From the NCBI GenBank assembly GCA_003345555.1, contig PRDJ01000057.1:30001-62000 (forward strand): a stretch of 32,000 bases of DNA, given 5' to 3'. The DNA is from Candidatus Thorarchaeota archaeon (lineage in GTDB: Archaea; Asgardarchaeota; Thorarchaeia; Thorarchaeales; Thorarchaeaceae). The position numbers were made by a program, and so were the translations under genes. Positions 1 through 32,000 of the stretch are shown here, piece by piece. The notes below the pieces were generated by a model. It saw only the letters and a list, made by a program, of their open reading frames with translations, made no database searches and was not told the origin of the DNA. How positions within the stretch are numbered: position 1 is the first letter of the stretch; each line of letters starts with the position of its first letter.

Positions 1-1
1 G

Positions 2-355
2 GATGCAAACCATCATTTGCTGGAGCGCAGAACATCAGGAACAACTGGCACACTGTATGTACCTTCCGGGCAAGAAGTGGATTGGCGAAGCAACATACCA
101 TCATCTATCCACTTAGACGCCGGGGTCAAGGTGACTGGTCCTACCCTTGTATGCGAATCATGTCGCATAGAATCGGAATCCAGAATCGGCCCATTCGCAA
201 CAATCGGCCCGAACTGTCATGTCGGTGCGAGGACCATTATCGCAGAATCAATCCTATTCGAGCAATCTGAAGTACCGGGCGATGTCACTCTCGAGAATGC
301 GGCCGTTTATGGGCAGACACCGTACAGGAGCAAAACCAGATATGTCCCCCAGTAG
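2..355 (+). CDS. 5'-truncated NDP-sugar pyrophosphorylase (mannose-1-P guanylyltransferase/GlmU-like), C-terminal left-handed beta-helix
   Basis: Frame is open from the window edge (DANHHLLE...). Hexapeptide-like repeats follow: VKVTGPTLVCESCRIESESRIGPFATIGPNCHVGARTIIAESILF. Confidence 0.7.
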   Translation, partial: DANHHLLERRTSGTTGTLYVPSGQEVDWRSNIPSSIHLDAGVKVTGPTLVCESCRIESESRIGPFATIGPNCHVGARTIIAESILFEQSEVPGDVTLENAAVYGQTPYRSKTRYVPQ

Positions 356-956
356 GTTTCGGCTCAGACGCGTCTTCAGAAGACCCATTTCACTCGTGGC
401 TCGTCCGCTCGTGAAGGCGGGAGTTCGCCCTGATACAGTCAGCTATCTTTCGCTTCTTGCCGCGGTCATTGCGTGGCTCACACTTCTGATTTTGCACCTT
501 CCCGTCGAGTACGGAATACTTGTCTTCATCGTAGGCATTCTCGACGGATTGGATGGGGCTGTTGCAAGGGGAAGCGGTCGCGTTTCAAGAAGTGGTGCAC
601 TGACGGACTCGGTCGTTGATAAGGTCGCTGAAGTTGTGCTGCTCGTAGCAATAGGAACCGCATACCCCGATGATGTTGTCCTAGGCCTCCCTGTCAGCAT
701 TTGGGTCATTCTTTGCGTGTCGGGTTGGTTACTGACCAGTTACACTAGGTCAAGAGCCGAAGCGCTGGGTGTGACTGACTTGGATGTTGGTCTGGGTGGG
801 CGTTCTGAGCGTCTCTTAATCTTGGCAGTCTTCTCCATGCTCGGGTGTCTACTTTGGGGTCTGGTGGTGTCAACATTCTTGGGGTTACTTACTGCTGGCT
901 ATCGATTCAGTCACTACAAAGGCGAACTCGGAATTGCGGATCGAACCGTTTCTTAG
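342..956 (+). CDS. CDP-alcohol phosphatidyltransferase (archaetidylinositol-phosphate synthase/PgsA-like)
   Basis: Signature DGLDGAVARGSGRVSRSGALTDSVVDKVAE, SYTRSRAE and RSERL motifs, and several hydrophobic helices. Start moved to ATG 342, overlapping the upstream gene. Confidence 0.9.
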   Translation: MSPSRFRLRRVFRRPISLVARPLVKAGVRPDTVSYLSLLAAVIAWLTLLILHLPVEYGILVFIVGILDGLDGAVARGSGRVSRSGALTDSVVDKVAEVVLLVAIGTAYPDDVVLGLPVSIWVILCVSGWLLTSYTRSRAEALGVTDLDVGLGGRSERLLILAVFSMLGCLLWGLVVSTFLGLLTAGYRFSHYKGELGIADRTVS

Positions 957-1054
957 AGAGTGCCTCAATTCATCTCAGCATTTGTGACCACCATGCTTAA
1001 GAGTCGCCTCAGGCCGCGCGCCTCTTGAAATCATCAAGTGGGAGTCTCGCGACT

Positions 1055-1471
1055 ATGGCCAAGTTCAGAGCGGATCATTACTTGACGGCGGAGTTCGAGA
1101 AGGCTGATGCCAGCACAGATACAAAGAGGGTCTTAGAAGCGCTCCAAGGTATAAAGGAACTCAAGGATCTCGCCGTAGTTTCAAGGAAATTAGAGGGTAA
1201 ACAGTGGTCTGAGATTCTAGGGCGGGTAGACATTCCAGCTGGTTCGAGGGAGTTCTTCGCAATGATCAAGAAAGACACAACACCACGCGAGCCCTACAAC
1301 CTCTTCATAAGAATCGACATCAATCAAGAGGCCCCAGATATCGGCGCGGCCCGCGCGGCGGCGAAGGGCTGGATTGAAAGTGAGTTCGTGCCCAGAATCA
1401 GGGCGAAGATAATTGTAAGGTCAATAAGGGTTCTGCAGCCAGAAGAGCTATACCGACCCAGAATCAGCTAG
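1055..1471 (+). CDS. hypothetical protein (138 aa, soluble alpha/beta)
   Basis: Long ORF filling the gap, with ATG at 1055 and CTTAAG at 996-1001 upstream. No motif recognised. Confidence 0.65.
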   Translation: MAKFRADHYLTAEFEKADASTDTKRVLEALQGIKELKDLAVVSRKLEGKQWSEILGRVDIPAGSREFFAMIKKDTTPREPYNLFIRIDINQEAPDIGAARAAAKGWIESEFVPRIRAKIIVRSIRVLQPEELYRPRIS

Positions 1472-1478
1472 CACCGAA

Positions 1479-2483
1479 TCACGGTACGGCTGTGATGAGG
1501 TTCAAGTTGTTACCTATCGCCTGTACAATTTCCGTGTTACCGTCTCCATCGAAATCACCAAGTGCCAAGAGAGACTCCACGGGCTTTGGGGCGGTTTTCA
1601 GCGACGCATCTTGAATTAGCTCCTCGCCGTTGTAGGAGAGGAGCAGGATTGTTGAGTCTCTCAGGCTAAGTACAATATGCTGCAGGTGCGAGTCCTTCTG
1701 GAGGTGTCCCACTTGAAGGGAGCTCACTTCAGATGGCAATTTCAGGCCCGTCTTCATTTCTAGCTTGCTCTGCCCCATGGCAAGCAAACCAAGAGCGCGG
1801 CCGTCCGATACAATGACCACATCGTCATTCTTGTCCCCCGTTATGTTGCCTGTGGCTAGAAGATGCCCCTCGCCCCCCACAGTCAGTCTCGAAAGCTCCT
1901 GCAGCCTATCATCTGCATAATGGTACACATAAAGCGACCCAGAATCATCGCCGAATACAAGTCCGCTATATGGCATTCCTCTATTTCTCAAGGGCTGCAA
2001 AGAAAATGTTGGCCTATCTGTCGTCTTGTGGGCCAATTTGTCAAGGGATGCTTCGAACCATCCATAGCATCTCAATGCTCCGTCATTAGTAGCGACTATC
2101 ACTTCTGCTGTCTCATTGCCAACAACATTGGTGACACAGAGAGCAGTGGGGAGGCTGCCAAGTTGAACAGTGTCCCTTACAACCAATTTTCTTTCCACCG
2201 ACGATATCACTCGAAGGGCATTGTCGAGGCCGCCAACTATGAGGTCGGTGGTGCCAACGTCTGTGACGTTTCCTGTAGAAAGAGCAACTACGGGCGGTAG
2301 TCCTGTTGCCACAGATACTTGAACCAGTCTCGGCTTTCTGACGGTCTCGATACGCATGATTCTTACGTCGCCATCAATTGTCGAGACAACAAGGTTGCTA
2401 CGTTCTCGTCCGCTAAAGGCCGCCGCACTCAGGGACGTTATTGCTTCCTTTAATGAAAACTCAGCAATGACTCCCAGATTCAT
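1479..2483 (-). CDS. seven-bladed beta-propeller protein with FG-GAP-like repeats, no signal peptide
   Basis: Seven roughly 45-50 aa repeats, e.g. TGNVTDVGTTDLIVGG, TNVVGNETAEVIVAT, TGNITGDKNDDVVIV, LGDFDGDGNTEIV. GAGGT upstream of the ATG. Confidence 0.75.
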   Translation of the reverse strand: MNLGVIAEFSLKEAITSLSAAAFSGRERSNLVVSTIDGDVRIMRIETVRKPRLVQVSVATGLPPVVALSTGNVTDVGTTDLIVGGLDNALRVISSVERKLVVRDTVQLGSLPTALCVTNVVGNETAEVIVATNDGALRCYGWFEASLDKLAHKTTDRPTFSLQPLRNRGMPYSGLVFGDDSGSLYVYHYADDRLQELSRLTVGGEGHLLATGNITGDKNDDVVIVSDGRALGLLAMGQSKLEMKTGLKLPSEVSSLQVGHLQKDSHLQHIVLSLRDSTILLLSYNGEELIQDASLKTAPKPVESLLALGDFDGDGNTEIVQAIGNNLNLITAVP

Positions 2484-2655
2484 CTGGTGACGACCTCTTC
2501 GGTAGTACGATTACCGCGAGGTGGTTGGGAGTCGTGGACTTGATTTAAGACTTGTTCCACCGGTATCATCGATAGAGCCACAACCGTAATCGCACGGCTG
2601 TGCATGTAGTGATGCGCTTAAGACCTTCAGTGAATGATATGAGTGTGGATTGCCC

Positions 2656-3201
2656 ATGGATCAACACGATAGCAGCGTTTCCCTGAGTCCTGAGGCATGG
2701 GCCGCGTCGTCTGAGAGAGTAGCGGAGGAGTTGCGTTCGTTCATTAGGGACATGGGTTCCTTCTCCCCTGACTGGTTCGTGGAAGTCAAATTCCATCTAC
2801 TTCGACAGTCTGGACTGACCAAGGCGAGCAGAGCAGAACTGTGCAGGATATCAATCCAAGGAAGTCACTGCAAGAAGTGCGAGGAACTCTATGAGGCGAG
2901 GACTTGCCTGCTATGGTCTCGCCTGTTCTCGATGGCAAGAACCGCTGTGGACGACCGCTGTCCTCCGTGTATCAGGATAGCCCTCAGTAGGAACAGTCTC
3001 AAGACCGTAGCTAATTTCCTGACGAGCGCATACCTGATTGATGCTCCCTTCTACAAACACCGCAAAGCGTCATCCTGCAAGACTATGGCACAATGGGGGT
3101 ATTGCAGACCTGATGAATACTGTCGGGGAATAAAGAGTGGAAATCCTCTCGAATACATCTCTGCCAGGGAAAGAGTGAAGCTGGCTCGACCGATTCATTA
3201 A
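2656..3201 (+). CDS. small Cys-rich protein with a primase large subunit (PriL) C-terminal Fe-S-like domain
   Basis: PPC-x35-C-x8-C-x5-C followed by RGIKSGNPLEY, resembling the archaeal PriL FPPC...SC...C.PD..C..I.NPL.Y pattern. Alternative start is TTG 2650. Confidence 0.65.
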   Translation: MDQHDSSVSLSPEAWAASSERVAEELRSFIRDMGSFSPDWFVEVKFHLLRQSGLTKASRAELCRISIQGSHCKKCEELYEARTCLLWSRLFSMARTAVDDRCPPCIRIALSRNSLKTVANFLTSAYLIDAPFYKHRKASSCKTMAQWGYCRPDEYCRGIKSGNPLEYISARERVKLARPIH

Positions 3202-3283
3202 ACAATGCCTTGGGCCGCGTAGCTCCTTAAGTACACCTTACCGCATACTCACAGTGAGGTCGGATTCCTTGCCAAGGAAACGT

Positions 3284-4801
3284 ATGGAGACCGAGTCATC
3301 GCCGCCCGGAGACATGGACCCAGCTATTGCAGAACTCATCCGTTTGACAGGAATGCGGGAATCAGCTATTGTCACAGCCCGCAAGAGACAGGATGAGGCT
3401 TGGAAGGGAATTGGCGCAATACTCTCGGAACACAAACGCATCATTGCCATTGGTGGTCGGCATACTCGTCAAAAAGCAATTCAGGACCCTGTTCACGGGG
3501 CGATTATCCTAGATCCATGGGAACTGGATCTGATTTCCAGCTGGGAGATGCTGAGGCTCCGATACATTAAGCAGCTCGGGCCTGCCTGTATAGTCTATCC
3601 AGGAGCAACGCATACTCGATTCGAACACTGCCTTGGCACGAACTTTCTCACTCAGAAGTGCATTAGGGTCGTCAACTACTGTGAAGACCTTCGTGGTGCC
3701 TGCTTCAAGCCACTCTCCGAGCTACTTGACGCCGACCAGCAGAAAGTCTTCAGGGCTGCTGCCTTGCTACACGATGTTGGTCATCCTCCGACGTCACACA
3801 CAATCGAATTCCCGTTAAGATGCTGGACCGGTCTCACCCATGTTGACCTCGGTGAGTTGCTCATAATGCGTAGCGGTATCACGGAGATACTTGAGCAGAG
3901 TGGTATCGAACCGAGAGCGGTCGTGGATGTTCTCAAGCGTAGGAAGAGCGACCCAGTGCTGGATCTTCTGTCCGATTTTCTGGACTCGCCTCTCGATTTG
4001 GACAAGACTGACTATCTGATTCGTGATGCTCATTTCAGCGGTGTCCAGCTCGGGATCTTCCCTGCAGAGCGAATCATGCTGACAAACCGCGTGGTTCGCG
4101 ACTCTGAAGGCAAGTATGTGCGGGCATTCATGTTGAAGGCATTACACTCGCTTGAGGCACTGATTCTAAGCCGTAACTGGATGTTCTCAGACCTTTATCT
4201 GCATCATGCCGTCCGGGTCGCAGAAGCGCTTACGTCCAAAGCCACCTACTTCAGGATGAAGGAAGAGAAACTTTCCAAGAATGAGTGCATTGGCTTCTTC
4301 ACCAGGATGACCGATTCCGACCTATACCAGTGGCTTGGTGAGTCTAAGATTGATTTTGTTCGTGAGTACGTGGCTAGGATTAGGTACCGGAGACTGTTCA
4401 AAGTGGCCATATCAAGACCGATTGCTGCCCTTGAACCCGACGCAAGGAAGCGAGTCCTCGCCATGCTCTCCGACATTGATCGCCTCCTTGAAGCTGAGAC
4501 TGCGCTTGACGAGAACCCCGGGAGAGTGATAATTGATGTGCTGAATCCTGAACTGGGGTTCAGATTCCTATCGACTATTCCTCTCCTCATCGGGAAAGAA
4601 GACTCGGGCTTGGAGATAGCGAGTCTAAGAGACACAGATGAAGGGCGGCCTCTTGTACACGCATTGAACCAGCAGAGGTTCACCATTCCATCAGTCCGAG
4701 TTTACTGCGACCCAGAAATCGCGATTCACGTTAGGCGGCAGTTCCATAGAGAATTTCCGACAGTTCGACCTGAGCACAACGCAGAAGATGACTTCCAATG
4801 A
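3284..4801 (+). CDS. HD-domain phosphohydrolase, SAMHD1/dNTP triphosphohydrolase-like
   Basis: IQDPVHG, RLRYIKQLG, YPGATHTRFEHCLG, ALLHDVGH and DLDKTDYLIRD motifs. Start is uncertain (3254/3284/3314). Confidence 0.88.
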   Translation: METESSPPGDMDPAIAELIRLTGMRESAIVTARKRQDEAWKGIGAILSEHKRIIAIGGRHTRQKAIQDPVHGAIILDPWELDLISSWEMLRLRYIKQLGPACIVYPGATHTRFEHCLGTNFLTQKCIRVVNYCEDLRGACFKPLSELLDADQQKVFRAAALLHDVGHPPTSHTIEFPLRCWTGLTHVDLGELLIMRSGITEILEQSGIEPRAVVDVLKRRKSDPVLDLLSDFLDSPLDLDKTDYLIRDAHFSGVQLGIFPAERIMLTNRVVRDSEGKYVRAFMLKALHSLEALILSRNWMFSDLYLHHAVRVAEALTSKATYFRMKEEKLSKNECIGFFTRMTDSDLYQWLGESKIDFVREYVARIRYRRLFKVAISRPIAALEPDARKRVLAMLSDIDRLLEAETALDENPGRVIIDVLNPELGFRFLSTIPLLIGKEDSGLEIASLRDTDEGRPLVHALNQQRFTIPSVRVYCDPEIAIHVRRQFHREFPTVRPEHNAEDDFQ

Positions 4802-4825
4802 AATCCTGAGTCCAAGCATCATCGA

Positions 4826-5536
4826 TCAGAAATCATGCGTCGGGTCATTGTGTCTTTCTAGATGAGAGATAAGTCGTCTCACCTCATCCAAGCCCTGCTC
4901 AATGTACACGATTCCGTAGACAGCCTCCAGAAGTGTACCTTTTGTATGACTAATCTCAGACTTTGTAGGACTGGGCGGATCGAAATGAATGCGATAGTCA
5001 TAGAGCCCCCAGAGGTCACACAGCCATGCCAGATGTTCGTTGCTGACAAGTTCCGCCCGCGACTGGGTCAGCAGCCCTGCATCAGCAACCTTAGGACGCC
5101 ACAGATGATGAAGGACTGCCATTGAGATTGCTGCATCTCCAACTAGGGCCAAGACTTTAGCCATGTCACTCAGCGACTTCAGATTCACGAAAAGATCTGA
5201 ATCAGGAAATGACCTCTCATTCGCAAAATGAGTTTCAAGCTCAAGGAATAGGTTTCTCGTGCTGGGCTGGAACATTGCTATCGAGAGAAGCTCTGTCTCT
5301 TCAAAGTGCAATCCTACTATTGACGAAAGTCTTGGCACCAAGACGTTGCGAATCTGAGCCAGTGCAGAGATGATGGTCTCAAGCTGCTGTCTCCAGCGCT
5401 CAAGCCTGGCGAGTAGGCGTGTGTTCTGTCGTGGGATGTCTGCCGCACTGGAATTGACCCCGGCAAGCAACAATCCCAGCTTGTCTTCAATGCCTACGTG
5501 TTCCCAGTGCAGTTCCGTCCCTGTTCGGGTTCTCAT
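4826..5536 (-). CDS. stand-alone RNase III-domain protein (Mini-III-like, no dsRBD)
   Basis: GLHFEETELLSIAMFQPS (RNase III first helix), VLALVGDAAI, LTQSRAELVSNEHLA and GTLLEAVYGIVYIEQG. No C-terminal dsRBD. Confidence 0.8.
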   Translation of the reverse strand: MRTRTGTELHWEHVGIEDKLGLLLAGVNSSAADIPRQNTRLLARLERWRQQLETIISALAQIRNVLVPRLSSIVGLHFEETELLSIAMFQPSTRNLFLELETHFANERSFPDSDLFVNLKSLSDMAKVLALVGDAAISMAVLHHLWRPKVADAGLLTQSRAELVSNEHLAWLCDLWGLYDYRIHFDPPSPTKSEISHTKGTLLEAVYGIVYIEQGLDEVRRLISHLERHNDPTHDF

Positions 5537-6330
5537 ATCATGCCTTCTCCAGGGACTATGTGAGTTACCGCAGTCTTCTCTCCCTCATGACGTTGTATGT
5601 AAATGGCCGTGAGTGAGTACTGCATTGCGATAAGGCATAGTGCCAGCAAGATCACTGAAGGTCCTGTAGAGAGGTTCACAATGGGTTCGGACTCCGGCAG
5701 GGCCTCAAGAACAACCTTCTCAATATGTGCATAGGTCGCCATCAGGTCTCCTCTTATGCGTCCTTCCTCATAGCCTGCCACCTTGGCTGGCAGTTCATGC
5801 CAAGTGGTCTGCCATTTCTTTGTTACTCCTTCGGGCACATATCTGTCAATGTTCTTGCTGACCCCTCGGGCGAAGCGCTCTTGTTCAACAACCAGCCGGA
5901 GGAACTTGAAGTTGAATGTCATTTCCTTGGCATACCACATCATGAGCGGACGTGCATCTTCTGGTTGACCAATGGATGTGATCAGAGTGCCTGGCCTCGA
6001 AATGCCTAGAGCTCTTCTGGCAGACTGGATTGCTCTCGGGTGTAGCTCGAATATTCTTTGCTGCGAATCCTTTCTGCTCACGATTATGCCTAGGTCTTCC
6101 AGATGCTTTGTGTTGAAGTAGAGCTTGGGGTCGGTTACCTTGAAGTCGTCGGGTTTCACGTTCTTCATGCCTGCCTGAACTGCCTCAGCCATCATGTTCT
6201 TTCTGATGCTTTCTCTAAGTTCAGTCCCCGTCTTTGAGCCGCCTTCGAGCTGGTCCAGTATTATGCGACGAACCGCAACGCTCTGCACTTCCGCCTTGAC
6301 GAGCGTGTCCATGTGGTTTGAGAACATCAT
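5533..6330 (-). CDS. N-terminal winged-HTH fused to a CARF-like Rossmann domain
   Basis: wHTH: RRIILDQLEGGSKTGTEL...LYFNTKHLEDLGII...RIFEL. CARF-like part: TLITSIG, GDLMATYAHIEKVV, IVNLSTGPSVILLAL...IYI. ATGA overlap with the RNase III gene. Confidence 0.62.
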   Translation of the reverse strand: MMFSNHMDTLVKAEVQSVAVRRIILDQLEGGSKTGTELRESIRKNMMAEAVQAGMKNVKPDDFKVTDPKLYFNTKHLEDLGIIVSRKDSQQRIFELHPRAIQSARRALGISRPGTLITSIGQPEDARPLMMWYAKEMTFNFKFLRLVVEQERFARGVSKNIDRYVPEGVTKKWQTTWHELPAKVAGYEEGRIRGDLMATYAHIEKVVLEALPESEPIVNLSTGPSVILLALCLIAMQYSLTAIYIQRHEGEKTAVTHIVPGEGMI

Positions 6331-6726
6331 ATTCGGTCAAACTCTACTAACAATACTTCATATATATAATGTGTATATTCGCATAAGTGTTCCTGCATTT
6401 TCCCGGGCAAGAAGTGGGCGCGCACGATTATGAAATGACTCGGTGCAGTGGCGAATTTCGGCATGCTCAATGCCTCCGCCAAGAACCATCTAAGCCAGTT
6501 CTGACAAGTCGCATCTCTGCTGCCATTGCCAGAGGAAGAGAGGCATATACAGTATACATAGGTCATGTCGTTCTTTGTCGGATATGCCCGTTTTTTCGGA
6601 CTTATCTAAGATTCCCTTAAATGTCCCGGTCCGACTCTTCCTCTCAATTAGGGTTCTAGTAGGATGCTTCATGCATTCTGAATCTTAACACAAGTCAAAA
6701 ACAGAAAACAAGAGGACCGACACAAA

Positions 6727-7866
6727 TTGGCCGAAGACGAATTCCTGGGCGCAAAGCCAGTTGTCATCGACAATGGCACTGGACTTAGCAAAAACGGGTA
6801 TGCAGGAGAAGACCAACCACGAAGTGTCTGGCCGACGCTGATTGGCTATCCAAGATACGAGTCAATCATGACCGACGTAGATCACTACACTCGTGACTAC
6901 TATATCGGCGAGGAGGCCATCAACCTACGAGGTGTCTTGCGTCTTGTGTATCCTATTACTCACGGAGTAATTGATGACTGGGACGCTATCGAGAAGATCT
7001 GGTCGTACACATTCTATAACGACCTGAAAGTCGACCCGAGCGAGAATCCTGTGCTTCTTACAGAAGCTCCATTCAATCCGCGAGAGAACAGAGAGCGAAT
7101 GGCATCAGTGATGTTCGAGAACTTTGGAGTCCCAGCAGTGTATGTAGCGACGCAAGCAGTGCTGTCACTGTACGCGTCCGGAAGAACAACGGGTCTAGTC
7201 ATTGACTCGGGTGACGGTGTTACTCACATAGTCCCAATTTACGAAGGATTCGCGATTACACACGCTATCCGAAGAATCGACTTGGCTGGCCGTGACGTAA
7301 CGGAATACCTGCGTAGGCTGCTCAGACAGAGGGGTTACTCCTTCGTGAGCGGTGCTGAGAAAGAGATCGTTAGGGACATCAAGGAGAAGCTCTGCTATGT
7401 CGCCCTCGACCCTGAGAGGGAGAGAACAGTGGCTGACAAAGCAGGTGTCGACAAGCCCTACATGCTGCCAGACGGCGAGGTAATCACCGTTGGCGCTGAG
7501 AGGTTCCAAGCACCAGAGCTGTACTTCAACCCGAGCGCGATCGGCCTTGACACTTCGCCACTCGACGACCACATTGTCGAGTCAATCAAGGCGTGTGATG
7601 TGGACCTAAGACGTGATCTGTACGCGAACATCGTACTATCCGGTGGTTCAACTATGTTCCCAGGACTGAAGGAGAGACTCCACAAGGAAATCACCGAACT
7701 GGTCCCGGAGAACATCGAGGTCAGAATCATTGCTCCTCCGGAGAGACAATACTCGGTCTGGATTGGTGGAAGCATCCTTGCTTCACTCAAGACCTTCCAG
7801 AAGATGTGGGTGTCGAAGAAGGAGTTCGAGGAATCAGGCCCCGAAGTCATCCACCGCTGTATCTAA
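6727..7866 (+). CDS. Asgard actin (Lokiactin type)
   Basis: [97 protein letters not shown] start. Confidence 0.97.
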
Positions 7867-7880
7867 GCGCGATAGTTTCC

Positions 7881-7907
7881 GAAGGAGCGGCTGCAAAGCC
7901 CTCCTTC
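7881..7907 (+). repeat. 27-bp hairpin element, copy 1 (3' of actin; possible terminator or stabiliser)
   Basis: GAAGGAG-C-GGCT-GCAA-AGCC-CTCCTTC, with TTTTT at 7915-7919. 23/27 identical to 10569-10595. Confidence 0.7.
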
Positions 7908-8022
7908 AGGCTCATTTTTCTGATGTTCTTGGACGTGAGCACAAGGCATCTGGTTCATCAAGCGAGTTGCCGAATCCTTGACTGCAATGTAGGCGCTTTC
8001 ACAGCATCTCTTATTAGAGGCG

Positions 8023-8038
8023 TTCACTTGAAAGTGAA
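8023..8038. promoter_or_regulatory. perfect inverted repeat, candidate operator upstream of the radical SAM gene
   Basis: TTCACTT-GA-AAGTGAA in intergenic DNA about 85 bp before GTG 8122. Confidence 0.3.
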
Positions 8039-8121
8039 AGGCCGGCGGTCTGGAAGATGCTACAAACAAGCACCCTTCTGGGCAATTCTGCATGTCTTTC
8101 ATGATAGACGAGGACGCCTAA

Positions 8122-9570
8122 GTGACGAAGTCAATCTCTAGAAAGCACCGTCTTGCCTCGACATTTTCTCCCATGTGGCAGGCCCTTGCGCACACTCTCG
8201 CGGCCAAGTGTGAGACGTGCGGGCAACAAAGGATGGTGTCGATATTCCGGTTCTACTCGGAAGGTTATCATCCTAGCTGCAAGGGCTGTTTGCTTGCGTG
8301 TGCGACCATGATGCCGTTCATAGACCTGCTATTTCGACGACTCGGAATCGCCAAGAGCACGACAAAGTCACTACTAAGGGATCCAGTGATTCGTAGGTCT
8401 ATGGTAAGCGTTGTCAAGGGAATTGCGAGCTTTGGTATAAGGTATCCACAGCCCACCGGTGCACCCATCTCCATTGTATGGAACGTCACAAACAGATGCA
8501 ACCTGCGTTGTATTCATTGCCATCAGGACTCATCCCCCACCTGCTTGGACCCGGAATTGACTACCTCGGAGGCATATAGAGTCATAGATAACATGAGCGA
8601 AGCAGGACTCGTGACACTGACGTTCTCAGGAGGCGAACCCTTGGTTAGAAAAGACTTGTACGATCTGATCAAGAGGGCAGATGACAGCGGCCTACTATGC
8701 ACAATCGCATCCAATGGGACTCTTCTCACTGCAGAGACTGCTCGGGAACTCGCGAGAGCCGGAGTAAAGCGCGTCGAAATGGGCCTAGATGGGGCAAGAC
8801 CTGAAACGCATGACTTTCTGAGAAACCGACCTGGTAGCTTTGAAGCAACCGTTGCGGCAGTCCGTGCCTGCGCTGCTCAGGGCTTCGATGAGATTGCCAC
8901 CACCATGACTTTGCACTCGAAGAACGTCGATGAACTGGAAGATACGATGGAGTTGGCCGAGAAGCTGGGCGCAACGAGATTCTATCTGAACCGACTCATA
9001 CCTGCAGGCCGGGGAGTGGATGTGTCCTACCTTGATGTGACAGCCAAGCAGAAAGCAGACGCGCTCAAGACGTTGTACTCCAAGTTCTACAAGAGCGCAA
9101 CCTGCGGGTCCGGGATGCAGTGCTACGCTCGAGGGATGACATACTACGCACGTCTAGGCTATGAACACTCTCGCGGCAGAATCTTCACAGTGAGTGAATC
9201 GTTGTCAGGTCACGAAAGGATGTTCGAAGACAAGTTTGGGTCTGCAGTATCCGGCATTGTCAGGAGACTCGCAGAGGGCTTCGGAGGATGTTCTGCAGGG
9301 TTAACTTATGCTGGTCTCACTGCTTCGGGTGATCTGTTACCATGCGTTCCTGCGGCAGAACCATTAGGCAATCTGCTCACGCAGAGTCTCGAAGATATAT
9401 GGGTTCACAATCGAGTATTGGATTACATCAGAAACCGCAAGGCATTGAGAGGCAACTGTGGGGAGTGTGCGTACAACCATCTGTGCGGCGGCTGCAGATA
9501 CACGGCCTATGTAGCTACAGGTGATTGGTTGGGAACTGATGTCTCTTGCCCCTTTGGTCCGGCATCATAG
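8122..9570 (+). CDS. radical SAM/SPASM-domain protein (PqqE/AhbC/NirJ-like) with a Cys-containing N-terminal extension
   Basis: CNLRCIHC, FSGGEPL, SPASM CSAG...PC...CGECAYNHLCGGCR...DVSC. N-terminal CETC and CKGC. Confidence 0.9.
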   Translation: MTKSISRKHRLASTFSPMWQALAHTLAAKCETCGQQRMVSIFRFYSEGYHPSCKGCLLACATMMPFIDLLFRRLGIAKSTTKSLLRDPVIRRSMVSVVKGIASFGIRYPQPTGAPISIVWNVTNRCNLRCIHCHQDSSPTCLDPELTTSEAYRVIDNMSEAGLVTLTFSGGEPLVRKDLYDLIKRADDSGLLCTIASNGTLLTAETARELARAGVKRVEMGLDGARPETHDFLRNRPGSFEATVAAVRACAAQGFDEIATTMTLHSKNVDELEDTMELAEKLGATRFYLNRLIPAGRGVDVSYLDVTAKQKADALKTLYSKFYKSATCGSGMQCYARGMTYYARLGYEHSRGRIFTVSESLSGHERMFEDKFGSAVSGIVRRLAEGFGGCSAGLTYAGLTASGDLLPCVPAAEPLGNLLTQSLEDIWVHNRVLDYIRNRKALRGNCGECAYNHLCGGCRYTAYVATGDWLGTDVSCPFGPAS

Positions 9571-9814
9571 GATTGTTTGATTGGTCATTCAAAGTGAAGC
9601 ACGGCAATAATAACATTGACAACCAACAAACTGAGTCTCGTTTGAATGGTATATGCAAGGTTCCGAACGAGTCACCGACGGGTTGACAGTGGGTATCCCG
9701 GGTTGTCAGAACCATGAACTGATCTAAATACGGGGCTGTGACATGTCGGACTTCGAGAGGACCAAAGTCATGATATCCGCAGTCGGGGCGAATGCAACAA
9801 CAATCCCTGTAGCG

Positions 9815-10012
9815 TCAGTCTAGTTTCCCATGTTCTCTCCAGCACGGAAGACCGATTGAGTTCAAGACTGTCTCTCTCTTGTTTGCACCGAACCTTGAAC
9901 AGACAACATAGGTCTGCGGGCGACCTTCAGTACGGCTTGCGAACGAGGAGATTTTGTGGGCGCAGTTCATGCAGCTCTTTATCGAAACCACGTTCCAAGC
10001 CTCCTTGATCAA
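9815..10012 (-). CDS. possible small Cys-rich (metal-binding) protein
   Basis: 65-aa ORF with CMNC...C...C in otherwise unassigned DNA. TTG start. No homology evidence. Confidence 0.4.
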   Translation of the reverse strand: MIKEAWNVVSIKSCMNCAHKISSFASRTEGRPQTYVVCSRFGANKRETVLNSIGLPCWREHGKLD

Positions 10013-10131
10013 CGGATGTCACACTATCGTCACTAGGTCTCCTGCCAGATTAAAGAGTCTTGTCATGGCAAAGAACTGGCAGTGCGCTTATATCGTGGCA
10101 TATGACGCGAATTCCGACAGGTATTCCTGAT

Positions 10132-10524
10132 ATGGATAGGAGTAAGTACCATCGACTGATGTTCCTCATTGCGGCAATATGGAACTGGGCATTAGCGGCA
10201 ACTTTCCTGATACTCCCCAGAATCGACATCAACTATTTTCTGCTTGGCGGATATACAATTCCACCAACACTGCTCTGGTTTGATTGCTTCATGGGTGAGA
10301 TTCTTGCCTTCGGATTCGGTTTCTATATTGTGAGTCTAAATGTCAAGGCTAACCACGGGATTATCGTAATTGGCGCTTTCGAGAAGCTATGGGTGTTCGC
10401 ACTAAGCCTCTACTATTTCCTTATACATGAGGCAACCCCATTGCTGCTCCTAGTTGTTGTCGGAGACCTTCTCTTCGCTCTGCTTTTCATCGAGGACTTA
10501 CGGGCAATTCGCAGGATGACATAG
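10132..10524 (+). CDS. hypothetical membrane protein (about 4 TM)
   Basis: Four hydrophobic segments. CTTATAT at 10087-10093 upstream of ATG 10132. Confidence 0.75.
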   Translation: MDRSKYHRLMFLIAAIWNWALAATFLILPRIDINYFLLGGYTIPPTLLWFDCFMGEILAFGFGFYIVSLNVKANHGIIVIGAFEKLWVFALSLYYFLIHEATPLLLLVVVGDLLFALLFIEDLRAIRRMT

Positions 10525-10568
10525 TTGCCACAGACTCGTTCGTCATAGTCTGAACGCATATCGACCCG

Positions 10569-10595
10569 GAAGGAGCGGCCAAGAAGCCCTCCTTC
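10569..10595 (+). repeat. 27-bp hairpin element, copy 2
   Basis: GAAGGAG-C-GGC-CAAGAA-GCC-CTCCTTC, 45 bp after the stop at 10524. Near-identical to 7881-7907. Confidence 0.7.
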
Positions 10596-10729
10596 ACATT
10601 CCATTGAAGAATCCCGTTGCAGGCAGACACGATAGCCCTTGCTGCCTAGTCGATTGCTCAATTCCCACAAGCCTTTTTTCCCCGCTCAGGTCTCGTAGGC
10701 CGTCTTCCAGATTACGGACGTTAGTATCC

Positions 10730-13129
10730 ATGGCGAGCACATGTGCACCCCCGACTGCTTTGTGGCAACCATCAAAGCAGCTATCCCCTCGTATCAAGAG
10801 ACTAAGGGACGAGTACTTTGCGTTCGAACAGAGGTCGAAGTACTTCACAAATGAGGTCCGAGCCTACACAACTGGACGCCCTTGGGATCAGGTGTATAGC
10901 TTCAACCAATGGGGTGTAACCCCTGAGGCTATCCCGTTTATGCCGGGATTCAGAGACAGCCTGCGAGCTTTGGCGGAGCCAGTGCGATTTGATGATGAGA
11001 TGTTCAAGTTCTCGATTGCTGAGCGGCGTGCACACTTCCTTAACGAGGTTCTTGCAAAGCACTTGCCTGTGATGATACTTGACGGAGAGCTAATAGTAGG
11101 TAGTTACTTCAACACAGCACTCAGCAAGGTCCTCACCAAGGACGAACAGAAGGAGTGGAACAAGGGTCAGAGCCTCTTCTACAAGGAGCTGAAACACAGA
11201 TGTGATACTGGCGAGTTCAACTACGGGGCTATCCCTGGCCACCTAGTTCCTAACTACCCAAAGGTATTGCAGAAAGGATTCAGGGGAATTCAGGAAGATT
11301 TGAAGGCGCTGTCGAGCAGGATTCGCAACCCTAAGCATCAGGCTTGGCTCAGGGCACTCATACTTTCGTGTGAAGCAGCACGTATCCTATCTGAACGGTA
11401 TGCCTCCGAGGCAGATCGTCTTGCCCAACTGGAGAACAACCCGGCGCGTCGTCGTGAGCTTGAGACAATCGCCCGCACATGCCGCAAGGTCCCTTGGGAG
11501 CCCGCCGAATCTTTCTGGGAAGCTATCCAATCTCTATGGATGACTCACATGCTTGTAATGGCCGCTGAAAGCTATCCCGGGCCCGGCACGAGTCCCGGAC
11601 GTATCGATCAGTATCTTGCGCCCTACTACGAGCGCGACCTGAAGAAGTGTGCTTTGACGCGCGAGTTTGCCAAGGAGTTGCTTGAGTGCTACTGGATCAA
11701 GCACAACTACGCCTACGATTTCCAAGCTAGGGTGGGCAACTCTCAAGGCATCAATTCTAGCTTCGGCCAGCTGATTACCGTCGGTGGCATCAACAGCGAC
11801 CACGAAGACAGCAGCAATGACTTGACTTGGCTCATTCTCGAAGTAATTGAAGAGACGAACCTGTTAGAGCCAAAGCCCAACATACGCCTTCATGCCAATA
11901 CACCCGAACCCCTGATGCGGCGCGTTGCTCAAATGGTCGCTCGTGCACAGGGCAGCCCCTTCCTAATTAACTTCGACGAGACCGCGATAAGAGGTCTAAT
12001 CTGGCAAGGGGTTCCGCCAGAAGAAGCTTGGAACTATGCTCCTGTGGGCTGCCTAGAGAATACCATGATTGGCAATGATGTCTCGGGCACGGTTGACGTT
12101 AACCCCAACATAGCCAAGGCGATTGAACTCACTCTCAGTAATGGGAAGGATATTCGGCTTGCCCTTCAGCTCGGCCCCATGACTGGTGATCCACTCGCCT
12201 TCAAGACCTTTGCTCAGTTCTACAACGCTTTCAAAACCCAAGTCCGCGCATTGCTTGATCGCGCAATTCAGGCGAACGATTTTGCTGATAGTCTACGTGT
12301 GAAGTTCGAACCAGTTCCTTACCTATCACTTATCGTCGATAATTGTGCTGAGTCTGGCAAAGACTGTCGCGCCGGTGGCGCCAAGTACAACTTCATTACT
12401 GTTGAAGCCTTAGGGCTTGCGACGGCGGCTGACTCTGTTGCAGCAGTCCGGAAACTTGTCTATGACGAACAACGTGTGACCATGGACCGACTCGTTCACG
12501 CTCTCCAGACCAACTTTGAAGAAGATGAAGAGCTTCGGCAGATTCTGTTGCATCACGCACCTAAGTTCGGGAACGATGATTCAGCCGCCGATGAGTTTGC
12601 GCGCGAAATCTCTCGCCTCTGGGGTGAATACGTCTTCCAGCGTGCTGCTCCTGCGAGCGGCAGGCGATACAGAGGCGGGTATCTAAGCTGGAACTACTTC
12701 ATCAGTTTCGCTCCGAAAACAGCAGCAACGCCTGATGGCCGCCGGCGGGGTGAGTACTTGTCCAATGGTGTCTGCCCTGCTCAGGGTAGAGACCTTCGGG
12801 GACCAACAGCGGCGGCCATTAGCGTGGGCAATCTTGGCCTTGAAGTACAGCCCAATGGTTCATCACACACTATCACCTTCAGCCCTTCGTCGCTTCGTGA
12901 TGAAGAGCATCTTGAGAAGCTCGTAGCATTCCTTCGCACCTACGGCAAGGTCGGTGGCACCGCCATCCAAACCAATGTTATCAGTCCGGATACTCTTCGT
13001 GCCGCACAACAACATCCTGAGGACTACCGAAACCTTCTCGTCCGTGTCACGGGCTACAATGCCTACTTCACTACGCTGGGAAAGGAACAACAGGACGAAA
13101 TCATCAATCGAGTCAGTCACGAGCTGTAG
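10730..13129 (+). CDS. glycyl radical enzyme (PFL2/eliminase-type superfamily), substrate unknown
   Basis: Single-Cys loop APVGCLE, PKFGNDD, ATPDGR, and C-terminal LLVRVTGYNAYF glycyl-radical motif. Start moved to ATG 10730. Confidence 0.92.
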   Translation: MASTCAPPTALWQPSKQLSPRIKRLRDEYFAFEQRSKYFTNEVRAYTTGRPWDQVYSFNQWGVTPEAIPFMPGFRDSLRALAEPVRFDDEMFKFSIAERRAHFLNEVLAKHLPVMILDGELIVGSYFNTALSKVLTKDEQKEWNKGQSLFYKELKHRCDTGEFNYGAIPGHLVPNYPKVLQKGFRGIQEDLKALSSRIRNPKHQAWLRALILSCEAARILSERYASEADRLAQLENNPARRRELETIARTCRKVPWEPAESFWEAIQSLWMTHMLVMAAESYPGPGTSPGRIDQYLAPYYERDLKKCALTREFAKELLECYWIKHNYAYDFQARVGNSQGINSSFGQLITVGGINSDHEDSSNDLTWLILEVIEETNLLEPKPNIRLHANTPEPLMRRVAQMVARAQGSPFLINFDETAIRGLIWQGVPPEEAWNYAPVGCLENTMIGNDVSGTVDVNPNIAKAIELTLSNGKDIRLALQLGPMTGDPLAFKTFAQFYNAFKTQVRALLDRAIQANDFADSLRVKFEPVPYLSLIVDNCAESGKDCRAGGAKYNFITVEALGLATAADSVAAVRKLVYDEQRVTMDRLVHALQTNFEEDEELRQILLHHAPKFGNDDSAADEFAREISRLWGEYVFQRAAPASGRRYRGGYLSWNYFISFAPKTAATPDGRRRGEYLSNGVCPAQGRDLRGPTAAAISVGNLGLEVQPNGSSHTITFSPSSLRDEEHLEKLVAFLRTYGKVGGTAIQTNVISPDTLRAAQQHPEDYRNLLVRVTGYNAYFTTLGKEQQDEIINRVSHEL

Positions 13130-13147
13130 CCGAGAGTTGATGCCCTA

Positions 13148-14119
13148 TTGTCTCCAGAGAATCTAGCAAATTCCGGCATTGTGCTGAACGTTCAGCGGTT
13201 CTCGACGGAGGATGGCCCAGGCATTCGCACGACGGTCTTTCTGAAGGGCTGTTCATTACGGTGCGACTGGTGTCAAAACCCAGAATCATGGACCTTGGTG
13301 CCTCAAGTCGTCTGGTACAAAGACAGGTGCATTGGGGCACGGCATTGCCTGTCTGCATGTCCGAAGCAAGCTCTGACGCTGACATCGAGAGGAATGGTCA
13401 TTGACAGAAAGCGGTGCGATGGTTGTGGGAGTTGCGCCTCTGTGTGTCCTCCCGGGGCCATTGAAGTGCTCGGGGTTCGACGCACAGTAGATGACGTAAC
13501 TGCTGAGGTTTTGCGCGATTGTGTCTTCTATGAACAATCGGGTGGAGGTGTTACACTCAGCGGCGGCGATCCTCTCTTTCAGTTCGGTTTTGCTCACGAA
13601 CTACTCCGACGTTTCAGATCCCACGGCTTGCACACAGCACTAGACACGGCAGGCTATGCCAAGCAAGAGCAGTTTCAAGCATTGGTTGACAACTCCAACC
13701 TTGTCTTACTAGATCTGAAACTGATGGAACCAACCCAGCACCAAGCATTTACAGGAATCCCTCTTGAACCGATTTTGCGAAACGCGACGTGGTTGGGTGC
13801 TCAATCCAAACCCATATGGATTCGGACGCCCATAATTCCTGGATTCACGGACAGCACGGATAACATCAAGACGATTGCTACTTTCATTCGCGAGAACCTT
13901 CCGAGGGTAGAGCGATGGGACCTTCTTGGTTTCAACAAGCTTTGCATTTCGAAATGGCAAAGGCTCGATATGCCCTTTGCATGTGCTGATACCCCTCTTG
14001 TCAGTATAGACCAGATGGCTCATCTTATGGAAACTGCACGTGAGTCTCTTGTCTCGCGAATTACGTGGTCTGGAGTAACACGCGAGGCGATGGCATCTGT
14101 TCAACATCAGCTCGAATAG
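13148..14119 (+). CDS. glycyl-radical enzyme activating protein (radical SAM, ferredoxin insert)
   Basis: DGPGIRTTVFLKGCSLRCDWCQNPES, CDGCGSCASVC insert, GGVTLSGGDP. Lies directly after the GRE. Confidence 0.93.
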   Translation: MSPENLANSGIVLNVQRFSTEDGPGIRTTVFLKGCSLRCDWCQNPESWTLVPQVVWYKDRCIGARHCLSACPKQALTLTSRGMVIDRKRCDGCGSCASVCPPGAIEVLGVRRTVDDVTAEVLRDCVFYEQSGGGVTLSGGDPLFQFGFAHELLRRFRSHGLHTALDTAGYAKQEQFQALVDNSNLVLLDLKLMEPTQHQAFTGIPLEPILRNATWLGAQSKPIWIRTPIIPGFTDSTDNIKTIATFIRENLPRVERWDLLGFNKLCISKWQRLDMPFACADTPLVSIDQMAHLMETARESLVSRITWSGVTREAMASVQHQLE

Positions 14120-14132
14120 GTCGTATGAAAAG

Positions 14133-14951
14133 ATGGCAACGAAACTTCCCGCTGCAGCACGCGATGCTTTCGATTTGGACATGGCGGCAAAATTCATGGC
14201 AACACTAAACACCGAAGGTGAGCCGAACATTGCCCCGGTCATAACCACCTATCCATGGGACGACGAGACACTCATCTTCGGGGACTTCCTGATTCGAAAG
14301 ACGAAGGAGAACCTGCTCCGTGAGAAAGAGTCTCCTGTCTCTGTCGCCGTAATGACTCTCGGCTTCAGTGTCTTCGAGGTGCAAGGTCGGTTTCTGGGCT
14401 TCGAAACAAAGGGCCCCAAGTTCGATCGGATGAGCAGCAAGGATTTGTTTCGATACTCTGCCATTGGCCTGCTAAGGAGTGTCGGAACCATAGCCGTTGA
14501 CAAAGTTCGTGCTATGCCCATGAGTAAGATGGGTATCGCGTCTGAGTGGTTGACAACCCGTATGGCGGCTAAGCGGCCAAAAGATGCGAAAGCTGGTCTC
14601 TCGATTCATCCGGTCGTTCGCGCTAAAGTCGGTGTGCTGAATGGTGCCAAGTTCCTCGCAGTCGCTCGAGGCCCTTTGGTAGAGCAATTTCCTGTCTTGT
14701 GCCTTCAGCCTGCCGGCCACGACCACGTCGTCTTTCGCACCAAGTTAGTCAGTGACCGGCGAAAGTCTCTCAAGACGGGAGATTCCGTGGCCATCTCTGT
14801 TTTCACAATGGATCCTCAAGCTTACCAGCTTAAGGGCAAGTTCGTTGACTATCGCCGAGTGCGTGGCTTTGAAGTTGGGTTGGTGAACGTTACAAGCGTT
14901 TGGACCCAGGTGCCACCAATACCCGGGGCTGAAATCATCTACAGGGGATAG
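14133..14951 (+). CDS. tandem pyridoxamine-5'-phosphate-oxidase-like (FMN-binding split barrel) protein
   Basis: KFMATLNTEGEPNIAPV...KTKENL...YEV/FEVQGRF pattern, repeated in the second half (KFLAVARG...AYQLKGKF). Confidence 0.7.
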   Translation: MATKLPAAARDAFDLDMAAKFMATLNTEGEPNIAPVITTYPWDDETLIFGDFLIRKTKENLLREKESPVSVAVMTLGFSVFEVQGRFLGFETKGPKFDRMSSKDLFRYSAIGLLRSVGTIAVDKVRAMPMSKMGIASEWLTTRMAAKRPKDAKAGLSIHPVVRAKVGVLNGAKFLAVARGPLVEQFPVLCLQPAGHDHVVFRTKLVSDRRKSLKTGDSVAISVFTMDPQAYQLKGKFVDYRRVRGFEVGLVNVTSVWTQVPPIPGAEIIYRG

Positions 14952-15038
14952 CCGCAATCGGCTCTATTCGAGAAGTACACTCTATCATCCTCGCTTCGGC
15001 AGGTTGGTAATACACGGATATGACCTGTTGGTAGTACT

Positions 15039-16670
15039 TTACTTTGCAGTCACATCGAGGGCTATACTGTCCGCATGATCCCCGATTCTCTCGAGGTTCC
15101 TCACTGTCTCCACGAAAATAGTGTCTGCCTGTGGATTACAGATACCGGCTTCCATACGTGAAATATGACCAGCCCTCAGTTCTCTCTCCATAGCGTCGAT
15201 TTGTTCTTCCAGCCTTTCGGTCTGCTTTGCCAGTTCCAAATCCCTCGTTTTCAGCGATTGAATCGCTGTTGTATATGCTCCCTCGGCAAGGTCAAACATG
15301 CGGCTGAGATCTGATACTCCAGTGTCTGAGAAGGCAATGTTTCTGTTGACTCGATCCAAAGCAAACTCGGCGATATTGGAGGCGAGGTCTCCGACTCTTC
15401 TGATATCTACAATAACTGCAAGGAGTCTTGTTCTCCACAGGATATTGCCTTCATTCAGGTAGTCTTCTTTAATCTTGTCAATGAATTGCGCCGTCGCACT
15501 GCAGCTCTCTTCCACTTCGCGGTCTAGTCTTGTTACTCGATGAGAAGCATCAATGTCTCGCTTCAGCAAGGCCGCTCTACTCAGCTGAATCATCTGAATC
15601 GTGGTGTCGCCCGTTCTTGTCAGTTCTCGCTCGGCCTCGAGGAGTGCTGCTTGGGGGTAGTGTAGCATTTCGTCATCAAACATATGCTTGCCTACGACTT
15701 CTCCCTGCTTGTCGGGTATGATTATCTCACAGAGCCTGACGAGTCCGCCAACGAGAGGGATGAGTATCAGACTCGTGATTACGTTGAATATAGTATGACA
15801 GTTCGCTATCTGCCTCGGCAGGTCCGTTGCCGTAAGTGTGACTATCTCTGCGTACGGTGTTAGGAAGGGTAGGAACAAGATTACGCCTATGATCTTCATG
15901 AGCGACTGTGCGAGACTCGTCCTCTTGGCAGGCGAGGTTGCTCCTATTCCCGCTATCAGTTCAAAGAAAGTTGTCCCGATGTTGGCGCCCAACACGAGGG
16001 CAATTGCGGCTGGGAGGCTGACGAGGTTGCTTCTTCCCAAGGCGATTACCAGACTGACTGTGCCAGCGCTGCTGTTTGTGATGCCGGCAATGGCCGCTCC
16101 GACAAGGATTCCAGCTAAGGGATTCGTCGCAAATGTGGTCATTATGTTGACAAACGCCGGGCTCTGTGCGAGAGGCGCAGCAGCCTGCCCTATGAAATCC
16201 ATTCCAAGGAACATCAAGCCAAGGCTGAAGATTACATCAGCGACGAGCTTTGTTCTTTCTTTTCTTGAGAACATGCGAGCAAAGAAGCCGATTGCGATTA
16301 GCGGCCAGTATGCCATGCCGACTTCGAATGCGACGATTTGGGCCACTACGGTGGTACCGATTTCAGCACCCAACATAATGTTGACAGACTGCCGGAATGT
16401 CATAATTCCCGCATTCACGAAACCAATCAGAGTCAGGACCGTAATGCTTGAGCTTTGAGTCATAATTGTCGCGGCAGTGCCTGCAAACATGCCCTTGACG
16501 GGGTTATTGGACACTTTCTCGAGGATCTTGGCAACGCGAGCACCTGAGACTTTGCCCAGAGTCTCTCTAAGTCTGTACATCGCGAACATGAAGAGGCCGA
16601 GACCGCCCAGGATACTGAAGAGGAGCGGTAGTGCACTCCAAATGCCCAGTGCGATGTCAATGATTTGCAT
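15039..16670 (-). CDS. Na+/Pi cotransporter family protein with C-terminal PhoU-like domains
   Basis: TQSSSITV, GAEIGTT, GANIGTT, and C-terminal NLERIGDH. Hydrophobic N-terminal half. Confidence 0.92.
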   Translation of the reverse strand: MQIIDIALGIWSALPLLFSILGGLGLFMFAMYRLRETLGKVSGARVAKILEKVSNNPVKGMFAGTAATIMTQSSSITVLTLIGFVNAGIMTFRQSVNIMLGAEIGTTVVAQIVAFEVGMAYWPLIAIGFFARMFSRKERTKLVADVIFSLGLMFLGMDFIGQAAAPLAQSPAFVNIMTTFATNPLAGILVGAAIAGITNSSAGTVSLVIALGRSNLVSLPAAIALVLGANIGTTFFELIAGIGATSPAKRTSLAQSLMKIIGVILFLPFLTPYAEIVTLTATDLPRQIANCHTIFNVITSLILIPLVGGLVRLCEIIIPDKQGEVVGKHMFDDEMLHYPQAALLEAERELTRTGDTTIQMIQLSRAALLKRDIDASHRVTRLDREVEESCSATAQFIDKIKEDYLNEGNILWRTRLLAVIVDIRRVGDLASNIAEFALDRVNRNIAFSDTGVSDLSRMFDLAEGAYTTAIQSLKTRDLELAKQTERLEEQIDAMERELRAGHISRMEAGICNPQADTIFVETVRNLERIGDHADSIALDVTAK

Positions 16671-16918
16671 CTTAGCACAACAGGTCCCGACATCCTACAT
16701 ATGAAAGTTATGGACTGCAGTCTTCAACCATTGCTGTTTCAAGGGGCTCCTTAGAAGGCCGCCTGGTTCTGGCAACATCGTGAAGGGGAATCTGCCCAGG
16801 CAGCGAATCATCTAGGCGCACTAGGGTTGAGGCCTCGAGGAGGCCGGGGTCATGAACAATCCCCCGCAAGCAAATATAGGGCCGTCTTGCTCTTGAGATG
16901 ACGGGGCAACTCTGAATA

Positions 16919-18004
16919 TTGCAGGCCGATGCGTATGAGAGACTAGCGGCTAGACTCAACAAGATGCCGCTTGGATTCCCTTCCGTTGAGGACGGAACCC
17001 ATCTGAGAATACTCCGATGGATCTTCACCCCTGAAGAAGCTGAGATTGCTAGTCAGATGAAGCTCAGAGGCGAAACCGCAGAGGAACTAGCGAACCGACT
17101 TGGATTGCGGCTCAGAAACGTGCAGACGCGACTTGAAGCAATGGCAAGGAAAGGTCAGATCAGAGCATGGGACTCGAGCACGGGCAGACGATATGCTCTG
17201 ATCGTCTTTGTAGGAGGAATCTGGGAAAACCAGCTCCGGAGAATGGACAAGGAGTTTGCCCAACTTGCCGAGGGCTACTTCAGCAAGAGCGTGGGCAGGG
17301 GGCTGTTCGATACCCCTCCGGCACTATTCAAGGTGATTCCTATCAATCGTGCAATTCGTCCGGAGCTGGAGGTATATCCATATGAGATCGCACAATCAAT
17401 GGTGCAGGATTCAAAATCCTGGGGACTGAGAGAGTGCATGTGCAAGAAACAGAAGCAGGCAGTAGGAGAACCCTGCAAGTTTCCGTCCTCAGTGTGTATT
17501 CTCATCAGCCCGAACAAAGAGCATGCATACGACAATGACTCCTTCACAAAGGCGATTACGAAAGAAGAGGCGCTTGCGGTTCTTCATCAAGCCGAAGAAG
17601 CGGGACTAGTCCATTGCTCAATGAACGTACAGACCGGGTATTCTTACATATGCAACTGCTGTACCTGTTGCTGTCTGATGCTGAGAAGTCTTGTCAAGTG
17701 GAAGCAGCCACACGCCTTTATCAGGTCAAACTACATGACACAGGTTGACGCAGAATCATGCACTGGTTGCGGCCGATGCATTGAGAGATGCCAATTCGGG
17801 GCATTGAGCATTCCTGAGAGCACATGTGAGGTTGACTCGAATCTTTGTGTCGGCTGCGGTGTCTGCTCCATGGCCTGCAAAGAAGGTGCACTCAGCCTAA
17901 GAGCAAGAAGCCCGGACGATACAACTACTCCTCCCGCATCTAGAGAGGAATGGATGACACTAAAGGCGGAATCGAGGGGTGTGGACCCGTCGGACTTGTT
18001 CTAG
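16919..18004 (+). CDS. HTH + Cys-rich + 2x[4Fe-4S] ferredoxin-domain protein, paralogue 1
   Basis: ECMCKK, AGLVHC, ICNCCTCCC, CTGCGRCIERC, CVGCGVCSMAC. Confidence 0.85.
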   Translation: MQADAYERLAARLNKMPLGFPSVEDGTHLRILRWIFTPEEAEIASQMKLRGETAEELANRLGLRLRNVQTRLEAMARKGQIRAWDSSTGRRYALIVFVGGIWENQLRRMDKEFAQLAEGYFSKSVGRGLFDTPPALFKVIPINRAIRPELEVYPYEIAQSMVQDSKSWGLRECMCKKQKQAVGEPCKFPSSVCILISPNKEHAYDNDSFTKAITKEEALAVLHQAEEAGLVHCSMNVQTGYSYICNCCTCCCLMLRSLVKWKQPHAFIRSNYMTQVDAESCTGCGRCIERCQFGALSIPESTCEVDSNLCVGCGVCSMACKEGALSLRARSPDDTTTPPASREEWMTLKAESRGVDPSDLF

Positions 18005-18030
18005 CTTAGATGGCCTGAGATTGGGATGTT

Positions 18031-18046
18031 GAGATGCAATCATCTC
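18031..18046 (+). terminator. short hairpin downstream of Fe-S protein 1
   Basis: GAGATG-CAAT-CATCTC, 27 bp after the stop. No U-tract. Confidence 0.25.
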
Positions 18047-18217
18047 GCAGGTTGATTACACTGGCTACGAGTTAGTGACCGGACTCCAGATCCCGGGCTT
18101 GCTAGTTCAAGCAGATGTACGATAGACCTTTGAGTGTTCGTTCTCTGATGCTTATTGGAAATGAGCTGCGAGTCAGTTCTGTGCCTTCCAAGATCATCTA
18201 TGGATGGTTCAGCATAA

Positions 18218-19063
18218 ATGAGAGGTGTAGACATTGTGCTTCCTGGGGAGGACTTCACTCCAGGAGACTGCATCGTTGGAACAGTTGTGTGCATGTGTGA
18301 TAAGAGCTTCAACTGCAATCGAGTGACTCTGGTGTTGCATGGAGAGGAAATAAGCAGGGTAGTACATGGCTCTGGGAAGAGCAGGCATGTTCACAAGGAA
18401 AGAAGGGAACACGTGAATCAGGAGTTGGAACTCTCGGGACCCTGTGAGGTACCTGAGGGCGACAGCTCATATGAGTTCAGCGTATTCCTTCCCTCCGACC
18501 TGCCCGGGAGCTTCACTGGTCTGTATGGTAACATTGAATATACAATCAAGGCAAACGTGGAAATCTCTCGGGCCCTTGACAAGCAGTCGAAGAAGGTCAT
18601 CAATGTAAGGGTTGTTCCCCCACCTCCTGTTTCTAAGGGGGACCGCATGACACTAGAACGTGACGGGGTATCGATCCTGACCGTTGAGGTTGAGAACGGT
18701 GTCCTGAGACCGGGGCAGGCTTTTCCTCTGAGGTTCTTATTGTCCGGCAGTCCAAGGTTCAGGGGGGTGAGAGTACAGATTATCACCCGTGAGTCCGTGG
18801 CTCCTCAAGGAGTTCGCACAGAGCACGAGACTGCCATTGCAGAGGCATATTATCTGAAGGAGGAAATCCCTGAGGAAACTTGGATAGAAACGGTTCTTGA
18901 GGTGCCAACAGCGTGTCCTCCTCCATTCAAGACAGAACTGATCGAACTGGCATACTGGCTAAAGGTCACACTTGACATCCCGTTGCGTACCGATCAGACA
19001 CTGTTCATGCCCTTGCATTTCTCGATTGTTGGGCATCGGCTGGGTTTGGATACTACACTCTGA
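18218..19063 (+). CDS. arrestin-fold protein (alpha-arrestin/SpoOM-like)
   Basis: EGDSSYEFSVFLPSDLPGSFTGLYGNIEYTIKANVE fits the Arrestin_N G.h.y.F.f.LP..LP.SF.g..G.I.Y pattern. A second beta-sandwich ends in LAYWLKVTLDIP. Confidence 0.78.
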   Translation: MRGVDIVLPGEDFTPGDCIVGTVVCMCDKSFNCNRVTLVLHGEEISRVVHGSGKSRHVHKERREHVNQELELSGPCEVPEGDSSYEFSVFLPSDLPGSFTGLYGNIEYTIKANVEISRALDKQSKKVINVRVVPPPPVSKGDRMTLERDGVSILTVEVENGVLRPGQAFPLRFLLSGSPRFRGVRVQIITRESVAPQGVRTEHETAIAEAYYLKEEIPEETWIETVLEVPTACPPPFKTELIELAYWLKVTLDIPLRTDQTLFMPLHFSIVGHRLGLDTTL

Positions 19064-19409
19064 ATCTGCGTTTTATGCTGCCCTGATTCAGATATAGCAC
19101 GATTATGAGATTGATAACAAGCGGAATCCAAGAGATTTGTGGATACGAAATGAACGATACTAGAAGGTTTAGAATCGCGAACAGCATGTCCGCCCACCAT
19201 GCCCAAGGAGCCAACATCAGTAAGCCTATGCCGAGAAGCAAATAGAAGAGTCCTAGAATGAGTGAGGCTTGGGGAATGTTCAGCAGTCCCGGGCTTAACA
19301 CCCATTCTTGAAGCGGCCCGAGCATGTCAAGAGATCCGGCCAGCATCAACAATCCTACGAGCAAGTTGAGCAGGGCAAGTACAGCGACACCAGTGGGAGT
19401 TTTGGCCAT
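19053..19409 (-). CDS. small membrane protein (4 TM)
   Basis: TPTGVAVLALLNLL...GLLMLAPWAW. GGAGGT RBS 6 nt before ATG 19409. Confidence 0.75.
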   Translation of the reverse strand: MAKTPTGVAVLALLNLLVGLLMLAGSLDMLGPLQEWVLSPGLLNIPQASLILGLFYLLLGIGLLMLAPWAWWADMLFAILNLLVSFISYPQISWIPLVINLIIVLYLNQGSIKRRFRV

Positions 19410-19605
19410 CCGTGTACCTCCAACCGGGCTACACATGTCGGTCTATTATCTCTTTTTTGGCCATGATCCTTGCCGAGGCTTGTTCATCCATCATGAATGA
19501 TTGGTTGCGAGTAACTTCAAGCCGCCGAGGAGTACGGGGGGTCAGCCTCGTGCCTCTTGACGACTCCTCGCAACGGATAAATCCTACGGCGCCCTGACAG
19601 ACCAG

Positions 19606-21366
19606 TTGATATCCTCTCCGAGGTCTGAGGCGAAAACTGTCTTGACGAAGCATACGGGCGGCGAGATTGTTACAAATTGCCTTATCGAAGAAGGCGTGAA
19701 GTATGTCTTCGGAGTTCCGGGGGACCAACTCTATCCTCTGCTGGACGCTATAGGCAATTCTGGCAAGATCAAGTTCATCACATTTCGGCATGAGCAAGCT
19801 GCAGCACATGCGGCGGATGCGTGGGCCAGGACAACAGGTGAGCCGGGCGTTTGTTTAGGTACAGTAGGACCCGGAGCGGCTGACTTGGTTCCCGGCGTCT
19901 ATCCCGCGTTTGCAGACAGCATACCGATGGTCGTGCTCTGTGCTCAGAATCAATCATGGCGAATCTATCCCGATCATGGCAGTACGCAGGGACTGGATCA
20001 AGTGGACTTGTTCCGGCCGATTACCAAATGGAGAGCAAACGTGTCTCATTGGCAGAGGATTGCTCACCTAGTCCACTGGGCATTCAGGGAGGCAACCTCT
20101 GGTAGACCAGGGCCAGTACACTTGGATATACCCGCCGATGTACTATACCTGAAATGCGAGGACAGTACGCTAGAAGACGGCATAGTTTCCCGCGAGAGGT
20201 ATCGAATGACCCGGCCCCCGGTTGGAGACCCGGAGCTGATTAAGAAGGCAGCTACAATGCTGATGGGCGCCAAGTTTCCGCTCCTTCACGCCGGAGGCGG
20301 CGTGCTGGCATCTGGGGCTTGGAAGGAGTTTGTTGAGCTCGCCGACCATCTTCAAGCTGCCGTGACTACATCCGTCGGTGCTCGAGGAGCGATTCCTGAA
20401 GATCACCCATTGTCGTTAGTTCCGGCCGGCTTCGGCGCCATTGGTGCTCAATGCCAAGCCGATGTTGTCCTCTTAGTGGGTGGAAGACTTGCAGACCTGG
20501 ATTTTTGGGGTCGTCCTCCGGGATGGGCTGAAGCTGCCAAACAGAAACTGATTCAGATAGACATCGCTCCCGAGATGATTGCGCACAATAGGCCCGTTGA
20601 CATGCCCATAGTAGGTGATGCAAAGAGCACGCTCTCGGAAATCCTTAGGCTTGTCAAAGGAAAGCCCAAGGCGAAACCGCGACCCGAGATGAAGGATTGT
20701 CGTGAGGCACAAGATGGCTGGCTTGCCGATTTCGTGCAGCAGGGCAAGTCCGACAATGTGCCGATTCACCCTCTGAGAATGATAAGAGATGTGCGTGATT
20801 TCTTCCCGCGTGACGCTATCTCGATTGTTGACGGCGGCAACATAGCAGTCTGGGCTATCTACCTGAACAGGATATACGAGCCGCGAACTTTCCTCTGGCC
20901 GTCCGACTCGGGTCACCTAGGCGTTGGGACGGGCTATGCGATCGGTGCCAAGCTGGCCCACCCGGAGAAAGAGGTCTATGTCATTTCTGGGGATGGTGCC
21001 TTCATGTTCAATGTTCAGGAACTAGAAACGATGAGAAGGCTGAAGCTCCCCCTGACTGTTGTTATCGCAGATGACAGAGCATATGGTATGATTAAGGCAG
21101 GACAGAAGGGCCTCTATGGCGAAAGATACGTCGGTGTTGATTTTATCGACATCAGATACGATAGGCTAGCAGAGGCAACGGGATGCTTTGGTGTTCGGGT
21201 CGAGAGACCGCAAGACCTGAGGCCCGCGTTGGAAAGGGCGAGGAACTCGGGATTGCCCGCAATCATAGACGTGGTGATTGACCCCGCCGTGAACTTGGAG
21301 CCTCCAGACTTTCAGTCAGTTGCTTCGGTGTGGCTTGAGGGTTGTCAGCTTCCTGGTGGTGAATAG
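19606..21366 (+). CDS. thiamine-pyrophosphate-dependent enzyme (acetolactate synthase large subunit/HACL-like superfamily)
   Basis: VFGVPG, RHEQAAAHAADAWAR, GRPGPVHLDIPAD, SGDGAFMFNVQELET. Start may be TTG 19642. Confidence 0.9.
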   Translation: MISSPRSEAKTVLTKHTGGEIVTNCLIEEGVKYVFGVPGDQLYPLLDAIGNSGKIKFITFRHEQAAAHAADAWARTTGEPGVCLGTVGPGAADLVPGVYPAFADSIPMVVLCAQNQSWRIYPDHGSTQGLDQVDLFRPITKWRANVSHWQRIAHLVHWAFREATSGRPGPVHLDIPADVLYLKCEDSTLEDGIVSRERYRMTRPPVGDPELIKKAATMLMGAKFPLLHAGGGVLASGAWKEFVELADHLQAAVTTSVGARGAIPEDHPLSLVPAGFGAIGAQCQADVVLLVGGRLADLDFWGRPPGWAEAAKQKLIQIDIAPEMIAHNRPVDMPIVGDAKSTLSEILRLVKGKPKAKPRPEMKDCREAQDGWLADFVQQGKSDNVPIHPLRMIRDVRDFFPRDAISIVDGGNIAVWAIYLNRIYEPRTFLWPSDSGHLGVGTGYAIGAKLAHPEKEVYVISGDGAFMFNVQELETMRRLKLPLTVVIADDRAYGMIKAGQKGLYGERYVGVDFIDIRYDRLAEATGCFGVRVERPQDLRPALERARNSGLPAIIDVVIDPAVNLEPPDFQSVASVWLEGCQLPGGE

Positions 21367-22380
21367 TTGCGGGCCGCAGTGTTTGAGGGCACCCGGGAGA
21401 TTCACGTACGTGACGTACCCGAGCCAACCTTGGGTCCTCATGATGTGCTGCTCAAACCTATGTATGTCGGGATATGCGGCACTGATCTCAACGCTTGGCA
21501 ATATGGCATGTTCGAATCGGGCGTGACAATCGGGCACGAATTCTCCGGAGAAGTCAAGGAAGTCGGAAGAGATGTGACGAAGTGGTCACGTGGGGATCGA
21601 GTAGTGCCCAACTCGCTGCTTCCCTGCGGGGAATGCGGCTATTGTGTCAAGAAGAGATATTCACTATGCAGTGACATGCAGATGGTCGGAATCTCTATGA
21701 ACGGGGGCATGGCCGACCTTGTTTCTGTTCCCGAAGGCATACTCTATCGTTTGCCAAAGTCTGTCGATTACAGGAAGGGTGCGATGATCGAACCGCTTGC
21801 AGTCGTCACAAGGGCATTCGACCGTGCACAACTCGAGAAGGGCACGACTGTCCTAATCTTGGGCGCCGGCACTATCGGTCTTCTCTCTCTGCTTGTGGCT
21901 AAGGACAGACATGCCGGTCGCGTAATCGTATCCGAAGTCAAACCAGCGAGGCTGAACTTGGCAAAGAGTCTTGGAGCAGACGATACAGTGAATCCGCTTG
22001 AAGAGTCGCTTTCATTACGACTTGAGAGTATGACAGGTGCCCAAGGAGCCGATATCGTCGTCGAATGCACAGGCGCACCGGGTCCCAGTTCGGAGACGTT
22101 CAAACTTGTCAGGAGAGGAGGTACGATCTTAGTTCTTGGGATCTGTGAAGCGCCGGTAGAGGCTGATTTCATGACCGGTGTCTTGAACGAACTCAACCTT
22201 CAGTTCAGTTATCTCGGATATGCAGAGTTCCCGAAGGCAATTCAGCTCGTTAACAGTGGCAGAATCAACCCTGCACCACTCATAACTAGGGTGATTCCGC
22301 TTGAGCGCGTCGTAGAAGACGGATTTGAGCTGCTCACGAGTCCGAGCTGCTCAGATGTCAAAGTGTTGATACAAATATGA
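21367..22380 (+). CDS. Zn-dependent medium-chain alcohol dehydrogenase (threonine/sorbitol DH-like)
   Basis: GICGTD, GHEFSG, CGECGYC...C structural Zn site, GAGTIG Rossmann motif. Confidence 0.93.
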   Translation: MRAAVFEGTREIHVRDVPEPTLGPHDVLLKPMYVGICGTDLNAWQYGMFESGVTIGHEFSGEVKEVGRDVTKWSRGDRVVPNSLLPCGECGYCVKKRYSLCSDMQMVGISMNGGMADLVSVPEGILYRLPKSVDYRKGAMIEPLAVVTRAFDRAQLEKGTTVLILGAGTIGLLSLLVAKDRHAGRVIVSEVKPARLNLAKSLGADDTVNPLEESLSLRLESMTGAQGADIVVECTGAPGPSSETFKLVRRGGTILVLGICEAPVEADFMTGVLNELNLQFSYLGYAEFPKAIQLVNSGRINPAPLITRVIPLERVVEDGFELLTSPSCSDVKVLIQI

Positions 22381-22397
22381 CAGGAGGAGATTTTGCG

Positions 22398-22832
22398 ATG
22401 GCTAACAGGATGTTGCTTGGTAGTGATCAGTATCTGGCAGAGTTTCAAAAGAGACTCAGTGCTGACAAGGAATATGCAGAACTAGCAAAAGGGGTCGATG
22501 ACACATACACACTCGTGTTGCAGGCAGAGCCTGACAAAGGGGTCCCAGAAACCATGACCGTGGGGTTCGGTATTAATGCAGGAAGAATGACTGCCATGTG
22601 GAAAGGTGAACGCGAGACGTCGTTCATACTCAGCGCACCCTATGGCGTTTGGGTCGACATACTGCTCGGGAAGATTGGAGCGAACAGGGCCTTCATCACA
22701 CGGAAATTGAAGATCGTAGGAAACATGCCGCGGCTCCTTAAGACTGCCAAGGCCACCGAGAGGCTTGTGGAAGTGCTGCGTGGCGTGCCAACCTCACTAC
22801 ACGGCAAGTATGCAGACCAATCGTTTGGCTGA
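22398..22832 (+). CDS. SCP2 sterol/lipid-binding domain protein
   Basis: FILSAPYGVWVDILLGKIGANRAFITRKLKIVGNM matches the SCP2 C-terminal pattern. AGGAGG RBS. Confidence 0.8.
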   Translation: MANRMLLGSDQYLAEFQKRLSADKEYAELAKGVDDTYTLVLQAEPDKGVPETMTVGFGINAGRMTAMWKGERETSFILSAPYGVWVDILLGKIGANRAFITRKLKIVGNMPRLLKTAKATERLVEVLRGVPTSLHGKYADQSFG

Positions 22833-23007
22833 ATGTGACCAAGTGGTTCTGTTACAATCAGGGCAACCTTCACTGCTCCTGAAGTCTGGAGTAGTTGTCG
22901 TTCTAACATAGATCAATGAATAGAGGAACGGAGGAAGCAGGTTGCCGTGTTACTCCGGTGGAGTTAACGCCTATTTGGATACAAGGCTAGAGAAGTCAGT
23001 CACTGTC

Positions 23008-23367
23008 ATGAGTACTCGGGCGAAGGACTTGGAACCGTGGTCTCTGACCGGAAGCAACAGGGGTGCCCTGCTCAGGAGACTCCTTGTCTTGCTTCTTCTG
23101 CTCGATTTGGCCGCAATGGTACCTCTCGCACGATATGTCGCAGGTGACATTGTCAATGGGTTGTACTGGCTGTATCCTGGTATGACCCTATTTCCAGTCC
23201 CGCTCGACCTAGGGTCGGTCATAACAGTAACGGCGCCACTTGACGCCATTGATGCATTTGTCTACGTGCTTTTCATATCCAACGGAATATGGATTGCATG
23301 GACCGTTGTTGCAATAGTGTACATTTTCTATCCTGTCTTCCGCAGGCTCAAGCTTCGCAAGTCTTGA
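23008..23367 (+). CDS. hypothetical small membrane protein
   Basis: Two to three hydrophobic segments and a basic C-terminus. Start uncertain (22942/23008). Confidence 0.6.
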   Translation: MSTRAKDLEPWSLTGSNRGALLRRLLVLLLLLDLAAMVPLARYVAGDIVNGLYWLYPGMTLFPVPLDLGSVITVTAPLDAIDAFVYVLFISNGIWIAWTVVAIVYIFYPVFRRLKLRKS

Positions 23368-23487
23368 GATTGGCAGAGCTGGAGGGGTCTTGGCGGAAGA
23401 GTTAATGAGACGTGCCGCCTTCGAAATACTCAGATAACGACAGAAGACTTAATCGGAATTGAGTCTGGCTGATAAGAGGTCACATCG

Positions 23488-24573
23488 ATGCCCACAAATC
23501 CATATGAGCGGCTCGCCGCAATACTGGACAAGATACCTAATGGCTTTGTACATACCAAATCCGGCGCACACCTGAGATTGCTCAAGTGGATATTCACTCC
23601 GGAGGAGGCTGACCTCGCGAGTCGGATGAAGCTTAAGGGTGAGACTGCAAGCGAGATTGCTGTTCGCCTCAAGCTGAACGAGAAGGATTTGAAGAATCGC
23701 CTTGAGAAGATGGCCGAGAAGGGCCTCATCCGCGCATGGACATCCAGCACTGGTAGACGTTATGCCCTGATGCCTTTCGCAGTGGGAGTGTATGAAGAAC
23801 AGCTAGGTCGAATGGATAAGACCTTCGCTCGTTTGATTGAGGATTACTACATGGATGCAAGAGGGTCGGGTCTATGGGAAGCAGAACCTCCAATCTTCAG
23901 AGTCATTCCTGTCAACAAGGCGGTGCATTCTGAGCTTGAAATCTTTCCGTACGAAGTCGCCGAGGAGATGATTGAGACTTCGAAGGCATGGGGCGTCCGA
24001 CAGTGTATTTGCAAGAAGCAACAGGGATTGCTTGGCAAGCCATGCAAGTATCCATCCACAGTCTGCATTGTCTTGTCCCCCAAGAAGGAAAACGCGTTTG
24101 ACGAGGACCATCTCACGAAGGCAGTGACGAAGGATGAGGCGTTGCAGATTCTGCATAAGGCGGAAGAAGCGGGGCTGGTCCATTGCTCACAGAACATGCA
24201 GAAAGGGCATTTCTACATCTGCAATTGCTGCACATGCTGTTGCGGCATACTGCGGGCCGTCGCACAATGGGAGCTGCCATATGCGCTCGTCAAGTCAGAC
24301 TACGTCGCTACGGTGGATCCAGAGCTGTGCGCCGGATGTGCTACTTGCGAAGACCGATGCCAGTTCGACGCGCTGAAAGTTGTCGATGATGTCTGCCATG
24401 TGGACGCCACGAGATGCATCGGATGCGGTGTATGCTCAGTGACCTGTCCTCAAAGTGCTCTTACATTGACGATGAGGGACCCTGCGAAACGGAAGGTCCC
24501 GCCTGAAACACTCATGGACTGGATGGTCGAGAAGGCCAAATCCAGAGGAGTCAATCCATCCGATTTGCTCTGA
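23488..24573 (+). CDS. HTH + Cys-rich + 2x[4Fe-4S] ferredoxin-domain protein, paralogue 2
   Basis: Same 361-aa length as 16919-18004 and aligns without gaps. ICNCCTCCC, CAGCATCEDRC, CIGCGVCSVTC. Confidence 0.85.
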   Translation: MPTNPYERLAAILDKIPNGFVHTKSGAHLRLLKWIFTPEEADLASRMKLKGETASEIAVRLKLNEKDLKNRLEKMAEKGLIRAWTSSTGRRYALMPFAVGVYEEQLGRMDKTFARLIEDYYMDARGSGLWEAEPPIFRVIPVNKAVHSELEIFPYEVAEEMIETSKAWGVRQCICKKQQGLLGKPCKYPSTVCIVLSPKKENAFDEDHLTKAVTKDEALQILHKAEEAGLVHCSQNMQKGHFYICNCCTCCCGILRAVAQWELPYALVKSDYVATVDPELCAGCATCEDRCQFDALKVVDDVCHVDATRCIGCGVCSVTCPQSALTLTMRDPAKRKVPPETLMDWMVEKAKSRGVNPSDLL

Positions 24574-24614
24574 GCCGGTCATGCCTGCTTTCATTGCATT
24601 TGTCCATATGATTT

Positions 24615-25634
24615 ATGAGCCGTAATGACAAGTGCGCGTCAGTGATACCTACAGCAAAGGAGTTTCAAGATCCGGTCATGACACGACAGCGTGCGAGAAA
24701 GTACATCCCTCACTTGGCGAGGTTCAGCTTCAAACCCACATTTGACTGGACAATCGACGAAGCAAGTGAGCTCTACGCAGCGACTAGGCCGTCTTCGTCG
24801 GAAATGCGGCTTGACCACGTGTTTTTCGAGGACTGCGTGAGTGGCATGGCTCGTCTTCCTGACGAATGTATTGATCTCGTAATTGCAGATCCTCCGTTCG
24901 GAATCGATTTTGATGGAAAAAGCACGGCGTACAATCGAGATAGTGACTACGTTCTCGAGGGCTATGAAGAGATACAATACTCGTACAGTGACTTTACTCG
25001 GAAATGGGTGCACGAGTTGCCAAGGATTCTGAAACCTGATGGATCCGCTTACATATTCAGCGGCTGGACCAATCTTGAAGACGTACTCAAGAGCGGGCGA
25101 GAGGAAGGTCTCACCCTCCTGAATCATATCATCTGGCACTATCCCTTTGGCGTCTACACAAGAAAGCGGCTGGTTACTAGCCACTATCACATACTTCTGT
25201 TCGTGAAGAATCCCCGTGGCTACTTCTTCAACAAGTTCGAACATTACCCGGAGGATGTCTGGCGAATCAAACGTCCCTATCGCATAGCACAGACCAAGAA
25301 TGGTACGCGTCTTCCTCTGAAGGTTGTAAGCAGATGCATTGACTTCTCATCCGTGCCAGGCGATGTCATTCTCGATCCGTTCATGGGTAACGGTACTACT
25401 GCTGTGGCAGCCAAGTCGAACTGGAGGCACTTCATTGGCTTCGAAACCAATGAACAGCTGAAACCAATCATAGAGAAGGAGCTTCAGAGTGTCAGACCTG
25501 GTGAGACCTACCGACCTTACGGAGAGAGACTACCAACGACAGAGGAGTTGGCCAAAATCTATCCCAAGGCCCATAAGCAGTTCCTTAGGGAGGTCACGGG
25601 CGATGACCGTTCATCAACCCGTTCTATTGATTGA
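24615..25634 (+). CDS. site-specific DNA methyltransferase, N6-A/N4-C, beta class
   Basis: Motif IV IADPPF precedes motif I ILDPFMGNGTTAVAA. IIWHY and HYHILLFVK are also present. Confidence 0.9.
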   Translation: MSRNDKCASVIPTAKEFQDPVMTRQRARKYIPHLARFSFKPTFDWTIDEASELYAATRPSSSEMRLDHVFFEDCVSGMARLPDECIDLVIADPPFGIDFDGKSTAYNRDSDYVLEGYEEIQYSYSDFTRKWVHELPRILKPDGSAYIFSGWTNLEDVLKSGREEGLTLLNHIIWHYPFGVYTRKRLVTSHYHILLFVKNPRGYFFNKFEHYPEDVWRIKRPYRIAQTKNGTRLPLKVVSRCIDFSSVPGDVILDPFMGNGTTAVAAKSNWRHFIGFETNEQLKPIIEKELQSVRPGETYRPYGERLPTTEELAKIYPKAHKQFLREVTGDDRSSTRSID

Positions 25635-25653
25635 CAAAATGAGATGAATCCCT

Positions 25654-27120
25654 TTGCCTAATGCCGGGGTGGCACGAATCGTGGACGAGTACGACCGATT
25701 GCTGCAACAAGGTTCAGACCAAGATCGGCTAGTCGATTCAGTAGGCTATCGGGACGTTTTCGATAGGGAATCTGGAGCAGAACTGGCCGCCTGGGAGCTC
25801 CGACTTCAGAAGCAGTTCCGCGAGAGACTGGGTAGTAGGATATACCGATACAGGGGGTTCGTTCATCATACTCGTGAGGTCTCTCTCATGATGATTACAC
25901 CAAGTCCCTGGCTCTTAGGGGGTGTGTTTGTACATCTCCAAGAAGGACAGGAGCTGCCGCCTGATGGGGCATTCATCGAGATCACTGGTCAGACGACGGC
26001 AGTGCCTACACTTCTTCAGCGTTCGCAGACCCTTGTCAGGGCTATCGCCGCAGAGAGCCTGAGTGTCTTGTCAACCGAGATACCACAGATGGTCTCTCCT
26101 CCTCTTGCCCTCAAGGACCTGTCAGAGCTGTTGTTCGAACATGTCGGGATAGCTGAGGCCAGTAAGGGAGCGTTTGCTCGGCTGTTTGTTTCGAGCCCTC
26201 CGTACAAAGGCGCCGTTGGTGGTCTCACTATGGGCATCCAAGCTCTGGCTGCAGAGTCTGAGGTCAAGAGACTCCTCGCTTTTGTCCGAAAGTTGCTTCC
26301 GCCGACATTCAGGACCAAGTACAGGTCATACCGGTCCGTTGAAGGCATAGACGTGGGATTGCCGAGGCTGTGGCGGCTGGAAGTTGGTCGCACATCTGAG
26401 CCAAGAATGGAATCTATATGTGTGAAACGAGTCGATCCGCTTGGTTATCGAGAGTTATCACTTGGAGCTCTCACAGATTCCAAAACTGCGGCGTTTCCCG
26501 ACATTCCTCTAGCGGTTGCCTCAGGGGACTTCTGGATAGAGGAGAAGGAGGCATCTCAATTGATGCTCCCGCTTCTGAAGGCTGCGATTACTTTTCAGCT
26601 GCTCACGCCAATAGTAACCGAGCGGACCATCGACTCAGTAACCAAGCATATCATTTCACGTCTGGAGATACTGAAGGACACTTACGATTTGAGCGATTCC
26701 GCCTTGGCGAGAGGCGGCATTCTCGATGCTGATTCCTTGGGCAGACCCCTTAGCGCGCTCAGACTCGCACAGTCAACTGCGCGTGCCGAATGGAGAGAGA
26801 CGGTCAACAGCAGTGAATTGAAACGCTCATGGGATCAGATACTGGAACCCGCCCTCAAGGAGTTCATTGAGACCTCCGAGTTGAGTGCTGAAAAGGAAAA
26901 GGAATGGGGTCCCGGGACCAGACTAGGCAAGTATGACACCAAGATTCTCAGAGCCTTGAAGACTCTAGATGAAGGCACACGAGGGTCTCTAGGACCGACT
27001 CTTGACGATATTGCAGGAGAGGCCAGCATAGAGAAGCATGTGGCTGCCGAGAGTCTGACGAAACTGAAAGATGCGGGCGCTATCTATGAGCCGCGCACTG
27101 GCCACTACAGAGTGGTGTGA
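25654..27120 (+). CDS. hypothetical protein, probable degenerate MCM-like (OB + inactive AAA+ + C-terminal wHTH)
   Basis: GRPLSALRLAQSTARAEWRETV resembles MCM sensor-2 RQLEALIRLSEA.AR. Ends in LKDAGAIYEPRTGHYRVV. No Walker A GKS/T. Confidence 0.55.
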   Translation: MPNAGVARIVDEYDRLLQQGSDQDRLVDSVGYRDVFDRESGAELAAWELRLQKQFRERLGSRIYRYRGFVHHTREVSLMMITPSPWLLGGVFVHLQEGQELPPDGAFIEITGQTTAVPTLLQRSQTLVRAIAAESLSVLSTEIPQMVSPPLALKDLSELLFEHVGIAEASKGAFARLFVSSPPYKGAVGGLTMGIQALAAESEVKRLLAFVRKLLPPTFRTKYRSYRSVEGIDVGLPRLWRLEVGRTSEPRMESICVKRVDPLGYRELSLGALTDSKTAAFPDIPLAVASGDFWIEEKEASQLMLPLLKAAITFQLLTPIVTERTIDSVTKHIISRLEILKDTYDLSDSALARGGILDADSLGRPLSALRLAQSTARAEWRETVNSSELKRSWDQILEPALKEFIETSELSAEKEKEWGPGTRLGKYDTKILRALKTLDEGTRGSLGPTLDDIAGEASIEKHVAAESLTKLKDAGAIYEPRTGHYRVV

Positions 27121-27141
27121 TGGTCGTCGTCTGACGATCAT
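27120..27141. terminator. hairpin between convergent genes (candidate bidirectional terminator)
   Basis: ATGGTCGTC-GTCT-GACGATCAT, a 9-bp stem with one G-U pair, filling most of the 33-bp gap. Confidence 0.4.
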
Positions 27142-27153
27142 TCCATCCTGTGA

Positions 27154-27750
27154 CTAGCGTAGGAGCTTCTTTAGACTCTCTGGTTCTTCGCCTTCGTCAA
27201 CGAGCACAATCTTCTGGGCTCCGACTCTTTCCGCATCGTACTTTCGCGCTATGATTGTCGCATCGAACTTCTCACGAGCACTTGCTTTGCCGCCGCGCCA
27301 AACGTAGATGCTGTCCCAAGTGTCCAAGATAAACACGTCCTCGCTCTTCATTGAGTCGCGTTTCCAAGGCACTTCCGTGAAGTAGGTCTGTCCCTTCACG
27401 TTGGACACTCGCCACATCTTGTACTCATGCTTCTGAAGCTGTACCTTTCTGAGAATGCCAGCTGTGTCGTCGTCAGTAAGTTGGAGGTTTTTGAAGAGCG
27501 CCTTGAATGCCGGCGGTTCATTTCCACCTTCAATGCGCACGAGCTGAGCTTGACCCTTGCGTGCCGTGTCTCTGAAGACCGCCTCGGCAGCGGCTAGGAA
27601 CTGTTCGTCTGCTGTCGACTTGGGCCCAATCCACATGAATACTGTGACGCCTCCATCGACTAGGTAACAGTCTCCTCGACCGAATTTCCCGGGGTCTGGC
27701 ACCCTGACGAGTTTTCCTTTTTGGATATGATATACGGTGAGTTCAGGCAT
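27154..27750 (-). CDS. two-domain gelsolin-family protein (Asgard 2DGel type)
   Basis: GDCYLVD...FMWIGPKS..DE...EGGNEPPAF, and SEDVFILD...IYVWRG..AS..E...EGEEP. Start taken as ATG 27750 (alternatives 27756/27771). Confidence 0.9.
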   Translation of the reverse strand: MPELTVYHIQKGKLVRVPDPGKFGRGDCYLVDGGVTVFMWIGPKSTADEQFLAAAEAVFRDTARKGQAQLVRIEGGNEPPAFKALFKNLQLTDDDTAGILRKVQLQKHEYKMWRVSNVKGQTYFTEVPWKRDSMKSEDVFILDTWDSIYVWRGGKASAREKFDATIIARKYDAERVGAQKIVLVDEGEEPESLKKLLR

Positions 27751-27842
27751 GAACATGATTGATGCAAGCATCGTAGTTAAGTCATGTTCCTACAGACTAC
27801 AATACACGCCAGATAGAAGAGGCTTCAAATGGGGTGACCCTA

Positions 27843-28649
27843 ATTCCTGAGCTGCCTGAGCTAGAAATAATCGCAGAAAGACTGACCGAGGCTCTCGCTG
27901 GCGAAATGATTGATGGAGTTGTAGTCCATAATCACCTTGTGATTCATGGCGGTACTGCGGATCAATTTGCAGAGACTGCAAAGGGCAAGTCATTCCTTGC
28001 TTTCCGCGCAGACGGGAAGTTTCTGATTATGAACTTGAGCGATTCTCTTGAGATTCTTGTCAATCCGATGCTGACAGGTAGGTTTAGGATATCCGCGAAG
28101 CAGAGATCGGCTCTAAAATCGGACATCTTCTCAATCCAAACAGGCAGAGGCACCCTCTGGTATGCTGACAAAAAATCGATGAGCCGCGTTTACATCATAA
28201 TGCAAGGAGATGAAAACAGGGCCGCCGGGTTCGAAGGAAGAGGGCCCTCCGCTCTCGACCCCGCTTTGACTCTCGAGGTTTTTAGAACACGTGTTCCAAG
28301 GTTCCAAGGGCAAATCAAGAATGTGTTGCAGAATCAGCGGTTTGTAAAGGGAATCGGTAATGCGTACGCAGATGAGGTTCTGCTCTATGCGGGGATTCTG
28401 CCATTTCGAAAACGGAGCTCCTTGAATGATGGTGAAATAGTCAAGTTATACGACGCTATGAGGAGCGTCCTTGGACGATATCGTGAAATGCTATCGCACA
28501 AGGGACTTGAGGACTTGGGGCCAGAGAAACGTGATTTCCTGATGATTCACAATAAAGGCGGCGGAATATGCCCGCTCTGTGGCGGCCGTATATCTGAGGT
28601 GACCGCTAATAGGTTCAAGACAAGTTACTGCCAGACCTGCCAGAAGTGA
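27843..28649 (+). CDS. mutM: Fpg/Nei family DNA glycosylase/AP lyase
   Basis: PELPE, DGKFL, H2TH LQNQRFVKGIGNAYADE, and Zn finger CPLC...YCQTCQ. ATT start inferred (ORF caller gives GTG 27834). Confidence 0.88.
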   Translation: MPELPELEIIAERLTEALAGEMIDGVVVHNHLVIHGGTADQFAETAKGKSFLAFRADGKFLIMNLSDSLEILVNPMLTGRFRISAKQRSALKSDIFSIQTGRGTLWYADKKSMSRVYIIMQGDENRAAGFEGRGPSALDPALTLEVFRTRVPRFQGQIKNVLQNQRFVKGIGNAYADEVLLYAGILPFRKRSSLNDGEIVKLYDAMRSVLGRYREMLSHKGLEDLGPEKRDFLMIHNKGGGICPLCGGRISEVTANRFKTSYCQTCQK

Positions 28650-28716
28650 GATTAAGGCGATACGCTAATCAATGGGCTAGACTGCCAATGGCAACTGTCA
28701 GGAGAGCTGACATCCG

Positions 28717-29898
28717 ATGGATAAGTGGGAAGAGAACTTCCTCAGAGACATTGTCGAACTCGACACAAACAGCGAACAGAAGAAGAACTACGTTGAGTGC
28801 TCCAAGATCATTGGGAAGTATTGCGAAGAGGCGGGACTTCGCGTTGACGTTTTCGACGGAAAGCCGGGGGGCATATCACAACCGAACATTGTCGCCACTC
28901 TCAATGCAGGAGCCAAGCAGACGCTCCTGCTCTGTGTTCATTACGATGTGGTGCCCGCCGGGGACGTCGCTGCTTGGAAGAAGCCGCCGTTCAAGCTCAC
29001 TGTTGAAGGCGACAAGGTCTACGGTCGAGGCGCGGCAGATAACAAGGGGAACATCGTGGCGGCTGTGAGTGCCGCAAGGGATCTCATCAAGAAGCGTAGC
29101 TCCAAGGTCAACTGGAAGATACTAATCTCACCGAACGAGGAGATTGGCGGAGAGTGGGGAATTGAATACCTGATGAATGGTCCACCGAAAATCAGGGGCG
29201 ACTTCGCAATCGTTGTTGATTCCGGTCCTGCTTACGTGAGCATTGGCGCAAGCGGCATTCTCGCAGGCACGATTACTGTTCACGGGACACAAGGGCATGC
29301 CGGCTACCCTTTTGCTTTCAACAATGCTATCCACCTATCCATCCCTCTTCTCAACGTCATGCTCGACTATGTTGACGTTCGGGGGAAGGTTGAATCAAAG
29401 CTGCTCGCACCACCAGGAAGCCCACACAAGAACCTCTGGGGACGATTCTCTCTAACTGTTTACAACGCAGGCACGAAGACCAATATCATCCCCGGAAAAG
29501 CTGAGATATCCTTCGACTGCAGGCTGATTCCCGAAGAGAAACCCGATGATGTCGCGAGAAACCTGGAGCAGTTTTTCGAGAAAGCGAAGGAAGAGACCGG
29601 TGTCGATGCCTCCTTGGAGTTTATGACAAAGGCGAATGGCTGGGGCTCAGATCCCAATAACAAGTACATGAAGGCCTTTGCTGTGGCTGTGAGAGAGGCT
29701 GTTGGTGAGGATGTCCCGATGGCAGCAGATCTCGGTGGGAATGATGGTCACTACTTCACATCCCTTGGCATCCCGACGGCATGCTTTGGCACAATTGCCG
29801 ATGACACCCGCTTTCATGGTATCGATGAATTCATGCGCATTGCAGATTACGAGAAAGTCAAGAAGGTCCTGACCTATTTCGCGGAGAAGTGGAAGTGA
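28717..29898 (+). CDS. M20/ArgE/DapE family metallopeptidase or deacylase
   Basis: HYDVVP, GRGAADNKG, NEEIGG, GGNDG, FHGIDE. Confidence 0.92.
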   Translation: MDKWEENFLRDIVELDTNSEQKKNYVECSKIIGKYCEEAGLRVDVFDGKPGGISQPNIVATLNAGAKQTLLLCVHYDVVPAGDVAAWKKPPFKLTVEGDKVYGRGAADNKGNIVAAVSAARDLIKKRSSKVNWKILISPNEEIGGEWGIEYLMNGPPKIRGDFAIVVDSGPAYVSIGASGILAGTITVHGTQGHAGYPFAFNNAIHLSIPLLNVMLDYVDVRGKVESKLLAPPGSPHKNLWGRFSLTVYNAGTKTNIIPGKAEISFDCRLIPEEKPDDVARNLEQFFEKAKEETGVDASLEFMTKANGWGSDPNNKYMKAFAVAVREAVGEDVPMAADLGGNDGHYFTSLGIPTACFGTIADDTRFHGIDEFMRIADYEKVKKVLTYFAEKWK

Positions 29899-31023
29899 AT
29901 GACCGACCTCAGCAATCTTCAGATTGGAGTCCCCGGGCCCTTTCTGCCGCCGTGGGAAAATGCCGCAAAGAATGCTCGTCTGATTGACTCCTTGGGTTAT
30001 GACAGCATGGCTTTTCCAGACCACTTTTCGGGTTTTGTTCCCGAAAGCATCTGGACACCTGACATAACGCCCTTGGCCATGATTCAGCAGTCTCCTCATA
30101 CGTTCTTCGAGATGAGCACGATAATGGCAGCATGCGCGGCTGTGACAGAGAGAGTGAAACTCATCTCGTCGGTGACTGAGCCGATAAGACGGAGCCCAGT
30201 GCTATTGGCACAGACATTTCTGACGCTTGACCACGTGAGCGGTGGCAGAGCAATTATGGGAATTGGTGCAGGAGAGGTTGAGAACGTCGAGCCCTACGGG
30301 TTCAGTTACTCAGGGCAAGTAGGGCGGCTCAAAGAGGCTCTTGAGATCATTGAACGAATCTGGTCGACCCAAGAACCTTTCGACTACGAAGGCCATTTCT
30401 ACAAGCTCAAGGATGCCGTCATGTCTCTTCGTCCCGCGATTCAGGATCGTCCTCCTCAGATATGGGTTGCAGCTCATGGTCCGAGAATGCTTGACATTGC
30501 GGCGGAGTTTGGTAATGGGTGGATACCTACCTTACTTCGTCCTTCTATCTATGGTCAGAGTCTCAAGAGAATCTTGGGCAATAGGAAGAAGCTTGGAAAG
30601 ACCGGCCCATTCACCGCTGCCATATGGAACTGGAGCATTCTCGATGACGATGAATCGGAATGCGAACGTCTGATGCACACTCCTCTTGCCAAAGCGTTCG
30701 CATTACTCTATCCGGGAAGCGAGTGGAAGAGACTGGGACATAAGCATCCGTTTGGAGACGATTTCTATCCGCTTCGAGACTATGTTCCGATGCGCTGTGA
30801 ACGGGAGAGAGTCCTAAGAGCAATCGAGGAAGTACCTGATGCTGTTCTTCACGAGTTCTACATGTGCGGTTGTTGTGATGACATGATCAAGAAGCTGGAG
30901 GAGTACGTCCGACAGGGGCTTCAGCACATCATCCTATGGAACACTACAGGCATGTTCGACCTTGACAAGACACGGTCTTCATACAAGGTAATGAAAGAGG
31001 TTCTCGCCTACGTCAAAGGATAG
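29899..31023 (+). CDS. LLM-class (probably F420-dependent) oxidoreductase
   Basis: GYDSMAFPDH, LAQTFLTLDHVSGGRAIMGIGAGE, IWVAAHGPRML. Confidence 0.88.
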   Translation: MTDLSNLQIGVPGPFLPPWENAAKNARLIDSLGYDSMAFPDHFSGFVPESIWTPDITPLAMIQQSPHTFFEMSTIMAACAAVTERVKLISSVTEPIRRSPVLLAQTFLTLDHVSGGRAIMGIGAGEVENVEPYGFSYSGQVGRLKEALEIIERIWSTQEPFDYEGHFYKLKDAVMSLRPAIQDRPPQIWVAAHGPRMLDIAAEFGNGWIPTLLRPSIYGQSLKRILGNRKKLGKTGPFTAAIWNWSILDDDESECERLMHTPLAKAFALLYPGSEWKRLGHKHPFGDDFYPLRDYVPMRCERERVLRAIEEVPDAVLHEFYMCGCCDDMIKKLEEYVRQGLQHIILWNTTGMFDLDKTRSSYKVMKEVLAYVKG

Positions 31024-31024
31024 T

Positions 31025-31573
31025 ATGATCGTGGTCACGGGGAACCCGCACAAGCTACTTGAGATACGGCCACTCTTCGAGAAACATGGGATACGGATTG
31101 AGGTCTCACAAGTTGACAAGATGGAAGTCAAGTCTGATGATGTTGTTGTAGTAGCACGTGAGGCTGCAAAGGCGGCCTATCGTGTCCTCAAGCGTCCGCT
31201 CGTCATCGATGATACGGGTCTTTACATATCTGCATTGAGCGGTTTTCCCGGGGCTTACGCGTCATTTGTGCAGAAGACAATCGGTAACCTTGGTATTCTC
31301 AAGCTCATGGAGGGGATTACCGATAGGACAGCGAACTTTGTCACAGCAGCGGCCTATGCGGATGGCAAGAATATCGAAGCATTCGTAGGTGAAATGCCCG
31401 GTCGAATCGCGCTTGCGCCATCAGGTAGAGAGGGTTTTGGGTATGATCCAATCTTCATCTGTGATGGTGAGATGCGAACATATGCCGAGATGAGTTTCTC
31501 GGAGAAGGTTGCAGTATCGCACAGGACCAAGGCGTTTGCTTCGTTACTTGACTGGTACGACCGAGTTCGCTAA
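31025..31573 (+). CDS. rdgB: non-canonical purine NTP pyrophosphatase (RdgB/HAM1)
   Basis: TGNPHK, DDTGLYISALSGFPG, GFGYDPIF, SHRTKA. Confidence 0.93.
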   Translation: MIVVTGNPHKLLEIRPLFEKHGIRIEVSQVDKMEVKSDDVVVVAREAAKAAYRVLKRPLVIDDTGLYISALSGFPGAYASFVQKTIGNLGILKLMEGITDRTANFVTAAAYADGKNIEAFVGEMPGRIALAPSGREGFGYDPIFICDGEMRTYAEMSFSEKVAVSHRTKAFASLLDWYDRVR

Positions 31574-31621
31574 CAACGCTTAAGACAGGGGTCAGTAGTA
31601 ACATCTCTGCTGGTGCACCTA

Positions 31622-32000
31622 TTGTCTGCTAGCGAGAAGGCAGTGAGGGCTCTGAAGAACTTGGGTCTCACTGAATACGAGACTGCTTCCTACTTGGCTC
31701 TTGTTGAAAAGGGTCCCATGTCAGCATCTGAGATAAGCACAAAGTCACTCGTGCCATACTCACGAATATACGACGTGCTGACCCGGCTTGAGGAGAAAGG
31801 CTTCATACAAGTGAGGCGTGCTCGTCCGACCGTGTATGTTGCGAAAGCACCCACCGAAGTTGTACGCCTCGTTCGGTTGGCATGGGAGGACAAGATTGAC
31901 AAGTCAAGCAAGGTAGTAGTCGGAGAGCTTCAGCCGCGTTTCGAACGAGAGGTCCAAGCAACGACCCGAGACGTCTGGGTCATGCATGGCAAAGCGTCCA
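31622..32000 (+). CDS. TrmB family transcriptional regulator (3'-truncated; missing from the ORF track)
   Basis: My translation: LKNLGLTEYETASYLALVEKGPMSASEISTKSLVPYSRIYDVLTRLEEKGFI...RPTVYVA. TTG start, with CTTAAG at 31579-31584 upstream. Confidence 0.88.
   Translation, partial: MSASEKAVRALKNLGLTEYETASYLALVEKGPMSASEISTKSLVPYSRIYDVLTRLEEKGFIQVRRARPTVYVAKAPTEVVRLVRLAWEDKIDKSSKVVVGELQPRFEREVQATTRDVWVMHGKAS

Follow-up and report, generated by a model that had tools for sequence, protein, structure and literature searches.

The locus

The window, the whole 32,000-nucleotide stretch analysed here, carries on its + strand an open frame (2650/2656–3201) whose translation contains the motifs exactly as an initial annotation had written them. 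The start was set at the ATG at 2656, where the homologues begin, giving the 181-aa protein that we call the mini-protein. Its gene and the associated features are as follows.

2610..2624, + strand: promoter-like element TGATGCGCTTAAGAC (BRE/TATA-like), 32–46 nt upstream of the ATG
2656..3201, + strand: mini-protein coding sequence, 181 aa, stop codon included
2689..2871, + strand: helical, acidic HTH/winged-helix-like N-module, residues 12–72 (AF2, VIA)
2842..2907, + strand: first Cys4 site, C-x8-C-x2-C-x8-C, residues 63–84 (four Cys in 40/40 sequences)
2920..3198, + strand: truncated PriL-CTD-like domain (C-domain), residues 89–181, basic with a pI of 9.85 (hhalign, AF2, fold matches)
2968..2970, + strand: Cys105 in R-x-P-P-C-I-R, predicted first [4Fe-4S] ligand (40/40; aligns with the FPPC Cys of PriL)
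3076..3078, + strand: Cys141, predicted second ligand (40/40; aligns with the PriL Y-T-P-P-x-C Cys)
3103..3105, + strand: Cys150, predicted third ligand (40/40; aligns with the PriL L-C Cys)
3121..3123, + strand: Cys156, predicted fourth ligand (39/40; aligns with the fourth PriL Cys)
3254..4801, + strand: neighbouring homologue of the SAMHD1/EF1143-family HD dNTP triphosphohydrolases (Pfam HD and HD_assoc_2)

That 2656–3201 is a genuine gene is upheld, beyond what chance would give, by 37 near-full-length homologues at E ≤ 8e-50, and the mini-protein is by these comparisons a real, conserved 181-residue protein of Asgard archaea. Contigs of 151 nt from a wetland metatranscriptome, 100% identical to the window at 2655–2933, give a weak hint that the gene is transcribed; contigs of this kind say nothing of where a transcript ends, of its strand or of its level, and stretches of the gene that they leave uncovered carry no meaning.

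Occurrence and conserved cysteines

The gene was found in 95 of 400 Asgard genomes, nearly always in single copy. Within the window's own Asgard family (f1) a single-copy orthologue is present in 82 of the 85 other genomes, and all 11 genomes of two families matching Frey- and Jordarchaeal records carry it (f15, 5/5; f16, 6/6), as does the one genome of a further family, f5. It is confined to these four families, with no copy in the 302 other Asgard genomes. Database homologues from family f1 carry the label Thorarchaeota. Searches by tblastn of phage and plasmid collections, together with a scan of IMG/VR, returned no relatives of the mini-protein, and neither PHROGs nor PADLOC gave a match to it.

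About 40 homologues of 150–236 aa, drawn from three Asgard lineages, were aligned. The first set of cysteines in the mini-protein reads C63-x8-C72-x2-C75-x8-C84, and the second C102-P-P-C105-x35-C141-x8-C150-x5-C156, followed by RGIKSGNPLEY. All 40 sequences have seven of these residues (C63, C72, C75, C84, C105, C141 and C150), and 39/40 have C156, the lone exception having the look of a one-residue misalignment, so that the eight paired cysteines, first picked out in a single sequence, prove to be invariant across the family. The CPPC motif of the initial annotation is there in the sequence and fails as a conserved feature, C102 being mostly replaced by Ala, Ser or Thr, and the family motif is better written R-x-P-P-C-I-R. 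Likewise the NPL.Y ending is present here and only partly kept elsewhere, where it is mostly N-T/V-L-E-Y, with Tyr167 in 39/40. Across the family the first Cys4 site takes the form C-x8/9-C-x2-C-x3-8-C, its last spacer varying from x3 to x8 among Jord/Frey-type members, and the AF2 model has low pLDDT at residues 76–83, inside this site. It is likely that at least one of the two Cys4 sites binds metal; the first is predicted to hold probably a structural Zn or a second Fe-S cluster.

Relationship of the C-domain to PriL

Aligned by hhalign with archaeal-type Asgard PriLs, the C-domain scored Prob 81–91% (E 1.2e-5 to 1.1e-6), and the alignment places the four cysteines, the PPC and the terminal (N/H)-P/x-L-x-Y of the two proteins in register. 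Also aligned are R/F-P-P-C-I-R, with the hydrophobic helix that follows it, and the terminal helix. The observed score of 40.0 stands ∼11.7 SD above that of 200 column shuffles, which preserve composition (11.8 ± 2.4, maximum 21.8). The AF2 model of the C-domain has pLDDT 86, and its best two fold matches in the ESM Atlas are PF04104 clusters (TM 0.57 and 0.60, 76–77 of 97 residues, rmsd ∼3 Å), the top two for the full-length model in the Atlas being PriL likewise. Among 48,161 PDB chains searched with VIA, the top two matches are the PriL CTDs of yeast (6di2_A) and human (5dqo_A), with low scores (Z 3.8, 82–87 of 97 residues, rmsd 4.4–5.0 Å); both chains recurred in a separate VIA comparison. 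The match to the PriL CTD that had been proposed from motifs is recovered by hhalign and, with modest scores, as the top fold match in two libraries.

Sequence searches with single models point the same way at lower strength. The best three NCBIfam matches are PriL models at the correct end of the protein, at 12–15 bits against cut-offs of 339–439. A search of PDB sequences with the C-domain profile gave two matches at E < 10, of which one is an archaeal PriL, aligned at both motifs (9f26_B) and the other, a viral nicking-joining enzyme, was taken as chance. A PriL-CTD HMM run on the genome ranks the mini-protein frame second of 10,760 ORFs, behind only PriL itself. The HMM-to-sequence signals for PriL in the mini-protein are singly non-significant (E 0.015–0.5). 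Foldseek against the PDB, with the whole model or the C-domain, returned nothing at E ≤ 0.001; the full-length profile matched no PDB sequence; and the Atlas searches by sequence features and by its own model, a poor one (pLDDT 0.37), gave unrelated rows below threshold only. The DNA_primase_lrg profile that the initial annotation had put forward as a check, PF04104, has no match in the mini-protein, and its genome-wide search found the canonical gene on contig C9 alone. Because PF04104 does not detect it, the mini-protein is, as far as sequence can tell, a PriL-CTD-like relative and not a member of the PriL family.

It might be argued that a small, helical protein, rich in Cys and metal-binding but with no relation to PriL, has come to mimic its cysteine spacing by chance. 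The individually non-significant HMM scores, the PDB Z of just 3.8, the blank Foldseek search and the shortness of a Cys-dominated alignment (∼77 columns, ∼25% identity) are what such convergence would produce. It would not be expected to yield a score that the shuffles never approach, to bring residues other than cysteine into register, or to place PriL first in two independent fold libraries with ∼80–90% of the domain covered, and we regard it as quite unlikely. Descent of the C-domain from a PriL CTD is, in our judgement, very likely.

What the C-domain has kept are the four [4Fe-4S] ligand cysteines and two helices, the one that follows the PPC motif and the terminal one. A part of ∼36 residues of the Fe-S_N subdomain has been lost, and with it the H-x2-RF and YQxxHI motifs, whose columns are ≥95% conserved in 27 archaeal-type PriLs and which we take to be the NTP/primer-binding residues of human p58C. 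Both are missing from the mini-protein, and the PriL segments that contain them fall opposite alignment gaps, in agreement with the earlier suggestion that intervening helices had been lost. Because these two motifs are absent, the classical function of the CTD may have been lost as well. The PriS-binding N-terminal domain of PriL (PF26466) was not found in the N-terminal half, which gave hhalign P 0.14–0.69 against PriL and no Pfam match.

The canonical primase of the same genome

An intact, canonical PriL gene lies on contig C9 and PriS on contig C50, so the separate full-length priL whose presence had been left for checking does exist. PriL was present in all 61 Asgard genomes checked. In this genome PriL reads C-x71-C-x8-C-x12-C and is ∼367 aa long, and Jord/Frey-type PriLs have a long spacer followed by C-x8-C-x5-C; the statement that a normal PriL is about twice the size, with a first spacer about twice as long, is accurate (71 against 35 residues, and ∼367–375 against 181 aa).

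A protein half the size of PriL that retains CTD motifs alone might be suspected of being a degraded priL fragment, a pseudogene. Since the genome has separate canonical PriL and PriS genes, the mini-protein gene is not a broken priL; a length of ∼181 aa and the eight cysteines are moreover kept over ∼95 genomes, down to 25–30% identity and with no stops, and its N-terminal half has no relationship to PriL. The separate priL, the wide occurrence and the invariant cysteines refute this reading, which retains practically no probability.

A search for Prim-Pol (PF09250) in this genome, which is 93% complete, found none, and the mini-protein thus has no orphan AEP to serve. Prediction of a complex of PriS, the PriL N-domain and the mini-protein scored 0.00, which is no answer and speaks neither for nor against binding.

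The N-terminal module

Over the N-module the AF2 pLDDT is ∼80–90, and the best VIA matches of residues 12–72 are the wH/HTH DNA-binding domains of FapR, ArgR, sigma-54 RpoN and forkhead (rmsd 1.6–2.3 Å), with Z of 3.5–5.2, below the level where the VIA notes permit a fold claim. Pfam found no HTH match in the module. Residues ∼1–88, whose pI is 5.9, may thus form an HTH/winged-helix-like module, on what is weak fold evidence from a predicted model.

By HMMER (E 1e-6 to 1e-5) the N-module matches the N-termini of P-loop proteins of 712–740 aa, encoded on Thorarchaeal mobile-element-like contigs and adjoining ParB-like genes. The first Cys4 site is found in fused P-loop proteins too (P0049–51). 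The label "helicase" for the fused proteins stems from a sub-threshold VapE match and a Walker A motif, and a profile of P0049–51 against the PDB was uninformative. In another genome (G315) the first half of the N-module, without the Cys4, heads a protein with D5_N, DUF5906 and Pox_D5, encoded ∼2.2 kb from an integrase gene; to judge by its domains this is clearly a D5-type SF3 helicase. A further apparent carrier, P0044 (908 aa, 11 repeats), was discarded as a low-complexity false positive. The occurrence of the N-module on mobile-element P-loop proteins and on one D5-type helicase was counted in favour of a replication role.

Genomic neighbourhood and upstream words

Directly downstream of the mini-protein gene in 23 of 24 family-f1 loci lies the HD gene, whose likelier start is the ATG at 3284 and whose product has PDB matches at E 4e-34 to 1e-23, SAMHD1 among them. 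One family-f1 genome (L092) lacks the HD gene at this position, and the Jord/Frey-type and f5 genomes have no HD neighbour; beyond family f1 the gene is surrounded by unrelated genes of metabolism. No gene for a primase, polymerase or helicase is consistently kept beside it, which was counted against the explanation preferred below. Nearby are also an RNase III-like gene and a gene for a CARF-like protein of 265 aa. An eight-gene core region flanked by an actin gene, the mini-protein gene included, keeps the same order in 12 genera; this core syntenic block over 12 genera, like the C-domain pI of 9.85, was counted for the explanation preferred below. An operon with the HD gene was considered and is not supported as such, given that the HD gene has a promoter-like element of its own, that the link is confined to one family and that one genome lacks the HD gene here.

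In 12 family-f1 loci the word yTGATGnGCTTAAGAC is conserved upstream of the mini-protein orthologue, and the HD gene that follows in those loci has a related word, GTGATGnCTTAWATAC, in front of it. The element TGATGCGCTTAAGAC itself is inferred to act as a promoter. In 173 kb of family-f1 DNA the word search pattern matched only before the HD gene (8/8 matches), so the word is not a generic promoter word.

These words bear on the reading of the mini-protein as an Fe-S transcription factor, in which the wH/HTH would bind an operator and the PriL-derived cluster domain would sense redox state, iron or O2/NO; it may then control its own gene and the adjacent SAMHD1-like dNTPase gene. In regulators of the Rrf2/WhiB type a cluster domain serves as the sensor. 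The joining of an HTH-like module to predicted Cys-ligated cluster domains, the loss of the PriL substrate-binding motifs, and a related 15–16-nt word, TGATGn(G)CTTAA..AC, that stands before both the mini-protein and the HD gene and is conserved across genera, all accord with regulation. Against it, the word sits at the BRE/TATA place and may be no more than the promoter, the genome shows no enrichment for it (12 matches), and the HD neighbour that would be regulated is absent in Jord/Frey-type and f5 genomes and in L092. Elsewhere the N-module belongs to mobile-element P-loop proteins and one D5-type replicative helicase, not to regulators, and no known regulator family in Pfam or NCBIfam is similar. 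We consider regulation unlikely as the main function. A wH-plus-cluster architecture would nevertheless fit a transcription factor as well as it fits the explanation that we prefer, and this was counted against the latter.

The neighbours could alternatively suggest a defence or stress module in which the SAMHD1-like dNTPase, the RNase III-like and the CARF-like genes act together through dNTP depletion and RNA cleavage. Four adjacent genes do act on nucleotides or nucleic acids, the 265-aa protein matches the CARF model (E 8.5e-18), and the N-module is common to mobile elements. Such a module is nonetheless very unlikely: the fixed eight-gene core order in 12 genera and the near-universal single copy are unlike patchy defence islands, PADLOC has no match for the mini-protein and a marginal one for the HD protein (E 9e-4), and other lineages have the gene without these neighbours.

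Comparison with known systems

The PriL CTD (PF04104; yeast 6di2, human p58C 5dqo, archaeal 9f26) has, like the mini-protein, P-P-C-I-R together with the C-x8-C-x5-C of the Jord/Frey type, and the two further share the order of the four Cys ligands, (N/H)-x-L-x-Y with a terminal helix, a basic surface and, to judge by modest best matches in two libraries, probably the fold. The mini-protein differs in having no PriS-binding N-domain, a first spacer of 35 rather than ∼71 residues and a Fe-S_N subdomain that is only partly present. It adds an unrelated N-module and the second Cys4 site, and it coexists with a normal PriL.

PriX of Sulfolobales is a third, non-catalytic primase subunit (PMC5700102) that has no Fe-S cluster; its likeness is to Fe-S_N, the larger subdomain, and it provides the site for the initiating NTP (PMC5700102, PMC5862659). 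It folds as a bundle of six helices in which a helix N-cap binds the NTP, and it docks between PriS and PriL. As a small, stand-alone relative of the PriL CTD beside PriS and PriL, it is a precedent for a separate CTD-like subunit. The mini-protein, unlike PriX, has kept the cluster ligands and lost most of Fe-S_N, and it is found in Asgard archaea rather than Thermoproteota. PriX was absent from the fold matches listed, and neither sequence nor structure comparison gave a direct match to it.

Mobile elements encode primases, PolpTN2-like or PriCT-containing, in which a PriL-like domain (predicted 4Fe-4S) or a PriCT helical domain is joined to a winged helix (PMC5862659, PMC3973330), and the PolpTN2 family was taken as a precedent for combining PriL-like Fe-S and winged-helix domains (PMC5862659). 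The parallel is that the N-module of the mini-protein is common to mobile-element proteins, among which is one D5-type replication helicase. Those primases have a fused AEP catalytic domain and place the WH after the PriL-like domain, whereas the mini-protein has no catalytic domain, the reverse domain order and a chromosomal, single-copy core gene.

Reduction of PriL to its CTD is seen in the fused monomeric primase of Nanoarchaeum equitans and in the ∼180-aa PriL-CTD-only proteins of Nanobdellota (PMC10250227), and the Atlas cluster at TM 0.57 is of this Nanobdellota type. The reduced forms there carry the sole PriL function on a CTD of normal size; the mini-protein is an extra and further truncated paralogue.

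A candidate replication accessory factor

There is reason to think that a small two-domain protein, a candidate metalloprotein, serves as an accessory to replication or priming in these archaea. This is the best explanation that we can offer, and we give it an even chance; the role in replication or priming itself, as a prediction, falls a little short of even. On this view the mini-protein of Thor- and Jordarchaeia would have no catalysis of its own; it would bind nucleic acids and, as an Fe-S protein, assist DNA replication or priming. The N-module would anchor it to DNA or a component of the replisome, and the cluster-stabilised basic C-domain would make contact with DNA/RNA or the primase. 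The mini-protein cannot simply stand in for the CTD of PriL at the site of initiation, since it lacks the substrate-binding motifs and the genome retains an intact canonical PriL.

A more specific form of this explanation, which is unlikely as it stands, would make the mini-protein a third, Fe-S-bearing subunit of the primase or replisome in Thor- and Jordarchaeia, with a PriX-like role but a separate origin, in the half of the PriL CTD that binds the cluster. The N-module would then be the docking device that Thorarchaeal mobile-element proteins, D5-like helicases included, use to hijack host priming. Priming could also be coupled to the dNTP pool through the co-regulated SAMHD1-like enzyme.

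Two recent surveys of Asgard primases describe only PriS and PriL, and the parts of them reached by text-term search hold no such extra protein (PMC12770985, PMC12680538). Because it exists beside a normal primase, the mini-protein is a candidate for an undescribed replication accessory factor. Were it a regulator instead, its PriL-derived sensor domain would to our knowledge be without an earlier example.

Replication proteins of Asgard archaea are studied as ancestors of the eukaryotic replisome, and the purpose of the primase [4Fe-4S] cluster is still debated. If an extra paralogue of the PriL Fe-S domain is indeed what this family represents, it would be the second independent split-off or duplication of the CTD in archaea after PriX. 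Because the mini-protein appears to keep only the cluster-binding scaffold, it would offer a natural minimal system for asking what role the primase cluster plays, and an N-module common to mobile-element proteins would point to a host–virus interface in the initiation of replication.

Conservation and distribution

The mini gene occupies a single open frame near the start of the window:

2650/2656-3201, + strand: open frame of the mini gene; orthologues begin at the ATG at 2656, which gives a 181-aa product (P0001)

The cysteines of P0001 are laid out as C63-x8-C72-x2-C75-x8-C84 and then C102-P-P-C105-x35-C141-x8-C150-x5-C156, followed by RGIKSGNPLEY; both motifs, the terminal segment and the length of about 181 aa are exactly as the initial annotation listed them. 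The 'CPPC' that it read is present in P0001, but C102 is not conserved among homologues, so the 'CPPC' is accidental and the motif should be read as R-x-P-P-C-I-R.

Among 5.8 billion proteins, a word-indexed search recovered 37 homologues (174-207 aa, E<=8e-50), the named ones all being 'hypothetical protein' entries from Thorarchaeota. When 1.8 billion representatives were searched exhaustively with a HMMER profile, just 15 matches emerged in total, and these take in more distant members (150-236 aa), some in clusters labelled Freyarchaeota/Freyrarchaeum or Jordarchaeaceae. Six-frame searches of 400 Asgard genomes located the gene in 95 including the window's own (G000), nearly always as one copy per genome. 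With G000 excluded, it is present in 82/85 genomes of the window's Thorarchaeota-type family (f1), 5/5 and 6/6 of two families matching Frey-/Jordarchaeal records (f15, f16) and 1/1 of one further family (f5); the three f1 genomes that gave no match are 77-87% complete, and the other 302 Asgard genomes gave none. Across an alignment of 40 sequences covering these lineages (25-84% identity to P0001), C63, C72, C75, C84, C105, C141 and C150 occur in 40/40 and C156 in 39/40, and W15, P38, R101, P103, R107, Y167, R171 and K175 are likewise nearly invariant. This is a real, conserved gene, and its product is a conserved two-domain protein with eight invariant or nearly invariant cysteines: an N-module (residues ~1-88) and a C-domain (~88-181).

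Relationship of the C-domain to PriL

A Pfam search of P0001 detected no family, including PF04104 (DNA_primase_lrg), the profile that the initial annotation named as a check; the only Pfam row, an EGF match, was judged spurious. Comparison of profiles did recover the proposed relationship. Aligned by hhalign to 27 archaeal-type Asgard PriLs, the C-domain profile (residues 88-181, 40 sequences) matched the whole proteins at Prob 81% and E 1.2e-5 and the PriL CTD alone at Prob 91%, E 1.1e-6 and score 40.0, pairing P-P-C-I-R with F-P-P-C-I-R, then cysteines 2, 3 and 4, then N-x-L-E-Y with H-P-L-x-F-Y. Shuffling the columns of the PriL CTD 200 times gave scores of 11.8±2.4 (maximum 21.8), and the reversed profile gave 8.9. 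The N-half had no hhalign match to PriL, and the eukaryote-like PriLs of Heimdall-type lineages matched the C-domain poorly (E 0.02-0.05). Other searches gave signals that are each weak but all point to PriL: the best three NCBIfam rows are PriL models, each at the C-terminal end (E 0.015-0.13); one of only two PDB sequences under E 10 in a profile search is the archaeal PriL 9f26_B, matched at both its PPC and C...C...NPLxYY segments; and when 10,760 six-frame ORFs from the genome were scored with a PriL-CTD HMM and every filter disabled, the mini ORF came second, just after PriL (E 0.51). By these alignments the C-domain is shown to be PriL-CTD-like, with all four ligand positions kept.

The AF2 model of residues 85-181 (pLDDT 86, pTM 0.72) has two archaeal PriL clusters as its best ESM-Atlas representatives (TM by query 0.57 and 0.60; 76-77 residues, rmsd 2.9-3.1 Å). 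The best two of 48,161 chains in VIA-align are the yeast (6di2_A) and human (5dqo_A) PriL Fe-S domains, at a low Z of 3.8, over 82-87 of 97 residues with 14-18% identity; the next, unrelated rows span just ~45 residues. The full-length model (pLDDT 80) recovered the same two chains for residues 88-177 (Z 4.4) and PriL clusters as its top two Atlas rows. Because Foldseek found nothing with either model and the Z values are low, this structural match is taken as corroborating and not decisive. Sequence and modelled fold together make it very probable that the C-domain descends from a PriL CTD. The best Atlas row for the C-domain is a cluster of ~180-aa Nanobdellota proteins annotated as PriL C-terminal domain only, with PF04104 on 23% of members, another reduced form of PriL.

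The gene coexists with an intact primase. G000 carries a canonical PriL on contig C9, likely of 367 aa (start MLRYPF), whose homologues have 373-405 aa with PF26466 and PF04104, and a single PriS adjoining PCNA on contig C50; PriL is present in 61/61 Asgard genomes sampled, carriers of the mini gene among them. A broken priL or pseudogene is excluded. PriL adjoins a methyltransferase and an OGG/HhH-like gene, and PriS sits between PCNA and a 210-aa ORF, so the two primase genes are not adjacent in G000; the priL-priS pair is reported to be mostly kept together (PMC12680538).

The G000 PriL CTD reads FPPC-x71-C-x8-C-x12-C...HPLGFY, and Jord/Frey-type PriLs read ...C-x8-C-x5-C...HPLxYY. CTD columns conserved at >=95% in the 27 archaeal-type PriLs are F-P-P-C, H-x2-R-F, F-L-x2-G, Y-Q-x-x-H-I, Y-x-P-x-C, L-C, C and P-x2-Y. 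In the hhalign alignment the mini protein retains the first helix after PPC, some of the second (..TVANFL.. facing ..FALAAFLL..), the Cys-rich loops and the last helix. It has gaps in place of the H-x2-R-F loop and the entire Y-Q-x-x-H-I segment, which bears out the suspected loss of intervening helices. In human p58C, the triphosphate of the initiating NTP and the primer-template are bound by a region (H300/R302/R306, Y345/Y347) with which we equate the gapped segments. On this equivalence the C-domain looks like a scaffold that would hold a cluster but has lost the classical substrate site. Its computed pI is strongly basic, 9.85 versus 5.9 for the N-half. The C-domain is predicted to carry a [4Fe-4S] cluster.

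The N-module and mobile elements

In the AF2 model three helices (19-33, 38-44 and 56-68) precede the Cys4 region (pLDDT <50 at 76-83), which is followed by a helix at 85-97. Residues 12-72 weakly match many winged-helix/HTH DNA-binding domains in VIA-align (Z 3.5-5.2), including FapR, ArgR, a sigma-54 RpoN domain, forkhead and Z-alpha, which is suggestive of a winged-helix/HTH-like module. Cys4 spacing is C-x8-C-x2-C-x8-C in f1 and C-x9-C-x2-C-x3/4-C in Jord/Frey-type members. Either a Zn knuckle or an EndoIII/AddB-style [4Fe-4S] motif would suit this pattern, and the site is predicted to bind metal.

The N-module also heads larger proteins:

L050:8001-10160, L053:7422-9644 and L054:3387-5609: 712-740-aa P-loop proteins (P0049-51) with the full N-module and Cys4
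L098:8764-10575, + strand: D5-type helicase gene of the f1 genome G315 (D5_N, DUF5906, Pox_D5)
L098:12812-13732: tyrosine-integrase gene, ~2.2 kb from the end of the helicase gene

The profile (~5-86, Cys4 included) matched P0049-51 at E 1e-6 to 1e-5 (HMMER, 1.8 billion sequences). These proteins contain a Walker A motif and match VapE/helicase below threshold, and their genes lie just downstream of large ParB-like genes among co-directional small ORFs, with no primase gene recognised on the three contigs, which are probably Thorarchaeal viruses or plasmids. In G315 the first half of the N-module, without Cys4, forms the N-terminus of a 604-aa protein that carries D5_N (E 3e-14), DUF5906 (E 1e-22) and Pox_D5; given the nearby integrase, the locus looks like an integrated element. 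By the sequence similarity of these N-termini, the cellular mini protein shares its N-module with proteins of mobile elements, of which at least one is a D5-type replication helicase.

Genomic neighbourhood and possible roles

Gene order was compared over 12 short and 12 long f1 loci, the long loci representing 12 genera:

171-7863 (and L086-L097): eight-gene block in the same order in 12 genera of f1, namely CDP-alcohol transferase, 148-aa protein, FG-GAP/BBS-like beta-propeller (-), mini gene (+), SAMHD1-like HD gene (+), RNase III-like gene (-), CARF-like gene (-), actin (+)
4826-5536, - strand: RNase III-domain gene, its start overlapped by the CARF-like gene
5533-6330, - strand: 265-aa CARF-like gene (PADLOC model CARF_m5, E 8.5e-18)
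2610-2624: yTGATGnGCTTAAGAC, a 15-16-nt BRE/TATA-like word ahead of the mini gene, conserved across f1 genera
~3219-3234: GTGATGnCTTAWATAC, a 15-16-nt BRE/TATA-like word ahead of the HD gene, conserved across f1 genera
L014:797-3400, - strand: DEAD/Helicase_C/MrfA-Zn-binding helicase, 77 nt downstream of the mini homologue on the same strand in the single f5 genome (G005)

The neighbourhood is a stable core region and not an island; L092 alone lacks the HD gene, a SAMHD1/EF1143 dNTPase family member (E 4e-34 to 1e-23), at this position. None of the block's neighbours is present at the f5, f15 and f16 loci, where glycosidases and flavoproteins flank the mini gene. The CARF-like gene had no CRISPR-Cas genes near it in the part examined. 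Membership of a defence module is disfavoured for the mini protein, given its core, single-copy, syntenic distribution and its lack of a PADLOC match.

The two upstream words are related, as TGATGn(G)CTTAA..AC (L002-L013); in 173 kb of f1 locus DNA, 8/8 matches to the search pattern lie ahead of the HD gene, and across the genome the word shows no enrichment. The HD gene is thus probably transcribed from a promoter of its own, and may share its regulation with the mini gene. Wetland-metatranscriptome contigs of 151 nt, 100% identical, fall inside the mini, HD and RNase III-like genes, a weak hint of expression. The related words, together with the lost PriL substrate motifs, make a rival role as a cluster-sensing DNA-binding regulator plausible.

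PriX sets a precedent for a separate PriL-CTD-like subunit; it lacks a cluster and supplies the NTP site (PMC5700102), whereas the mini protein is the reverse, keeping cluster ligands and losing substrate motifs. PriCT domains and the PolpTN2 family (AEP-PriCT-PriL-like-WH) join PriL-like and winged-helix modules in mobile-element replication proteins (PMC5862659, PMC3973330). Without an NTD, a PF04104 match or the substrate motifs, the mini protein falls outside PriL proper. Term searches of the text of two 2025 Asgard primase surveys (PMC12770985, PMC12680538) found nothing on a protein of this kind. On these comparisons we place it in the PriL-CTD superfamily, as a family so far uncharacterised. 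It is predicted to bind nucleic acid, and would serve these archaea as an accessory factor of replication or priming without a catalytic role, with the regulator as its main rival.
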